Below, piece by piece: positions 1-64,000 of a DNA stretch of 64,000 nucleotides; positions within the stretch are counted from its first letter, which is position 1, and every line of letters begins with the position of its first letter. The stretch is from a virus, in the IMG/VR virus record IMGVR_UViG_3300045988_148533, positions 39,304 through 103,303 of that record, one strand, 5' to 3'. The position numbers were made by a program, and so were the translations under genes. The notes under the pieces are model-generated. The model was not told where the DNA came from and ran no database searches. It was given only the letters and a program-made list of their open reading frames with translations.

Positions 1-18
1 GCACAGACAGGGCTCATT

Positions 19-654
19 ATGATAAACAGGGTAAAATTTGGAAACTGCAAAGTCATTAATATTGATGGTTCATTGAATAGAACTGTTGGTGTTGGATATT
101 CACTGGAAAATGAAAGCATAGAAGGGTTCTTCAATGTCGGAGATGCAGGATTAGGTGGTCAGCTTCCGAATGGCTATGATGCTTATAAACTCACTGTAAG
201 CCCCAATCCTGGAACTGCCACAAGACAGAGCAGCTTTGCTTTTGTAACAAATAGATACAGTGGGGATAAAACATCTACGCCTCTGGCAAAACTTTATATA
301 TCAGTACGTCAGTGCGGTACGGATGAATATCTTTTGGTTTTTGATGTTTCTAAAAAGAGCAATGTAAAGGGCCTGTGGCTGTTTGCTTCATCAAGTATGC
401 CCACAGGCACACCCACATCACAGAATTATTTTATGCCTGACAATCGTATTCCAGTGGATTATGTGACTTGGCATGGAGGTTCATTTGGGAATCTAAAAGT
501 GAATGCTCTGAGCGGTTCAGCTGCTGGAACTACTGTTGCAGTTGGTTCTACTGTCTATTATAGAGTTTTATATGATGATGACAGTATGTGGGCACAGTCA
601 GTTCTAAAAAGTTTCACACTGCTTAATTCTGACCAAAAAATAACGCTGCTTTAA
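19..654 (+). CDS. hypothetical protein (only plus-strand gene; possible fibre/receptor-binding protein)
   Basis: 211-aa ATG ORF with no competing ORF. The composition is G/S/T/V-rich. It converges on the minus-strand gene ending at 659. Confidence 0.5.
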   Translation: MINRVKFGNCKVINIDGSLNRTVGVGYSLENESIEGFFNVGDAGLGGQLPNGYDAYKLTVSPNPGTATRQSSFAFVTNRYSGDKTSTPLAKLYISVRQCGTDEYLLVFDVSKKSNVKGLWLFASSSMPTGTPTSQNYFMPDNRIPVDYVTWHGGSFGNLKVNALSGSAAGTTVAVGSTVYYRVLYDDDSMWAQSVLKSFTLLNSDQKITLL

Positions 655-658
655 GCAT

Positions 659-1126
659 TCATGGAATCTGCTTTATTTTACACCGAACTGGTCCAGCTGT
701 AAAGCCGTTCACCTTTATGTAGTTAGTGTTATTGAGCACCCACACGAGAGCCATATAGAGTGCGTCTATGAAGCATATTCCGTGAATGCTTATTAATTCA
801 CTTGGGAAGTCCATGCTGCTGTTCAGGAACTCCATGTAGTCATAGGAGACTATATGCTCGGGGTATGATATATTTAGGAAGTACTGATGCTGCCTTTTAT
901 TGTACTCACCGACTATTTCCTGTGGAAGCAGTCTCAGGAGGTCATGAACGGTGAAGACAGGCTCGACGTGGAAGCTGAGCAGCGGTACAAGGTTGCTTTC
1001 ATATATGCCGATGACTGGACTGCCTCCGCTGCCTGTACGTATGTAGAGGAGAGCCTCCCTCTTGATGTCAATACCCAGAGACTTCAGCATAAGCATCTGC
1101 TCGGGCTGTAAGTACCATTTTTCCAT
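659..1126 (-). CDS. hypothetical protein
   Basis: 155-aa ORF in the co-directional minus-strand gene train. The antisense ORF 887..1111 is shorter. Confidence 0.5.
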   Translation of the reverse strand: MEKWYLQPEQMLMLKSLGIDIKREALLYIRTGSGGSPVIGIYESNLVPLLSFHVEPVFTVHDLLRLLPQEIVGEYNKRQHQYFLNISYPEHIVSYDYMEFLNSSMDFPSELISIHGICFIDALYMALVWVLNNTNYIKVNGFTAGPVRCKIKQIP

Positions 1127-1133
1127 ATTAATT

Positions 1134-1394
1134 CTATTTTACTGTAAGTGGATAGTTGTCATATATTGAAGTCCAGAATCTGCGAACGTTGGCGCATTTT
1201 GTGCCAAATGACTCCTTCACCCACAGTTCCGTTCTGAAGTACGTACCCTCCCTTACTGTCGAGTTCCACAGCCTGAGATGAATGGCTTCGGGAGTAATGA
1301 ACCCCACTTCCTTGCCATCACATATAATCTGTGCATAGGGTGTAGGCTTCGTGGAGCCGTAGCGAACCGTCGTTCTGATTATTTCCACTGTCAT
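1134..1394 (-). CDS. hypothetical protein
   Basis: 86-aa ORF with a 4-nt overlap with the upstream gene (1391). Confidence 0.45.
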   Translation of the reverse strand: MTVEIIRTTVRYGSTKPTPYAQIICDGKEVGFITPEAIHLRLWNSTVREGTYFRTELWVKESFGTKCANVRRFWTSIYDNYPLTVK

Positions 1395-2116
1395 TTCTCA
1401 AACTTCTTACGTAACTGTTCATACTGTCTGCGCTCGGCTTTCTCCTGTGCGGCTGCAATGCGAGCCGCCTCTTCCTCCTTGTATTTCAGGTATTCCTGAT
1501 GCTTCTGCGCAACATAGGAAATATGCTCCTCAGGGTGGAGGAGAAGTCTGAATGGAACCTGCACCCACTCAATGTCCTCATCAGTTTCGTAGAACAGCTT
1601 CACATCCCCACCTATGGTGCTACCCATACCCAGATACCCCTCGTAGAAGTGGATGAGGCCGACGTGGTACATCCTGTCCAGAAGCTTCTGAGCACTGTTC
1701 TCGAGCGTGCGCAGCATAGTCGCAGGCAGCATCATTTTCTCAGTAGTACTCTTCTCATTCTTATTAGCCCCATATTCAACGGTAAGAATGCTTGACTTAC
1801 GCATAATGTCCTCATAGGAATGGATGCTGTCGTCACCTGTAAACTGCTTTGTCATGCGCATCCACTCCGGATTCAGCACAAATCTGTTGATACCGTTGAG
1901 GGCTGCGACAGGATAGTAGGCAATATGTGGGTCAATGCGCTCATCATTGGGCTTTAGAATGCCAGCCCAGTGGAATGTCCACCGCTGACCCTGCCTGTCC
2001 ACTATAAGACCCCTTTTGGGCTGTGATGCTGCCACGTCCACGAGGCCACTGAACCACCGCTGAACAAAGTCCAGATGGGCGGTTACGTTGATTGGTGATT
2101 TAGGTGATATTGTCAT
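1391..2116 (-). CDS. hypothetical protein with charged coiled-coil C-terminus
   Basis: 241-aa ORF. The C-terminal tail reads KYKEEEAARIAAAQEKAERRQYEQLRKKFEK. Confidence 0.55.
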   Translation of the reverse strand: MTISPKSPINVTAHLDFVQRWFSGLVDVAASQPKRGLIVDRQGQRWTFHWAGILKPNDERIDPHIAYYPVAALNGINRFVLNPEWMRMTKQFTGDDSIHSYEDIMRKSSILTVEYGANKNEKSTTEKMMLPATMLRTLENSAQKLLDRMYHVGLIHFYEGYLGMGSTIGGDVKLFYETDEDIEWVQVPFRLLLHPEEHISYVAQKHQEYLKYKEEEAARIAAAQEKAERRQYEQLRKKFEK

Positions 2117-2117
2117 T

Positions 2118-2372
2118 TTAGTACATTCTACTTGATATTGATAATAAATCGCTCATTTCATCGGTATTGGAAACAAAATCAACCGTTTCCCAAAGCACCG
2201 TTCCCTTGACGAATTTCCTGAGTGTAGCATTAACTTTATCAGTTAATTTCACGTCAAAAATGTCATTCTTGGAAATTACGATGGTTCTGCCTGACGGTGA
2301 CTTTACCTTTAGACAGGCTTTTTCCAGACTGTCCATCCAGCGGTTTTCTACTTTTAGTGTAACTGTTCTCAT
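2118..2372 (-). CDS. hypothetical protein (start trimmed to MRTVTLK)
   Basis: The track ORF 2118..2474 runs through a promoter cassette. The ATG at 2370-2372 sits 25 nt downstream of the TATATTTG box. Confidence 0.5.
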   Translation of the reverse strand: MRTVTLKVENRWMDSLEKACLKVKSPSGRTIVISKNDIFDVKLTDKVNATLRKFVKGTVLWETVDFVSNTDEMSDLLSISSRMY

Positions 2373-2397
2373 GACCTTGCGTGTTTTGTTTACGCTG

Positions 2398-2450
2398 CAA
2401 ATATACGCACATTTCCGGAATATCCATGAACAGTTACTGAGAATTTTCAA
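2398..2450 (-). promoter_or_regulatory. degenerate copy of the phage promoter cassette (-7 box TATATTTG + GCAGCGTAAACAAAAC leader)
   Basis: The minus strand reads TATATTTGCAGCGTAAACAAAACACG followed by ATG. The upstream half (TTTGAAAATTCTCAG) only partly matches the cassette. Confidence 0.5.
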
Positions 2451-2614
2451 ATAGGAGGCTGTCAATGGCGTCATGTGCGGCTTGCAGTTCCTTGTCAGTC
2501 ATACCCTTAGCAAGGCGCACTCCGGAGGATTGGCCGCACAGTCCAGCAGATAGCGGTACATTCTACCGAGGCCGTCCACCACTTTTCTGTCAAGTTGCTC
2601 TCTTTCCTCCTTTG

Positions 2615-2827
2615 TCACAGCACACCTCCTATCATCTGCGCAACACTCTCCAGCGTCTGTTCTATCTGCATTGCAATATCCCACAAAGAGGGTATATCCA
2701 CTGCCTCCGCAATGCTGTCAACAGCATCAATGACCTCGGGATACTGCGCGTCAAAGGCAGCATCGGCCTGCGCGAATGCCTCCGAGAATCTGTTTACATT
2801 CTCCTCAATCATATCACTTTCCTCCAT
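2615..2827 (-). CDS. small highly acidic protein
   Basis: 70-aa ORF with about 17 D/E residues and a single R, and a helical-looking sequence. It overlaps the upstream gene end by 19 nt. Confidence 0.4.
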   Translation of the reverse strand: MEESDMIEENVNRFSEAFAQADAAFDAQYPEVIDAVDSIAEAVDIPSLWDIAMQIEQTLESVAQMIGGVL

Positions 2828-3285
2828 TTAAGAATCCCCAGTACGACAAGCAGTACCACCGCTCCGAGCAGTATGTACCCTCCATTCATCATTGCTTTCT
2901 GCCAGCCGTTCAGCTGTTTCTCCACCTCCACGGTGTCAACATGGTTGACGTAGATGGTGGTGTCGCGGTACTCCACTCTGTCCTTGTACACAATTTCTAC
3001 TTCCGGCTTGTAGGAGGGGTTGGAATACAGCGTATGCGTCAACTTTCCGTTGCTCACCGTAGCCGTGGAAGTGGCTGCACGTATGGTGAGAGTTGAGGTG
3101 GTGTCCGTGGTGACTGTTGAGGTTGAGTCCTGAGGTAGGGTTATCCTCACGGTGTCCCTCACGAGCTTTTCAACTATCTTCGTTTTGATGACCGTGACAG
3201 TATCCCTCTGCACAGGTATGATTTTCGGCGAGCAGCCCCACAGTAGAGCTGCTGCAATGATGATGGTAGTGATTGATTTTTTCAT
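2809..3285 (-). CDS. unimolecular spanin candidate (N-terminal lipoprotein signal + C-terminal TM)
   Basis: - N-terminus MKKSITTIIIAAALLWGC carries an LWGC lipobox.
- The middle is T/V-rich and looks like beta-strand.
- The C-terminal TM is GGYILLGAVVLLVVLGILKW, followed by RKVI.
- The start overlaps the upstream stop by 4 nt. Confidence 0.5.
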   Translation of the reverse strand: MKKSITTIIIAAALLWGCSPKIIPVQRDTVTVIKTKIVEKLVRDTVRITLPQDSTSTVTTDTTSTLTIRAATSTATVSNGKLTHTLYSNPSYKPEVEIVYKDRVEYRDTTIYVNHVDTVEVEKQLNGWQKAMMNGGYILLGAVVLLVVLGILKWRKVI

Positions 3286-3689
3286 GTCTTTCTATTCTTA
3301 TTATTTCGATTAATAGAGGCAAGTCTGTCGGCCCACTTTTCCGTATAAAAATGGTAGTACCCCTCAGAATGTCTGTCACAGCAGCCTATGACTCCGTTCA
3401 GCCATGCGTGAATGAGCGACGGCAGGCCTATCACAGGCAGATACAGAGGACCGAGGTAGCGACTCTGGAGCACGTGCCCGAACTCATGCCTTACCGTAAG
3501 ATTCTGCTTTGTTCCCACTATAATGTATTCTCCGAGGGTTATGCCTCCCGGAAATGTCCTTAGGAAGTAGAATCGTATGCTGCCGAGTCGGTGTCGCGTC
3601 TCACCCTGAAGTACAAGCAGCATGACAAGGGCCATAAGGTTCTGAGGGAGCTGCCATATCCACAGCATAACTGTCTTAAATGTGTTCAT
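3282..3689 (-). CDS. membrane-associated zincin-like protein (HExxH)
   Basis: N-terminal hydrophobic helix LMALVMLLVLQG and an HEFGH motif. Confidence 0.5.
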   Translation of the reverse strand: MNTFKTVMLWIWQLPQNLMALVMLLVLQGETRHRLGSIRFYFLRTFPGGITLGEYIIVGTKQNLTVRHEFGHVLQSRYLGPLYLPVIGLPSLIHAWLNGVIGCCDRHSEGYYHFYTEKWADRLASINRNNKNRKT

Positions 3690-3709
3690 TTTAGCGTCTT
3701 ATTAGAAAG

Positions 3710-3753
3710 AACGGCACTCCTGCGATATAAGTACATCGGTGGGGAGTGCCGTT
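3710..3753 (-). terminator. stem-loop downstream of 3771..4955 (11-bp perfect stem, 22-nt loop)
   Basis: AACGGCACTCC at 3710-3720 pairs with GGAGTGCCGTT at 3743-3753. The minus-sense hairpin is followed by CTTTCTAATAAG. Confidence 0.4.
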
Positions 3754-3770
3754 CCAGATTATGAATGATT

Positions 3771-4955
3771 TTACAGGATTATCGGAATATCCAGAATAGC
3801 CCCTGTCTCCTTGGAGACCTTGATGACATCCACCTCGTCGAACTGTATGCGGTGGATGTAGCTGCCGAGCAGCTTCGCAACCATTCTGGGGGTGTAGAAG
3901 TCTCTCTCGATGAGGTACGGTGACACGGCCACGAGCTGAGGCATGGACTGCTGCCTTCTACCGTCTGACCCGACGATGGTGTAGGTGTAGGTGACGGTAT
4001 AGTAGTATCTGTTTCTGAATGTATGCACGGTGTCATTGAAGTCCATGTCTCCGAAGATGGCCATGGGGGCCTCATTGTATCTGTCCACCGAGAACGCCAG
4101 TCTGGCGTCAGGCATACAGCCCTGCACACAGGCTGAGATGATGCGCCAGCGACTCTTCTCATCACCGAAGGGACGGAAGAACGGCAGATTGCACTCGTTC
4201 TCGAACCATGCCATTAGGGAAACTTCGTCCTCGCTGTCAGCCACAAATACCTCATCCGGAATGTACACGGTATTGTAGAACACGCTGCGAGCCGTCTTCT
4301 CCCCTGTCCTGTCCACCACACCCATAATCTTGACAGGTATCATAATGGGGTCATCAGCACCCCTGAATTCCTTAGTGCTGCCATCATCATCGTCCTCATC
4401 AGCATGGACGTCAGGTGCATCCTTCTCCACGTCCTTTTCAGGCTCTGGAGATGGAGCGGTGGCGTAGGGATTGTCCTCCCACAGGCGAATGTCATTCTCA
4501 GGGTCAGAGGGGTCTGTCAGCACACTGCCGTCTGACAGCATCACGTCCCACCCCTCTCCGGTGGCCACGGCAGGAACCCACTGTACATCCTTACAGAGGT
4601 TAGCCTTATCATTCACCAGCTTCAGACGTACCCACACCTTCTGATTCCTGGTGAGTCCGACAGGCTTCTCGTCCTTCTTAGGAGCCTGATTCACCGTCAC
4701 GATGACACGGCCTCGGCCGTCCACCTCACCCTGACATTCACAGTCTGTGAGGCTCCAGTCCTCAGCCTCCTTCTCACCTATTTTCTCGGCAAGAGACTTC
4801 TTCATAAGCCTGCACAGTGCGTCGTTCAGGACGTACTGCTCGTGAGACTCCGCCACAATGTTCATTCCAATTTCGGTGCGACCCTGAGCATCAGGCGTAG
4901 CACGCTTGAACGTCGCACGGTACATAAATTTCTTCATTTTGTTATTCTTCTTCAT
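3771..4955 (-). CDS. hypothetical protein with central acidic tract
   Basis: 394-aa ORF containing HADEDDDDGS. The alternative-frame ORF 3779..4165 is nested inside it and was rejected. Confidence 0.6.
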   Translation of the reverse strand: MKKNNKMKKFMYRATFKRATPDAQGRTEIGMNIVAESHEQYVLNDALCRLMKKSLAEKIGEKEAEDWSLTDCECQGEVDGRGRVIVTVNQAPKKDEKPVGLTRNQKVWVRLKLVNDKANLCKDVQWVPAVATGEGWDVMLSDGSVLTDPSDPENDIRLWEDNPYATAPSPEPEKDVEKDAPDVHADEDDDDGSTKEFRGADDPIMIPVKIMGVVDRTGEKTARSVFYNTVYIPDEVFVADSEDEVSLMAWFENECNLPFFRPFGDEKSRWRIISACVQGCMPDARLAFSVDRYNEAPMAIFGDMDFNDTVHTFRNRYYYTVTYTYTIVGSDGRRQQSMPQLVAVSPYLIERDFYTPRMVAKLLGSYIHRIQFDEVDVIKVSKETGAILDIPIIL

Positions 4956-5108
4956 CTTTCTGTTGTTTTCTACTGTTATTAACTGTAATTTCGTAGGAGG
5001 GTCTGACAGGCAGACTGCACGTGCCTACAAAGCCCACCTCGTGAGCCGTCACCGATACATTATAGGCAGGAAGCCACGGTGGAGGGCAGCTGTAATTGGA
5101 TTCCGCTC

Positions 5109-5498
5109 TCATAGTTCAATCGTGTACACTGGACGCTCATAGTAGCTTATCTTGCCTGTCACAAGCTTCTCCGTTGCAGGGTCAACCGTCTTGAACAGCA
5201 GCGGATGCTCCTGCTCGATGTGCTTCAGCCGTTCGTAGTACAGCTCGAGAGCGTTTAGGAGGGTCACGGTGGCCATCTGGCCCATCTCAGCCTCCTTTCT
5301 GGTGGTGTATGGGCGACTGTGGAGGTAGTGCTTAGTGCCGTCCGCACTTTGCACCACCACAAAGTAGCAGAATTCCTTTCTACTGTCCTCCTCACGAACG
5401 TCACTCACCTCGGTGATGTCCTGCAGACGCAGTGCTCGTGTTGCAAACTCATGCACACCGCTGTTCACTCCTGTTGAATATCTTACATATACAAGCAT
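5109..5498 (-). CDS. hypothetical protein
   Basis: 129-aa ORF in the gene train. Confidence 0.5.
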   Translation of the reverse strand: MLVYVRYSTGVNSGVHEFATRALRLQDITEVSDVREEDSRKEFCYFVVVQSADGTKHYLHSRPYTTRKEAEMGQMATVTLLNALELYYERLKHIEQEHPLLFKTVDPATEKLVTGKISYYERPVYTIEL

Positions 5499-5505
5499 AG
5501 TCTCG

Positions 5506-5868
5506 TCATTTTATTCTGTTTATAGTATGTGTCGCCGGAAGATACCGCCAGTCACCCATGTCACCGTGGAACTGATACACCGTCATGGGGTACTGACGCA
5601 TGATGCGTATCACTCTGACTGTTCTACTGTCAGGCTCTCTTACGTACAGAGTGGCGTAGGAGGCCACGTCCCACTCCGGAGACCACACCACGCTGACGTC
5701 ACACCCCATCCACCTGAGGAAGCACACCCACGTAACGACTTCCAGCCACCGCTCGTAGGTGTCACTGAGGAGGGCCTGAGCGTGTGCCTGTGAGGCCCTG
5801 AAGACCCACAGGACACGCCTCAGCGCACCGACTCTGTACTGTGTTCTACTCACCCTTTTCATTCTCAC
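5506..5868 (-). CDS. hypothetical protein
   Basis: 120-aa ORF that fills the gap between neighbours, with a 23-nt overlap with 5846..6625. It is R/W-rich, so the coding status is less certain. Confidence 0.35.
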   Translation of the reverse strand: MRMKRVSRTQYRVGALRRVLWVFRASQAHAQALLSDTYERWLEVVTWVCFLRWMGCDVSVVWSPEWDVASYATLYVREPDSRTVRVIRIMRQYPMTVYQFHGDMGDWRYLPATHTINRIK

Positions 5869-6625
5869 CGTCCTTATTGTTCTCCTTCACAGGCTCTATC
5901 GTTATACCGCTGTGAGGAATCACAGCATCAGAGGGTCTCCAGTGCATTGCCACCGGAGCGAACAGCAGCATTCCTGTCTGCTTATTAAGCTCCTCCACTC
6001 GGGTATTGGCCTGCTCCAGACTGAGATTCACGAGCTTCTTACGGTCACTCCGTCCCTCGGCCGTCTTCAGGGTGGTGGTGTTCACCACTCGGTAGCGTGG
6101 AGTGGGAATGAGTGCATCGTAGAATTCCTCCGGTGTGGCGTAGGGAATGTCGAGTGCCTTGGCCGCCTGACGACCGTCACCGTTGGCTCCTATGTACAGG
6201 CAGTCGTCGAGGGTGATGGGCTTCGCCTCATTTTCCTGACTGAACCGAGCCACACAGTCCCTTAGGATGCCCTCCAGCATGGCCGTTCCGGGGAAGTGTC
6301 TGTCCTTAATCTCGTCGTTGGAGGGGCTGTACTGTCCTCCGACCCACACGTTGCTACCCACGGTCTCCTGCACGCAGGCGATAATCCATCCGAGCTGTCC
6401 TCCGAACAGATTCTGCTCGTAGGAGGGCTGCCAATATGGAACATTGTCCACTATCATGATGGCGTTGGGGTGTAGTTCCTTGAGGCGGTTCATGAACTTG
6501 ATGTTCATCCTAATGTCCCACAGGGGGCGAGGTGCGAATACCTCCCCACCGTCCAGAGAGGTACACAGTGCCCTGATGTCCACGAAGACCCAGTGGCGAT
6601 TGATGTAGTCCTTTGCTGTTATCAT
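5846..6625 (-). CDS. PNKP/GmhB-type HAD-phosphatase-like protein with degenerate nucleophile motif
   Basis: The C-terminal block CLYIGANGDGRQAAKALDIPYATPEEF resembles the last HAD motif of PNKP-type phosphatases. The N-terminal FVDIRALCTSLDGG lacks a clean DxDxT. Confidence 0.35.
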   Translation of the reverse strand: MITAKDYINRHWVFVDIRALCTSLDGGEVFAPRPLWDIRMNIKFMNRLKELHPNAIMIVDNVPYWQPSYEQNLFGGQLGWIIACVQETVGSNVWVGGQYSPSNDEIKDRHFPGTAMLEGILRDCVARFSQENEAKPITLDDCLYIGANGDGRQAAKALDIPYATPEEFYDALIPTPRYRVVNTTTLKTAEGRSDRKKLVNLSLEQANTRVEELNKQTGMLLFAPVAMHWRPSDAVIPHSGITIEPVKENNKDGENEKGE

Positions 6626-6629
6626 ATTA

Positions 6630-6923
6630 TTATTTCGTTTGGTTATTGTTTGCCGTAGTAACGCATCTGTCCCTCAGTGTCACGACTGTGGTGGCATACC
6701 AGAAGTTCCAAGCACCGTCTGGAATTCCTCCTGGAATGCGGTTGCTTAGAGCATCCCACTTGCGACGTACCTCTCTCACAGCGTTGCTGAAGTCCCGAGG
6801 CGTCATGTGCTTCCTGAGGCGTAGGGTGAGTTCTTCCGTGAACACGGACAGCAGATGCTTCTGTCCTCTGGGGTTGTACCCCTGCTGCCAGCCGTACTGA
6901 GCGACTATTTCCTTTGTTGTCAT
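6630..6923 (-). CDS. hypothetical protein (start trimmed to MTTKEIV)
   Basis: The internal ATG at 6921-6923 removes the overlap with the upstream gene, which ends at 6947. Confidence 0.45.
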   Translation of the reverse strand: MTTKEIVAQYGWQQGYNPRGQKHLLSVFTEELTLRLRKHMTPRDFSNAVREVRRKWDALSNRIPGGIPDGAWNFWYATTVVTLRDRCVTTANNNQTK

Positions 6924-6946
6924 ATCTCTGTTGGATTTTGGAATAA

Positions 6947-7291
6947 CTAACGTATGTAGGAGAGTCCGTCTCTGCGCAGAGCAGCCTCGAGAGGCATGGG
7001 GTCGAAATAGCGGTCTCTCTCCACAGGCAGACCCCACGGCCCACGCAGGGCCTCCAGCTCCCTGAGACCGAAGTAGCCGTATTCAAAGTCTCTGCCGTTG
7101 AACACGAGGCCGAAGAATCTCCATTCACCGCTTGGGAGTCTATTGCCCTCGGTGACGTACCACGTATAGGAGCTGTCAGGGGTGAAGTACTTCACGACAG
7201 CCGTGGCCTCTCCACCCTTGCCGTCCTGACTGTACAGGGGGAACCCTGCAAGTACCCTCTCTATCTTCTTTGTCATCAGCTTCATTGCCAT
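6947..7291 (-). CDS. DUF2958-like protein
   Basis: The pattern LYSQDGKGGEATAVVKYFTPDSSYTWYVTEG ... GYFGLRELE ... VERDRYFDP is recalled from the DUF2958 family. Confidence 0.55.
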   Translation of the reverse strand: MAMKLMTKKIERVLAGFPLYSQDGKGGEATAVVKYFTPDSSYTWYVTEGNRLPSGEWRFFGLVFNGRDFEYGYFGLRELEALRGPWGLPVERDRYFDPMPLEAALRRDGLSYIR

Positions 7292-7303
7292 AGTCGTACC
7301 CTC

Positions 7304-7564
7304 CTATAGATTATTGGTTACATACACCGTGTCATTGTGACGTGTATAATTAATGATGTTTCTTGCAGGAACCACCGTGTTGGTGGCGGTGTCCACGTCA
7401 AAGGTGGAGATTGTTACGGTGTCACCGCTTTCACTTAGGAGTCTCTCCATATTTGCCTGAATGTAGGCTTCGCACTGACCGATGAGGCCTGTAAATACAT
7501 TGCTGCCTGTTGCGTCAAATACGCCGAAGAATGCTGTGTTGACTGTTTTCATGACCATTAACAT
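7304..7564 (-). CDS. hypothetical protein
   Basis: 86-aa ORF whose ATG lies 15 nt downstream of a cassette -7 box. Confidence 0.5.
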   Translation of the reverse strand: MLMVMKTVNTAFFGVFDATGSNVFTGLIGQCEAYIQANMERLLSESGDTVTISTFDVDTATNTVVPARNIINYTRHNDTVYVTNNL

Positions 7565-7567
7565 TTT

Positions 7568-7629
7568 GTTTTACGGGTGCAAATATAGGGTGAATTGAGG
7601 AATCTACCAAGAAAAATCCTGAAAAAATC
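7568..7629 (-). promoter_or_regulatory. phage promoter cassette copy
   Basis: The minus strand reads GATTTTTTCAGGATTTTTCTTGG-N19-TATATTTGCACCCGTAAAACAAA followed by ATG. Confidence 0.7.
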
Positions 7630-8069
7630 AGCGTCCCAACCGCAAATCCCTTCGTATCTGTGACGTGGGAGGGTCAGGACGCCTCATTAATTTTTAACCC
7701 TATATTATGGAACTGAATGCAGTAACGGTGTCAGGGCAGTATATTCAGAGTCCCCTCATACGTATGGACTACCGTTATGAGAGGACTCCTACTGTGCGGA
7801 GGTGTTGCTACCGCAATGGACATAATGAGTGCATGATGTCACATCTGGAAGGAAGCACTGCCTGTTCTTCACATTTTCCAGCGTTGACTCTGGAGGGCCT
7901 GTGCCCTCGGGTCCGCTGCTGCTCTCCTACCCCTGAGCGTCATGCAGGGTATTAACAGGCGTCACGCATGGTGCATCAGAATAGGAGGCAGTGCATCATC
8001 ACGACGAACTGCCTCCAGATGAATAAAAACAAGACCGATTGTTATAACAAAGTGGTATATAAACGAGGA

Positions 8070-8099
8070 GTCCCGGATGTCATCACGACAGCTCGGGAC
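8070..8099 (-). terminator. stem-loop 37 nt downstream of the HU gene
   Basis: GTCCCG at 8070-8075 pairs with CGGGAC at 8094-8099 around an 18-nt loop. In minus sense it is followed by TCCTCGTTTATATA. Confidence 0.4.
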
Positions 8100-8135
8100 C
8101 CCATGCACAATACAGCACAAAGATGCCTGTGTGTA

Positions 8136-8447
8136 TTAACGCTTCTTGGCGGTCTTCTTCCCCTTGGCCTCAACCTTGGGCTCCTCCTTCACCTTGTAGG
8201 TACGGCTGGACTTGAAGACGAGCCGACGTGTCTCACCGGACATGAACTTCTCCCCTGTCTGAGGGTTCAGCACCTGCCGAGGAGGTGTCACTTTCAACTT
8301 GAACTTTCCGATAGGAGTGAGCACTTCCTCACCGCCCATCACCACATCGGGAATTACCTCGAAAATACCGTTCAGAATCTCCTCCACGTCCACTTGGGTA
8401 CGCTCCAGTTTTGTGGCCACTGCTGCCACGAGTTCACTTTTTCTCAT
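8136..8447 (-). CDS. hup: HU/IHF-family DNA-binding protein
   Basis: N-terminus MRKSELVAAVA and an arm region with NPQTGE; the protein is 103 aa. Confidence 0.85.
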   Translation of the reverse strand: MRKSELVAAVATKLERTQVDVEEILNGIFEVIPDVVMGGEEVLTPIGKFKLKVTPPRQVLNPQTGEKFMSGETRRLVFKSSRTYKVKEEPKVEAKGKKTAKKR

Positions 8448-8994
8448 TGCTATTATCTATTTTATTGGTTGTTGGTTGTCTGTCCATGAATCCTATCAGC
8501 CACCTGATGACTGACTGGATGAATGCGTAGTCCTTGACTCTGCGATAGGCGCACTTACGGTCAAGAACGCTCCCGACCACGGCCCACTTCAGCCCCTCGG
8601 AGTCCTGTATGTAGCGGTGACTTATCGCCGATACCGCCCACACGTTGATGAGCGTGCCGCCCCACTTGAAGATGTACGGCTTGTGCTTCCACGTAACACG
8701 CTCCATGTATCGCTCAGCGTCTCTCGGATAGGAGGCTCCGGACGTAACGGTGTGAAACACGCTGCCCTGACTCTCCGCCAGAAGCCGGAGTCGGGACTCC
8801 ATGGCGTCGTCGCACACCATCTCTATGTCAATGTCGTGAGGCTGCACCACAGCGTCCAGTCCCAGTCTGGCGAGGGCCAGACTGCCCACCACGCACACGT
8901 CACAGGGGTGGGCTGAGTCCTGCACGGAGTGCAGAAACTGCTTGAGAGTGTTCAGATAGGGTATGTACCCGTTGAAGTTCATTTTTTCGTTCAT
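8434..8994 (-). CDS. putative minimal nucleotidyltransferase-fold protein
   Basis: VVGSLALARLG ... HDIDIEM gives a GS...DxD pattern. Confidence 0.35.
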   Translation of the reverse strand: MNEKMNFNGYIPYLNTLKQFLHSVQDSAHPCDVCVVGSLALARLGLDAVVQPHDIDIEMVCDDAMESRLRLLAESQGSVFHTVTSGASYPRDAERYMERVTWKHKPYIFKWGGTLINVWAVSAISHRYIQDSEGLKWAVVGSVLDRKCAYRRVKDYAFIQSVIRWLIGFMDRQPTTNKIDNSNEKK

Positions 8995-9012
8995 TTTCGG
9001 AATATTTTGAGA

Positions 9013-9543
9013 TTATAAACTGCTGTCCTGTATGATTCTCCGGAGACGGTCACTGTATCCCTTTTTGGAGGCATAGGTGCGGTCGAGGAGGGCGAGGTAC
9101 TCATCCCTGCTGAGCCCCCTCGCGAACGAGCTCTGCCACAGGGCATAGTCCAGTATGCAGTCCCGGACGGAGGCGTATCGGGCGTGGCCCTCAAGAGTGC
9201 CGACGGCAGTGGTGGGACGAGTGTAGGGAACCTTCATGCCGAGGCAGTTGTGGCCCTCTGTAAACAGGGTGGAGCGGAAGTGACCGCTCTCCTCTATGGC
9301 CTGAGCCATTACTATGTCAGGGTGGTCCAGACGGAGCTCGAATATAAGGTCATAGACCTGCGTGTAGACGTCCGGCCACTCGGGATGGACGGCAGCGGTG
9401 CTGCCAGTCAGGACGCACTCCACGTCCGTTCTGTGGCCGTTCCGCCACGCCTGCACCCACACGAGGAGTCCTGCAATTAGGAAGACTCCCAGTATCACTG
9501 CACAGTACGTTATAATGCGCCTGTCGGCTGTCGTGAGTCTCAT
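9013..9543 (-). CDS. GH73-type glucosaminidase endolysin with N-terminal signal-anchor
   Basis: The TM segment is IITYCAVILGVFLIAGLLVWV. MAQAIEESGHFRSTLFTEGHNCLGMK matches the FlgJ/LytD GH73 active-site block. Confidence 0.65.
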   Translation of the reverse strand: MRLTTADRRIITYCAVILGVFLIAGLLVWVQAWRNGHRTDVECVLTGSTAAVHPEWPDVYTQVYDLIFELRLDHPDIVMAQAIEESGHFRSTLFTEGHNCLGMKVPYTRPTTAVGTLEGHARYASVRDCILDYALWQSSFARGLSRDEYLALLDRTYASKKGYSDRLRRIIQDSSL

Positions 9544-10097
9544 AGTGTGCCCTCCTTTCCTTTAAGTATTCCATACCGCTGAACGAACTCCTCCACGTCC
9601 ATGTAGTCGCAGCCGTAGTTCTCAGCCGTGCGTCGGTCACTGTCGCTGAACTGTCCCTCCAGACCGGAAGCGTCTCCCACCATTAGGCACTGCTCCTTTG
9701 TCCACGGCCCGTATCTATTGCCGTTGTCGTCACCGTGTATGCAGTTCAGCCTCTGGAGCATCCCAGTGTTAGGCTTGCGGTCAGTGTGGTTAGGATTGTT
9801 GGTGGCGCACAGAGTATAGTCAGTCAGGACGCCTGTGTACTCCTCCACGGCAGTACAGATGTAGTTAATCTTTATTATGAAGGAGTCAATGTCCACGTGG
9901 CCTGCCTCTATTCCTCCCTGATTCGTCACTATACCCACGAACTCGGGCTGCAGAGCCTTTATGGCGTCAAGAACCTCATAGCGGAGCTTCATGTCCCATA
10001 TTCCCCTTGGAAAGGGCTTTCCGCTCTGTGTGACTATAAGCGTGCCGTCAAGGTCTATGAACAGGCACTTCTTACTTTCTTTTCCGTTTGTTTCCAT
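9540..10097 (-). CDS. HAD-superfamily phosphatase (PNKP 3-prime-phosphatase / GmhB-like)
   Basis: Motifs FIDLDGTLI (DxDxT), IVTNQGGI and MVGDASG...SDSD. Confidence 0.7.
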   Translation of the reverse strand: METNGKESKKCLFIDLDGTLIVTQSGKPFPRGIWDMKLRYEVLDAIKALQPEFVGIVTNQGGIEAGHVDIDSFIIKINYICTAVEEYTGVLTDYTLCATNNPNHTDRKPNTGMLQRLNCIHGDDNGNRYGPWTKEQCLMVGDASGLEGQFSDSDRRTAENYGCDYMDVEEFVQRYGILKGKEGTL

Positions 10098-10249
10098 TTC
10101 TATTTACTTTAGGTTTATAACTGTGGATAGGAGTGGACGTCCATCGGGCACAGCCCTCACTCAGCACCGCCTGTGTGTCAGGGCACATATAGTATCGTGC
10201 GCACCTGAAGCACGTGCGAGGTACTGGAGGACGTCCACGCCTGCCTCTG

Positions 10250-10759
10250 CTATTTCTCTTCTCCGTTTTCATCATTAGGTACATTAACCGTGTCAAGGAG
10301 GAGAAACTCCTCGCTGTATATTTCCCACGCTCCACAGGTGTCCTCCACGGTGGACGGCATGGACTGACTCGGTGTCACGAACACAGGTACGTAGTCATCG
10401 GCCGTTACGCAGAAGAACCCCTCCGGATTCTTGGACGTACTGGCGTACTCCACGACGTTCTTCGGTAGCCATGCAGCTCCCTCAGGAGCCACTATGCGCA
10501 CTGCCCTGTCCGTGCAGTGCGTAAGCACACCCACAACCATCCTATTTTCGTGCCATAGACGAACGTAGGCGGATGAACGAGTGTAGGAGTGGAGTGCAGG
10601 TCGGTCGGAGGCCCTCGTTCCCCCTGCGACCCTGTTTTGACGCTCTATGTGGCCGTCATGGATTAGGGTCAGCACAAGGGTGTCCTCCGTGCCGTCGGAC
10701 GTGTCAATCTGGACGCTGTACCGCTGTCCCTCGAGAGTTACTATATCTCCGTTTTTCAT
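10250..10759 (-). CDS. hypothetical protein
   Basis: 169-aa ORF in the gene train. Confidence 0.5.
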   Translation of the reverse strand: MKNGDIVTLEGQRYSVQIDTSDGTEDTLVLTLIHDGHIERQNRVAGGTRASDRPALHSYTRSSAYVRLWHENRMVVGVLTHCTDRAVRIVAPEGAAWLPKNVVEYASTSKNPEGFFCVTADDYVPVFVTPSQSMPSTVEDTCGAWEIYSEEFLLLDTVNVPNDENGEEK

Positions 10760-10777
10760 GGTAGGTATCTCCTATGC

Positions 10778-11326
10778 TTACTTACTCTCCTTTCTGGCTT
10801 CCTTGGCTGCAACTCGGGCTGCATTGGCAGCATCCCTCTGGAGTGCTGCCTGTGCCCTCTTTATCTTGCGGTGGAGACTGGCTATCCTCTTCCTTGTAGC
10901 AGCGTCAGGCTCCTTTATGGCTTCCTTGGCCTCCAGCTCGGCTGTATAGACCTCCAGTCGGTGCTGAGGGTCGCGACCCACACCCTTTGTCTCCTTTGCT
11001 GCTTTGCTCTCCTTCTTGGCTTTCTTTTCCTTAGTAGGTGCAGGGGCTGTTTCAGTCACACCCTCCTCCACTGCATCAGCGACCTCCTCCATAGCTGCCA
11101 TTTCCTCCTCACGGACGCTCTCATACAGGCTCACGCACTCCATGTACTTCTTATACATTGCTCCCTTGCCTGCATCGGGAGCACAGGCCTCGAAACTGGG
11201 GTTGATGTTTTCCTGAATGAACGCTACGAACTCGTCCACGGCCTTTCTCAGTGCCTCCTTGTTGACATACTTTAATACGTGCTTTTCGTTGAGGAACTTT
11301 TCGTTGTAGTTAAATTCTGCTTTCAT
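10778..11326 (-). CDS. hypothetical K/E/A-rich protein
   Basis: 182-aa ORF downstream of a cassette. The C-terminal half is a low-complexity charged helix. Confidence 0.5.
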   Translation of the reverse strand: MKAEFNYNEKFLNEKHVLKYVNKEALRKAVDEFVAFIQENINPSFEACAPDAGKGAMYKKYMECVSLYESVREEEMAAMEEVADAVEEGVTETAPAPTKEKKAKKESKAAKETKGVGRDPQHRLEVYTAELEAKEAIKEPDAATRKRIASLHRKIKRAQAALQRDAANAARVAAKEARKESK

Positions 11327-11354
11327 GGCTTTTAATTTTTAATTGGTTTGACTT

Positions 11355-11421
11355 GTTTTGTTTTACAGATGCAAATATAGGGGAGATAATTCTTTCTACC
11401 AAGAAAAATCTTGAAAATTTC
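11355..11421 (-). promoter_or_regulatory. phage promoter cassette copy
   Basis: The minus strand reads GAAATTTTCAAGATTTTTCTTGG-N19-TATATTTGCATCTGTAAAACAAAAC. Confidence 0.7.
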
Positions 11422-11430
11422 CCGAACTTT

Positions 11431-11706
11431 CTAATAATCCGCTGTAACTGCACGAAATACCATCTTCTGGCTTTCCTCGGTTATTTCCCTGAGGTTTTCC
11501 ACTCCGTACCCCTTTCTGTCACACAGGATGATGTGCTCTCCACGGCTATCCTTCCACGCCTTGAGCGCATACACCGTGCGCCTGTGGAACACCCTCCTAT
11601 TTACAACGCTCACAGGCTTATTGAATGGCACGTAGGTGGTGGAGTCAGTAAGTCCTCCTATGGCCTCAACAACGGCCCACCAATAGTCAATTTTTCGTGT
11701 TTCCAT
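11431..11706 (-). CDS. hypothetical protein
   Basis: 91-aa ORF. Confidence 0.5.
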   Translation of the reverse strand: METRKIDYWWAVVEAIGGLTDSTTYVPFNKPVSVVNRRVFHRRTVYALKAWKDSRGEHIILCDRKGYGVENLREITEESQKMVFRAVTADY

Positions 11707-11757
11707 GTCTCTTTTTATTCATAGTAAAACGTCCGTACGGATTCAGCCTTTTCCGTT

Positions 11758-11958
11758 TCAGCCCCAGATTATGTAGTTCAGAAACGGTACTACATTGTTA
11801 CACCACCACTCCATGATAACTATCAACAGGGTTAGGAGAAGGGCCACGGTGATGGACACGCTTACCCATCTCCACCCTCTGACATATTTCTCCTTTAGCT
11901 GCCATCTGCCAAACTGACCGCTGTAAAATCTGTCCAGTGCATCGATTATTCGTTCCAT
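11758..11958 (-). CDS. small single-pass membrane protein
   Basis: 66 aa, with TM segment VSVSITVALLLTLLIVIMEWW. Confidence 0.45.
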   Translation of the reverse strand: MERIIDALDRFYSGQFGRWQLKEKYVRGWRWVSVSITVALLLTLLIVIMEWWCNNVVPFLNYIIWG

Positions 11959-11964
11959 ATTGTC

Positions 11965-12201
11965 TCAGTATTTAATTATTCTGTTCTCCCTGTATGTATA
12001 TGTCGTGCGAGCGAGCAGCTCGCCACTGTCGTCGTAAATTTCGCTCAGTACCTTGGTTAGGGTTCTGGGAGTGTTCAGTCGCATCTTGCGCACCGCAAAC
12101 ACCTCGGCCTCCAGAGCGGACTGGGCCTCCGTGCAGAGGAAAGCCTTAGTTTCCACTCTGTCCTTCTTGAAACTTGTTATAACTACCTTTGCCATGGCCA
12201 C
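11965..12201 (-). CDS. hypothetical protein
   Basis: 78-aa ORF. Confidence 0.45.
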   Translation of the reverse strand: MAMAKVVITSFKKDRVETKAFLCTEAQSALEAEVFAVRKMRLNTPRTLTKVLSEIYDDSGELLARTTYTYRENRIIKY

Positions 12202-12206
12202 CCCTC

Positions 12207-12686
12207 CTATTTTCTGGTTATTTCAAACTGTATCTTAATAATTACCTGTCCACCTGTTCCCTGCCTGCTCTCCATCACTGAGTAGGAATTTATGCTGACG
12301 GAGGCATTAAATTTTTCAGGAATGACCTTTTCCAGTCTCCTGGCCATCCTGTCAGCCTTGGCACTTGCCCTGCCGTATCCGGACTCGTACTTTATATAGG
12401 TAAAATCCTCCGCTGTGTCAATATCGTAGGTGAGGAGGGCATGGCTCTGGAAGGAGTCGTTCACGCGGCTCAGTGACACACGTGTGTCAGCACCGCTGAG
12501 ATTCAGGTGGAGGGCTGGAAACAGCTTCTCCACGTGTGAGGCTATCTCCACAGCGTCCTCTGTGGCACGCTGCTGAAGCAGCATACAGGCTCTCATTTCC
12601 CGTATCCTAATTTCCATGTCCTCATTTCTGTCGTTAAGTACCTTTGTCAGGCTTTCTCTTGTACTGCTGTTAATTTCTCTTTTCAT
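12207..12686 (-). CDS. hypothetical protein (start trimmed to MKREINS)
   Basis: The track ORF extends into the promoter cassette. The ATG at 12684-12686 lies 27 nt downstream of the -7 box. Confidence 0.5.
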   Translation of the reverse strand: MKREINSSTRESLTKVLNDRNEDMEIRIREMRACMLLQQRATEDAVEIASHVEKLFPALHLNLSGADTRVSLSRVNDSFQSHALLTYDIDTAEDFTYIKYESGYGRASAKADRMARRLEKVIPEKFNASVSINSYSVMESRQGTGGQVIIKIQFEITRK

Positions 12687-12705
12687 GGCTCGTTTTGTTA
12701 TTGAT

Positions 12706-12763
12706 TTACGGTGCAAATATAGTCCGATTAATGATATCAACCAAGAAAAATCTTGAAAATTTC
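12706..12763 (-). promoter_or_regulatory. phage promoter cassette copy
   Basis: The minus strand reads GAAATTTTCAAGATTTTTCTTGG-N19-TATATTTGCACCGTAAATCAATAACAAAACGAGCC followed by ATG. Confidence 0.7.
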
Positions 12764-13049
12764 AATAATTTCTTGACATCGTCAAAATAAAAAGTTTCGT
12801 TTTGACGAGCCGAGTTTCGTTTTCCGTTTTTCGGGATGGTAACTCTTCCGTTACTTTGCCCTCTCCTCGGCAGTGAACACAGGCGTTCCACGACTCCGAA
12901 ACTCTCCGTCTAACCCCCTCAAGAGCGCGTATCACTGCACCGTCAACAAAGTTAGGGGACGATTCTCCGAGTTTTCCGTTCCCAAAACTCTGTACCCCTG
13001 CGTCCATGTGGACAAATTGCGAATTCGTCCAATGGGTGAGTCCGTTTTT

Positions 13050-13705
13050 CGTCTCTCCATGCCCCTGTACCCTGTTCTCCACGTGGAGAATCATACCCTC
13101 CACGCCTGCTTCTCCACACTCTCCATGGTATAACGAAAAGTTATCGTGGAGAGACAAAATTAGGCGTGGAGAAGGCTGTTTTCGGCAATTTTGCGATTTC
13201 TCCAAAACGGACCCACAGTCACCCTGCGCTTCGGTTGCCCTTAGGGGAAGTAGCGACCGTTTTCGCAAAGTCTCCAGCCATAACATTTTCTTATAGCTTG
13301 GACAACTTTTACACCTATGGACAGCGAAAATAGGAGAAAGTTTCGTTCCGTGACATTTACCCCTGCTGCATGGAGAAACGAACAGTTTCTCCACACCCAT
13401 CCTCCATAACTTATAATCCGTAAGTTTTGATGTATGCTTGACTTACAATTTATAACTAAATGAGCCTATGAACTTACAATCTATAAGTTTGTACAGCGGA
13501 AACGAGTTACTATTTGTTACATCGCTGGTTATTAGGGAAAGTTCCTCTCCTCGCTGATATAGTCAGCCTGTCGGTCAAATAAGCGAAAAGGGCCGAGAAC
13601 CGATGTAGTTCTCAGCCCACGGCCATGAAATTAACTATACGGATTATAAACGTCTCCACAGGCCCGACACGTACCCTGTGGAGGTATGAGTTGACGAGTG
13701 GAGGG
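13050..13705. repeat. iteron-like array of TCTCCAC / GTGGAGA motifs (both orientations)
   Basis: - At least 12 exact or one-off copies: 13076, 13083, 13098, 13111, 13120, 13146, 13166, 13199, 13271, 13371, 13388, 13653, 13678 and 13698.
- A 16-bp perfect palindrome, TTCTCCACGTGGAGAA, at 13075-13090.
- An inverted repeat CTCCACAGG-N13-CCTGTGGAG at 13654-13683. Confidence 0.6.
13404..13489. repeat. AT-rich segment with direct and inverted repeats
   Basis: - ACTTACAATTTATAA (13441-13455) and ACTTACAATCTATAA (13472-13486) are direct repeats with a 31-nt period.
- AACTTA-N7-TAAGTT lies at 13408-13426.
- TTATAATCCGT (13411-13421) is the reverse complement of ACGGATTATAA (13639-13649). Confidence 0.55.
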
Positions 13706-14040
13706 AAAGGGTTAGGAGAAGGAGCATATCACTGAAAAACTGACCCCTCTAAAATAATTTTACCGACCCCTCCTGACTCTCCAAAATAATCTTACTAACC
13801 GCTCTAAACTATCTAAAAACCCCTTTTTCCATGTCCCACTCTTAACACTCAAACCAGCCCATTTCCCTGCTCCCCTCCAAACCATCTACCGCCTCCTAAG
13901 CCCATTTCCTTTCTTTCCATTACCTCCATATATACCCTCAGTGAAGAGTACTGATAGGCAATGGTAGAAGGATGGAGTGGATGGATAGGGTGTGGATTCG
14001 GGGTAATGGATTAGGGGTCAGAGAAGTAGACTATGATGGA

Positions 14041-14063
14041 GAACCGACCTGTTCGGTCGGTTC
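14041..14063 (-). terminator. 9-bp perfect stem-loop 77 nt downstream of the sigma factor gene
   Basis: GAACCGACC pairs with GGTCGGTTC around a 5-nt loop. There is no U-tract. Confidence 0.4.
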
Positions 14064-14139
14064 ACTATCGGAAAGGGCTCTCTGAAAGGCGTTTATCAAC
14101 AATTTCCAGTCAGGAAGGAACGGTTCGCAGTCGAAACTT

Positions 14140-14766
14140 CTAATCCCCCTCCGAAAACCTTATCGAAAACTCACTCACAAGCACTGGGTCTGCTGCTGCA
14201 AGTCTCCTAAACAGACGCTTCGCTCTGTGGCACAGACGATGTGCCTCCCGTTCCTCCATACCGCACATCGCTCCCACCTCATCATACGGCATCTCGTACA
14301 CGTAGTGCAGGCGCAGAACCTTTGCCAGCTCCGCAGGCATCTCATCCAGCACAGCGGATATCCTCCTGCTGTTCTCATTCCTCTCTGCCTCCTCCTCAGG
14401 CGTAACCCCGTCGGGGTCGGGCAGCTGGAACTCCTGCTCATCGTCAGGGTCCCCGACGGGTGCGTCAATGCTTGTAAGGGTCAGCCGCTTCTTCCTTACG
14501 TAGTCTATGGCGCAGTTGCGTCCTATCCTCACGAGCCATGCGCTGAGCTGATATGTAGGGGTATAGGTGTCGAGCCTGTCAAAGGCCTTTGTGAATGTCT
14601 CCGAAACTATGTCCTCTATTGCAAAGGGGTCAGGCACTCTCTTATATACGTGCCACATCACCATGTTCTTGTATTTCCTGTATATCTTCTGGTAGGCACT
14701 CTGGTCTCCGCAGAGTGCCCTCTGCACGTAGTAGAAGTCGGTGCGCTTGTTGCTCTCCTGTTTCAT
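14140..14766 (-). CDS. sigma-70 family (ECF-type) RNA polymerase sigma factor
   Basis: Region 2 reads IVSETFTKAFDRLDTYTPTYQLSAWLVRIGRNCAIDYVRKKR. Region 4 reads LDEMPAELAKVLRLHYVYEMPYDEVGAMCGMEEREAHRLCHRAKRL. Confidence 0.85.
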   Translation of the reverse strand: MKQESNKRTDFYYVQRALCGDQSAYQKIYRKYKNMVMWHVYKRVPDPFAIEDIVSETFTKAFDRLDTYTPTYQLSAWLVRIGRNCAIDYVRKKRLTLTSIDAPVGDPDDEQEFQLPDPDGVTPEEEAERNENSRRISAVLDEMPAELAKVLRLHYVYEMPYDEVGAMCGMEEREAHRLCHRAKRLFRRLAAADPVLVSEFSIRFSEGD

Positions 14767-14789
14767 TTTCCTATATTGTTTTTCTTTGG

Positions 14790-15392
14790 TTATTCACTCA
14801 ACTGCCTGTGCGGATTGCGGTCACGGCTTATCACGTTGCTAAGGGTGCTCACCGCCAGCACCTCAGCCATGTCCGGCTCCTTTCTGTCGGCACTGTCATC
14901 CCTGTACTTCTCCCACTCAGCATCCTCCTCACAGGGGTACAGGCTGTAACGCGCGATGTAGGCCGACTGGAACAGCTTGCGCAGTCGTCTCCTCTCACGC
15001 TGGTAGTTATCCCTGTGCCATTCCCACAGATTGTTCAACTCAATATACTCAGCCTCCGTCATGGGGGCCTCAATTATATTGTAGTTGGCATCAGCGGTGC
15101 GGTATATCTTCACCTCATTCAAGTAGCGGGCATTGGCTCCATACAGGCTCGTCCACAGCTGCAAGAACAGCTTTACGACGGTGCTCCTGACGCGCCAGCT
15201 CCGCAGCCGCTTTTCATCGTCAAACATCTCCTCAACGGTTATGCCGTAACGGCTGCACAGGCTCTCAAGCATTCTCTGTGCATTGACCTGCTCACCGCCC
15301 ACCCCTCTCAGGGCGAGCTCCCTTAGCTTTGTCAGCTTCACCCTTACTGACTCGGGTATCTCAACAGTGTTAATTTCCATGGCCTTAATCAT
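14790..15392 (-). CDS. hypothetical protein
   Basis: 200-aa ORF immediately upstream of the sigma gene. Confidence 0.5.
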   Translation of the reverse strand: MIKAMEINTVEIPESVRVKLTKLRELALRGVGGEQVNAQRMLESLCSRYGITVEEMFDDEKRLRSWRVRSTVVKLFLQLWTSLYGANARYLNEVKIYRTADANYNIIEAPMTEAEYIELNNLWEWHRDNYQRERRRLRKLFQSAYIARYSLYPCEEDAEWEKYRDDSADRKEPDMAEVLAVSTLSNVISRDRNPHRQLSE

Positions 15393-15393
15393 T

Positions 15394-15741
15394 TTATTTT
15401 GTTATTTCATCAATCTTCTTCATAAAACTGTTATAGGCGTTGTAGAATTCACGTATAACCTCCTGATTCTTGTCATTCTGAGCAATGTTCAAAATAATAC
15501 CTATCTGAAGCATCGCCTTGCGCACCTCACTTGCGTGCTGAGCAAGTTCAACCTTGTCGCCCTGCATCTCATCAATGTAAAAGGCGTTTTCCCTGCTCTT
15601 CTCCAGCATATTCTCCTTACGCCACTTGCGGCAGAAGGTGTCCTTGTCATCAGTGCAGTTCATATATTCCTCATTGATTTGTTCCCACTGTACCTGTGTG
15701 GGGTAGAAATTGGTGCGGTCGGTAAATTCCTTGAGTGTCAT
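15394..15741 (-). CDS. hypothetical protein (start trimmed to MTLKEFT)
   Basis: The ATG at 15739-15741 lies downstream of the -7 box at 15776-15783. The longer track ORF crosses the promoter. Confidence 0.5.
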   Translation of the reverse strand: MTLKEFTDRTNFYPTQVQWEQINEEYMNCTDDKDTFCRKWRKENMLEKSRENAFYIDEMQGDKVELAQHASEVRKAMLQIGIILNIAQNDKNQEVIREFYNAYNSFMKKIDEITK

Positions 15742-15764
15742 AGCTTGTTTCCTCCTTTCGTTTT

Positions 15765-15830
15765 GTTTTACACTGCAAATATAGTTACTAATCTGGAACC
15801 GCAATGAAATTTTCTGAATTTTTCGTAAAA
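15765..15830 (-). promoter_or_regulatory. promoter cassette copy with divergent upstream half
   Basis: The minus strand reads CGAAAAATTCAGAAAATTTCATTGCGG...TATATTTGCAGTGTAAAACAAAACG. Confidence 0.55.
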
Positions 15831-15917
15831 TTTTCGCACAGCCTCTTCCTTGCAGTAATTCTCCTCTGCAGCTTGCAGCAGTACATCTGCCCCACCTGAG
15901 GATTGCTCCAGAACCAG

Positions 15918-15941
15918 ACTCACTCATTGCAGTGAGTGAGT
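15918..15941 (-). terminator. 9-bp stem-loop downstream of 15979..16578
   Basis: ACTCACTCA pairs with TGAGTGAGT around a 6-nt loop. There is no U-tract. Confidence 0.35.
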
Positions 15942-15978
15942 ATGTCCTTGGTACTTTTCTGAACGTTCTGGTTCATGG

Positions 15979-16578
15979 CTATCTTCGGTTCATGTACTGC
16001 AAGTGCTCCTCCATCCAGCTGTTAATCCACCCTCCGGGATTGAGGCGGTGTATCCATCTGCGGTGCAGCGTATATATCTCCTTCAGGTTCTTAGTGTTTA
16101 TATCCGGCCATATATCAAAGTATATGGTGTCATAATGCTCGTCCTTGGGCGGCCTGTACTCCAGTATGTCTGCACACACTATTTTTATCGGCAGGTCGCT
16201 TAATTTCGGTCCTACAACGTCTATAACGTCCTGATACTTCTCATACACGGTTATTGACCTAACGTCACCGCTGTCAATCTTTTCCCTGAGTGCGTTGAGT
16301 ATCAGCCCAATACCCAGTCCGGCCACCATCACGTCACCGTAGGCGTGCTGCACAAAGGACTGATTGCTGCTGCGTTCCATGTCGGTGTCGCTCATGTACA
16401 ACTGACCGTTCACATATAATTTCACGTACTCTCCGGGGGACACGTTCATTCCCAGACAGCCGTTCAACAGGTTTCCAAAATTATACGCCTCAGCCTCCTG
16501 ATTAGAAATGGTGAATCTCTCTATGCGACACAGGCCCTGCTGCTCATTCTGTTTATACAGTTCTGCTACTCCTTCCAT
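15979..16578 (-). CDS. class I SAM-dependent methyltransferase / spermidine-synthase-like fold protein
   Basis: GDVMVAGLGIGLILNAL supplies the GxGxG motif I, followed by ITVYEKY and TIYFDIWPD. Confidence 0.45.
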   Translation of the reverse strand: MEGVAELYKQNEQQGLCRIERFTISNQEAEAYNFGNLLNGCLGMNVSPGEYVKLYVNGQLYMSDTDMERSSNQSFVQHAYGDVMVAGLGIGLILNALREKIDSGDVRSITVYEKYQDVIDVVGPKLSDLPIKIVCADILEYRPPKDEHYDTIYFDIWPDINTKNLKEIYTLHRRWIHRLNPGGWINSWMEEHLQYMNRR

Positions 16579-16586
16579 AGTCCCCC

Positions 16587-16913
16587 TTATCTCAACAGGT
16601 TTATAACATGGGAATTGACTGAACTGTTCTCCACTGCAACAATACCGCTGCCACAGCAGTTGAACCAGTAAATGCCGATGTATCCATCACCCTTCCACAG
16701 GCGATAGCTCGTACTCTTAGTAACCCACACCTCCCCGATGCCGAGGGTGTAGTCCAGATTGTCAGCGGTGCGTGTAGGCTTCTTGAACTTACTGTCGGGG
16801 TTTGTCTCCACACAGTCAGTGTAGGGGTTGATGTCGCTTATTTCCCTTACTACGAGGGCCTCTCCTGCCCTGTTGATGAATGCCTTTAATGTGCTTTTAG
16901 TAATCTTTTTCAT
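16587..16913 (-). CDS. hypothetical protein (start trimmed to MKKITKS)
   Basis: The ATG at 16911-16913 lies 25 nt downstream of the -7 box. Confidence 0.5.
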   Translation of the reverse strand: MKKITKSTLKAFINRAGEALVVREISDINPYTDCVETNPDSKFKKPTRTADNLDYTLGIGEVWVTKSTSYRLWKGDGYIGIYWFNCCGSGIVAVENSSVNSHVINLLR

Positions 16914-16924
16914 GGCTCTTTGTT

Positions 16925-16987
16925 TTTTGTTTACGATGCAAATATAGTCCATGATTTTGTAACCGCCAAGAAAAATCCTGAAATTTT
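16925..16987 (-). promoter_or_regulatory. phage promoter cassette copy
   Basis: The minus strand reads AAAAATTTCAGGATTTTTCTTGG-N19-TATATTTGCATCGTAAACAAAAAACA. It abuts the stop codon of the upstream gene. Confidence 0.7.
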
Positions 16988-17827
16988 TCAGGAAAACTTC
17001 ACATAATTTAAAATTGTTGTCTTAATCCCCATAATTTCAACATTTTTCTTTATTCTGGCCATCTTAATGTGCAGCTCATCACCCACCTTATAACCGTTAT
17101 CACAATGTGGGTAATTAGCTGTCTTACTACCAAAATCCATCCTAAACTCATTACCCCTGTCATCCACTGCCTTAATCTTACAGGTACAGGCGGATGCGTA
17201 TGGACTGTCAAGCAGTTCGTTTTTAACAATCTTAACGGATGTTATTCTTACACGTAAATCAAGAATTTTATCACCCTCAGCACCGATATACTCACTCCTG
17301 CTGTTAGCCTTATTTTTCTCTCTTTTTGCCGTAAAATAGGCCTCCACCTGATTGTCAATATTGGTGAAATTATTTATAATCCTTGCAGAGTTTGTCGTAA
17401 ATCTGTTCTTGCTTATGTAAATCAGATAGTTAATGTCCTTTTCAGCTACTTCAGAAATTTTTTCACCCTTGTATTTACCAAACTGAAAAATGTCTCCACT
17501 ATAATCATACTCCACAGTGGCTTCGTCATAAATTCTAAGCACCTTGCCGGAATTACCCATAAAATCCAATGCCTTTTCAACAGCTATATTAAAGTTGTTG
17601 GAAAGAGTGCGTATGTACCTGTATGGATTGTAAAGGGGCATATTTTTAATGTCCTTAGGATAATAGTACCGCCACAGAGTGAACATGGCCAACTTTTTAC
17701 CGACTGTTATAAAGAAATAGTCGTTATCGCTGATATTATCGGTTAGGGTTGAATTATACCTGTCAACCATTTCAAGCCCCTTTGTAGTGTCAATTTCCCT
17801 AAAACCCTTAGAAACTGCTGTATTCAT
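16988..17827 (-). CDS. hypothetical protein with FGKYKG...YL motif (DUF3820-like segment)
   Basis: 279-aa ORF that looks visibly AT-rich. It contains FQFGKYKGEKISEVAEKDINYLIY. Confidence 0.5.
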   Translation of the reverse strand: MNTAVSKGFREIDTTKGLEMVDRYNSTLTDNISDNDYFFITVGKKLAMFTLWRYYYPKDIKNMPLYNPYRYIRTLSNNFNIAVEKALDFMGNSGKVLRIYDEATVEYDYSGDIFQFGKYKGEKISEVAEKDINYLIYISKNRFTTNSARIINNFTNIDNQVEAYFTAKREKNKANSRSEYIGAEGDKILDLRVRITSVKIVKNELLDSPYASACTCKIKAVDDRGNEFRMDFGSKTANYPHCDNGYKVGDELHIKMARIKKNVEIMGIKTTILNYVKFS

Positions 17828-17839
17828 ATCATTACGTTT

Positions 17840-17901
17840 TGTTTACAGGCGCAAAATTGGGTTTTTAAGATTGGATATCCAAGAAAAATCTTGAAAATTT
17901 C
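17840..17901 (-). promoter_or_regulatory. phage promoter cassette copy (-7 box CAATTTTG variant)
   Basis: The minus strand reads GAAATTTTCAAGATTTTTCTTGG-N19-CAATTTTGCGCCTGTAAACAAAACG. Confidence 0.6.
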
Positions 17902-17915
17902 AATAAAAATCGTAA

Positions 17916-17936
17916 GGGCCGACCACTGGTCGACCC
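17916..17936 (-). terminator. intrinsic terminator after dps
   Basis: In minus sense, GGGTCGACC-AGT-GGTCGGCCC (one mismatch) is followed by TTACGATTTTTATTG. Confidence 0.6.
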
Positions 17937-18001
17937 CTAACTATGTAAACAAAACGAGTCATGAAAGGAGGAACCTCCTCTTAGACCCTCTATTAACGGT
18001 G

Positions 18002-18463
18002 CTACTCCGTTCGACTCCGAATCATCCACGCCTCCTTCTCCATCTCCACAAGAGTGTCCTCAAGCAGCGTTCTCGTACCTAAGTCGTCCTCAGGGAGCTG
18101 ACCGTGCACCATCTTAATGCCCCCTATCAGCGTCTTCCAGTCAGCGTGTACGGCCACCCATATCTCCTTTCCGGTGGGCACAGGGGCTGTTGCAGGCACT
18201 TCCTGAATGTGGTTGCGCTCAAGCATTTCTCTCATGCTGCTCACAGGGCGTCCATCCAGAACTCGTATGCGCTCGGCGAGAGCGTCAATGCGGTCATACT
18301 CCTTCTCGTAGAGCTCCTGAAGGTAGGCGTGATTGTTTCCGAACATCGTTCCCCTTACATTCCAGTGGTACTGCCACAGCTTCAGGAACATTGTAAAACT
18401 GTCGGCCAACAGGCCATTGAGCATCACTACCGTTCTGCTCTGATTGCTTTCATTGTTTTCCAT
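18002..18463 (-). CDS. dps: Dps / ferritin-like DNA-protection protein
   Basis: WQYHWNVRGTMFGNNHAYLQELYEKEYDRIDALAERIRVLDGRP matches the Dps ferroxidase-site helices. The protein is 153 aa. Confidence 0.8.
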   Translation of the reverse strand: MENNESNQSRTVVMLNGLLADSFTMFLKLWQYHWNVRGTMFGNNHAYLQELYEKEYDRIDALAERIRVLDGRPVSSMREMLERNHIQEVPATAPVPTGKEIWVAVHADWKTLIGGIKMVHGQLPEDDLGTRTLLEDTLVEMEKEAWMIRSRTE

Positions 18464-18465
18464 TT

Positions 18466-20046
18466 TTACTCCTCATTTTTATCGTTGTTACTGTCTTTCT
18501 TACGTGCCTCTCTGCGCTCCTTTCTGCGTGCAGCCACCCTCTCTCTGCGTGCCCTCTCGTCCTCCTGTGCCTTTGCATTCCGCAGTTTTTGCTTCTTTTC
18601 GTTCCTCCTGCGTCGTTCTGCCTCGTCCCTACGTACATTCACCTCGCCTGCCTCCTTCATCGCCTTATGACGAGCAATTGACTCTCCTATCGCCCCCTTA
18701 ATACGCATCCCCTTGGGCTGGGGATAATGCTTGTTAAGGGCATAGTCCACCTCGAACTCGTGCTTAGGGTCTGGGCCGTCACTGTCCACAGGTGTAAGGT
18801 CCTGATAGCCTTCCGACTCATCAAGCTCCGTAACATTACGGCTGTCCGGTGTAGTGGGGTTGGCTCGGTGTGTCTCTCTGGCTTTGCTTTCCTTGAGGCT
18901 TCGCAGACGCATTAGAATGTCCTTGCGGTGTGCCTCGGCCTGCTCGGCAGCAGTGGGGTCGGCTTCCTCCACAACCTCCGCAATAGGAGAAAACTCCTTT
19001 ATGAATTTCTTGCTGTTCTCCTTTATTTCCTCCCAGTTGTACGTCTTTATAAGCGCAGAGGGCAGGGTTACGCTCGTTTCGTCAAGGACATTGCCGTTAA
19101 ATCCGTTCATGCGGCTGTACCAGCTGCTCGCGAGCTGTCCTATCAGCACGGCTGGATTCAGTCCGGCCTTAGCTGCCGTCAGTCCTATCACGAGACTGTT
19201 GATGCTCAGGGTACGCATCACCTCCATGACGTTCGTCTCAGCGTGCAGGGTGGCATTAATGTCTATTCGGCCGTCAATAGTCATCTTTAGGTCATTGCCC
19301 TTCACCTCCTTGCGTGCCTGCTCCAGTATCCTGATTATCAGATTGCAGTAGTCAACATTGCTGCCTCCTGCCGCCTTGTTCTTAATCTCTATGTCCACAA
19401 GCATCTGGTTCAGCACCTCCAGACGGCCTGTCTCAGTGGCCACCCTGAAGTCCTTACTGTGCAGCACGTACTCCGCTCTACGCTTAGTGATAATATCACG
19501 ATTATCCACATAGAACTTCTTTAGCTCGTCCTCCGGCACCTTAATTCGGTACTCCTTCGCCATCACCTTGGCTACATCAGTAACGGTGTAGAACTTGCCG
19601 AACATCTCCAGTATAGGAGCGGTGTAGTCCACTATGTTTCGGGGCTTTCGACTGTTTATCCCCATTGCCTTATTCAGCGTCAGGACAGCATTCTGATACT
19701 CCCTGTCCAGTCTAAGGTACTGCATCCTGAGCGCATTTGCCCGACGCACGGCACTCATGTCACCGCCCTGAGTCTTTATGTAGGCGGTTACGTTCACCGT
19801 TGTCTGAAAGTCAATCGTAAGCGTGTGTTCCTGCTCCGTTCCGACCTGCACCTGCACCTCTCCATAGCGCACAGGGCTGAGGTCTCTTACCTCCTTGGCC
19901 CACTCCGCAGCTATCCACAGGTCCATGATATCGTCACTTGCATCCACTATGTAGTCGGGAGCCTGCTTACGCAGACGCTCCACGTCCTCCTCGGTTATCC
20001 TTCTGCTTACGTATCTCTTGGGTTTCTCTTCCTCTGCCATAGTCAT
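18466..20046 (-). CDS. hypothetical protein with extremely basic/charged C-terminal tail
   Basis: 526-aa ORF. The last ~60 aa read RRDEAERRRRNEKKQKLRNAKAQEDERARRERVAARRKERREARKKDSNNDKNEE. Confidence 0.6.
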   Translation of the reverse strand: MTMAEEEKPKRYVSRRITEEDVERLRKQAPDYIVDASDDIMDLWIAAEWAKEVRDLSPVRYGEVQVQVGTEQEHTLTIDFQTTVNVTAYIKTQGGDMSAVRRANALRMQYLRLDREYQNAVLTLNKAMGINSRKPRNIVDYTAPILEMFGKFYTVTDVAKVMAKEYRIKVPEDELKKFYVDNRDIITKRRAEYVLHSKDFRVATETGRLEVLNQMLVDIEIKNKAAGGSNVDYCNLIIRILEQARKEVKGNDLKMTIDGRIDINATLHAETNVMEVMRTLSINSLVIGLTAAKAGLNPAVLIGQLASSWYSRMNGFNGNVLDETSVTLPSALIKTYNWEEIKENSKKFIKEFSPIAEVVEEADPTAAEQAEAHRKDILMRLRSLKESKARETHRANPTTPDSRNVTELDESEGYQDLTPVDSDGPDPKHEFEVDYALNKHYPQPKGMRIKGAIGESIARHKAMKEAGEVNVRRDEAERRRRNEKKQKLRNAKAQEDERARRERVAARRKERREARKKDSNNDKNEE

Positions 20047-20477
20047 TCAAATGTTATCCCGCTGTACTTTCCACGCAGCACTACACCGCAGCAGTCCTTC
20101 ATTTCAAGCACAGCGACATATTTTCCAGTGTTATAGTGTATTCTACCGTACTCAGACAGCACCCCCTCAGCCTCCTCACGACTGTTCGCACGTACAATCA
20201 CCTCCACCGCTGCACCCTTGGGAGAAGTATTCACATAGCCTCGGTAGTATCCGTAGCCGTCCTCCATGTCGGCCAGAGGCAGTCCAGCAACGTCCGTGAA
20301 TTTAGTAGGGGTAAAGGAATCAGGGGTGGCGTCAGCATGGGGTATTGCAGTACCCATTTCAGCTGCCATTGACACAAAGCGACCCCACAGTCGGCAGGCA
20401 TCCTCAGGGGTGGAGGCCTCAACGTACCACCACCCCTCGGGATTCAAAAATGTATAGAATGTTCTGCTGCTATTCAT
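20043..20477 (-). CDS. hypothetical protein (start trimmed to MNSSRTF)
   Basis: The ATG at 20475-20477 gives an 8-nt overlap with the upstream gene. Confidence 0.5.
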   Translation of the reverse strand: MNSSRTFYTFLNPEGWWYVEASTPEDACRLWGRFVSMAAEMGTAIPHADATPDSFTPTKFTDVAGLPLADMEDGYGYYRGYVNTSPKGAAVEVIVRANSREEAEGVLSEYGRIHYNTGKYVAVLEMKDCCGVVLRGKYSGITFE

Positions 20478-20691
20478 CGTCCTCAGTTCTTGGTCTCCGC
20501 TTGAACATCGTAACGTCCTCCACACCCACGTACCACCACTCCGTCCTCGTGCCTACCTTCAGTCGTGTGGGAACTTCCTGTCGTGGGGGGTATGTCTCCA
20601 GCACCACTCCGAGAGTATTCTCGGCAAAGTAGTGACCGCTGCCGTTGTGGCGTATGCGAACGATGTCCCCCTTGCGTATTATCTTCTTCAT
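20470..20691 (-). CDS. hypothetical small protein (SH3/KOW-like look)
   Basis: 73-aa ORF directly downstream of groEL. It begins KGDIVRIRHNGSGHYF. Confidence 0.45.
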   Translation of the reverse strand: MKKIIRKGDIVRIRHNGSGHYFAENTLGVVLETYPPRQEVPTRLKVGTRTEWWYVGVEDVTMFKRRPRTEDDE

Positions 20692-20694
20692 AGG

Positions 20695-22275
20695 TTACTT
20701 CTTTTCAGGTTCTATCGCTATTGCACAGGACGTTGTCAGAAACTGCATTGTGACGGACACGGCATTTTCAAGGGCCACCCTGAACACCTTTGCAGGGTCA
20801 ACGATGTTCTCGTCCTGCTCAAGGGTCTCATAGTTCAACCCCTTGTTCTCCTCGTTCATGGACATAACTATGTCATCCTCCGTAAGGGAGGCGTTCACTG
20901 CAAGCTGATGCAGTATGCCGTACACGGCCTCCATAACGGAGCGATATCCAGCAGTGAAGCTCTCATTCCAGCCACTGTCAATATTCCTGCGAAGCAGTCC
21001 ATACACAAGCAGCTGAATAACACCTCCTCCGGGAACAACCCCCTCAGCCACGGCAGCACGAACGGCTGCAACGGCATCGTCAACCCTGTCCTTGCGCTCG
21101 GCCATCTCAACCTCACTCCTTCCTCCTACCGCAATAGTGGCTGCACCGCCTGTGATGTTGGCTATTCTCTCACGACATTTCTCTTTATCGTAGGTAGAGG
21201 AGGCCGTCTCAGCCAGAGCCTCTATCTCGGCCACGGCCCTGTCAACCCTGTCAGCACTGCCACTACCGCCCACGATATTAGTGGAATTGACATTCACGAC
21301 AACCTTGTCAGCCTCGCCGAGGACGCTCATGTCAATGTTGTCAAGGGTGTACCCAGTGCCACTGCCTACCACGTCTCCTCCGGTGCGTGCAGCAAGGTCA
21401 CTGAGCAGGTCTTTCTGCATGGAGCCGTATCCGGGAGCCTTCACGAAGCACGCAGACAGACCGTTCTGCTGCCTTACATTTGCCACGATGAACTGCATTA
21501 CATCGGCACTTGCATCCGGAGCAACAATCAGGAGGGAACGCTTCTCGCTGTACACCGTCTGAACTGTCGGCAGGATAGACTGCACATAGTTTATCGGCTC
21601 ACTGCTTAATAGAATGTAGGGGTGATGCAGCACGCACTCCATTCTGTCACTGTTGGTTACAAAGTAGGCATTCGTCAACCCCTTGTTCCACTTAAATCCG
21701 TTGGTGACTGTAACAGTCACACCCTCATCGCTGCCCTCCTCAACGGTAATAACACCGTAGTCACCGACACGGAACAGGGCCTCAGCCACGGCAGCAGCAG
21801 CCTCCTCATCACCGTTGGTGCTTATAAGTGCAACGCTCCTGACGGCATCCACGTCGTCGCCTGCAAGGGGTCTGGCCATGCGCTTGATTTCCTCGACGGC
21901 AAGACTGAGGGCCTCCTGCATACCCTTGCGAAACTCCCTAACATTCAGCTTCTCTATCCCCATGGAAATGGCATTTCTAAGAATGCCGTCTGTCAGGATT
22001 GTGGCCGTAGTCGTTCCGTCTCCGGCATCATCACAGGTTCGGGCTGCTGCGAGCTTCAGCATGGTAGCACCCATTCTCCTAACAGGGTCTTCAGTGTCGT
22101 AGGCACGTGCAACGGTCACACCGTCCTTTGTGACATGGGGTATGCCGTACCCCTTGTCTATTATTACATTGTGGCCGTAAGGGCCGAGAGTTGAGCCGAC
22201 CGCCTTGGCGACCTCACTTACACCCTCATACAGGGCTGTAAGTGCCTCTCTGTCAAACAGAATCTTTACATTCAT
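20695..22275 (-). CDS. groEL: GroEL-family chaperonin (Cpn60)
   Basis: Blocks TLGPYGHNVII, VTKDGVTVA and AGDGTTTATILT. The protein is 526 aa and co-linear with bacterial GroEL. Confidence 0.9.
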   Translation of the reverse strand: MNVKILFDREALTALYEGVSEVAKAVGSTLGPYGHNVIIDKGYGIPHVTKDGVTVARAYDTEDPVRRMGATMLKLAAARTCDDAGDGTTTATILTDGILRNAISMGIEKLNVREFRKGMQEALSLAVEEIKRMARPLAGDDVDAVRSVALISTNGDEEAAAAVAEALFRVGDYGVITVEEGSDEGVTVTVTNGFKWNKGLTNAYFVTNSDRMECVLHHPYILLSSEPINYVQSILPTVQTVYSEKRSLLIVAPDASADVMQFIVANVRQQNGLSACFVKAPGYGSMQKDLLSDLAARTGGDVVGSGTGYTLDNIDMSVLGEADKVVVNVNSTNIVGGSGSADRVDRAVAEIEALAETASSTYDKEKCRERIANITGGAATIAVGGRSEVEMAERKDRVDDAVAAVRAAVAEGVVPGGGVIQLLVYGLLRRNIDSGWNESFTAGYRSVMEAVYGILHQLAVNASLTEDDIVMSMNEENKGLNYETLEQDENIVDPAKVFRVALENAVSVTMQFLTTSCAIAIEPEKK

Positions 22276-22309
22276 GGGCTTTAATGATTTTATAATGATG
22301 ATACAATAA

Positions 22310-22340
22310 ACGTCTCCCCATTTGGTGAACAGGGAGACGT
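22310..22340 (-). terminator. stem-loop between nrdJ and groEL
   Basis: ACGTCTCCC pairs with GGGAGACGT (9 bp) around a 13-nt loop. In minus sense it is followed by TTTATTGTATC. Confidence 0.5.
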
Positions 22341-22347
22341 CACTGCA

Positions 22348-24684
22348 TTATTTCCGCTTAAATTCAATTTCGCAGCTTCCGCCTGTGCAGGCCGAGGCCA
22401 CTTCACTGCCTGCCTCCCTGATTGGCTCGTCCCACTTAATGCTGCTGTAATCCACAGCCCTCATTCTACTTAGGACGCACCATCTGTGCAGAGCGTCCAC
22501 GTGCTTCAGACAATGACTGGTTTTAACCCTGTCACCTTCCATGTAGCGGTTAGCAAAATTGTTGAAGCGTCGTATCCAGTCCTTGCGCTTGGCTATCTTG
22601 TTGCGCAGATAGTCCAGCACGCAGTTGATGTCACTGAAGGACACACCGTCTATGCTCGCAATAAAGTGTCCATCTGTTATATTCTCCACAACAAAGGAGG
22701 CTATCTCCTCGTTTGTCATTTCAAGCAAGTTCTGCTTGCGCCCGAGGGCCACCTCACACGCCTCCCATATACTGCTGAATACCTCCAGCGCATCGACAAT
22801 CAGTCCGCTGCTTAGAATAGCTCCACTGCCGTATTCAGCAACAAGCTCTTCCTCCGAGAGCACCTCCATGAACGGAGCCTGTGGGTAGTCAAGGTCTCCA
22901 GTTGCAGGCAGGAGGCTGACACCGCTGAAATTGTTCCTGTTTTCCCATAGGAACTCTCTAACGTCACCCCATTCGCCCTCACGAACAACGCACGTATTTG
23001 AAACATTCATGCTTAGCTTAGGTGTGGCAAGGGTTGAGGGGTGCTCGGGGTTCCTACCGCAGTCTATCCAGTTGCGCTTGGTAAGCAGCACCACGTCCCT
23101 CAGGAACTGAACAGCAGTCAGATTCTTCTTAATAAGCGTATTTTCCGGCAGTGTTACAGGGAAGGATATCACCTTTTCCATCGTGGGGTTCCACACGCTC
23201 GGCTCAACCGCCTCGGGATTCACCCTTTCAAACTCCTGTAGACACTGCTCCGTGTCATTGGCCTGTATATGCCGTATGTAATGTCTGCTGTGTCCTGGAG
23301 TTATACCGCTTAAAGTACCCAACAGCTGACTGCTGTTTCCCGAGGGCTTCACGACTGTGCATCGTGCAGCCGGACTGATGTGCAGCAGCTTGGCCAGTGT
23401 CTCATTCGTCCTGCGCACTATCATCGCACCGTTGCTCTGTATGTCAGGATTCAGCAATATATCTGGGTTCTCACATATACCTGTTATCCCGACTCCTATC
23501 AGGGCATCTCTCCGTGCTATCCTCTCCGACCATTCGGTGAGCATAGGAGCAAAGTCGGTGTATCCAGCCTGAAGTGTGGCTATAATCGCAGCTGCCTCAC
23601 AGGCCAGATAGAAGTCGTTCTCAGTCTTGACCTTGCCACCGTTTATCTCCACTAAGTTGCAGAAGCCCCACCCACTGTGCCATTCACCACTATCATCCTG
23701 ATACTTAGGGAATAAGCCTACCTCTGCGCAGGGATTCAGGATAAAATCAGGACTTTCCAGAAATACAAATCCGGGCTCTCCGTATGCCTTTACACTCTCA
23801 AATATCCTGTCAAACTGTTCCTTAGGAGTGTCAGGCAGGATAACAGCGGAATTATTGCAGCGACACAGTTCTGGCATTGTCTCCATCCAATTGCCTGTCT
23901 TGCAGTTAGCCATCTCAGCATCGTCGGCATCGAATAAACTAATCATCGCACTACGACGCACCCCACCGCTGACAACGGCATTGGCACAGATGCACATTAT
24001 ATGGTGAACCTCAAAGGGCGTCAGCCTCCTGCCTCTAATTCCTCTCAGAACGGAGAAAATTTTATCCAGTGCTCTTTTCAGAGGTAAGTGTCCGGGAGCC
24101 CTGAAGCCTCCTCTTATATAAGCCCCTTTCGGGCGAATAAGAGAATAATCATAGTCAGGTACACCATAGCCGAAGAAAAAGCTCCTCATCATGGCATCCA
24201 CGGCCTCGGCCCACCCCTCTATTGTATCGGGTATTACAACCTTGCTCCTCTCGGACATATTGAATCCTACTGCAATAGGCAGCTTCTCAACGTGTCGCTT
24301 CTGCACGCTGTATCCAGTGCCTGCACCGCACAGCAGCAGATATGTCAGTTCCTTGAACACCTCCACTCTGTCCGCATAGGTTCCGGCACAGTTATACATT
24401 CGTGGGTGCTTCTCAAGCAGCAGCTCGCCTCCGTACTGAAGAGCTCTCTGCGCACCCAGAATTCTCTTTTCCATGTAGGCTGCTCCGGCCAGTGTCATGT
24501 AATTCTTAAGGTAGGTGATTTCCTTGGGGTCAAGACGCCTGCTGTAATATGCAAGGTGCATATCAAGCACCCTGCGAACAGCCTCCTGCCATGTTTCCTT
24601 TTTTCCAGTGTTCCTGTTGAATTTTGAATACTTGCTTAGGAAGACATACTGTCCTATTTCCCCTCTACTGTCAATTGGCTTCAT
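22348..24684 (-). CDS. nrdJ: class II (adenosylcobalamin-dependent) ribonucleotide reductase, RTPR-like
   Basis: - ILNPCAEVGL...GFCNLVEINGG is the thiyl-radical loop.
- The C-terminal cysteine pair is ACTGGSC.
- The protein is a single 778-aa chain, and no nrdB-like partner is present. Confidence 0.8.
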   Translation of the reverse strand: MKPIDSRGEIGQYVFLSKYSKFNRNTGKKETWQEAVRRVLDMHLAYYSRRLDPKEITYLKNYMTLAGAAYMEKRILGAQRALQYGGELLLEKHPRMYNCAGTYADRVEVFKELTYLLLCGAGTGYSVQKRHVEKLPIAVGFNMSERSKVVIPDTIEGWAEAVDAMMRSFFFGYGVPDYDYSLIRPKGAYIRGGFRAPGHLPLKRALDKIFSVLRGIRGRRLTPFEVHHIMCICANAVVSGGVRRSAMISLFDADDAEMANCKTGNWMETMPELCRCNNSAVILPDTPKEQFDRIFESVKAYGEPGFVFLESPDFILNPCAEVGLFPKYQDDSGEWHSGWGFCNLVEINGGKVKTENDFYLACEAAAIIATLQAGYTDFAPMLTEWSERIARRDALIGVGITGICENPDILLNPDIQSNGAMIVRRTNETLAKLLHISPAARCTVVKPSGNSSQLLGTLSGITPGHSRHYIRHIQANDTEQCLQEFERVNPEAVEPSVWNPTMEKVISFPVTLPENTLIKKNLTAVQFLRDVVLLTKRNWIDCGRNPEHPSTLATPKLSMNVSNTCVVREGEWGDVREFLWENRNNFSGVSLLPATGDLDYPQAPFMEVLSEEELVAEYGSGAILSSGLIVDALEVFSSIWEACEVALGRKQNLLEMTNEEIASFVVENITDGHFIASIDGVSFSDINCVLDYLRNKIAKRKDWIRRFNNFANRYMEGDRVKTSHCLKHVDALHRWCVLSRMRAVDYSSIKWDEPIREAGSEVASACTGGSCEIEFKRK

Positions 24685-24687
24685 AAA

Positions 24688-25068
24688 TTACTGTTTAATT
24701 GGTTCATTCTCATCTGCTTCAGCCGTAAGGACACAGCATGGAATCGGCCCACCGAGCGTCAAGGCTATGCCACGCCTCAGCTCATTCTTGCGTATTCGGC
24801 CGTATTTACTGATTAATTCCTCACAGGCGTCTGCAAATATAGCACTTTGCAACTGCAAAAACAACGGCATAGGTCTAAAGGGCTGCTTCTCATACGCGGC
24901 TTTTTGCCGAAGAACGTACTGTGTCTCAAAATGCGTCTCAAGTATCTCTCGTGTAGGGAGAAACCTGCGAATGGCAGTACACCTTTCCGCATTGACATAC
25001 ATATACCCCTGATGTCCACAGGGGAGCATGATATACAGCTTTACATGATGCTGCTGTGGCACGGCCAC
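24688..25068 (-). CDS. hypothetical protein
   Basis: 126-aa ORF. Confidence 0.45.
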   Translation of the reverse strand: MAVPQQHHVKLYIMLPCGHQGYMYVNAERCTAIRRFLPTREILETHFETQYVLRQKAAYEKQPFRPMPLFLQLQSAIFADACEELISKYGRIRKNELRRGIALTLGGPIPCCVLTAEADENEPIKQ

Positions 25069-25092
25069 TTTTCTTCTTTACTGCTTTCCATA

Positions 25093-26556
25093 TTATTTCT
25101 GACAATATATTAGATTTTCCTTTGCTCTCGTTATACCCACGAACTTCAAACACTTCTCCGCATACAGCTCCAGTTCCGTGCTTGCATACTTGCTCGGCAG
25201 CAGCTCCGGACACAGAAAGTACACGTTTCTCGCCTCAAGCCCCTTGGATTTGTGTATAGTGCTGAGTATTATTCCAGTATTGTCGGCATTCGCGACAAAT
25301 ATCTCATGTATCTTGCTGCGCACCGTATCAAGGTCTCCAAAGTAGTCATACAGGTCGAGAAGGATAGCCACCTTCTCATCAGCCTTCTCATACTTCTCCG
25401 TCTTCATGGGGTTCTTCACACCTTTCTTCATCAGCTTGCGTATAATGTCATCAAGCATCCTTTCAAAGTCATAGATGGAGCCAACGCTGTCTATCATACC
25501 TACAAGCTCGTCGCCCAGTTCCTTTCCAAGAATCGTGCATTTCTTTCCCTTCTTGATTAACTTCAGAAAAGCCTCCACCAGAGGTGCATTGTTGCGACAT
25601 ATAATGTAGTCACCGCCCTCAGCGTTCATGTAGTCACCGTAGGACACAGAACCCTTAATTGCATTGGGGGCTGAGAATATCTCTCCTGGAAACACCTTTG
25701 CAGCCTCATCGACTATGTCCATGGCGCATCGGTAGGTGACGCTCAACGGTAGAACTACTGTATTCGGTGCATTCTGTATCTCGTGCAGGCTGTCCAGATT
25801 GCTGCCCATAAAGGAGTATATGCTCTGCTTCGCATCCCCGACGGCAACAGTGCGTCCGTGAGGAGTTCGAAGCTTCTTTACAAGAGAATACTGCAAAGGA
25901 GAAATATCCTGACTCTCGTCAAGCATCACTACATTGTAGTGCTTCATGTCGCTGTCCTCCAAATATTTCACTGTATAGTACAGCATATCAGTGTAGTCCA
26001 TCGTGAGCTTGCCTGAACATCCTCCGGCAAAGAATCGCTCCATGTCGGCAGTATCCTTCATATACAGCTTGATGGCACGTTCCGCAATATCCTCATTGAC
26101 ATCCTCACCGTACCTGTCTGCAAGTGCTATAATATCAGGCACATCCGGTGCCACAAGATTAAACCTCATCAGGTCATATATTCGGGATATCTTCATGCAC
26201 AGTCCCGGAATTCTCTTAGGGTGGACACCCTTCCAGTCAAGCCCCTTTTCTGCAATGGTAAAGTACTTTGCCTCGTTCACCGCTATGTTGCAGTGATATG
26301 CCTTCAAAAAAGAGGACAGGCCGCACGAGTGCAGTGTGCTCGCCTTTACAGTACTCGGCAGGCGACTGGATAGTTCCTCCGCTATTGACTTGTTGAACGC
26401 CAAGAAGATAGCTCTGCGAGCAGGAGGCGTGGCGTTCGCGAGCTGCACAAGAGTAGTAGTCTTGCCGCTCCCTGCTGTGGCACTCACGAATATGTTCTTG
26501 TTCGTGGTGCGATATGTATCCAGAACTTTCTGTTGGTATTTGTCTAACTTCATCAT
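25093..26556 (-). CDS. UvrD/Rep-family SF1 DNA helicase
   Basis: Walker A SATAGSGKTTTL, plus VMLDESQDISP, VTYRC and TIHKSKGLE. Confidence 0.8.
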   Translation of the reverse strand: MMKLDKYQQKVLDTYRTTNKNIFVSATAGSGKTTTLVQLANATPPARRAIFLAFNKSIAEELSSRLPSTVKASTLHSCGLSSFLKAYHCNIAVNEAKYFTIAEKGLDWKGVHPKRIPGLCMKISRIYDLMRFNLVAPDVPDIIALADRYGEDVNEDIAERAIKLYMKDTADMERFFAGGCSGKLTMDYTDMLYYTVKYLEDSDMKHYNVVMLDESQDISPLQYSLVKKLRTPHGRTVAVGDAKQSIYSFMGSNLDSLHEIQNAPNTVVLPLSVTYRCAMDIVDEAAKVFPGEIFSAPNAIKGSVSYGDYMNAEGGDYIICRNNAPLVEAFLKLIKKGKKCTILGKELGDELVGMIDSVGSIYDFERMLDDIIRKLMKKGVKNPMKTEKYEKADEKVAILLDLYDYFGDLDTVRSKIHEIFVANADNTGIILSTIHKSKGLEARNVYFLCPELLPSKYASTELELYAEKCLKFVGITRAKENLIYCQK

Positions 26557-26571
26557 GGCCCAATTAACGTA

Positions 26572-27114
26572 TCAAGGCTGCACCCCAAAGGCATCCTCCC
26601 GACTTATTCTTATATTCTCATGCCCATCAGCTATCAAGTCCTCATCATAGAAGTCCTGCTGCCGATAGTCTGCAAGGGCATCCGCACAGGCATTGCCGTA
26701 TATAATGTCATCGCACAGGTCAGCACCGTGGCCTCTAACCCATGTCACTCTAAAGTTCACCCCTGCTGTTCGCCTTGTTTCCATAGCAGCCACTATCCTC
26801 TTCCACAGGTCGCTGTTCGCCACACCCTGCCATCCGTTCAGTCTCCACTTGCGAATCCACCCCCTGCGGAAGGCGTTTACAAGGAACTGACTGTCGCAGT
26901 AGATGGTGACATTGCAGGGCAGTGTGCCGTCTATCGCCTCTATTCCCCTCAATAAGGCCATCATTTCCATTCGAGGAGTAGTAGTATTCCACCACCCACC
27001 ATGCATCGCTATAATGCGCCTTTTTGACACAATATAGACACCCCACCCTCCATAGTGATGAGGTTCCTTGGCATTACAGCTGCCGTCAGTAAATATGCTA
27101 ATCTCTTGCTTCAT
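26572..27114 (-). CDS. rnhA: ribonuclease HI
   Basis: FTDGSC, MEMMALL, IYCDSQ and HG...NACADALA supply the DEDD catalytic pattern. Confidence 0.85.
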   Translation of the reverse strand: MKQEISIFTDGSCNAKEPHHYGGWGVYIVSKRRIIAMHGGWWNTTTPRMEMMALLRGIEAIDGTLPCNVTIYCDSQFLVNAFRRGWIRKWRLNGWQGVANSDLWKRIVAAMETRRTAGVNFRVTWVRGHGADLCDDIIYGNACADALADYRQQDFYDEDLIADGHENIRISREDAFGVQP

Positions 27115-27334
27115 CAGGTAGTTCCCTAAATTTCAGGTTGTGAATCACTTCCCACCCACCGCATCGCAGTGCGTCTTCAACACTCATGGTGCTGCGTACC
27201 TGAATTATTTCCTTGACCTGTGTCAACTGGCCCTTTCTACTCCTTGAGCCGAAGAATCTAACCTTGTAGAACTTACTATTATTTTCCATGCTTAGAACTA
27301 AATATTCTGAATAACCTCTCTCTGTCACCCTCAA
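27098..27334 (-). CDS. hypothetical protein
   Basis: 78-aa ORF. It overlaps both neighbours, so its status is less certain. Confidence 0.35.
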   Translation of the reverse strand: MRVTERGYSEYLVLSMENNSKFYKVRFFGSRSRKGQLTQVKEIIQVRSTMSVEDALRCGGWEVIHNLKFRELPDEARD

Positions 27335-28940
27335 CCCCTCTGTTAATAGTGCTGACGACCTGCTCCTTGTTGTATATTGTCTCCATCATTTCAACATCTA
27401 TCGTTCGGCTGTTCATCAGGTAGGTGACATTGATGCTGCCTTTCTGACCCATGCGCTCAAGTCGGGAGGTTGTCTGCTCCATCTCGGTGGATGTATCCGG
27501 CAGCTCAATGTAGAACAGATTACTGCACACCTCCTGCAGACCGTCAGTGCCTGTGCCTGCTGACTGAATATTAGCAAACAGCAGACGAAATTCTCTATTC
27601 CTGAACCTATTGACAATATCGTGCTTCTGCTTTGGAGAAATGCCACCCTGTATCACAGGGCTGCTGAATTCATCTGCCAGCACCTGCAACGGCTCTCGAT
27701 GCACACCGAAAACAACCAGAGAAACACCTTCATTGGCCTCCAACCACTCCGCTATGTATTTCTTGATAAAATTCAATTTGCCCTTAATGCTTAACTGCCT
27801 AAGTGTGTTTAACATAACAAGATACGGTGCATTAACGGCTCCAGCCACCTTATCCACGTCATTCTCCTGTAAATAGGTAACTACATCACTCTCAGCATCA
27901 AGGTATTCCACCATATTGCTGATAGGGGTATCAATCACCTGTTCCACGAGAGGAGGCAGTTCATCCAGTACCTCTCTCTTGTTGCGACGAATATACCCTC
28001 CCATAGTCAGCAGCACGTACAGCTCCTCCAAATTGCAGCTGCCGGAACAGTCCATCCCAAACTGCGTTCTGCGTGCGTTGCAGTACCGGAAGTTGAATGC
28101 CGTCACCGAGCCGAACATCTCATCAAATCTGCGTAGAACCTTATAGGGCATAATCAGCTCTGAAGGTCTGTTCTGAGTAAGCGTACCTGTCAACCCCCAC
28201 ACGTTCGGAATGCGCCTGCAAATCTGCATAGTGAGCTTTGTCCGGATGGCCTTGCGACTCTTTAGGAAGTGAATCTCGTCTATTATGCAGCTTCCCCACA
28301 TTCGCTTGATAAGTTCCTTAAACTTCACCTTTGGCTTCTCAGTCTTCTCTCGTGCGTACAGGTTGTCATAGTTAATCACAACTACATCAGCAGCCCAGTC
28401 GTTCTGCTTATTACTGCTGTCTATGACACTCACACTCCGGTCGGGCTGCACCCTGCCCCACTCGTCTCTCCAGTTGAACTTCACTGATGCAGGGGTTATG
28501 ACAAGACACGGAAACACGCTTAGGAGCTCAACGGTTATTATCGCCTGCGTCGTCTTACCGAGACCACAGTCATCACCGTTGATACAGTTACCGTGATTCA
28601 CCATATAGGCTATGCCCTCAGCCTGATACAGTCGAGGCATTCTTCTAAGATTAAGTCCGGAGCAGGCCATAAGCACCCCCTCGGCATCAATAATGGGCTG
28701 AGGCTCAGCATATTCAAGAACCCTTCTGGAAGGTGTATAGACACGACCCTCTACGAAATGATTGTCCTCAAGCCACTTGCGCAACGGTGCAACTGTCGTC
28801 AAGGAATATGGAATATACCACTCCCTGTTCTCAGGGTTGTAGGCTGCTCCAGAAAACTTCTTAACCTCTCTGACAAGCTGCTCAGAATAGGAAAATCCTA
28901 TATAGTAATAGCCGTCCTCTATGTAGTAGTACCGCTTCAC
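27279..28940 (-). CDS. SNF2-family helicase/translocase
   Basis: Motifs GDDCGLGKTTQAI, IIDEIHFLKS, LTGTLTQNR and QSAGTGTDGLQ. Confidence 0.85.
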   Translation of the reverse strand: MKRYYYIEDGYYYIGFSYSEQLVREVKKFSGAAYNPENREWYIPYSLTTVAPLRKWLEDNHFVEGRVYTPSRRVLEYAEPQPIIDAEGVLMACSGLNLRRMPRLYQAEGIAYMVNHGNCINGDDCGLGKTTQAIITVELLSVFPCLVITPASVKFNWRDEWGRVQPDRSVSVIDSSNKQNDWAADVVVINYDNLYAREKTEKPKVKFKELIKRMWGSCIIDEIHFLKSRKAIRTKLTMQICRRIPNVWGLTGTLTQNRPSELIMPYKVLRRFDEMFGSVTAFNFRYCNARRTQFGMDCSGSCNLEELYVLLTMGGYIRRNKREVLDELPPLVEQVIDTPISNMVEYLDAESDVVTYLQENDVDKVAGAVNAPYLVMLNTLRQLSIKGKLNFIKKYIAEWLEANEGVSLVVFGVHREPLQVLADEFSSPVIQGGISPKQKHDIVNRFRNREFRLLFANIQSAGTGTDGLQEVCSNLFYIELPDTSTEMEQTTSRLERMGQKGSINVTYLMNSRTIDVEMMETIYNKEQVVSTINRGVEGDRERLFRIFSSKHGK

Positions 28941-30856
28941 ATTCCTATCTCCTTTGCAAAATTTTCCCTTGTTACTATTCTTATGCCGCGCTCCTGAGCC
29001 TTTTTCATCTTGGACGAAGTGCTGTCCATGCTTGCCACGACGAGCACGGTGCAGTCCTTTGTGACGCTTGGTACGACTCTATGCCCCTGTTTCAGCAGAG
29101 AGGCTTCCATGGAGCCGTCACGAAATCCAGTCATACATACCACCATTTGATTCTCAGCCTTAACGGCTTCTTCCTTGGCATCAATGATTACAGTATAGGG
29201 GAATTCGGGGTTATTCCTCATAAAATCATCATAACGCTCGCAACCCGTCAAAAAGGCGTCCACGAATGACTCACCTATGCCGTCTATGTCCAGCAGTTCC
29301 TCAACTGCCTGTTCATACGTTCTTGACGCTGCATATATGCGAGGGTCGCCCGTTTCACACAATATCTTATGTGCTATGTTTTCGGCTATTTTACCGCCAA
29401 AGACATTCAGGGCTGTCATAATACGTGACAGGGGTTGTTCCTTCTGTATTGACGCTGAAATGGCCGAAAAAACATTCATGCCGCGCACCTTTCCAAATAT
29501 CTTCTGCAATGCCGGAATCGTGGCACCGAGAACATCCATTAGGGTAATGTATCCATTGTCATACAGTGTCCCAACTGTCGGCTCACCGAAGCCTTCCACA
29601 CCCAGTGTCTTGAAGAAATACACCATGCCGGAAACGGCTCTCTGCCGACATTCTGGATTATAACATACAAGATTAACACTGTTGTCATCCCACTGCATCA
29701 CCCTGCCACATGACGGACATATCTGCATATCATTCATCTGCTGTGTATAGGAAGGCACGGGCCAGCTCAGTGTGTTCACGTGCTTAGGTATCACATCGCC
29801 TGAACGACAGATTTCTATGAGTGCTCCAGGACACACGCCATTATTGGAGATATAGCGAGCATTATACCCCGTACAGCATGACACTGTAACACCGTTCATG
29901 ACAACAGGTTCAATCACTATAACTGGACTGTAAATGCCGTCCTTGCTTATATTGCCCGTAACTCGCACGACCTTTGCAGTATATATGTCACACCACTCGG
30001 GACGCTTGAACGCCACGGCATAGCGAGGATTACCATTCGGCAGTCTACCCAGCCCCTCTCTGACACCCTGCTCATCAACTTCCAGCACAACCCCATCAAT
30101 GGTAAATTCTTGACCCATTTCATGATGGACATTGTCCAAATACCCCTCCAGCCCACTTGCACCCAAATTGAGAAGCAAGTTTACGAGAACACGCCTGTAC
30201 GGGGTTGCACCGTCCTTGAACTCACCCTGCATTCTTCGTATTATTTCAGATTTACTGCCTTCAGCGTCAGCACCATAGCGAACGAATTTTACAGCATCTA
30301 TATGCGTATTGCTGAACCCCTTGGGACTGTTAAGTATGCCCGCAACCATATTTCGAGCATTCTTATACCCAGCACCTTTTTCCTGTAATTCAGCAAATTT
30401 CCTCTTAGGAATAATGGCCTCACCCCACACGTGATGAAAAACACCGGAACCCCAACCACTATCCATCATGGAAAAATGCCTGTCACAGTTCTGCCCCTCA
30501 ACACCGTCACCGCGAGTCCACGCTCTATGGTTTACGTCATCAGTGAGCAGACTCACACCGTCATACTTGGGGGTAATGACGACATACTTGCAGCCAGCCT
30601 TCTGCATGGACTGGAGCCATGCAAGGAGCTTGCGACCTGTCTTAATCTTCTCAAGAGAGAACATGGGTACGGGTAGAGGTTCCATTCTTTCGTCAGCCTT
30701 TTCCACTATGCCCGACGCAAAGAATTCATCGTTAGGAGAAGCCTTGCGCAGTTTCTCAACCAATTCATCATATTCATTGTCACTTATGACAGGCTCGCCT
30801 CTGCGATATGCCTCATTGTACCTTACAAGCTGTTCTCTAAGTTCTTCAATTTTCAT
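28937..30856 (-). CDS. ligA: NAD-dependent DNA ligase
   Basis: - N-terminal Ia-like block NEAYRRGEPVISDNEYD.
- Adenylation site ITPKYDGVS.
- Zn-finger CPSCG...CYNPEC.
- BRCT-like C-terminus. Confidence 0.9.
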   Translation of the reverse strand: MKIEELREQLVRYNEAYRRGEPVISDNEYDELVEKLRKASPNDEFFASGIVEKADERMEPLPVPMFSLEKIKTGRKLLAWLQSMQKAGCKYVVITPKYDGVSLLTDDVNHRAWTRGDGVEGQNCDRHFSMMDSGWGSGVFHHVWGEAIIPKRKFAELQEKGAGYKNARNMVAGILNSPKGFSNTHIDAVKFVRYGADAEGSKSEIIRRMQGEFKDGATPYRRVLVNLLLNLGASGLEGYLDNVHHEMGQEFTIDGVVLEVDEQGVREGLGRLPNGNPRYAVAFKRPEWCDIYTAKVVRVTGNISKDGIYSPVIVIEPVVMNGVTVSCCTGYNARYISNNGVCPGALIEICRSGDVIPKHVNTLSWPVPSYTQQMNDMQICPSCGRVMQWDDNSVNLVCYNPECRQRAVSGMVYFFKTLGVEGFGEPTVGTLYDNGYITLMDVLGATIPALQKIFGKVRGMNVFSAISASIQKEQPLSRIMTALNVFGGKIAENIAHKILCETGDPRIYAASRTYEQAVEELLDIDGIGESFVDAFLTGCERYDDFMRNNPEFPYTVIIDAKEEAVKAENQMVVCMTGFRDGSMEASLLKQGHRVVPSVTKDCTVLVVASMDSTSSKMKKAQERGIRIVTRENFAKEIGM

Positions 30857-30858
30857 AT

Positions 30859-31095
30859 CTAAATATTTTTACAGTTCCTAATCTCTGACACCATCCTTCC
30901 CCTTACTCTAACGGTACTCACCATATATAAACAGTTTTCCTCGGCTTCATCCCATACCCAATAAAGGGTGCTCACCCCATTGTATTTCATTATGTCTCTA
31001 CTCATACTGCGAGCCATACGAGCTGCCTCACGAGGGGTTGAAGCCTCCACTGGGAAACTTTCACCGCCATTTAGATTAATAATGAATCGTGCCAT
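30859..31095 (-). CDS. hypothetical protein
   Basis: 78-aa ORF whose ATG lies 26 nt downstream of a cassette -7 box. Confidence 0.45.
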   Translation of the reverse strand: MARFIINLNGGESFPVEASTPREAARMARSMSRDIMKYNGVSTLYWVWDEAEENCLYMVSTVRVRGRMVSEIRNCKNI

Positions 31096-31104
31096 AATGC
31101 TTAT

Positions 31105-31172
31105 CGTTTTGTTTTACGATGCAAATATGGCACGAATTTTATGAAAAACCAAGAAAAATCCTGAAAACTTCA
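31105..31172 (-). promoter_or_regulatory. phage promoter cassette copy (-7 box CATATTTG)
   Basis: The minus strand reads GAAGTTTTCAGGATTTTTCTTGG-N19-CATATTTGCATCGTAAAACAAAACGAT. Confidence 0.65.
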
Positions 31173-32651
31173 TTAATCCACAGGCTGGCCGTCACGCAGC
31201 CATTTATTCGCCTGCATACAGTACATGGCATCTTCATGAGGGTCGTCAGTGTCCACGAGGTCATAGCCCCATCCTTCCCTCTCCTCGGGCGAGGCGGCCT
31301 GAAATCTGCGCTTGAATTCCTTGTCACTTTCATCGGGAACAAAATTCCTGAACGACTTTTCAATTTTTTCTGTCATAACAAAATCCTTTTTATTTAAAAA
31401 CTGTTTAAACTTCTCCTTATCAAGAATTGCAGGTTTTTTAGTGGAATCAAAGATTAACTCTGGATTCTTACCTGTATTATCATATAACTTCACATCATCA
31501 ACAATTCCATCATTCAGTAGTCTTATAAATGTTTCAGTGGAACCCTTGTGTGTCTTAATTATTTTATCAAGAGGCACTTTTCTATTTGTTTTCTGTGCTC
31601 TTTCTTGAGCTCTCTTAATTGCTTCCTCAACAGGAATGGTAACATGAACAATCCTTGTTTCATACCCCTTATTTTTAGCTGCTAATATCTGCTTCTTCAC
31701 CTTATCATAGTTGGCCAGAGTACCATCCTTAACATAATCATTTTCAGCAGCCTGTATCGCTTCTACTGCTTTTGTGGCAACTTTGCTGCTTTCATCATGC
31801 AATCGACTGGCAGCACTATCTTTATTCTGTGCATTATAAGCCAAAAAATCAGAATAGTAGGCTTCTGTCTTAATATCATCACTGTCAACAACTACCACTT
31901 TATTATAAAATCTATCCTTCTGCTTCAGTCCATCCAGAACAGTTGACTTTCCGGACCCTGAACCACCACCTGTAAACACGGCTATCGGCTTCTCAGGGTT
32001 ATATCTCGAACTCTTAGCTACATAGGAAGCTACTATTTCACTGTTGAACTGCTGCCTGTTCTCATCGTTGGCATATTCATCCAAAGAAAAAGTGTCATAA
32101 TCAAGACCCTTCTCTTTATATTTCGCATTCTTCTCCTTCAAGTACTCATCAGGCTTCTCACCCCTATAAAACCCCCACCTCTTAAATGTCTGGCCGTGCT
32201 CCGTAACCTTACGATAGCCATAGAACACACCCTTGAATCCAAGAGTGTAATAAATCTCATTTATTGTCTGAAGTGGGTTATGCCTATTGAAATGAATCTC
32301 ATCCATAACCCTGTGAGCACTTGTTACGGAATGGTCACTGAAGCGCACCTTTGCCTCTCTGCCGTTAGCGGACACTGTATAATAAACTGATGCTCCATTG
32401 GCAGTGCTCTCTCCGGAAGGTCTAATGCTCACACCCCTGAGATTATTGAGGAATTTCTTAGAAGAATCCTTTATCCGTGTAAGCTCAGCACGCTTTCTGT
32501 TTTCCTGCAACATCCATTCCTCTCTTTCAGCCTGTGCTCTTGTCTTATAGGGCTGGCCGACTCGATGCAGTCTGCGATTCTCAGCGTTATCAGCATAGAC
32601 ACCCTGTCTGGTTCTGGATTTTAATATATGTATGTCAAGTAAACTTTTCAT
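31173..32651 (-). CDS. zeta-toxin/PNK-like P-loop kinase with ~230-aa unknown N-terminal domain
   Basis: Walker A AVFTGGGSGSGKSTV followed by VVVVDSDD. The start was moved from the track TTG (32672) to the ATG at 32649-32651. Confidence 0.5.
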   Translation of the reverse strand: MKSLLDIHILKSRTRQGVYADNAENRRLHRVGQPYKTRAQAEREEWMLQENRKRAELTRIKDSSKKFLNNLRGVSIRPSGESTANGASVYYTVSANGREAKVRFSDHSVTSAHRVMDEIHFNRHNPLQTINEIYYTLGFKGVFYGYRKVTEHGQTFKRWGFYRGEKPDEYLKEKNAKYKEKGLDYDTFSLDEYANDENRQQFNSEIVASYVAKSSRYNPEKPIAVFTGGGSGSGKSTVLDGLKQKDRFYNKVVVVDSDDIKTEAYYSDFLAYNAQNKDSAASRLHDESSKVATKAVEAIQAAENDYVKDGTLANYDKVKKQILAAKNKGYETRIVHVTIPVEEAIKRAQERAQKTNRKVPLDKIIKTHKGSTETFIRLLNDGIVDDVKLYDNTGKNPELIFDSTKKPAILDKEKFKQFLNKKDFVMTEKIEKSFRNFVPDESDKEFKRRFQAASPEEREGWGYDLVDTDDPHEDAMYCMQANKWLRDGQPVD

Positions 32652-32659
32652 ATCCGAGG

Positions 32660-32702
32660 CAAATATAGTCAATAATTACGATTACTCCAAGAAAATTCTC
32701 GA
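32660..32702 (-). promoter_or_regulatory. promoter cassette copy placed 8 nt from the ATG
   Basis: The minus strand reads GAGAATTTTCTTGG-N19-TATATTTGCCTCGGAT followed by ATG. Confidence 0.55.
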
Positions 32703-33323
32703 TTAATCCGTACTTGTCATATTCTGGTACATTTCTATCTTCATAGCGGAATATATGGCTTCCACATTGGTATATGCTCTGCCGTTGTTCTCACCGTTAG
32801 GATTGTAAATTTCCCCCTCAACGACATTTGCAACCTTTTCCACCCACTTTGGAGAAGTGTATGCTGACAGTTTCTTACCCCTGAAGAAAAAGGCATCAAA
32901 CTTGCTATTGCGGTCGTCATGTATGTTCTGGAGCATTCTACGAATCTTCTTTGCCGTAGCCTCTCTGTCCTTGATATGGTTCTCCTCCCGAACTTTCTTA
33001 ATAAGACGACACACTTTCTCAATTGAAAGGTCGAATGCTATGCTCGTCACAGTCTTCATCCTAAGCAGCGTCTCGGGCATAAGCCCCTCAGAAATGCTTG
33101 CCAACTGCTCATTCTGACTCTTAGCCTCCTCAAGAAGCTCCATAAGCGTGGACTTCTGAGAATCAAAGGTGCTGTTTATTATCTTCATGAACCACTTAAA
33201 GAGGAACACCCACATGATGGCTGTCAGTACAAGAAAGAATCCGGCAGTGACAGCCAACATACCGAATTCGCTTATATGCCTGCCTGTTTCCAGTGCGGAG
33301 CCGATTACATTTGTTGTATCCAT
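32703..33323 (-). CDS. membrane-anchored hypothetical protein
   Basis: The N-terminal TM is FGMLAVTAGFFLVLTAIMWVFLF, and the remainder looks helical. Confidence 0.5.
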   Translation of the reverse strand: MDTTNVIGSALETGRHISEFGMLAVTAGFFLVLTAIMWVFLFKWFMKIINSTFDSQKSTLMELLEEAKSQNEQLASISEGLMPETLLRMKTVTSIAFDLSIEKVCRLIKKVREENHIKDREATAKKIRRMLQNIHDDRNSKFDAFFFRGKKLSAYTSPKWVEKVANVVEGEIYNPNGENNGRAYTNVEAIYSAMKIEMYQNMTSTD

Positions 33324-33350
33324 TATATAACTTTTTATTCATTGATTATA

Positions 33351-33381
33351 CAAATGTAACTGGCTCAATGCCCCCTGCAAA
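33351..33381 (-). promoter_or_regulatory. Bacteroidota-type promoter (TTTG-N19-TACATTTG)
   Basis: The minus strand reads CTTTGCAGGGGGCATTGAGCCAGTTACATTTGTATAATC, about 25 nt upstream of the ATG at 33323. Confidence 0.55.
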
Positions 33382-33394
33382 GCCTCAGTTCAAA

Positions 33395-33712
33395 TCACCT
33401 GTTTATATCACACTTTGTAATCCAGTAGTAGTCATCCGTACCGAACTGCATCGTCACCTTAGGGATGGACTGTGTCCTTTCCATAAGCACCTGATTTGAA
33501 AATCCTATCGGGAAATTTGACTCATACTGCTCAACAAGCACGGTTATATCTCTTGCACCGTCCACACGGCTGAACATAACCCTGCCGTCCTTAGGGGAGA
33601 AGCTGTCCACAATAAATGCTCTATAAGCACCCATCAGATTCACAATCAACATTGTAACATCACAGCGCATCGCAATGTTCTTGCACGTATCAAAGAAATT
33701 ACTGTTTATCAT
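33395..33712 (-). CDS. hypothetical protein
   Basis: 105-aa ORF. Confidence 0.45.
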   Translation of the reverse strand: MINSNFFDTCKNIAMRCDVTMLIVNLMGAYRAFIVDSFSPKDGRVMFSRVDGARDITVLVEQYESNFPIGFSNQVLMERTQSIPKVTMQFGTDDYYWITKCDINR

Positions 33713-34040
33713 ATCCTATACCCTTGCTTATCATTCTTTTACGATTCTCATGTATCTCATCCTTATTGATACCCTTCTGGTATCTCTTTAGGAGAATTTC
33801 ATGCTTCTGTGCATCAGACAGCCCACTGAAGCTGTCAACATACACCTGCCCCATCACAAATCCATCAGTGAGCCCATACAGTACTTTCTCACATCCACAC
33901 ACAGGACACCTGTTGTTCTTCACAACAGGCCTCATCTCACTGCTTTCCCTGTCCCACTTAAAGGAACCACCCTTAATCTCATTAAGAACGTTATACTCAG
34001 AACATTCCTCATTCTGACAGTACGTGTACCACCTTTTCAT
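33699..34040 (-). CDS. zinc-ribbon protein
   Basis: Paired cysteines: CQNEEC ... CPVCGC. Confidence 0.5.
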   Translation of the reverse strand: MKRWYTYCQNEECSEYNVLNEIKGGSFKWDRESSEMRPVVKNNRCPVCGCEKVLYGLTDGFVMGQVYVDSFSGLSDAQKHEILLKRYQKGINKDEIHENRKRMISKGIGYDKQ

Positions 34041-34537
34041 CTGTAATTCCTCCTTGCATACTCTGCTATCAATAGGCTGTCCGTTAGATTGTCATCAGGC
34101 TTTGTGCATCTTTCACCTCTTCTAAGGTCATGACTGGGAAACAGGCTGCGAGCTGCCATGACGGACATGACTTTCTTGTCCACATTGGGCTTTACGCCTA
34201 CATACATCTCCTTCTGCCACTTCTTAGGAGAAATGAGCACGACTGGAAAGCCCACCATGATGAACCCCATCCTGAGGGCATAGCAGATTCCACCGAATGT
34301 GAACGTTGCACTTGCAGCACTTCCCGGAATTGCATGAACATTCTCTATTGCTACAAGTGTTGATTCCGTGTCCATATTCTCTGCAAGACACAGGATAAGC
34401 TCACTCAGTGCGTGCAGGTCCACCTCATTTTTCTTTGTTGGGATGGGATAATGGGTTATACCACCGTCATCAGTCATGACGGTGATAAACCCCTTCTTTC
34501 CGGGGTCAACCCCTATAATGTTCTTATATCTAATCAT
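34037..34537 (-). CDS. RuvC-like Holliday junction resolvase
   Basis: IIGVDPGKKG and VAIENVHA carry the acidic catalytic residues. Confidence 0.7.
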   Translation of the reverse strand: MIRYKNIIGVDPGKKGFITVMTDDGGITHYPIPTKKNEVDLHALSELILCLAENMDTESTLVAIENVHAIPGSAASATFTFGGICYALRMGFIMVGFPVVLISPKKWQKEMYVGVKPNVDKKVMSVMAARSLFPSHDLRRGERCTKPDDNLTDSLLIAEYARRNYR

Positions 34538-36536
34538 TTACATTCATTTCTACACGACTGTAACCATCCTCCTTAACAACCGTCATGGTATTGATTCCAG
34601 CACGTATGTTCATAACGTGGCTAATAACGTACACAGGAGATTCTACCTCCTGCAACGATTCAAGCAGCAGTGCAAGGCCAAGAGGGTCTGTACCCTCAAG
34701 AACCTCATCTATCATTAGGAAATGCAGGCCTCCGTATGGATTGGTTGCATTAATCATTTCCTGAAATGCCTGTATAAGTGCCATCTCAATTCTTGCACGC
34801 TCACCGCCACTGAACGACCAGAAAGACTTATATTCCCCCTCACCATTGATTACAAGAACCGTTATCTCAGACTTCACCTGCCCCTTTGCGTTCACCTTGA
34901 ACCCATCGATGGAAAGTCTCAGCTCAGAATGCTGCTTCTGAAGAGAAAGGTTGGCTGCATCCTGAATCAGCTTCAACTGCTCAACGGCCAGAGACATCCT
35001 GAATTCCTTAAACCGCTGCCCCCACTGCCTCATGTCGCTTATGCAGTTATTCACCTCATCAATCTGTGCCTGCAATTTTTCCTTCTGCTTCTCAGCTATT
35101 ACCAACAGACCCTCAATTTCCTTCTCTCGTGTCTCTATAACGGAATTCTGTGCCTTTTCAAGCTGTACTGCAAGCAGCTCACTTTCCTTGTCATACTGCT
35201 GCATAGCGAGTGTTAGAGAGTCCATCTCCTTTAAATACTGTTCCTTCTCAGCCTCAGCCGTTACAACAGCCCTCTTCAGAGCGGTAATATTTCCCTCAAC
35301 CCTGCGTACCTGTTCAAGCGAAAGTTTTTCCTTCCGCCTAAATTCCATGAATTCATCGTTGAATTTCTTCATTCTGGCATTAATATTCTCCTTACGAGCA
35401 CTGCATTCAGCCTTTCTGCTCTTAATAGACTCAACGTCCAAATTTGCATCATCAACGGCCCTGTTAATCTCAGCAACGGACATCTCTGAATTAAGCACAA
35501 ATTCATGCTTGCAGTTAGGGCATACTATCCTACTCTCCAAGAGGGAATTCAACTTAGCTATCTTAGTAGTGGCATCATAGTAGGAGGAGGCTATCTGTCG
35601 TTCTTCCTTCTGCACCTTATCCAGTTCACCGCTCATGGCAGTCATATTGCTCTCCACCTTGTTCACCTTCCCCCTCCAGTCGGTGCTGTTCAACTGCTTC
35701 AGCTCCTCAGTGGCAGCATCAATGGCAGCATTCTTCTCATCCATCACCCTGTGCTGCACGGCTATCAGCTGCCTGCATTCCTTAATACGTTCCTTGGCCC
35801 TGTCGTATTTGGCCAGAACGGAGTCAATTTGCCCCTCTATCCCCTCTATAATGGATTGTTTCTCTGCATCAGTGTTACGCTCTCGCTCAGCCTGCAACTG
35901 CTCACTGTAAGCCTTTATTTGACCCTCAATTCGGTACATTCTTGACGACAGCTCATCAGCCTCAGCCTGCAAGGGCTTCACCTCCTCATTTATCACACTA
36001 TCCGCCTCGTCAAGCCTCTCCACCTTGATGAATCGGTTGATAAGAGCCAGTTTGTCCGTGTTGGAGGCGGTAATAAATGACCTATAATTCTCCTTGTTCA
36101 GAATATAGTAGTTCTTCAAGTCCTCAACGCTTATGCCTACCCATCGAATGATATAGGCATTACCGTCATTTACGGTTGCAAACGACACGGCCTCATCATT
36201 GATGAACAGTTCCAGACTTGCAGAACCCTTCACCCTTAGAGTGCGGTGTATCGTCAGCGTCTGCTTTCTCATGGGACATTCTATGTAGAGCCATATCTCA
36301 GCTTCTGACTCACCCCACGTTATCAACTCCCTGTCAAGTGTCTGCTTCCTAAGTGCTGATGCAAAGAGGGCATAGGCTATACCAGCCTCCAGAGTGCTCT
36401 TTCCAGAACCATTCGTCTCCTTTGACTCAGGCTCCGAAAGATTCCTACCCTGTACAAGCAGAGGCCCATTCACGAAGGAATGGTCAAGTTCCCTGAATGA
36501 CAGGAAATTCTTCAACTTTATTCTTACAAGTCTCAT
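34530..36536 (-). CDS. Rad50/SbcC-like ATPase
   Basis: - Walker A NGSGKSTLEAGI.
- Long coiled coil with a CPNC zinc-hook-like motif.
- Signature FSGGERARIEMAL.
- Walker B LMIDEVLEG. Confidence 0.85.
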   Translation of the reverse strand: MRLVRIKLKNFLSFRELDHSFVNGPLLVQGRNLSEPESKETNGSGKSTLEAGIAYALFASALRKQTLDRELITWGESEAEIWLYIECPMRKQTLTIHRTLRVKGSASLELFINDEAVSFATVNDGNAYIIRWVGISVEDLKNYYILNKENYRSFITASNTDKLALINRFIKVERLDEADSVINEEVKPLQAEADELSSRMYRIEGQIKAYSEQLQAERERNTDAEKQSIIEGIEGQIDSVLAKYDRAKERIKECRQLIAVQHRVMDEKNAAIDAATEELKQLNSTDWRGKVNKVESNMTAMSGELDKVQKEERQIASSYYDATTKIAKLNSLLESRIVCPNCKHEFVLNSEMSVAEINRAVDDANLDVESIKSRKAECSARKENINARMKKFNDEFMEFRRKEKLSLEQVRRVEGNITALKRAVVTAEAEKEQYLKEMDSLTLAMQQYDKESELLAVQLEKAQNSVIETREKEIEGLLVIAEKQKEKLQAQIDEVNNCISDMRQWGQRFKEFRMSLAVEQLKLIQDAANLSLQKQHSELRLSIDGFKVNAKGQVKSEITVLVINGEGEYKSFWSFSGGERARIEMALIQAFQEMINATNPYGGLHFLMIDEVLEGTDPLGLALLLESLQEVESPVYVISHVMNIRAGINTMTVVKEDGYSRVEMNVND

Positions 36537-37492
36537 ATTGTCTGCATTATGGCATCCTCAATTTCGTTGAACAACTTAGGGTCTGCGAGCAGTGTCTCTC
36601 GTGCCTTTTCCAACCCCTGTCCGATGTTTCTGCCCTTGTAGTTGTAAAAACTGCCTTTCTTGTCAATAATCTCCTTTTCACAGCCAATGGCAAGCAGTTC
36701 TCCAGCCCTGTCAATACCCTCACCGAAGCGAATGTCAAATTCCGCCTTGCGGAATGGCGGTGCAACCTTGTTCTTCTCAACCTTGACCTTGATGTGATTG
36801 GCCACCTCCTCACCCTTGTCACCTATCACACCGCTCTTTGCAATGTCAAGTATCTGTGAGGAATAGAATCCAAGGGCCTTACCTCCAGGAGTTGTCTTGG
36901 GGTTCCCATACACGACACCTATCTTGTCACGATACTGATTAATGAAAAGTACCAACTGACTGTTTCTCTTTATATCACCTATAAGTCCGGGAAGCCACGT
37001 AGCCATCAAGCGAGCCAGAACACCCATCTTTGCATCACCCACGTCAGCCTCAAGATAGCACTTAGGAAACATAGCAGCAACTGAATCAAGCACTACACCG
37101 CCAATCTCCTTGGAGCGACACGCCTCACGCATCAGCTCAAAGCACTCCTCTGCCACTCCGGGCTGACTGAGTATGAACTTGTTAGGAGAAATATCCACGC
37201 CAAGAGCCTCAACATAGTCCATGTCAATAGCATTTTCCCTGTCTATATAGAGTACTGCCTTACCTGTATTTTCCTGAATGCTTCGGCAGGCTGTAAGGGC
37301 CAGTGTCGTCTTTCCGGATGACTCATACCCTCGCAGTTCCACAATTCTTCCAAGCGGATAGCCTCCTCCAAGAGCTATGTCCAGCCCCAGACTGCCTGAG
37401 GATATGAACTCTATGCCCTGTTGATTGTTTCCGGAAACAATTTCCTTTCCGAACTTTTTCTGAAGTAAACTTACAAAATCCTCTACTCCCAT
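36533..37492 (-). CDS. recA: RecA/UvsX-family recombinase
   Basis: SGSLGLDIALGGGYPLGRIVELRGYESSGKTTLAL. The protein is 319 aa. Confidence 0.85.
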   Translation of the reverse strand: MGVEDFVSLLQKKFGKEIVSGNNQQGIEFISSGSLGLDIALGGGYPLGRIVELRGYESSGKTTLALTACRSIQENTGKAVLYIDRENAIDMDYVEALGVDISPNKFILSQPGVAEECFELMREACRSKEIGGVVLDSVAAMFPKCYLEADVGDAKMGVLARLMATWLPGLIGDIKRNSQLVLFINQYRDKIGVVYGNPKTTPGGKALGFYSSQILDIAKSGVIGDKGEEVANHIKVKVEKNKVAPPFRKAEFDIRFGEGIDRAGELLAIGCEKEIIDKKGSFYNYKGRNIGQGLEKARETLLADPKLFNEIEDAIMQTI

Positions 37493-38520
37493 TGCATTAT
37501 CTGATTTAATATTAATAACCCCTCCTCAACATCATACCCCTTATCCTCACAGAACGACTTGAACTTGTCAGCAATATCACCGTCACTCAGCTCTCTGCAC
37601 ACGGCCTCCTCGGTAACAGTACCGTCAACCTCAACGTCATTATATTTTGTCTTAACGGATATACCCTTATCCGTAAACATCTTCTTATTCACACCCTTGA
37701 TGGACTGTTGGTCTCCCTTCAGCGTCACACGCAGATGTACACCCTCCGTTGACTCCTCAGCAACAGCCTTGATGTCCTCACGACTTGCCGTCAGGGTATC
37801 AATCACTATCTCTCGATAGGGTGTGAAGTCAGACCTCAGGAGGTCAAACGACAGGTCATCATACAGCACGGTGAAGCCCTTGTCCTCATCCTCACCGAAG
37901 TTGTTCTGAATAACACTCGGCAGATGAAACACATTTCTCGCAGGCTGCTGTGCATTGTGATAATGCCCGAGAAATACCCTGTCAAAATCCTTGAACATGG
38001 ACGCCTTGATGCTGCTCTGAACAGTGCTGCCGTCATTGTTGATGGAACCCTCTATTGCCGTATGGCTGAACAGAATACTTCCATTGCCATGACCCAGACC
38101 CTGTATTGAATTGAAATGTCGTATCCATGTCTCGGTAGCATAGAAAGGAACGAAATACACTGCTACACCCTTAATTAGCACCCCTGTTTCCTTTTCATAC
38201 AGATGGAAATTAGGGTGGTATCGGTAAGGAGTAAGGAAGGATTCATCAGCAGTATAGTCTGTTTTGTCATGATTTCCTGGAATGCAGTGTACGGAAAGGC
38301 CCTGATTGGTATGAATGTCTATAACCGCATCAAAACAGTTCAGCATATCCTGCCTCTGGCTGACACGGCTGTCAAACATATCCCCGAGCCATATCACATC
38401 CCGTACTTTCAGCCTTTCCGCCAGAGCCGCCTCCTGACGAGCAACATCGAGAAGCTCAGAGGCATTTGTCTCCTTGAGATGCCAATCCGTACTAATTATT
38501 GCTATTGGTTTCTTACTCAT
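37483..38520 (-). CDS. Mre11/SbcD-like nuclease (start trimmed to MSKKPIA)
   Basis: Phosphoesterase motifs ISTDWHL, WLGDMFD, GNHD, FSHTAI and GHYH. Confidence 0.8.
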   Translation of the reverse strand: MSKKPIAIISTDWHLKETNASELLDVARQEAALAERLKVRDVIWLGDMFDSRVSQRQDMLNCFDAVIDIHTNQGLSVHCIPGNHDKTDYTADESFLTPYRYHPNFHLYEKETGVLIKGVAVYFVPFYATETWIRHFNSIQGLGHGNGSILFSHTAIEGSINNDGSTVQSSIKASMFKDFDRVFLGHYHNAQQPARNVFHLPSVIQNNFGEDEDKGFTVLYDDLSFDLLRSDFTPYREIVIDTLTASREDIKAVAEESTEGVHLRVTLKGDQQSIKGVNKKMFTDKGISVKTKYNDVEVDGTVTEEAVCRELSDGDIADKFKSFCEDKGYDVEEGLLILNQIMQWE

Positions 38521-38581
38521 ATTTTCTTTTTGAAAAAGAGGGGGCTGGTGTGCCCCCTCAGGAATGTATATAGGCAGAAAA

Positions 38582-39967
38582 TTAGGACTTCTTCTGTCGT
38601 GCCTCACGCATCTTACGTATGCGCTCTATTGCACTCATGGCAGAATCACTGCTCTCAGCGGATACACCGTCGGCTTCCTCGGGTTCAGGCTCAGGCTGAG
38701 GCTTAGGCCTTGCAGCAGGCTTCGGCTTAGGCTTTGCCTCCACAGCAGGAGCATCCCAGCCCTCAAGATGAGGTCTGTCATACCCCAAATCCTCCTTCTT
38801 GAGTGCCACAGGGTACAGTTCCTCAACCTCATCAGGTTCCGGCTCATAGTCATACTCGTCACCGTACTGCCGAATGAACTCGGCTATCACAACCTGTTTC
38901 TTCTCCTCAGGTGTAGGTTCAGCAGGCTGAGGGGCTGCTTTCTTCTTCATAAGGGGCTTCTTTGCAGGTGCAGGAGCAGCCTCAGCGGCAGGGTCAGGGA
39001 AAGGCAGATTGTCCTCTCTGTCGGAGGTATCAGCACCACTCTTTTCCTCAACGGCCTTCTGAAGCTCCTCAACCATGTCCAGATACTCCTCATCGGCGAA
39101 AATCTTATACACGTTTTCCTCGTCGAACCGCTTCAACCCCTCAAGTGCGAGATTGAAGTCACGAATGCCGTAGCAGTCCACATACAGCTTCTGAAGCGAA
39201 GGATATGTTTCCAGTTCCTCAAGAATCTTGTCAGGTACGGCATTCTTCTCGAAATAGTCCTCCCATGTCTGACCCATCTTCAAAGGTAGAGCCTTGATTG
39301 TCTCAACCGTCTTGTTGTTGTCATCCTTGCTCCTATCCCACTGAAGAGGAAAACCAGTGTTAGGGTCGCTGAACATATCTATTGCAGCGGTATCGTTCTG
39401 CGCACACAGGTCAGCGGACTCCTTGTTAAGGGCCTCCATCTGCTTAGGCTTCAGTGAATCCCTGTACACCTTGCCCTCTATGTAGGCATAGTAGACATAT
39501 TCCAGCTGTGGACGGATTCCGGGAACCCACGTACCGTTCTTACCGCCCATCCTATATCCTGTGATAGGATTGAGGAATCTGGAACGTTCATCCTTATCCT
39601 GAATCTGTTCAGCCTTTTCGTACACCCTCTTAATGTACTCCTCAACTATGTCATAGGGGTAATGGCCGTGCAGGGTGGCCAAGAAAATTTTCTTATTGAC
39701 GATTTTCTTACCGATTACATTGCCGTCCTTGTCCTTGTCATCAGCAACGCACTTGAGCATCGTTGTGAGCATCGGCACATAGGGGGAATCTCCTGCAACG
39801 TGTGCTGGAAGCACTCTCTTAATTGTAATACCGTCTCTGTTTTTCCAAAACGGTGCATAATCACCCTTGTTTCCACCAAAGTATGTGTCATAGGGCTTCG
39901 TCTGTGCCACTGTATCATTCACTGTTGAAAGAGGAGCGGCTCTGTACTTGTTTCTGTCAAATGCCAT
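38582..39967 (-). CDS. hypothetical protein, possible ssDNA-binding/recombination accessory protein with P/A/E/K-rich tail
   Basis: 461-aa ORF lying between the recombination genes and dnaE. The N-terminus (GITIKRVLP) is loosely gp32-like. The C-terminal ~120 aa are low-complexity (PAPAKKP, KPKPKPAARPKPQPEPEPEE). Confidence 0.3.
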   Translation of the reverse strand: MAFDRNKYRAAPLSTVNDTVAQTKPYDTYFGGNKGDYAPFWKNRDGITIKRVLPAHVAGDSPYVPMLTTMLKCVADDKDKDGNVIGKKIVNKKIFLATLHGHYPYDIVEEYIKRVYEKAEQIQDKDERSRFLNPITGYRMGGKNGTWVPGIRPQLEYVYYAYIEGKVYRDSLKPKQMEALNKESADLCAQNDTAAIDMFSDPNTGFPLQWDRSKDDNNKTVETIKALPLKMGQTWEDYFEKNAVPDKILEELETYPSLQKLYVDCYGIRDFNLALEGLKRFDEENVYKIFADEEYLDMVEELQKAVEEKSGADTSDREDNLPFPDPAAEAAPAPAKKPLMKKKAAPQPAEPTPEEKKQVVIAEFIRQYGDEYDYEPEPDEVEELYPVALKKEDLGYDRPHLEGWDAPAVEAKPKPKPAARPKPQPEPEPEEADGVSAESSDSAMSAIERIRKMREARQKKS

Positions 39968-39972
39968 AATTC

Positions 39973-40254
39973 TTATTTCTTTAATAGTTCCTTAATTTCT
40001 CTTGTCAATTCCTTTCTACTTGCAATAATCCTGTCAATAAGTTTCTGTATCGTGTCTGATTCCTCAATGCTTTCTCTATGTGCTATAATATCCAGTGCCC
40101 TATCTAAAGGTACACCCCAACAAACGTTATCCAGCTTGCCGTCCGGATGCTTAGGGGTGACTTTGATTTGATAAACGTCATAGAACCATGTCGACCCCTC
40201 ACTCTGCTGTATAAGGTGCTTTTCACCAACAGGTATCAATCTATCTGCTTCCAT
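39973..40254 (-). CDS. hypothetical protein
   Basis: 93-aa ORF. Confidence 0.45.
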   Translation of the reverse strand: MEADRLIPVGEKHLIQQSEGSTWFYDVYQIKVTPKHPDGKLDNVCWGVPLDRALDIIAHRESIEESDTIQKLIDRIIASRKELTREIKELLKK

Positions 40255-40256
40255 GG

Positions 40257-40787
40257 TTAGAACCCTTTCTTAGTTATATAGAAGCTATTCACCTCACCCT
40301 CAACCAAATCATTGACAAATTCCTGAGGGGTTACAGGCTTCAGCATATTATTCAACTTCTTGCTCTTGTCCTGCACACTCCACTGCAAGCTGTCAAGCAT
40401 ACTGAAATTCCTCTGTGCATCAATGAACTCCATTGACAAATCCTGATAACCGTCATCAAGAAGCAGGGCCTCATCAAGAGCCTTTTCAGACAGCTTCACT
40501 TCCTCGCCATCAACAGTAAACTTTCCAGAATTGGCATTAGCCTCTCTGCGCCACACACGCTTCTTCTCAGCCTCGTAGACATCCCTCTCGAGCTTTTTCT
40601 CAGCCATTGTTTTCTCAGCCTCAGCCCTCAGTAGACCTATCTTATTAAGCAGCGCACTGACGGTAACTGCCTCTCCGTAGAGGTTGCTGTAATCGATTGC
40701 AGTCAGCCTGTCTACATCCACCGTGCCCTCAAAGCCGTCGGTGGAAAGTGTTACAGGCACATTGTTGAAATGTACTAAAATTTCCAT
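40257..40787 (-). CDS. hypothetical protein
   Basis: 176-aa ORF. Confidence 0.5.
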   Translation of the reverse strand: MEILVHFNNVPVTLSTDGFEGTVDVDRLTAIDYSNLYGEAVTVSALLNKIGLLRAEAEKTMAEKKLERDVYEAEKKRVWRREANANSGKFTVDGEEVKLSEKALDEALLLDDGYQDLSMEFIDAQRNFSMLDSLQWSVQDKSKKLNNMLKPVTPQEFVNDLVEGEVNSFYITKKGF

Positions 40788-40802
40788 GATAAAATCTCCT
40801 TT

Positions 40803-42824
40803 TTACATTAACGCAAATATCAGCATTCGTGTTGTCATATCAGCACGAATTATGTTCACACCTTTCTTGCTGTCGTTGGACAGTGAACCATTAATTAGAA
40901 TAATGTTGCTCTTAGCCTTTTTCACGAACTCCTGAAGCCTGTCATAATCCCCTCCAAATATCAGGACTTCTATGAACTCATAGTTGCTTTCAAGCGTCAT
41001 CTTGCAGAATGTCTTAGGGGCTGTTCTACGACCACCCTTTGTCGTCTTAACCTCAACATCAGCCACATAACCACCCACAACAACCATTCCTTCTCCAGCC
41101 TTGACTTTCCGAGAGGTATCATTGCACTGCTCCACCGTCACATAGGAATACTCATCTGGGAAGCTACCTCTGTTATTCTCATACAGCCTATCATACCTGA
41201 AGAACGCGAACCCAGAAAGCTGCTTCTGCATAAGTCGCCACCACCACCCATCCTCACGATGCACGTATGCACCATTGAGGAGAGGGTCACTGTCATCAAT
41301 CTTAATCCTGTTCTTCTCAAAATACCTTCGCAGCAGAGACACCCTTTCCCGTACATCGGTAATGTTCTCTATGCTGTCAAACGCACCGCTCAGAATGAGG
41401 TTCTTAATTACTCGGCTGTTCACTGCCGTACCCTTCCAGTTATGGCGACTGACAAAGTCCTCAATTGACCAGTACTGCCCATTCTCATCTCTCTCCTTGA
41501 GTATCTGGTCAGCAGCCTTGTCGGCTACCTGTTTAACACCCATAATTGACCAATATAAAGACTGTGTCTTAAAGTCTATCACAACATTCTTAGTAGAGAT
41601 GTTAATATCCACAGGTTTCACTTCACACACGCCTGTCTTATTAATCTCAGCAATATAGCGTGGATAGTCATCATCCGTAGCATACTTAAAGGCCACACTC
41701 CAGTACTCAATAGGATAATGAACTTTCAGCCACTGAGATATATACCCTGTAATTGCATAGGCAGCTGCGTGACTCCGATTAAATAGGTAGAGGGATGCTT
41801 TATCAATAGCTTCCCACACACTCTCAGCATAATCATGGCTGACGCCAAAATGCTCCATATAATATGGGGTGAACCTCTCATGATACTGATGCAGTGCCTC
41901 ATATTTCTTCTTCACCATCGCCTTACGCACATCATCAGCCTCAACCAATGACAAACCTCCTAAAACCTTACACAACTCCATAACAGACTCCTGATATATC
42001 ACAAGGCCAAATGTCTTCTCAAGCACTTTTTCAGCACCCACCCAATATTTCACCTTACTCGGGTCTGCCTTACGAATAATATAATCCTCATGGAATCCAT
42101 TCTCCATTGCTCCAGGACGATATAGGGAAATGGCAGCTATCAGGTCTTCAATGTTGCGTGGCTGCATCTGCTTACAGTATCCAGTCAACCCTCTACTGCC
42201 AAAGTGGAAATTATCCTCATTCCAGCCGTTGCAGAAATACCTGTACACCTCTCTATCATCAAGAGGTGTGCTGTATATATCCACGTCCACACCCTCATTC
42301 TCCTTTATTAAGGTAATCATCTCCTGAAACTTATCCAGCTGCTTCACACCCAGAATATCCTGTTTCAAGAATCCAGCACTGTCCATCTCACCACCTTCCC
42401 ATTCGCTGACATATTCCTCACCCTGTTTTCTGATTGGAACCCAGTGGAACATATCGTGTTCCTTAGGAAAAATCATCGTAGCACAGGCATGAATGGACTG
42501 TGCCTTGGGGGCAGGCATAAGCAGCATCACCTCATTCACTATATCAGGGTGCTCTGTCACGAATTTCTTAACATTCTCATCCGCACAGGCTATCTTGAAC
42601 AGGTCTTCCGGCTTACGGTCACTAACATCAAATACTTTCATCATCTCATTCACCGTCTGGAATTCCAACCCGTATATTCTGGACATGTCCTTAATGGCCG
42701 CTCGCAGTTGCAGTGCGCTGTACGTACCCACGGAACATACTCTACTCCACCCGTATCGTTCTTCCATATATTTCTTCACCCGAGGTCTATCAACCGAGGG
42801 GAAGTCAACATCGATTTCACTTCG
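40803..42824 (-). CDS. dnaE: DNA polymerase III alpha subunit, exon 2 (catalytic DxD motif to C-terminus); 5-prime boundary approximate
   Basis: The frame is open from 42833 and reads WWGRSEIDVDFPSVDRPRVKKYMEERYG. EIDVDF corresponds to the PDxDxDF catalytic aspartates, yet it lies upstream of the first possible start (GTG at 42779). The remainder is co-linear with DnaE fingers and OB domains. Confidence 0.75.
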   Translation of the reverse strand, partial: RSEIDVDFPSVDRPRVKKYMEERYGWSRVCSVGTYSALQLRAAIKDMSRIYGLEFQTVNEMMKVFDVSDRKPEDLFKIACADENVKKFVTEHPDIVNEVMLLMPAPKAQSIHACATMIFPKEHDMFHWVPIRKQGEEYVSEWEGGEMDSAGFLKQDILGVKQLDKFQEMITLIKENEGVDVDIYSTPLDDREVYRYFCNGWNEDNFHFGSRGLTGYCKQMQPRNIEDLIAAISLYRPGAMENGFHEDYIIRKADPSKVKYWVGAEKVLEKTFGLVIYQESVMELCKVLGGLSLVEADDVRKAMVKKKYEALHQYHERFTPYYMEHFGVSHDYAESVWEAIDKASLYLFNRSHAAAYAITGYISQWLKVHYPIEYWSVAFKYATDDDYPRYIAEINKTGVCEVKPVDINISTKNVVIDFKTQSLYWSIMGVKQVADKAADQILKERDENGQYWSIEDFVSRHNWKGTAVNSRVIKNLILSGAFDSIENITDVRERVSLLRRYFEKNRIKIDDSDPLLNGAYVHREDGWWWRLMQKQLSGFAFFRYDRLYENNRGSFPDEYSYVTVEQCNDTSRKVKAGEGMVVVGGYVADVEVKTTKGGRRTAPKTFCKMTLESNYEFIEVLIFGGDYDRLQEFVKKAKSNIILINGSLSNDSKKGVNIIRADMTTRMLIFALM

Positions 42825-43917
42825 CCCCCACCATTACTGATGGGGGCATAACATCAGGCAGGGATACCGGAACGAATCCCTGCCTGAACTCCTTTTCAAT
42901 TTTTACTATTTTCGACATACTTAAAAAATTTACCTATCTGCCCTGAATATAACCCCATTTCCTTCATACCATTAGAATCATACCCCTGTTTCCAAAGCTG
43001 AACCATGCGGTATGCACCATAATATTTGGAGTCACACTCATTTAATATATAACGTTCTATCTCCTTTTGCGTAGACAATTTTCTGTCCGAAATTAAATAT
43101 CTATATTTACGAATTTTCTTCAACCCATACATTCCAAGAAAATCCGCTTCACGCATATAACTGTAAAAATTACATTCCCCTGTCCATAAATCATACACCC
43201 AACATGATTTCGCCTTCACATTTTTACCGCCCTTGCTTTTACCATTCTCCCTTCTCTTAATGGAAAGATTTTTCTTTTGTTCATCAGTCCATCTACGACC
43301 ATAATTAGGATTGGTCTCACCCTCAAAACGCGGAGGAAGCCCACCTCCCACCATCATATTTAAAACATCTGGTCGAGAAATAAAGGCCTCATCCACAATC
43401 CTCGCTTCGGACTCTAAAGCATCCTTAATGGAATGAAAATAACAAATAATCCTCTTTTTAAAATTCAAGTACCCATATTGTAGCAATGCTTTTCTAAATT
43501 TCGTTTCCTTCTCCTTATGACGTTTATATAAAACACCGCTTTTCCTTATTAAACACCCATTCCCTATATAAGTGTCAAATTCCGGGTGTAACCCCTTATA
43601 AACCCTGACACCAATATAAATATCATTAGTTATTACACACTTGGTTTCGTACAAATAAACCACGCGACGACCACCCAAATCAACGGGTATTTCAGAATAA
43701 TTAATACACTTGCTTAAATAGTCCATAATTCAATAAATTTAAGCAAACACTAAAGTCAAAATCAATAAGCAAGCAATTCGTCATTGACTTTAAAATCCTT
43801 TGCCTTGGCAATTATCTTATTTCCACCCCTGAACAAAACAAGTTCTTTATTTTCATCAAATTCCAAGATTCTGCCATTATCAAGAGTAATTTTAACAATA
43901 TTCTGCTTACGTACATA
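42825..43917 (-). mobile_element. intron-like insertion (probable group I intron) carrying a GIY-YIG homing endonuclease; boundaries +/- ~10 nt
   Basis: - It separates FERFLNKGRVG (exon 1) from SEIDVDF (exon 2), which are contiguous in bacterial DnaE.
- Candidate junctions obey the rule that the exon ends in U and the intron ends in G.
- Two strong hairpins occupy the 3-prime 70 nt. Confidence 0.6.
42896..43726 (-). CDS. GIY-YIG homing endonuclease (I-TevI-like, NUMOD-type linker)
   Basis: - VVYLYETKCVITNDIYIGV supplies GIY-N11-YIG.
- The mid-section block is KFRKALLQYGYLNF...ESEARIV.
- NPNYGRRWTDEQKKNLS is NUMOD3-like.
- The gene is visibly AT-rich. Confidence 0.8.
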   Translation of the reverse strand: MDYLSKCINYSEIPVDLGGRRVVYLYETKCVITNDIYIGVRVYKGLHPEFDTYIGNGCLIRKSGVLYKRHKEKETKFRKALLQYGYLNFKKRIICYFHSIKDALESEARIVDEAFISRPDVLNMMVGGGLPPRFEGETNPNYGRRWTDEQKKNLSIKRRENGKSKGGKNVKAKSCWVYDLWTGECNFYSYMREADFLGMYGLKKIRKYRYLISDRKLSTQKEIERYILNECDSKYYGAYRMVQLWKQGYDSNGMKEMGLYSGQIGKFFKYVENSKN

Positions 43918-45372
43918 ACCAACTCGGCCCTTATTCAAGAACCTTTCAAACAGCAGCCCATACTCCAGAGGGTCAAGTTTTGTAATCCCTATAAGATAGG
44001 AAATAAGACATCCTCCAGCACTGCCCCTACTTATACCTGTCAATATGCCGTTTTCATGACACCAATTGACAATGTCTCGAGTTATTAGGAAGTAGTCAAT
44101 TACATTACCGAACTTAATCACGTCTATTTCCCTCTCTAATCGCTCCAATACGACATCTTCACCCCACCTGTCAACCAACTCAGGATGAGCAGCCAGACCT
44201 TCCTCTATGAGGCCTAAAAACATCTCCTCATTGGTTGTGTACTTAGCAGCCTCATCAGGCTTCATCTCGTACTTAGGAAGATGCCTGTTGGCTGTGTCTA
44301 TCGTAAAGTCACACCCATCCGCAATGTCATTCAACAGCTGCATTGACTCGAGAAACAACTCTGCACCCACCTCTTCTTCAGAGAATAACTGCAAGAATTC
44401 CTCATACACAGCCTCATTTGACTTAAAATACTGATTATCACTTGCATACCCCATTCTGCCTGCAATACGATGCAGCCTATCCGGAATATCCGCATATTCA
44501 GCATCTATGTACCATGCATCACTAAACACCAGAGGCACAAGATTAGTGTCATAGAAGAATTTCTTAAGGTTCTTCAAGTACCACTCATCATGCCTCTCAT
44601 CACTGTAAGCACACGTGTCAAGCTGATAGAAAGCTGTATCAATATTCGCCTTACGAAATTCTTCGTAATCAAGTGTCTTAGGGTCAAGAATAACAGTAAT
44701 ATCATCATTGTTTCCTACAATTTCCCTAAATCTGTCAAGTGCCACCCACCCTGAATTGACACAGTTAATCTCAGTGTTGATTGTTAAAAGGGTCTGCCAC
44801 CCTTCAAAATTTCGGGCATAGACTTTCACTACAAAACGCACATCACTGTCAATGTCATACACGGTACACCCCATCCCGATGATGGGTTTAATGCCGAACT
44901 TCTGACATTCCATCTGAAATTTTAAAGCCCCTGCAAGAGAATTAACTTCACAGACACCCAGATTCCTTACCCCAAGAAACTTAGCCTTGCGACACCAATC
45001 CGTGTAAGTACCGCTTCCTGAAAGAATCTCATACTGTCCATGAACCCCCAAAAAAGTGTCCGTAGGAAGAGGAAAGGTACTTTCACCGAGGTATTTCAGC
45101 CTGTTCAACTTGACATCATTCTCCTGCCCCCTGTCCAGCCAGTACCACACCCCTCCGAACCTATACACGTACCTGTCGGCAAGTGTTTCATTATCCTCAT
45201 GTGGTTCAGTGTTGTATGGCTTGCCTATAAAGCAAAAGCCGTCATCAAACAGTGAACCGTCATCGGCAGGCACATACAGCTCATACGTCCTGTCCCCTAT
45301 TTCCACAACGGCATCAGACACCTCTGTGTAGGCTATACCATTTTCCTTGAGATATGCTATCAGTTCTTCCAT
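43918..45372 (-). CDS. dnaE: DNA polymerase III alpha subunit, exon 1 (PHP + palm N-part); 3-prime boundary approximate
   Basis: GISRGSAGGCLISYLIGITKLDPLEYGLLFERFLN matches the conserved DnaE palm block. The track ORF reads 51 codons further into the insertion before its stop at 43762. Confidence 0.75.
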
Positions 45373-46016
45373 CTGTACATTTCTACTCTTGCCTGAATAA
45401 TATCCGTAACATCATCACCGTCATGACGGCCTATCCCAATCAGTGACTGAGCCAGACGCTCACTCTCATGATTGTTAATCTCATAAGCATCAGAATGATA
45501 GTCACACAGTATAATCTGTGCCTCCTTACCTGTTTCAGCTGCTACCCTGAACATCTCCTTAGCTTCATATATGAAGCGTAGGCTCCCGAAGAGTATGTCA
45601 CAGTTATCACGCTCAACCTCAGGCATTTTGGCAAACTTAGCAAGTGCTCTGTCCGCTGCCGTTCTCGCCCAGACATCATCGCCTGCAAGATGCTTTATCT
45701 CTTCACCGACACGCTGCAACAGCTCTCTGCCTGTAACGGATACTGAAGCCAGAGAGCCTCCGCTGCAGAAGTCGTATGGCTTGTGTGGGAGGTAAACAGT
45801 ACTGCGCATCTTCTTCCACATAGCATATTCCTGACTGAGAGTATTCACAGGCATTCTATTACCTGTGATGACGAAATACACGAAATCTCTTATTGCATCA
45901 GAAAAATCCACCTCTATAACAGAACGACCCTCAATAGCAGCCTTCTGCCTGTAAAGATTGGCGGTGTATGACTTACCACCGCCAATCACACCTATGAATC
46001 CATAAACCTTACTCAT
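45360..46016 (-). CDS. deoxynucleoside monophosphate kinase-like P-loop protein
   Basis: Walker A GVIGGGKSYT, with RELLQRVGEEIKHLAGDDVW and NNHESE blocks resembling T4 gp1-type dNMP kinase. Confidence 0.5.
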   Translation of the reverse strand: MSKVYGFIGVIGGGKSYTANLYRQKAAIEGRSVIEVDFSDAIRDFVYFVITGNRMPVNTLSQEYAMWKKMRSTVYLPHKPYDFCSGGSLASVSVTGRELLQRVGEEIKHLAGDDVWARTAADRALAKFAKMPEVERDNCDILFGSLRFIYEAKEMFRVAAETGKEAQIILCDYHSDAYEINNHESERLAQSLIGIGRHDGDDVTDIIQARVEMYRWKN

Positions 46017-46542
46017 ACATCGAAATATATGCAAGAATACGTGGAAAATCCTTACCGTGCCTGTGAATCAGCTTCATACACGTATCACGTGTCTCAAGTA
46101 TTTCCTTACTGCGATTACCATACGTTATCTCCTTGATACAGAAAATCAGCAGTTCAAGATAGTCGCAGCACTTAAACAGCGCATACTGTCTCTCATTCAA
46201 TGCAGCCTTGATATTCTCATCAGAATATTTCTCGAGATGAGTGCCCTGTGTCAATTCCTTCTCTATAACAGCCCATGCCCTCTTAGTTTCCTCACTGAAA
46301 TTCTTAACAGGATACGTCAGGTCGCCTGTAATGGCTTCCACGGCATCATGCTGAAGCACAATGTCAAACTCGTGCATGGTATATGCCACATCCTCAATTG
46401 AGGCCCACCACTTGAAAAGAATGGCGGTACGATAGCAGTGCTCCGCTATATTGTAGTGCTGATGGTGAAATGTACCTGTGAATCTTTCCACGTTGGACAT
46501 CCTGTACAGATTCTGTATGTCCTCTATAATATTACGCATCAT
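46009..46542 (-). CDS. HD-domain 5-prime-deoxynucleotidase (YfbR-like)
   Basis: NIAEHCYRTA ... LQHDAVEAITGDLTYPVK gives the H...HD...D pattern. Confidence 0.7.
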   Translation of the reverse strand: MMRNIIEDIQNLYRMSNVERFTGTFHHQHYNIAEHCYRTAILFKWWASIEDVAYTMHEFDIVLQHDAVEAITGDLTYPVKNFSEETKRAWAVIEKELTQGTHLEKYSDENIKAALNERQYALFKCCDYLELLIFCIKEITYGNRSKEILETRDTCMKLIHRHGKDFPRILAYISMYE

Positions 46543-47639
46543 AGTCCAAACACCTCATTAAGAATAGGGTTCTCAAATCTTTCCTGTGCAACAGGACATC
46601 CAAAGTGGTGAACCTTTTCCCACTTCCGAGCAAATACACGTATCCAGTCACGCTCCAGAGCGGACTTCGCCTTTTCAAGAGTATATTCCTTCATGCAGTC
46701 AACACCTTCTCTGAACAGTCTTTCCTGAGTGGCAATGCTAACCATAGCGTCATCAAAGTCAAACAGACTATTGAACGCCTTAGGATAGTAATAGCTGTGA
46801 ACAGGGAATTCCTCTCCATAGTACTTATTAGCGACATCCTCAACGAGAGGCACAAAATCCTCATACACGTGCAGATTGTCTGCCTTGTGATAGTACACAC
46901 CCACAGGCACACCCAGAATATTCGCAACATATTCCTGCATTAGGGTGAAGTTGAAAACATTCACTGCACTAAATCCCCATATCAGGTCATTGCTGCGAAT
47001 GTCCACATAACAGTTCAGCTTACCGTTCACAATCATAAAGTGAATGGAACGTGTACAGGGTGTATCCTTGGTAGGGAGAACCTGAAGATTCGTGTCAACA
47101 GGTTTCAGCCTAAACAGAAAGTCATCTGCAATGGGGTTGTGAATTGTGATGCACGCCTCACGAGTGGTTATATCCTCCTTGAACTTTTCCAAGACAAATC
47201 TAAGCTGGTCAACTCTACCCTTTGCAAGCAGCGGTGACTGCCAATCCTCCATGTACTGATTACCTGTCATTACATCGCTGTCCTTATACTGCATTACTCT
47301 CTTGAATGAATCATAGGCTCTTATGCGAGGGCCGTATCCAGCTCTCATATACTTGCCGTCATCCGAGAAATTATTCAAATTAGTGACATAGGCAGCAGGC
47401 ATTGTCATGCTGTTACTGCCTAATGCAAGCCACAGAGACTCCACCCATCCGAGTGTCCTGTTCCACTTGCGCTCTGGAACAGTAACATATCTCTCACATG
47501 GATTGGTTATAGCTATCATCACAGGCTCTGGAAACTCATAGCACCTGTGGCCACGCCTCATCTGTTCAATGCCGTGTTCCTTCAGTTCACGACAGAGGCG
47601 TATAAATGCCTGATTAAGACTGTCAAATTCAAAATACAT
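46539..47639 (-). CDS. divergent thymidylate synthase (ThyA) family enzyme; candidate dUMP hydroxymethylase or thymidylate synthase
   Basis: TPCTRSIHFMIVNGKLNCYVDIRSNDLIWGFSAVNVFNFTLMQEYVA aligns by eye to the ThyA block PCH..QFYV.DGKLSCQLYQRSxDxxLGxPFNIASY. The catalytic Cys and the uracil-reading Asn are retained. There is an extra C-terminal extension of about 90 aa. Confidence 0.65.
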   Translation of the reverse strand: MYFEFDSLNQAFIRLCRELKEHGIEQMRRGHRCYEFPEPVMIAITNPCERYVTVPERKWNRTLGWVESLWLALGSNSMTMPAAYVTNLNNFSDDGKYMRAGYGPRIRAYDSFKRVMQYKDSDVMTGNQYMEDWQSPLLAKGRVDQLRFVLEKFKEDITTREACITIHNPIADDFLFRLKPVDTNLQVLPTKDTPCTRSIHFMIVNGKLNCYVDIRSNDLIWGFSAVNVFNFTLMQEYVANILGVPVGVYYHKADNLHVYEDFVPLVEDVANKYYGEEFPVHSYYYPKAFNSLFDFDDAMVSIATQERLFREGVDCMKEYTLEKAKSALERDWIRVFARKWEKVHHFGCPVAQERFENPILNEVFGL

Positions 47640-47641
47640 AA

Positions 47642-48682
47642 CTAAATATTTTTAAGTAATACACTATTTCTATCGGGAAGTTTACATTTACCCCATTTGG
47701 GAGGGAAAACGTACTCCAAGCCACCATGAGGAGAATACATTCTCTTTATCCTCTCCTTGCTACCTGACTTGAAGGTAGCTCCAAGCCCCTTTGCATACTT
47801 GCTAATCTCACAGAAGCAGTTCTGCAAGTTGGTAAGCGTTGGAACAGGTTCCCACGGCAGAGGATGCCACTCCATGCCTGACTCTCTGCAGAAATCGTGC
47901 ATAAGTTCCTCAAAATTACTCTGAAGCCACCTTATTGCACCGACATAGTCATACTTCTTACCGTTAGCACCCTCAAATACCCACCGAATCCCCCTAAGAC
48001 TTCCTGGCCCTGTAACCACGAAATCATTCTCTGTAAAGTTGAATATAGAGGAGTAATTAAGGTCTATCGCGTACTGCTGCGCTATGAAATCACCATATAT
48101 GCGCATCGAGCGAAATTCCCTATATAGAGCCTCAAAGGAATCCGCCCTCAAAAAGTCCCACAGCCTGTCATTTCCAAAAATTTCATTCTGAAAAACTCTG
48201 AAATATGCCCTGTGCTTACTCAGCCCCTCCATCCAGCTGTACTCCGGCAGCTGATAGAAATATCCGGTAACAATGTATGCACTGTTGTATATGTTCACAC
48301 CCTCTTCAAGCAGTGTGTCCACATAGTCAGCCATCGCCTCAAGATAAGTACCTGTGTTCACATTATAGCGTATATCCCCGAATTCCTTTTCAAGGAGCTG
48401 CCACGTCTCAATCTTGTTAAAATGCTTGAACAACAGCACTCTAAAGAATATGTCCTCAGGGGTGTACTGCCTGCCATTATACAGAACATTCCGAATAAGG
48501 TACTGACTGACCCTGTCAAGACACCTGTAAACATTCGTAAAGGAATACTCACAGAGTATAGGGTCTGATGTCCACGGCTGCTCATCACCCCTGTACTTGT
48601 GCCAGAAAATATTCATCCGTTCACACATCCAGTACAGCAGCCATGTTAGATTCTCTTTATTCGGGATTATTCTGCTCTGCAT
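47642..48682 (-). CDS. aGPT-Pplase-like protein (putative DNA base hypermodification enzyme); start uncertain
   Basis: The motifs PWTSDPIL, FTNVYRCLDRVSQ and GDFIAQQYAIDLNYS...GPGSLRGI match my recollection of the alpha-glutamyl/putrescinyl thymine pyrophosphorylase family. This is not verified by search. Confidence 0.45.
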   Translation of the reverse strand: MQSRIIPNKENLTWLLYWMCERMNIFWHKYRGDEQPWTSDPILCEYSFTNVYRCLDRVSQYLIRNVLYNGRQYTPEDIFFRVLLFKHFNKIETWQLLEKEFGDIRYNVNTGTYLEAMADYVDTLLEEGVNIYNSAYIVTGYFYQLPEYSWMEGLSKHRAYFRVFQNEIFGNDRLWDFLRADSFEALYREFRSMRIYGDFIAQQYAIDLNYSSIFNFTENDFVVTGPGSLRGIRWVFEGANGKKYDYVGAIRWLQSNFEELMHDFCRESGMEWHPLPWEPVPTLTNLQNCFCEISKYAKGLGATFKSGSKERIKRMYSPHGGLEYVFPPKWGKCKLPDRNSVLLKNI

Positions 48683-49397
48683 ACCTATTCTGATTGATAT
48701 AGTTACCCTTATTAACGTATTCTCTAAATTCCCCACAAATTTCGGGAACACCAAAGAATTCAAAGATGCTGCACCCCAAATCCCACACAGGAGAACTGTA
48801 CGCTTCCTCCTTAATCACCACATTTGCCCCCTCAGCATTCAGCAGTGCAGCTTCCTCTCGTGACTTAGCAATGTCACTCTCAAAGCCACTTCTCTTGTGC
48901 CACATTGCGTCCCCCTTCGGAGGTTTTCCCGAACGGTACACCACCCTGTCATAGTACTCCTCATGTTCCTTTTCTGTAAAGTCATAGCGCACATATAGGA
49001 TGTTCATGAATTCACACACGGCTATAAGTTCCATCGGTCTAAGCCTCCATGAGACTGACGTGCCTGCCCCCTCCAGAAGAACATTCATCCTCTTCATGCC
49101 TACTTCCTTTAGGAAGTCTGACACACCTGCCGAATTGACAAATCTGCTTGTAACACTGTCCAGCCCCTGCCACCGCCTTACACCTTGATTTTCATAGAAC
49201 TTGCCTATCACAATTAAGTTGAATTCCGGAACATATACCCCCACTTCCTTCTCCTTGCCCTCAGAATTGACCCATCTGTACGGCTGAAATTCCACACCAA
49301 TGCTTTCCAGAAAATCAAGAAAGCAGTAAACCCGAGTGGATTTACCGCTTCCAGACGTACCCTTGACAAGGACTATGGTTCCGTAGTCCTTTATCAT
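48657..49397 (-). CDS. stand-alone P-loop kinase (candidate 5-hmdU DNA kinase)
   Basis: Walker A VKGTSGSGKST and Walker B-like MNVLLEGAG. The functional call rests on genomic context only. Confidence 0.4.
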   Translation of the reverse strand: MIKDYGTIVLVKGTSGSGKSTRVYCFLDFLESIGVEFQPYRWVNSEGKEKEVGVYVPEFNLIVIGKFYENQGVRRWQGLDSVTSRFVNSAGVSDFLKEVGMKRMNVLLEGAGTSVSWRLRPMELIAVCEFMNILYVRYDFTEKEHEEYYDRVVYRSGKPPKGDAMWHKRSGFESDIAKSREEAALLNAEGANVVIKEEAYSSPVWDLGCSIFEFFGVPEICGEFREYVNKGNYINQNRYAEQNNPE

Positions 49398-49401
49398 GAT
49401 G

Positions 49402-49992
49402 CTATTTCTTTTTTATGAGTGAAACAGATGTAACACGCTTCTTGACAGGCTTTGCATCGCCAATCTTGACCATGCACTTCTCCTTGCCGTCGCTGCTGCG
49501 ATACAGCCTTACAACTTCACCCTTTTCGTCAGTACCGGACAGCATGACATTGCATCCGACTTTCAGTCCGGGATTCTCGGTAGACTCCTCAATGTCCTCA
49601 CGCTTTGTAGCCACCTTTTCCTTCTTGGGCTTAGGAGCAGGCTTCGGAGCCATGTTCTTGTCTTTCTTGGTAGGTGACTTGCGCTTTGCCTGCCTCTCCT
49701 CGAATTCCTTCTCAGCCTCCTCAAGACGAGCCTGTTCCTCTTCAGAAATCGGGCTCTCCTCTTCGGGCTGAGGGTCAGGCTCAGGTTCCTTCTTGGATTT
49801 AGGTGCAGGCTTTTTCTTAGGTGCAGGCTTCGCTGCTTCCGATGCACTTTCGCCGAGTTTCTTGTCCAGAATGGACTGTGCTACTTTCTTTTCAGTTTCA
49901 GAGGATTCCTCGCTTTCTACGATAGCTTGCAGTTCCTCAATGCTTTTCCTGTTGTAGGAAAATTTCAGTGCTAATTCTTTGTTGTTTGCCAT
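49402..49992 (-). CDS. K/P/E-rich histone-H1-like low-complexity protein with C-terminal SH3/KOW-like module
   Basis: AAKPAPKKKPAPKSKKEPEP and MAPKPAPKPKKEK repeats. The C-terminus reads VGCNVMLSGTDEKGEVVRLYRSSDGKEKCMVKIGD. Confidence 0.5.
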   Translation of the reverse strand: MANNKELALKFSYNRKSIEELQAIVESEESSETEKKVAQSILDKKLGESASEAAKPAPKKKPAPKSKKEPEPDPQPEEESPISEEEQARLEEAEKEFEERQAKRKSPTKKDKNMAPKPAPKPKKEKVATKREDIEESTENPGLKVGCNVMLSGTDEKGEVVRLYRSSDGKEKCMVKIGDAKPVKKRVTSVSLIKKK

Positions 49993-50012
49993 AATCGTTT
50001 TTGTTTGTGATG

Positions 50013-50044
50013 CAAAATTAATACTTGTTATTTAATCTACCAAA
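50013..50044 (-). promoter_or_regulatory. Bacteroidota-type promoter (TTTG-N20-TAATTTTG)
   Basis: The minus strand reads AAATTTGGTAGATTAAATAACAAGTATTAATTTTGCATCACAAACAAAAACG followed by ATG. Confidence 0.6.
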
Positions 50045-50052
50045 TTTTTCTC

Positions 50053-50496
50053 TTATTTTCCCGTATGACCAAAACCACCCTCACCTCTTTCAGAACTGTC
50101 AAGCATGCTCTCACTGTCAACACTAATCATCGAGACATCATGTGTTTTCACTATCACCATCTGAGCTATTCTGTCATGATTGTGGACAACAAACGGCTCT
50201 TCTCCGTGATTCATCAGGATGACTCCAACTTCTCCACGGTAATCTGCATCAATAGTCCCAGGAGAATTAAGCACAGTAATTCCATGCTTTAAGGCAAGGC
50301 CACTTCGAGGTCTTATCTGGGCCTCAACACCTTCCGGCAGCTGCATCTTGATTCCTGTCGGAATCAATGACCTTTCATGAGGCATTATCATAATATTCTC
50401 ATTAAGACAGGCATAAATATCATATCCTGCCGAGAGCCTTGTCTGCTTCATTGGCATGATAGCCCCCTCCTTGAGGTAAATCTTTACTACTTCCAT
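50053..50496 (-). CDS. dut: dUTP pyrophosphatase
   Basis: Motifs SAGYDIYA, RSGLALKHGI, GTIDADYRGEV and ERGEGGFGHTG. Confidence 0.9.
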   Translation of the reverse strand: MEVVKIYLKEGAIMPMKQTRLSAGYDIYACLNENIMIMPHERSLIPTGIKMQLPEGVEAQIRPRSGLALKHGITVLNSPGTIDADYRGEVGVILMNHGEEPFVVHNHDRIAQMVIVKTHDVSMISVDSESMLDSSERGEGGFGHTGK

Positions 50497-50499
50497 TTT

Positions 50500-50958
50500 C
50501 TATATCAACTTGTAATTATTAATGATTGTCACATCTGTATAATTAACGTCATACGTCTCAGAACCAACCCTTATCCTCAGGGAATCCTTAGCTGGATTAT
50601 TACTTATAACTCTTGCCTCCTGACGATTATACCTGACAACAGTACCTCTGTATAGGAGATACCACTTGTCATAGTTCCCCTGTATTTTTCTCTGACTATC
50701 ATCTTTATACATAAATCGTGGAAGCCCATACGCCTGCCAGAACTCATTCCTAATGAAATTCTCACCATACAGTCTATCAGTGAATATATTAGGAACGCCC
50801 ATTCTTGCAGACACTTCCATTATCTTGGTAGCCTTTTTCTCTGCAATGTCCTCCGCAACCTTAGCATACGCAGTATCCCTGTATATCATGGAACGGAGCT
50901 TCTGTGTAAGATACTCCAACTGCAACACATACAGAAATTTCCTCTTTTCTTCTTTCAT
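50500..50958 (-). CDS. hypothetical protein
   Basis: 152-aa ORF. Confidence 0.5.
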   Translation of the reverse strand: MKEEKRKFLYVLQLEYLTQKLRSMIYRDTAYAKVAEDIAEKKATKIMEVSARMGVPNIFTDRLYGENFIRNEFWQAYGLPRFMYKDDSQRKIQGNYDKWYLLYRGTVVRYNRQEARVISNNPAKDSLRIRVGSETYDVNYTDVTIINNYKLI

Positions 50959-50963
50959 ATCAA

Positions 50964-51992
50964 CTAAATATGATTAAGGTAAAAATTCATCGGGTCCTGA
51001 GCATTAGCAAGAACCTCATTCAGCTGACTTACAGTTATATTTCCGGGGTCAACTCCTGGAATATCTATATTAGCGACCCTGACACTTTCAAAGTTTTTCG
51101 ACAGCAGCAGGGATGTTTCCTTGCTCTCCTGCACAGTCCCGTAGTCGTACAAAAGTAGTATATTTTTCACTCTCTTATGCTGTAACATATCTATCTGTCC
51201 CCTGCCTATGCTGTTACCGAATGTGAAACAGCATTTAAGCCACTCAATATCTCTTAGACCAAGAATATTCCAAATGTTGACAAAATCAAAAATACCCTCT
51301 ACAAGAATAACTGTATCAGTCACACCCTCCTGCAAAAAATCATAGCCCCCCAGTAAGTCCTGAAAGTTATTCTCACTATTGCGATACCTAAGCATCAAGT
51401 CTTCCTTATGTGCCTTGTATGCCTCAAGATTCCTCTTATGCCACTCCTTTGAATACCTACTTCTCGCCCACCACGCAACAGGCACACCATCTATCTTCAT
51501 CTTAAAGATAATGTAGTTATTCAGTCGCTTCTCCAAAGCAGAATCTGTGTAGGAGGGTTCAAACTCACGATAGTGTTCCTCTCTAAAACCTCTCTTATTT
51601 AAATATTCATCATCCGTCAATGGTTTTATACGCAAAGGCAGATTAATCGGCTTTAACGACTTAAAATCCTCCTTAGTTGAAGTATCCTGCATCCATTCCG
51701 ACACCTCACCCTGTGCTTCGAGCTTAGGCAGTCTGACATTTGCTGCTGTTTCCCTATAATTGATATGGCACAGGTCTTTTCTACCTATCTTCTGTAAAAA
51801 GTCGTACAGGGAAGTCTTACGTGGACATTTCCAACAGTGAAATGTGGCCACCCCATTTTCATTAAAAATGACACCCCATTTTCCTTTCTTACCGCAGAAG
51901 GGACATTCCATGTTCTTATTTGAAAACCACCCCTGCGACCCGAAAGGTGCAAGATTAAGCTCTGATATTATCTTATTCTTATCAAACCGCAT
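50964..51992 (-). CDS. DnaG-like DNA primase (zinc ribbon + TOPRIM)
   Basis: CPFCGKKGKWG...FHCWKC forms the zinc ribbon. VILVEGIFDF and LLLYDYG are TOPRIM acidic motifs. Confidence 0.7.
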   Translation of the reverse strand: MRFDKNKIISELNLAPFGSQGWFSNKNMECPFCGKKGKWGVIFNENGVATFHCWKCPRKTSLYDFLQKIGRKDLCHINYRETAANVRLPKLEAQGEVSEWMQDTSTKEDFKSLKPINLPLRIKPLTDDEYLNKRGFREEHYREFEPSYTDSALEKRLNNYIIFKMKIDGVPVAWWARSRYSKEWHKRNLEAYKAHKEDLMLRYRNSENNFQDLLGGYDFLQEGVTDTVILVEGIFDFVNIWNILGLRDIEWLKCCFTFGNSIGRGQIDMLQHKRVKNILLLYDYGTVQESKETSLLLSKNFESVRVANIDIPGVDPGNITVSQLNEVLANAQDPMNFYLNHI

Positions 51993-53532
51993 TTCTCTTC
52001 CTGTTGAAGTAATCCTTCAATGACTCCTTGTTTTCCTCCTTGGGAACAACAGCATCCTCACTGCCAAACACTCCTGGAGCAACCTCCTTTATCTGCTGTG
52101 GAGCACTGTCACTCTTACGCCTCTTCGGACGCCTTTCCTCAGCGGTTGTAAGCACCGAAACATCCAGTACGGCTTCCTCCTGTACAGACCGTGTCATATC
52201 ATAGAAGAAGCCATGCTCATAGTCAGTAGGTATTCTCACTATAATGCCGTTGTTCTTATAATTCCTAAGTTTGTCACAGAATATACGTGCAATGTTCTTA
52301 TCACTTTCCTCTATCGTTATGTTACCTGTGAACACAAATGAGAAAGGCTTCACAAGTGTCCTGTCCCCCTCAGTGTTATGCCTTGTAATCACTCTTGAGG
52401 GGTCATTCCATATCTCCATGGGGACATCGCTTGTCTGACAGGCCGTTATCACGACACAGTCATATTTCACGGCTATATCCTTCATCCTCTGGGCATTCCT
52501 CTGCAGCCTGTACTTCAAATAATTAGGGTCATAGTCCAGCTTCTTGGAATCCCCTGTAAGCAGCAGGTCAAGACTGTCAACCGTTATCAGGTCAGGATAG
52601 TACCCATATTCCTTCTTGTAATCCTCTATGGCCTGCACAAGCTCTCCGAATGTCATGTCAAGCATCTCCTCAGAGGCATACACGTCTATATCACTGTTTA
52701 CAGTTGCAGCTCTCTTAATGAGTGCAGCAACTTTCTTACGTGTGCTCTCACTGAGCTCCCCCTTGACAATCTTTGTATATGTCGTCTTAGCAAGCATCTG
52801 GTCAAACTTGAACACTGCTTCGTCAACACCACCCTCAAGCTGAAAATGCAGGCAGTGATTGTGAGCAATGCTCGTGTTATACCAACAGAAGAATTTCAAA
52901 GCCGTCGACTTACCCACTCCAGAACGCATTATCCACAGTGCTGTATCCTTTCGTGGTATGCCTCCGTCGGTAAGTTCATCCAGCTTAGTAATTCCAAGAG
53001 GCATCTTGCTGCGACGTACCTCATCCTCGGCTCTCATCTGTGCTGCTGTGGTATTCTTATAAAAGTCCCGATACACTCGTGAAAACTTATGTCTGTCAGT
53101 CAAGGAAAAGGCATTCACCTCTCTGATACGCTTTTCCATCAACTGCATTGCCTCCTCAGAACGACCCTCATTGTAAATATCCACAACCTCTCTCTGAGAA
53201 GCTACAAACATCTGTCTCCTGAGAAATATTTCCAGCTGCTCAACCATAGGCTCCACATCCGGAACCTTTAAACTCTTGACTTCCTTAATCTTATCCTGAA
53301 TATCCTTATTATTAGGATAAGTCATCTCAACAGTACCAAATGTTGCAAGATTCCCCCCATTGTTCATAGTATCTGCAAGAACTTTCAACATAGCCTTGCA
53401 GGCTCCCATCTCACGAGGGAAATTACTTACGTCAACATTGCTGACGACCATCTGTGCAAACTGCCTGTTCGCAAATGCAAGCCTAAGCAGTTCCTCAACG
53501 AAATTCGGACTCAACACCGCATCAACAGCCAT
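51982..53532 (-). CDS. DnaB-like replicative helicase
   Basis: Walker A IMRSGVGKSTA, Walker B LITVDSLD, and ITACQTS. The N-terminal domain is helical. Confidence 0.7.
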   Translation of the reverse strand: MAVDAVLSPNFVEELLRLAFANRQFAQMVVSNVDVSNFPREMGACKAMLKVLADTMNNGGNLATFGTVEMTYPNNKDIQDKIKEVKSLKVPDVEPMVEQLEIFLRRQMFVASQREVVDIYNEGRSEEAMQLMEKRIREVNAFSLTDRHKFSRVYRDFYKNTTAAQMRAEDEVRRSKMPLGITKLDELTDGGIPRKDTALWIMRSGVGKSTALKFFCWYNTSIAHNHCLHFQLEGGVDEAVFKFDQMLAKTTYTKIVKGELSESTRKKVAALIKRAATVNSDIDVYASEEMLDMTFGELVQAIEDYKKEYGYYPDLITVDSLDLLLTGDSKKLDYDPNYLKYRLQRNAQRMKDIAVKYDCVVITACQTSDVPMEIWNDPSRVITRHNTEGDRTLVKPFSFVFTGNITIEESDKNIARIFCDKLRNYKNNGIIVRIPTDYEHGFFYDMTRSVQEEAVLDVSVLTTAEERRPKRRKSDSAPQQIKEVAPGVFGSEDAVVPKEENKESLKDYFNRKRNAV

Positions 53533-53556
53533 ATTGAACCCTCCTTATATCTATAA

Positions 53557-56500
53557 TCATACTGTATCAATTTTAATCTGTACATTACCCTCTCTGAGGT
53601 AATTAATAGCCATATAGGATGATGATAACGTATCATCGTGGCCGCTTATACTCTCCAATGTTCCCTTGTCACTTCTAAAGGCAACGGAATTAAATTCACC
53701 GAAAAGCATATTTATCTTGTCCCTGTCATCATGATGATACGGTACTTTTATCACACCTCTCTCAAAAAGAGCAGCCAATGACGGCCACCCACTCCGCAAA
53801 TCCTTCTTATTGTTAGTGGTTGTAAATCTTATAATATTCTTGACACCACCGTCTATCGCCAGACTACCCAGCACCGACTGGAAGTTATTGTTCTCCACCA
53901 CAACAGCATTCGGCCTGAATATCGTATTCAAAGTGATAATCCTCTGCACCTGTTCATCATACGGCATACCCTTTGCCCTGTATAGATGCAGAAGATAATA
54001 AATACCCATCCTATCCCTGCCCCACACTGTGAAACAAGTATAGTCAGCACCGACAGCACCGCTTATTCCAAAATCCACTCCAACAGCTACTGCATCCAGT
54101 TTGTAGGGGAAAGACTCTTGATTGTTCACAAGGTGAACATTCTCCATTCCAATTGTGCTTCGCTTTAGAATGTCCCACGGAAATATTGTGCTATCGTCCG
54201 ATATCGGCACCACCAGATACTCCCTCGAAAATACCAAGGAGCCTGCGGATTCCCTCTCAGCCATCAACTTCTCGAACGTAAATCTATCCGGAGCCAACAA
54301 CCTACCATCAGGAAAAACAGCAGGGTATTCAAATACCTTGAACTTACCGTCTTTCTTCAAGGAATCATAAAGGTCAGTCGATTGGTACGGGGTATTATGA
54401 GAAATGATGCCATTTGAAAGAAATGTATGAGTTTTACCCATTGTAAAATCAACCGTTATACTCCTACCCTTTCCAATTGACTTCACCCTCAAAAAAGTGT
54501 ACCCTCTTTCGGCATTAGCTTTCAATTCAAATGCTTCCTCACTTACGACTCCAGATGCAGCCACCCATTTTCCAACATTTTGAATATCCCTTAACTTATG
54601 AATACTCACTTTCTTTTTACCCCACATCTTCAACCTCTCCAAACCAAAAGTTTTTCTATCAGAAATCGTAAGGGGTTTTTGCTTTCTAACAGCCTTAATC
54701 AATCTACTCTGATACGGTACACGCAACAAGGAAAGACTATTACGGTATTTAAAAGTGTGCCATTTATCACCCTTTCCGGAATTAGGAAATCCAATTTCCT
54801 TCATAAAAAGGTTAATCATCTCTTCACTGTCAATCCTAAGCAGATACCCCATTCTGTTGGACTTAACCCTTTCAGAACTCTGACATTTCTTAACCTTAAC
54901 TGAAGACAGTATTCCAAGATTGAGTAGTGCAAACTGTATCTGACGTATTAACTCCATGCTGACAGAAAAACAGCTTATATTTCCATCAATTGAAAAACAT
55001 CCATCACCATCAAAATAACCCGACAAAAACTTTGTAATTTCTCTCTTTCCAGCATGAAATATCTTTTCAGGAATCACCTTAGTATGGCTATACCACCCCA
55101 ATTCATATCCCAAAGAAGCCCATAATTCACGCTTATCAGCTTTATAATATCTTAAATGAATTCCATCATAAACACCGTTCACCTCCCTCCATCCTCTATC
55201 AATTAAATACTGCCTAATACCAGCATTTCTCTTTGCAATAGTTATTCTATCACTGGATAAATGCCCATCGGCAATACTTAATCCTATTTGATACAATTCA
55301 TCATCACTTATATTAAGAGACTCTCCCCATATATTTGCACCCACTTTCATAGCCACAAAATCACCGATACAAATATCTTCAGCCTTCTTCCATTTATAAC
55401 AGCCGTCATCACCACATACCATAATAGGATGAATCATGCTCGTTTCCAGCGTAAACCCTTTTTCCAACTGAATCAACCTTGTCTCCGTTTCACCATTTAT
55501 ATAATATTTTTCAGCCAGCTCTAATTCCTGACCATTATAAATGAATTTATTGAAAGAATAATACCCCTTAGGACTTGTGAGTGGTACAGGGCAAAGTTCT
55601 CCTATCATACGAATACCCCTATCCGTAAGTACAAATGTATCCGGTGAAACACAACCGTCCACAATGTTATACCCATAAGGTTCCACAATAGGAGAGATGG
55701 AACCTTTGAAAATATTTTCCAGCTTCTGCCTCTGTTCCAAGGAGTAGATACTACTCTCATCAGGGAGGTCATCACTAACAGCTGCTCCAACGTGCAGACC
55801 TCGAATAAATCCTCCTGCTCCTCTGAGGTGTAGCTTAGTACCATTCTCACCCTCAACTGACTTCTCTGCCAGAACCGCCTTGCCGTTAGGGTTTATGACA
55901 TGACATAGAATGTCATTAGCCTTTATCTCCTCAACTATCTTATCCACGTGTTCCTTTCCAAGAGTTTCCGTATTGGTTATAATACACGTTTCCTGTCGAT
56001 TCTTATTATCAGGGGTATCAGGCTTCATATAGTTTGGTCTGCGATAGCTGTACAGCCTCCACAGCGGGAAGGCGAAGCAGAACTCATAGGAGTTGTGAAC
56101 CACTGTACCGTCCTCCAACTGAAATAGATGGTCTCCATCCGTCATGAACCCATAATAGGATTCCTTTCCAATAGGCTCTATAACTATATCCATCTTCTCC
56201 AGTACAGGCGTATCAGGAGAAAACACTCTGTACCCCTTGAACCTCTTACGCCTGAGGGGTGTCAATGAATAATACCTCTCAGCCTCAATCTCGACATATT
56301 CCTTCTTCTTAGTGTCAAACAGGCATAGGATGTGTGGTGCGTTTACAGCATACGCCATACCTCCTTCCTGCTCTATACGGTACATATCACTGAATCCTAT
56401 GTGCCTCGTCAATACCTTTCTTGGGGTATAGTCTATGCCCATCACCTCCATCCCAGGATATATATCTTCAACATTCTTGACAGTAAAGTCTGCCATCAAT

Positions 56501-56913
56501 ATTCTCGTGCCTCGAATAAAGCACTTTCCATGAGAACGAGCAGCAAGATAGGCACTGTTCTGATACAGCTGAATCAAATTACCCCACTCAAGATTCCTCC
56601 ACCCCTGCCTGAAGTTATTCAAAACTGTCGTCTTGAAATAATTATAGGAATGAATTTTCAGGGTATCATCCATGCTCTCACCGAGCTGCTCGATGTAGCT
56701 CAATTTCTCTGTTTCGAGAGTCCTATTCAGTGTCAGAACACTGTCCGTCTGCCGAAAAATCTCAGTAAGCAGCGCATCTATATCTCCATTATAGGCAGTA
56801 AGCAGTTGATTGACAGCCTTATTAGGAAGAGACTCTATAATGCTGAATGCCGTGTTATAGACATTATCCAGCTGCTTGTAGCTTAATTTTAAATCTTCAT
56901 TGAAGTAAATCAT
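53557..56913 (-). CDS. terL: terminase large subunit precursor containing two inteins
   Basis: After removing both inteins, the 554-aa extein has Walker A AARSHGK-S, an acidic Walker B-like block (AAVSDDLPDE), NIVDG-TPYQSTDLY, and a C-terminal RNase H-like nuclease (VGVDFG ... GHDD). Confidence 0.8.
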   Translation of the reverse strand: MIYFNEDLKLSYKQLDNVYNTAFSIIESLPNKAVNQLLTAYNGDIDALLTEIFRQTDSVLTLNRTLETEKLSYIEQLGESMDDTLKIHSYNYFKTTVLNNFRQGWRNLEWGNLIQLYQNSAYLAARSHGKCFIRGTRILMADFTVKNVEDIYPGMEVMGIDYTPRKVLTRHIGFSDMYRIEQEGGMAYAVNAPHILCLFDTKKKEYVEIEAERYYSLTPLRRKRFKGYRVFSPDTPVLEKMDIVIEPIGKESYYGFMTDGDHLFQLEDGTVVHNSYEFCFAFPLWRLYSYRRPNYMKPDTPDNKNRQETCIITNTETLGKEHVDKIVEEIKANDILCHVINPNGKAVLAEKSVEGENGTKLHLRGAGGFIRGLHVGAAVSDDLPDESSIYSLEQRQKLENIFKGSISPIVEPYGYNIVDGCVSPDTFVLTDRGIRMIGELCPVPLTSPKGYYSFNKFIYNGQELELAEKYYINGETETRLIQLEKGFTLETSMIHPIMVCGDDGCYKWKKAEDICIGDFVAMKVGANIWGESLNISDDELYQIGLSIADGHLSSDRITIAKRNAGIRQYLIDRGWREVNGVYDGIHLRYYKADKRELWASLGYELGWYSHTKVIPEKIFHAGKREITKFLSGYFDGDGCFSIDGNISCFSVSMELIRQIQFALLNLGILSSVKVKKCQSSERVKSNRMGYLLRIDSEEMINLFMKEIGFPNSGKGDKWHTFKYRNSLSLLRVPYQSRLIKAVRKQKPLTISDRKTFGLERLKMWGKKKVSIHKLRDIQNVGKWVAASGVVSEEAFELKANAERGYTFLRVKSIGKGRSITVDFTMGKTHTFLSNGIISHNTPYQSTDLYDSLKKDGKFKVFEYPAVFPDGRLLAPDRFTFEKLMAERESAGSLVFSREYLVVPISDDSTIFPWDILKRSTIGMENVHLVNNQESFPYKLDAVAVGVDFGISGAVGADYTCFTVWGRDRMGIYYLLHLYRAKGMPYDEQVQRIITLNTIFRPNAVVVENNNFQSVLGSLAIDGGVKNIIRFTTTNNKKDLRSGWPSLAALFERGVIKVPYHHDDRDKINMLFGEFNSVAFRSDKGTLESISGHDDTLSSSYMAINYLREGNVQIKIDTV
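54394..55653 (-). mobile_element. intein 2 of TerL (420 aa, LAGLIDADG homing endonuclease type)
   Basis: It starts at Cys421 (CVSPDTFVLTDRG) and ends with SHN followed by Thr841. The two LAGLIDADG motifs are LSIADGHL and SGYFDGDGCF. The junction codons were checked on the DNA (aca at 55651-55653, att at 54394-54396). Confidence 0.75.
56092..56523 (-). mobile_element. intein 1 of TerL (144-aa mini-intein in the P-loop)
   Basis: It starts at Cys131 (CFIRGTRILMAD) and ends with VVHN followed by Ser275. Excision restores GK-S of the Walker A motif. The Cys codon was checked at 56521-56523. Confidence 0.75.
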
Positions 56914-57584
56914 ACCAACTGGAATTTTTCTCTGAATCTGGAAGTTATTCTGCCTGCCGTAACAGGTGCTGAACCGACTTCCTCACCGCCTGAACCACGC
57001 AGATATTTTAAATACTGAATCATCAGCTGTGCATTGGCGCGAGTATCGTCAAGAGCTCTGTGTGCATTTATCAACGTCACCCCCTCCTTGCGACAGCACG
57101 TACTCAATTTGAAATCTTCCTGCTCAAGACTGCGATAGTAGGCCAGTTTCATTGTGTCTTCCACAAACGAAACATAATTCCAGAGACTATCCTTATTGAA
57201 CTCAAACAACCCTTCATAGAAGGGAATATCAAAACTCTGAAAATTATGTCCACACAGGACACAGCCCATCTTATCATTCTTATATTTCTTGAGTAGGTCT
57301 CTTGTCTTTCTATACACTTCCGCAACCTCAACCCCCTTGCTCTTCATAATGTCAATAGTGAGCTGGTTCACTGCAAGTGCCTGCGGATTATATTCCAGAC
57401 CATCCTTATAGAATGGAAGTACTATATCACTGTATTCCTCAATGCAGCGCAGCTCAACACAGTCAACGACTACAAAGGCTACTTCACAGAGTGCCACATC
57501 CCAGAATGCCCTCTTATCCTTATTAGGAAGACCTCCAGTCTCCGTATCAGAGACTATTATGTACCTTATCTTACTCTTTTTCAT
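56910..57584 (-). CDS. DnaQ/epsilon-like DEDDh 3-prime-5-prime exonuclease
   Basis: VSDTETGGL (ExoI), GHNFQSFDIPF (ExoII) and HRALDDTRA (ExoIII). Confidence 0.8.
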   Translation of the reverse strand: MKKSKIRYIIVSDTETGGLPNKDKRAFWDVALCEVAFVVVDCVELRCIEEYSDIVLPFYKDGLEYNPQALAVNQLTIDIMKSKGVEVAEVYRKTRDLLKKYKNDKMGCVLCGHNFQSFDIPFYEGLFEFNKDSLWNYVSFVEDTMKLAYYRSLEQEDFKLSTCCRKEGVTLINAHRALDDTRANAQLMIQYLKYLRGSGGEEVGSAPVTAGRITSRFREKFQLV

Positions 57585-57985
57585 ATTGCTAACCTCAAAA
57601 TTTCCAAGTCATAATCCCTGTCATCTATGTCATCATATTCCAGACACAGATTAACAACAGGATTCTTATCACCCTTTAGACCGAGCGGAAATTCATTTAT
57701 CATGATAAATGGAACCCCCTCCTCGGTTATACCGTCATAATAACTCAAGATATATGCCTTTCGCAGCCTGTATTTCAGCCTGTCCCTAAAGTAAATTACA
57801 GGCTTGACACTATTCTCAATCTTGTCCACAAGATTGTTAAATCTGTCAATAAATTCCTTGCTCTCAATGCCATGCTCAAGAATTATTCCCTCAATATCAC
57901 TTCTGTGATAACTCTTTACAAGCCGGAGAAGTATGTCAGTCAGATTATTTTCCATTTCCAAACTCATATTTATGGTGGCACTCAA
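57581..57985 (-). CDS. hypothetical protein
   Basis: 134-aa ORF. Confidence 0.45.
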   Translation of the reverse strand: MSATINMSLEMENNLTDILLRLVKSYHRSDIEGIILEHGIESKEFIDRFNNLVDKIENSVKPVIYFRDRLKYRLRKAYILSYYDGITEEGVPFIMINEFPLGLKGDKNPVVNLCLEYDDIDDRDYDLEILRLAI

Positions 57986-58319
57986 TACAGAGCAGCTCTA
58001 TATTTTCCTTGCATAAACGCAACTCCGGATATGCCCCCTTTGACTTGATGTGACTAAAGTAATGAACTCTCATAGGTTCTGAAAGCCTCTTACCGCACTT
58101 CACACACACGTGTTCTCTTTCCATCCAAATTTCCTTGAACATAGAAAGCTCTCCAGTAGGAATTCTGAACTGAGGCTTCCGTTCCCTGTGCTTTTGATAC
58201 GCCACGTCCTTTCTTGACAGACCGTTGTGCAACCTCCGGTAGTTGCATTCGTCACACAGGCACTTAGTGCGATTAACAATATATCGCACCTTACCACATC
58301 TCTTACATACTGCGTACAT
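57945..58319 (-). CDS. HNH endonuclease
   Basis: Two CxxC pairs (CKRCG...CDEC and CVKCG...) and HIKSKGAYPELRLCKENIELLCIECHHKYE. Confidence 0.6.
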   Translation of the reverse strand: MYAVCKRCGKVRYIVNRTKCLCDECNYRRLHNGLSRKDVAYQKHRERKPQFRIPTGELSMFKEIWMEREHVCVKCGKRLSEPMRVHYFSHIKSKGAYPELRLCKENIELLCIECHHKYEFGNGK

Positions 58320-58926
58320 TCCCTCTAATCTTAATCATACTGGATTCTTCCACCACTGCTGAAGCTACTTCACGATACACATCACCGCTTCCACCAAAGA
58401 GAACATTACAGTCAGTTGTAAAGGGACATCCTGCACAGCACCCTTGATTAGGGGTGAACGGTGAACTGAACTTCATTCCACAGTAGTTCGGGCCAGAAAT
58501 TCTTGACATTCTGTATCGTTCTCTTTCCATTTCATCCGCTGTTACACCTGTGTATGACACTCTTAGAACGGGATTCCTAAATCCAAGAGAATAACACCAT
58601 TCCCGAGCATACCACTTCGCCTCCTCGCTTGCCTGTCGCCACCTTTCAAAAGCCTCCTTTCCGAGAAACCACGAAATCGTGGGGCGAACGGTGTGATTCT
58701 GATTCTCATACAGATAGAACTGGTATACAATGAAGTTCCAGATAAAATCTGCTCCAGCATCTTCAGGCAGTCTATTGCAGAACCTCTCAACATTCTTAGA
58801 GTGACTCTCCTTAAAGCAGTGAGGGTCTTTTCTGACCCTCACCTGCAAATATTCATATATCCGAACTGTTATGTTATACAACTCTTCCTTGGAATACATA
58901 CTACTGCCATTCAAATATAATGTCAA
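58303..58926 (-). CDS. hypothetical protein with Cys-rich C-terminus
   Basis: 207-aa ORF containing GCCAGCPFTTDC. Confidence 0.5.
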   Translation of the reverse strand: MTLYLNGSSMYSKEELYNITVRIYEYLQVRVRKDPHCFKESHSKNVERFCNRLPEDAGADFIWNFIVYQFYLYENQNHTVRPTISWFLGKEAFERWRQASEEAKWYAREWCYSLGFRNPVLRVSYTGVTADEMERERYRMSRISGPNYCGMKFSSPFTPNQGCCAGCPFTTDCNVLFGGSGDVYREVASAVVEESSMIKIRGNVRSM

Positions 58927-59473
58927 ATGATTCTTCCTTCGGGTGTGTTACAGGCCGATAGCGTCTACCTGTCGGGTCAGTGGGGTCAGGTTCCGCAACA
59001 TCATTATAATTCTGCTTTGCCTTTTCACTGTCTATATGCCTGCATATCCACAGGCCCACTTCCTCCTCAGGCTTCAATTCCGGTACAGTAACACGTGCAT
59101 CAGCAGTCATCTCGACAAACTGTGCCTTGAAGGGCTTTGAATAGGGAGAAAGAACATTTTCCATCTTCTTATTACCGTACTTATCAGCCACCTCCATCTG
59201 AACAGCAGCCATCTTGTAGGAGCATACAGCATCCTCTGTATGCGGCTTCATGGATATCCGTATGTTTCTATGTGCAACACTGTCCTCATTTCTAAGCACC
59301 AGTGCCCGATACTCATCTCTGCCACTGCGAATTGACATAACGGACACCTCGTCGAAAAGATTACCAAAGTCATCATTAGTTACAGGTGTGGCTGAACGAA
59401 AGCCTCCAAGTGACCTGTCAACATTCGGCTGCTCATTTCCTGTACCGCTTGATATTGTATAATATAGCCTCAT
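58901..59473 (-). CDS. hypothetical (probably virion) protein
   Basis: 190-aa ORF with N-terminus YYTISSGTGNEQPNVDRSLGGFRS. Confidence 0.45.
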   Translation of the reverse strand: MRLYYTISSGTGNEQPNVDRSLGGFRSATPVTNDDFGNLFDEVSVMSIRSGRDEYRALVLRNEDSVAHRNIRISMKPHTEDAVCSYKMAAVQMEVADKYGNKKMENVLSPYSKPFKAQFVEMTADARVTVPELKPEEEVGLWICRHIDSEKAKQNYNDVAEPDPTDPTGRRYRPVTHPKEESFDIIFEWQ

Positions 59474-59476
59474 ATC

Positions 59477-60022
59477 TTATTTAACTTTAACAAACAATCC
59501 TTCATATTCACCTGTACCATTAGGAGTTGGAACTGAGAACACATCATATTCCCCACTTCCAGTCTTAACTTCAAAGTCCCAGTAATCCGCCTCAGTGGCA
59601 AGAACAAACTTAGCTACATAAACGATATCATTCTCAGCTATAACATCCAAGATAGGTTCTGAACTGAATGTAGTGCCGTTCTTAGTCCACTCTCTGAATG
59701 TGTACCCCTCCGCTGACTTAGCACATATCTGCACACTTGTGCCTAACTCAACGGAAATAGAATCCGTGGCCTTGTCAATTACTATCTGATTGTTAATTGA
59801 TACAAAGCCCTGAGAAGTAGTGCTGTCCTCTGTCTGAACTATTATTGATACCTTGCCTCCTTCTCCAGTATCCTCATCAAGCTCAACCTCAAGTTCAACA
59901 TCTGAACCGTCAACTACCAGACTTCCTGTCTTAGTAACATATCCAGGACATGACACTGACCAGATGACATTCGTCCCGTCAGCTGCCTGCATGGAATTTC
60001 TTACAATTCCATTCAACATCAC
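59477..60022 (-). CDS. structural protein with Listeria/Bacteroides-repeat-like module
   Basis: AEGYTFREWTKNGTTFSSEPILDVIAENDIVYVAKF resembles the GY.F.GW repeat. Confidence 0.45.
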   Translation of the reverse strand: MMLNGIVRNSMQAADGTNVIWSVSCPGYVTKTGSLVVDGSDVELEVELDEDTGEGGKVSIIVQTEDSTTSQGFVSINNQIVIDKATDSISVELGTSVQICAKSAEGYTFREWTKNGTTFSSEPILDVIAENDIVYVAKFVLATEADYWDFEVKTGSGEYDVFSVPTPNGTGEYEGLFVKVK

Positions 60023-60035
60023 CTGAGCCTGTGCA

Positions 60036-60077
60036 GGGGTCGGGACTATCGTGATGGAATATGTCTGTCCCGACCCC
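60036..60077 (-). other. 11-bp perfect GC-rich stem with 20-nt loop between structural genes
   Basis: GGGGTCGGGAC at 60036-60046 pairs with GTCCCGACCCC at 60067-60077. Confidence 0.5.
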
Positions 60078-60081
60078 CCAC

Positions 60082-60855
60082 CTACCCCAAGGCCCAGAAC
60101 TCCGTTCTCTCATCAAGAACGGTAACTGAGCCTCCGTTATTCCTTACACGTGCTATATAATACTCATTGTCTTCCTTGACAGGCGCACTGCCCTGAGAGG
60201 GTTCCTCAACAAGAAGAATCTCATAGGTATCAAAGGTGTACAGCCCCTCCAGCTGCTCATCGGTAAATCTACGGCCCATCGGTATGCTGCCAAGAACGAT
60301 GACTCTCAAGTTGCTTTCTGCCTTGAAAGCAGTACCACCGGAAAGAATGATGTTATTGTCGTTGACAATATCAACAACCTGATATACACCGCTGTTCAAA
60401 GGCTGACTCCCATCATCCTTAACGAATCTAATGCACGTCGGCACACCGCTGCTCTGCCCCCTGACAATTCCGTTGAAACTTACGCTTCCGGATACATTGC
60501 CTGATGTATCCACCTGAACATAACCATCCTCATAATTATGCTGTACATAACGAACTTTCATCCAGTAATACTTAGAATCATTCGGGATAGGAAAATCAAT
60601 GTGGTTATTCACTCGGTATGCCCTCAAATTTGAGTCAATCACATACCCCCCGACAATATTCACAGAACCCAGTACATCTGTCGATGTAGTAACCTTAAAC
60701 GGAGCAGCAGGCTTCCCCTGAGGAGAAACAAGTCCAAATGAAACGCTCGCTGAGAACATAGCCATCGTGTCAGGCTTCTCATCCAGAAAACGCACCATTC
60801 TTGTCAATTCCTCCTTTTCCAAGAATGTGCCTCTGTGTATGTTTATCTTACTCAT
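60082..60855 (-). CDS. hypothetical structural protein
   Basis: 257-aa ORF in the structural block. Confidence 0.5.
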   Translation of the reverse strand: MSKINIHRGTFLEKEELTRMVRFLDEKPDTMAMFSASVSFGLVSPQGKPAAPFKVTTSTDVLGSVNIVGGYVIDSNLRAYRVNNHIDFPIPNDSKYYWMKVRYVQHNYEDGYVQVDTSGNVSGSVSFNGIVRGQSSGVPTCIRFVKDDGSQPLNSGVYQVVDIVNDNNIILSGGTAFKAESNLRVIVLGSIPMGRRFTDEQLEGLYTFDTYEILLVEEPSQGSAPVKEDNEYYIARVRNNGGSVTVLDERTEFWALG

Positions 60856-60866
60856 AATGTGTTAAT

Positions 60867-63221
60867 TTATCCCTTTTTAGTAATTTCTACATTAACAGTT
60901 GTCACACCACTGCTGCCTGTTGCAGGATTCAATTCAGCCCAATCCTCACTGTAACTTTCAACTTCCCACTTTTTATTTGAAGTAATTGAAAGCTGCTTAG
61001 AAGCACCGTCAGCAGCAATAGTTATCTTATCCGTGGACAGTGTAAGCACCGGAGTCAATTCAAATACTGCCTGAACGTCAATATCATGGTCAGTTATATT
61101 GTAATCCAAAGGATTATCCTGTGAAGTAAAGCTATCAGTAGGAATAACCCACTTAATAAATGTGTAACCGCTTGCAGGTGTAGCAGTAAGAACTATATCC
61201 GTATAAGGCAGACGACTACCGCTTACTTTTGCACTTCCCCAGCTGCTTTCCTCAAGAATGGTAAAGTTTACGTCCATAGGAATGTTCATAACAACATCAA
61301 CCCTCTTGTCACCATCAATAGTGATACTTCCCTTATGAACTATTCCCTTCGCTGTAATGGTATATTGAACTGTTATACCGTTACGGATATCAAACCTAAG
61401 ATATCCAGCCTCATCCGTCTTAGCCTTGAAACCATTACTAAGGGAAATCTCAGCCCCCTCAATAGGAGCACCGTCCAATTCCCTTGTCAAGTAGAATGTA
61501 AGGAATCTCGTTAGACGCTCAGTAAGCTGTATCCACTTATATTTCACGATATTCTTGTAACTTACAAGATATCTTCTAACAAATTCCTCTATATCTTGCT
61601 GTGTACGTGCAGAACGAATAACAGAATACATCGCTATAACATTCTTCTGCCCCAGATAGCCCTGAGAAAACGGCAGCTCAAGAGGCTTCATTGTCACTCC
61701 AGCTATTATTATATCTGCAACATCACTGCTTCTATCCTGAACTATATAGGGAGCCATATACTTTACATCTCCTATGAATCTTAGAGGTCGACCCCCTTCA
61801 AAATTCAAGTACAGCCCCTCGTCCTTCTCCTCCGTTAGATTGTACACAATACCTCTCAGTCGGTAGTACAGACCTGGAATCTTGCAGGGGCTGTGATACC
61901 CCTCTGTATCAAAAAAGCTGTTTGATTCTCTAAAGTCAGTTATTCTGACCTGTGTTATCTGGTTCAAATTGGCATCAAAGCACTGTATTCCAAAGTCTAT
62001 GTTCTGTGGCCTTGAATCCCGTGCCTGTACCCATACTGTAATCTCATAGTCCATGCCATAGTACACCTCCATCAACTTACTCTTATCCACCTCAGAAGAA
62101 ATTCCACTCACACCACTGCCAACAAGCTGAAACACATAGATATTATTCACAAATTTTCGTGTAACATCCCCTACAATAGGATAATTCTTCTCGGGGCCGA
62201 CTCCAATGGAAATAGCTTCCAAAAATTCCGCAGGCACATCCTCACCGACATACAGCTGCCACGGATATTCAGTAATAATACTAATATTCTGTGTAGTACC
62301 CTCCTTTGGAAGAGTCACCTCCTCATCAGAAAATCCAAGTGCGTCATCATTGACAACACCTGCATAGTCAATTCCATAGTCATAGCCCTTGCTCACAGCA
62401 TTGACAGTCTCCGTGCCGAACCACGTAGGAGAAGACCACCCGAGACACCACCCAACATCCTGAGGGGCAAGTCTGCCAAAAATAAACTCATTCGGCTTAG
62501 TGTACCCCACCAGCCTCCTAAGCTCCCCCTCAAGAGTACCCCCTGTATCAGCTATCTGCTCAGTACCCCTCTTGCTAAATTCATAAATCCAGTTGTTAAA
62601 CAGCCATTTCCTCTGCTCTAAGGTATCAACATTCTCATACACAAGCCCCCACCCCTCAATAAATGCCTTCATTAATGCCTCACTATTTTCAAGCTGTCTG
62701 AACTGTCTGGCATACAGTACAATATATGCAAAATAATGTGTAACAGCCAAGAAGAAAGCATTAAAGTCCTCAGCATTATCTCTTTTAACAAAAGTAGGGA
62801 GAATTCCGGGTTCAAACAGCTTTTCCAGAACATTCAAAGCCCACGCGACCACATTCACATCATTGCTCTCAAAAAACTGACTGAATACCGTCTTACTGTA
62901 TATGCTGCTGTTCTTAGGTATCGAATTTATGTCTAAAACTGCTCTATTTTTAACCTTATTGGCTGTAACAGGTACATAGTTCAGTACGGTATTGTAAGTC
63001 CCCCTAATCGTGGATAAGGAGTGAATAACCGCATCTGTAACCTCAGTCCAGTCAGTATAGGTAACTCCACCGTCAAGCGAATACCGCATTATACCACCTA
63101 CTTCGTGAATAATGCTCCGAAGCACTGAAGTAGTACCGGATATAGGCAGCACCGTCGTGGATACCTCATACCCCTTACCAACCCCCTGATAGTATTTAAC
63201 CCCTATTTTCGCCATTTTCAT
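60867..63221 (-). CDS. tail fibre / receptor-binding-type protein with CarboxypepD_reg-like, Listeria/Bacteroides-repeat-like and C-terminal BACON-like domains
   Basis: - LDGAPIEGAEISLSNGFKAKTDEAGYLRF.
- ASGYTFIKWVIP.
- C-terminal LTLSTDKITIAADGASKQLSITSNKKWEVESYSEDWAELNPATGSSGVTTVNVEI. Confidence 0.5.
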   Translation of the reverse strand: MKMAKIGVKYYQGVGKGYEVSTTVLPISGTTSVLRSIIHEVGGIMRYSLDGGVTYTDWTEVTDAVIHSLSTIRGTYNTVLNYVPVTANKVKNRAVLDINSIPKNSSIYSKTVFSQFFESNDVNVVAWALNVLEKLFEPGILPTFVKRDNAEDFNAFFLAVTHYFAYIVLYARQFRQLENSEALMKAFIEGWGLVYENVDTLEQRKWLFNNWIYEFSKRGTEQIADTGGTLEGELRRLVGYTKPNEFIFGRLAPQDVGWCLGWSSPTWFGTETVNAVSKGYDYGIDYAGVVNDDALGFSDEEVTLPKEGTTQNISIITEYPWQLYVGEDVPAEFLEAISIGVGPEKNYPIVGDVTRKFVNNIYVFQLVGSGVSGISSEVDKSKLMEVYYGMDYEITVWVQARDSRPQNIDFGIQCFDANLNQITQVRITDFRESNSFFDTEGYHSPCKIPGLYYRLRGIVYNLTEEKDEGLYLNFEGGRPLRFIGDVKYMAPYIVQDRSSDVADIIIAGVTMKPLELPFSQGYLGQKNVIAMYSVIRSARTQQDIEEFVRRYLVSYKNIVKYKWIQLTERLTRFLTFYLTRELDGAPIEGAEISLSNGFKAKTDEAGYLRFDIRNGITVQYTITAKGIVHKGSITIDGDKRVDVVMNIPMDVNFTILEESSWGSAKVSGSRLPYTDIVLTATPASGYTFIKWVIPTDSFTSQDNPLDYNITDHDIDVQAVFELTPVLTLSTDKITIAADGASKQLSITSNKKWEVESYSEDWAELNPATGSSGVTTVNVEITKKG

Positions 63222-63684
63222 TCAATATTGTTATGAATACCTCCTTCCCTGCATCAATAGCACCCTTGACAATCTTCTTTACATTTCTCGAAGCTACAAA
63301 CTGTCCACTCAACCGTTCCCTATTCGGCACTCTTGTGCCGACAAGAATACACCCCTCCGTATGTTCCACTGTTGCTCCGGCATGAATCAGTATGCCTGTA
63401 AAATGAGGCACATTCTCAAGTGCTGGATACATCTTGCCATATCTCGGACTGTATCTATACACAACCCTATACCTCCCAATCGGGATACACGTCTCACCAT
63501 AGACTTTCTCAGGACACTTACAGTTCTGCCCCTTTGAAGTATAGGGGCACTGCAATGGCAGTCTGCGATATGTATCTTCAAGTGTATCACAGATAAACTT
63601 ATTTCCCTCCATAAAATACAGCTTTCCAATCGTTGCTGACTTGGAGAAATAACTTCTTATAAGTTTCAATTCAAGTGTTTCCAT
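63196..63684 (-). CDS. conserved phage protein with YkuD-like H...GC motif (DUF5675-like); start trimmed to METLELK
   Basis: ATIGKLYFMEGNKFICDTLED ... CIPIGRYRV ... GILIHAGATVEHTEGCILVG. Confidence 0.4.
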   Translation of the reverse strand: METLELKLIRSYFSKSATIGKLYFMEGNKFICDTLEDTYRRLPLQCPYTSKGQNCKCPEKVYGETCIPIGRYRVVYRYSPRYGKMYPALENVPHFTGILIHAGATVEHTEGCILVGTRVPNRERLSGQFVASRNVKKIVKGAIDAGKEVFITILNENGENRG

Positions 63685-63688
63685 GACA

Positions 63689-64000
63689 TCAATTGTTAGA
63701 AGGATAAAACACTGGGGAAAACTGGTCCTCGGAGTCAAACATCACATTACCCTCCAAATCTCTCATAATGAATTTCTTAACACGAGGAAGCATGAACTCT
63801 GATACTGTCTCATCATAATTCGGCTTGAACCATTCCGAAGCCACATAACGAACACCCTCCGTATTCTTAACAATATCCAACAGGTCATCCCACTCAACCT
63901 TGCTCCCAGCCTCCCAGTACCTAAAGTCCAGATACTTTGTTATTCCAACCTGTATATTCTTACGTACATCAGCGGTATTATACCCTGCCTCCAGCTCACA
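63689..64000 (-). CDS. hypothetical protein, 5-prime truncated by window end
   Basis: Hand translation shows the frame is open from the window edge (…ELEAGYNTADVRKNIQVGITKYLDFRYWEAGSKVEWDDLLDIVKN…) to the stop at 63689. The start in the track is a TTG inside this frame. Confidence 0.5.
   Translation of the reverse strand, partial: CELEAGYNTADVRKNIQVGITKYLDFRYWEAGSKVEWDDLLDIVKNTEGVRYVASEWFKPNYDETVSEFMLPRVKKFIMRDLEGNVMFDSEDQFSPVFYPSNN

What the first reader, a model, noticed from the sequence alone, without database searches (positions are those of the whole stretch)
53557..56913. Large terminase carries two inteins: a mini-intein inside the Walker A P-loop and a LAGLIDADG intein before the TP(Y) motif
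**Seen in the sequence**
- The TerL ORF is 1118 aa.
- Residues 131-274 begin with Cys (CFIRG) and end with HN followed by Ser. Removing them rebuilds ARSHGK-S, a canonical GKS P-loop.
- Residues 421-840 begin with Cys (CVSPD) and end with SHN followed by Thr. They contain two LAGLIDADG motifs, and removing them rebuilds NIVDG-TPYQ.
- Junction codons were verified on the DNA.

**Established knowledge**
TerL P-loop inteins are known, for example in mycobacteriophages.

**Inference**
Two inteins of different classes in one TerL, in the same genome as an intron-split polymerase, mark this phage as a hotspot for selfish elements in essential genes. Virion packaging must depend on two protein-splicing events.
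Basis: partly seen in the sequence, partly recalled or inferred. Interest (0 to 1): 0.65.

Follow-up and report, generated by a model that had tools for sequence, protein, structure and literature searches.

The report
Phage terminase gene with two inteins
The DNA-packaging motor gene of this roughly 100-kb phage is interrupted by two real self-splicing protein elements (inteins), one old and immobile and one recently acquired and probably still mobile. Both insertion sites, and terminases carrying two inteins, were already known, so this is a clean but ordinary example.

Summary
The ORF at 53557-56913 lies on the minus strand and encodes 1118 aa.

**Exteins.** With both inserts removed, the 554-aa product is one continuous large terminase (TerL).

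**Intein 1 (aa 131-274).**
- It is a 144-aa mini-intein of the VMA1/Prp8 type, sitting exactly between Lys and Ser of Walker A.
- It has no endonuclease, is present in 85 of the 120 closest homologues, and is as constrained as the exteins (dN/dS 0.01-0.02).

**Intein 2 (aa 421-840).**
- It is a full-length class-1 intein with a LAGLIDADG homing endonuclease. The model has pLDDT 90.9 and TM 0.72 to the TliVMA intein.
- It sits between Gly and Thr of the ATPase coupling C-motif (G|TP).
- It is an exact 1260-nt in-frame insertion that is missing from 99%-identical TerLs. Its GC content is low (0.37).
- Between two phage lineages it is about 10 times less diverged at synonymous sites than the rest of the gene, which indicates recent lateral spread.

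**Novelty.** Both sites have precedents in mycobacteriophage TerL1-a and TerL6-f, and a two-intein TerL is published for a crAss-like phage. Metagenomic TerLs with the same two-site combination turned up in my own search. Both inteins are class 1, so "different classes" is a misnomer. This is a new member of a known kind.

The parts
53557..56913 (-). terL precursor ORF, 1118 aa plus stop. Its start overlaps the upstream RNase_T-like gene by 4 nt.
   Evidence: Pfam Terminase_6C at aa 944-1105. The same gene order is seen in L001 and L004.
56524..56913 (-). N-extein, aa 1-130, ending in the Walker A half AARSHGK (56524-56544)
   Evidence: It aligns to T7 gp19 FRGIGKS.
56092..56523 (-). Intein 1, aa 131-274: a 144-aa class-1 mini-intein with no endonuclease. 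Block A is CFIRG..., block B NAPH, block F GFMTDGDHLF, block G VVHN.
   Evidence: Pfam Hom_end_hint 61.6 bits against a cutoff of 32.1. PI-SceI E 5.6e-8. The family profile aligns end to end with Prp8 mini-inteins at E about 1e-13. C1, N61, H64, the block F residues and HN|S are invariant in 87 alleles. It is absent from the 550-567-aa homologues.
55654..56091 (-). Middle extein, aa 275-420. It starts with the Walker A Ser275, contains Walker B GAAVSDDLPDES (55753-55788) and ends in the C-motif half YNIVDG (55654-55671).
54394..55653 (-). Intein 2, aa 421-840: a 420-aa class-1 intein with a LAGLIDADG homing endonuclease. It is an exact 1260-nt insertion with GC 0.367.
   Evidence: Missing from L001 and L002 at this exact position. 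Pfam LAGLIDADG_3 at 52 bits, and Intein_splicing at 30.4 bits, which is below the cutoff. AF2 model pLDDT 90.9. Foldseek matches: TliVMA intein 7qss at E 5e-21 and TM 0.72, and PI-PfuI 1dq3. dS is 0.036 against 0.21-0.44 for the rest of the gene when compared with L004.
55258..55296 (-). LAGLIDADG motif 1 (LYQIGLSIADGHL, aa 540-552; catalytic Asp549 retained)
54994..55032 (-). LAGLIDADG motif 2 (KFLSGYFDGDGCF, aa 628-640; catalytic Asp637 retained). The conserved block D Lys is at aa 612.
53560..54393 (-). C-extein, aa 841-1118. It starts with the C-motif half TPYQS (54379-54393) and contains the RNaseH-like nuclease domain.
   Evidence: Terminase_6C. The profile hits the P74-26 and G20c TerL nuclease domains.

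Best explanation
The gene encodes a TerL precursor that becomes an active packaging ATPase-nuclease only after two autocatalytic class-1 protein-splicing reactions.

Intein 1:
- It is an endonuclease-less mini-intein lodged between the Walker A Lys and Ser.
- It descends from a full-length LAGLIDADG intein that still exists at the same site in related phages.
- It can no longer move, is inherited vertically, and is kept splicing-competent by selection, because failure to splice would destroy the P-loop.

Intein 2:
- It is a complete intein with a homing endonuclease, lodged between Gly and Thr of the ATPase coupling C-motif.
- It entered this phage lineage recently by homing or recombination from a lower-GC donor, and it has moved between lineages since they diverged.

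Shown here: the exact insertions, the folds and family matches, intact catalytic residues, the presence/absence polymorphism and the discordant divergence.

Inferred: that both inteins actually splice, that the endonuclease is active, and that packaging therefore depends on both splicing events.
For: Exteins:
- The in-silico spliced 554-aa protein matches phrog_38 TerL in one stretch at E 1.3e-51. The precursor gives two stretches at E 2.6e-41.
- Alignment A1 shows both inserts bounded exactly by conserved extein residues.

Intein 1:
- Pfam Hom_end_hint scores above the gathering cutoff.
- The family profile aligns from Cys1 to HN|S with Prp8 and PI-SceI inteins.
- The catalytic residues are invariant in 87 alleles.
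- dN/dS is 0.014-0.02, the same as the exteins.
- P0092 and P0097 carry 345-349-aa endonuclease-bearing inteins at the same site. P0090, P0091 and P0092 have 99.8% identical exteins in the empty, mini and full states.

Intein 2:
- It is an exact 1260-nt insertion relative to L001, with GC 0.367 against 0.41-0.45 for the exteins.
- The AF2 model has pLDDT 90.9 and pTM 0.92. Foldseek top hits are endonuclease-bearing inteins.
- Asp549, Asp637 and the block D Lys are retained.
- Against L004 it shows 13 mismatches in 1260 nt, compared with 129 in 2094 nt elsewhere in the gene (Fisher p 6e-15). dS is 0.036 against 0.21-0.44.
- The two intein-bearing alleles share synonymous changes at -10, -1, +5, +8, +11, +14 and +15 relative to the empty allele, as a co-conversion tract would.
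- Its nearest relatives sit at the same ...G|C...SHN|TP(F/Y)xxxDLY site in other TerLs.

Other support:
- C-motif assignment: the profile aligns IVSG-TPY with T7 gp19 YLG-TPQ.
- The double-intein gene occurs on several 50-200-kb contigs from different samples.
- There is no second TerL in the window.
Against: - No protein-level evidence of splicing or of endonuclease activity is available.
- Pfam Intein_splicing for intein 2 is below the gathering score (30.4 against 35.8 bits).
- Block B is NxxH in intein 1 and SxxH in intein 2, rather than the textbook TxxH.
- The AF2 model of the whole precursor was uninformative (pLDDT 38.7), so intein 1 has no confident model of its own.
- The window covers only 64 kb of a roughly 101-kb genome, so a second terminase elsewhere in the genome is not formally excluded.
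Confidence: 0.9

Rival explanations
1. Intein 2 was acquired once in the common ancestor of the window and L004 lineages and has been inherited vertically since. On this reading the intein-free close relatives lost it by precise deletion, and there has been no recent mobility.
For: In the exteins the window and L004 are closer to each other (6.2% nucleotide divergence) than either is to the intein-free L001 (8.4-8.8%). Many sites are shared by the two intein-bearing alleles along the whole gene.
Against: Vertical inheritance predicts that intein 2 has the same synonymous divergence as its flanks. It has dS 0.036 against 0.21-0.44. Purifying selection cannot remove synonymous differences, and intein 2 in fact shows the more relaxed dN/dS (0.11). 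Its low GC also marks it as foreign.
Confidence: 0.07
2. One or both inserts no longer splice, so this terL allele is defective. The contigs would then represent dead-end or helper-dependent genomes.
For: There are no splicing data. Block B deviates from TxxH, and dN/dS for intein 2 (0.11) is higher than for the exteins.
Against: Cys1, the block B His, the block F Asp/His, the terminal His-Asn and the +1 Ser or Thr are all intact. The exteins and intein 1 are under very strong purifying selection, with dN/dS of 0.02 or less. The same architecture persists in two diverged lineages, on roughly 100-kb contigs from several samples.
Confidence: 0.04
3. The inserts are not inteins. They would be either in-frame self-splicing introns removed at the RNA level, or permanent domain insertions retained in the mature terminase.
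For: The same genome has a polymerase gene interrupted by an element that carries a homing endonuclease ORF.
Against: The reading frame is continuous through both inserts. Both have a Hint fold or Hint family match and canonical splice-junction residues. Rfam finds no intron in the window. An insertion left permanently between the Lys and Ser of Walker A, or inside the C-motif, would disrupt ATPase motifs that are conserved in all homologues.
Confidence: 0.02

Closest known systems
Mycobacteriophage TerL1-a 'classic' P-loop inteins (Kelley et al. 2016, PMC5050341)
   Same: [quoted passage not shown] It uses class-1 chemistry. Some of those inteins were shown experimentally to splice.
   Different: The TerL family differs (Terminase_1 there; here a Terminase_6C/T7-gp19-like TerL of an uncultured phage of about 100 kb). 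The intein here is a VMA1/Prp8-like mini-intein without an endonuclease, and there is no detectable sequence relationship to the TerL1-a inteins.
Mycobacteriophage TerL6-f inteins in the ATPase coupling C-motif (PMC5050341)
   Same: The intein lies inside the C-motif of a Terminase_6-type TerL.
   Different: I could not align the two TerLs, so identity of the exact residue position was not tested. Intein 2's closest relatives (34-46% identity) are in uncultured-phage TerLs, not in mycobacteriophages.
crAss-like Delta-group cMAG OBYQ01000140, whose TerL is split by two 'Hint-Hop' inteins (Yutin et al. 2021, PMC7886860)
   Same: One gut-phage TerL ORF carries two in-frame inteins.
   Different: That phage is crAss-like and uses TAG recoding. 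Here the standard code is used, the TerL family is different, and one of the two inteins is a mini-intein without an endonuclease.
Metagenomic TerLs P0133, P0217, P0124, P0153 and P0141
   Same: All are Terminase_6C TerLs with a C-motif G|C...SHN|TPF intein, which is a homologue of intein 2. P0133, P0217 and P0153 also show a GK|C...HN|S/T P-loop junction. P0217 is 1121 aa, with a 138-aa P-loop insert and a 387-aa C-motif intein. P0141 and P0153 have three inteins.
   Different: Their inteins are 35% identical to intein 2 or less, and their exteins are too diverged for simple comparison. They are unannotated and unpublished as far as I could find.
S. cerevisiae VMA1 intein (PI-SceI) and fungal Prp8 mini-inteins
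   Same: These are the closest solved relatives of intein 1, aligning from Cys1 to HN. Like the Prp8 mini-inteins, intein 1 lacks an endonuclease.
   Different: The hosts are eukaryotic, the exteins are different, and the insertion sites are different.
Archaeal inteins with homing endonucleases: TliVMA (7qss), PI-PfuI (1dq3), PI-PkoII (2cw7)
   Same: They share the overall Hint plus LAGLIDADG endonuclease architecture of intein 2 (Foldseek E 5e-21 to 1e-14, TM 0.63-0.72).
   Different: Sequence identity is only 13-17%. Their hosts are archaeal and their exteins are different.

Membership tests
Intein (class 1), intein 1, aa 131-274 | In-frame insertion at a conserved site that is absent from orthologues, with exteins that re-join into the conserved motif | tested here: met
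   Homologues of 550-567 aa read RSHGK-S/TYEF without a gap.
Intein (class 1), intein 1, aa 131-274 | Hint (splicing) domain | tested here: met
   Pfam Hom_end_hint scores 61.6 bits against a cutoff of 32.1. The profile aligns end to end with Prp8 and PI-SceI intein structures at E 6e-13. There is no confident 3D model of its own: this region had pLDDT 60-80 in a poor whole-precursor model.
Intein (class 1), intein 1, aa 131-274 | Cys/Ser at position 1, block B His, block F Asp/His, C-terminal His-Asn, and Ser/Thr/Cys at +1 | tested here: met
   Cys131, N191-x-x-H194 (Asn in place of the usual Thr), GFMTDGDH, His273-Asn274 and Ser275. All are invariant in 87 alleles.
Intein (class 1), intein 2, aa 421-840 | In-frame insertion that is absent from orthologues | tested here: met
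   It is absent from all 12 aligned homologues, including the 99%-identical P0001. It is an exact 1260-nt insertion relative to L001 and L002.
Intein (class 1), intein 2, aa 421-840 | Hint fold | tested here: met
   The AF2 model has pLDDT 90.9. Foldseek matches the TliVMA intein at TM 0.72 and also the Hint-only GyrA and Pol-II inteins. Pfam Intein_splicing alone is below the cutoff.
Intein (class 1), intein 2, aa 421-840 | Catalytic junction residues | tested here: met
   Cys421, S-M-I-His495 (block B), VDF...THTF (block F), His839-Asn840 and Thr841. H75, D402 and N414 are invariant, and C1, H419, N420 and T421 nearly invariant, in the 30-sequence family alignment.
Intein (both) | Protein splicing actually occurs | not testable with these tools
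   This needs expression or proteomics. Strong purifying selection on the exteins and on intein 1 is only indirect support.
LAGLIDADG homing endonuclease (within intein 2) | Two LAGLIDADG helices with their catalytic acidic residues, and the double alpha-beta-beta-alpha-beta-beta-alpha fold | tested here: met
   Pfam LAGLIDADG_3 scores 52 bits. Asp549 and Asp637 are present. Foldseek matches PI-PfuI, I-DmoI and I-Tsp061I.
LAGLIDADG homing endonuclease (within intein 2) | Mobility: presence/absence polymorphism and divergence that is discordant with the host gene | tested here: met
   Intein-free alleles exist at 99% amino-acid identity. dS is 0.036 against 0.21-0.44 for the rest of the gene. 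DNA cleavage itself was not testable.
Class 3 inteins (WCT triplet, block-F Cys nucleophile) | No N-terminal nucleophile is needed; a Cys at block F position 4 and the Trp-Cys-Thr motif are present | tested here: not met
   Both inteins start with Cys and have Asp, not Cys, at the block F position. Both are therefore class 1.
Large terminase (TerL), Terminase_6C/T7-gp19-like | N-terminal ATPase with Walker A, Walker B and C-motif, plus a C-terminal RNaseH-like nuclease | tested here: met
   This holds only after in-silico splicing. Evidence: phrog_38 at E 1.3e-51 in one stretch, Terminase_6C, and a profile alignment to T7 gp19 and 8dgc that covers GKS, DD..P and GTP, plus the P74-26 nuclease domain.

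The most novel reading that the evidence does not exclude
The endonuclease-less P-loop mini-intein is fixed across a clade spanning 68-99% TerL identity and is as constrained as the exteins. It may no longer be merely tolerated. It could have been co-opted as a conditional switch on its Cys nucleophile (redox, temperature or substrate dependent) that times activation of the packaging ATPase, with the newly arrived C-motif intein adding a second checkpoint.
Probability: 0.07. Interest if true: 0.6.

Novelty: new member of a known kind. Interest (0 to 1): 0.3.

Why it matters
It adds a well-resolved natural example to a known picture. TerL ATPase motifs are preferred landing sites for inteins, and one gene can hold elements at different stages of the homing cycle.

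The useful part is the population data:
- The same phage species-level group (92-93% nucleotide identity) has terL alleles with and without intein 2, and with and without the polymerase insertion.
- A sister lineage holds empty, full-length and mini P-loop alleles on 99.8%-identical exteins.

Together these give ready-made substrates for testing homing, co-conversion and splicing in a phage that is probably gut-associated.

For annotation, it shows that a 1118-aa 'giant' TerL should be read as a 554-aa enzyme. It changes no concept.

Tried and rejected
- **Megablast of the gene against deposited phages:** no match. tblastn with the exteins found only distant TerLs, the best being 55.7% to an unannotated faecal contig and 34% to Bacteroides phages DAC19 and relatives.
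- **Single-sequence PDB search with the exteins:** nothing. A 22-sequence profile was needed.
- **Word-indexed homologue search with intein 2:** only two hits, in a glycosyltransferase and a fragment. This briefly suggested that the intein was nearly unique. The exhaustive HMMER search corrected that with 4018 relatives, many at the same TerL site.
- **AF2 on the whole 1118-aa precursor with a 13-sequence alignment:** failed (pLDDT 38.7). That cost one of two jobs, so intein 1 has no good model of its own.
- **tblastn of intein 2 against deposited phages:** only relatives at 28% identity or less, in helicase and RecA genes of Staphylococcus, Listeria and other phages, and none in a TerL.
- **Group I intron explanation:** no Rfam hit in the window at gathering threshold, nor at E of 1 or less around the polymerase insertion. 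The ORF is continuous. Rejected for terL.
- **Class 3 intein:** rejected, as there is no WCT motif or block-F Cys.
- **A second TerL or a third intein in the window:** none.
- **My strict LAGLIDADG regular expression:** found nothing. The motifs are degenerate and were located through Pfam and the alignments instead.
Full report
**1. The observation**

The window has one long ORF at 53557..56913 on the minus strand, encoding 1118 aa.
- aa 131-274 is CFIRG…VVHN followed by Ser.
- aa 421-840 is CVSPD…ISHN followed by Thr.
- Deleting the two inserts restores AARSHGK-SYEF and NIVDG-TPYQ.
- The junction codons are AAG|TGC, CAC AAC|TCC, GGT|TGT and CAT AAT|ACC.
- The spliced product is 554 aa and 62.96 kDa. 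The precursor is 127.6 kDa.

**2. The host protein is a large terminase**

- The precursor hits Pfam Terminase_6C at aa 944-1105.
- After in-silico splicing, the 554-aa protein matches PHROG 38 (terminase large subunit) as one continuous stretch at E 1.3e-51. The unspliced ORF gives two stretches at E 2.6e-41.
- A profile of 22 intein-free homologues hits the nuclease domains of the P74-26 and G20c TerLs.
- In the ATPase half the same profile hits T7 gp19 (4bij) and 8dgc. It aligns RSsGKSyef with FRGIGKSF (Walker A), vvDDlP with IADDVE (Walker B) and ivSGTPys with YLGTPQT.
- From my own knowledge of T4 gp17 (C-motif TTT, residues 285-287, followed by Pro) and of T7 gp19, that last element is the ATPase coupling C-motif.
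- So insert 1 splits Walker A between Lys and Ser, and insert 2 splits the C-motif between Gly and Thr.
- The window has no second TerL-like sequence and no further intein.

**3. Comparative test of the boundaries**

A homologue search with the spliced exteins and the alignment A1 give a natural experiment.
- Proteins of 550-567 aa (54-65% identity) have neither insert and read …RSHGK-S/TYEF… and …V(S/D)G-TPY… with no gap.
- 85 of the best 120 hits (697-700 aa, mostly 68-99% identity) carry a 143-144-aa insert at exactly the first site and nothing at the second.
- Two proteins of 901 and 903 aa carry a 345-349-aa insert at the first site, with Hom_end and LAGLIDADG_3 domains.
- P0001-P0004 are 99% identical to the window's exteins. 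They come from contigs of about 100 kb and are 698 aa long (554 + 144), so they lack insert 2.
- At the DNA level, the contig of P0001 (L001) is collinear with the window at about 93% identity over 19 kb. Within terL the only length difference is an exact 1260-nt (420-codon) insertion at window 54394-55653.

**4. Intein 1 (aa 131-274)**

- Pfam Hom_end_hint scores 61.6 bits against a gathering cutoff of 32.1.
- The N- and C-terminal blocks align with PI-SceI (E 5.6e-8).
- The family profile aligns from Cys1 to HN|S with the crystal structures of Prp8 mini-inteins (E 6e-13).
- Across 87 alleles, Cys1, Asn61-x-x-His64 (block B), the GF..D.DH block F, His-Asn and Ser+1 are invariant.
- At 144 aa it has no room for an endonuclease. 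The endonuclease-bearing relatives at the same site (P0092, P0097) show what was lost.
- In a sister lineage P0090 (empty), P0091 (138-aa mini) and P0092 (349-aa full) have 99.8% identical exteins. All stages of the homing cycle therefore coexist there.
- In the window's own clade the mini-intein diverges in step with the exteins: 99/85/72/66% identity for the intein against 99/90/73/72% for the exteins. Its dN/dS is 0.014-0.02, the same as the exteins.
- It is therefore an old, vertically inherited, immobile element that is kept functional.

**5. Intein 2 (aa 421-840)**

- Pfam gives LAGLIDADG_3 at 52 bits. Intein_splicing matches only its C-terminal two-thirds, below the cutoff.
- An AF2 model built on a 30-sequence family alignment is confident (pLDDT 90.9, pTM 0.92).
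- Its best PDB matches are full-length inteins with homing endonucleases: TliVMA 7qss (E 5e-21, TM 0.72), PI-PfuI, PI-PkoII and PI-SceI.
- Hint-only inteins and I-DmoI-type endonucleases match the respective halves of the model.
- The catalytic residues are all present:
  - Cys421
  - the block B His (S-M-I-H)
  - the block F Asp and His
  - His839-Asn840 and Thr841
  - both LAGLIDADG aspartates (Asp549, Asp637)
  - the block D Lys
- Both inteins are class 1 and neither has the class-3 WCT or block-F Cys signature.

**6. Intein 2 is a recent, laterally moving arrival**

- Its GC content is 0.367, against 0.41-0.45 for the exteins and 0.466 for the window.
- The exact window protein occurs on four or five contigs. 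A variant differing at 8 residues (P0123) occurs on three more, including a 101.4-kb contig (L004).
- Window versus L004: intein 2 has 13 mismatches in 1260 nt (98.97% identity). The rest of the gene has 129 in 2094 nt (93.8%), Fisher p 6e-15.
- By Nei-Gojobori, dS is 0.036 for intein 2 against 0.21-0.44 for the N-extein, intein 1, the middle extein and the C-extein.
- Vertical inheritance from a shared ancestor cannot produce a tenfold deficit of synonymous change, but transfer after the lineages split can.
- The two intein-bearing alleles also share a cluster of synonymous differences from the empty allele immediately around the junction (-10, -1, +5, +8, +11, +14, +15). The window alone has six more private changes within 60 nt upstream. 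This fits co-conversion tracts of different lengths.
- dN/dS for intein 2 is higher (0.11), and 4 of its 13 changed sites alter an amino acid against 4 of 129 elsewhere (p 0.0025). That is typical of a selfish element.

**7. Where intein 2 comes from**

- The exhaustive HMMER search found 4018 relatives at E of 0.001 or less. Apart from P0123, the closest is 34% identical over its full length.
- Many of the best hits are inserted at the same place in other TerLs, …GGQIIVVG|C…SHN|TPFxxxDLY…, and carry Terminase_6C/6N domains.
- P0186 is a truncated TerL of the window's own family, with 54% identical exteins. It has no P-loop intein but carries a C-motif intein that is 46% identical over its first 127 residues.
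- Intein 2 therefore belongs to a widespread lineage of inteins specific for the TerL C-motif. The two sites are invaded independently.

**8. Comparison with what is known**

- Kelley et al. 2016 (PMC5050341) found TerL to be the commonest intein host in mycobacteriophages, with seven sites, all in the ATPase domain.
[quoted passage not shown] They also showed splicing and endonuclease activity for some TerL inteins.
- Yutin et al. [quoted passage not shown]
- A 2025 survey counts 293 TerL inteins in actinobacteriophages.
- In my own search, P0133, P0217 (1121 aa, with a 138-aa P-loop insert and a 387-aa C-motif intein) and P0153 show the same two-site combination. P0124 also carries two inteins, and P0141 and P0153 have three.
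- The finding is therefore correct but is a new member of a known kind.

**9. Mechanism**

Inferred from established intein chemistry.
- The precursor cannot bind or hydrolyse ATP productively, because 144 residues separate the Walker A Lys from its Ser and 420 residues interrupt the C-motif.
- Each intein carries out the same sequence:
  1. an N-S acyl shift at Cys1;
  2. trans-esterification to the +1 Ser or Thr;
  3. Asn cyclisation;
  4. an O-N shift that restores the native peptide bond.
- The Ser and Thr used as +1 nucleophiles are themselves conserved motif residues, which is why these sites are safe havens for inteins.
- The free intein 2 protein would then cut intein-less terL alleles during co-infection and be copied in by repair.

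**10. Context**

- The ~20 kb of neighbouring genes compared between L001/L004 and the window carry DnaB-like helicase, dUTPase/DCD, HMUD2/HMUDK and thymidylate-synthase-like base-modification genes, DNA pol III alpha, and baseplate and tail genes.
- The source contigs are about 101 kb long.
- The nearest deposited TerLs come from a human faecal contig and from Bacteroides phages. The phage is therefore probably a gut Bacteroidota myovirus, but this is an inference.
- The window's polymerase gene is interrupted by a 1.13-kb element with a homing-endonuclease-like ORF. That element is absent from both L001 and L004.
- 'Hotspot' is therefore fair for this particular genome, but the elements are independent and only two of the three are recent.

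Noticed in passing
window 40803-45372 (-), insertion at about 42818-43946: The DNA polymerase III alpha gene is split into ORFs 43762-45372 and 40803-42779 by a 1.13-kb insertion. The insertion is absent from the close relatives L001 and L004, which encode an intact 1160-aa polymerase. Its 276-aa ORF (42896-43726) matches phrog_314 'homing endonuclease' but no Pfam family. Rfam finds no group I or II intron there, even at E of 1 or less. L004 has intein 2 but not this insertion, so the two elements move independently.
   Followed up: partly
window 57945-58319 (-): A 124-aa HNH-endonuclease-like ORF (Pfam HNH and NinG, both weak; phrog_144) lies two genes upstream of terL. It may be a packaging-associated HNH protein rather than a free-standing selfish gene. 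It is also present in L001 and L004.
   Followed up: no
window 46539-49397 (-); L001 16267-19125: A block of genes for thymidine hypermodification lies downstream of terL: HMUD2, HMUDK_hel and a thymidylate-synthase-like gene, with dUTPase/DCD and an HD-domain gene nearby. This suggests that the phage DNA carries a modified base. The Pfam calls are on the collinear L001 and L004 genes, not on the window ORFs themselves.
   Followed up: no
proteins P0090, P0091 and P0092 (homologues, not in the window): Three TerL alleles with 99.8% identical exteins carry no intein, a 138-aa mini-intein and a 349-aa endonuclease-bearing intein at the P-loop site. This is a complete homing cycle captured in one lineage.
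   Followed up: partly
proteins P0141 (1583 aa) and P0153 (1753 aa): These metagenomic TerLs have three inteins. The third lies inside the nuclease domain, ending …TIVHN|CV(M/I)SL. I did not find that site mentioned in the papers I read.
   Followed up: no
protein P0121 (686 aa): A homologue of intein 2 (31% identity, full length) sits inside a family-2 glycosyltransferase (…GLG|CLTGDT…FIVHN|TFEDTDYC…). This looks like extein switching within this intein lineage. Several similar hits (P0140, P0167, P0168, P0175, P0178) share the HN|T(F/Y)ED junction.
   Followed up: no
window 55594-55653 (60 nt upstream of the intein 2 junction, extein side): The window has six private synonymous changes here relative to both L004 and L001. 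This may be a longer co-conversion tract from the intein donor, which would imply separate homing events into the window and L004 lineages.
   Followed up: partly
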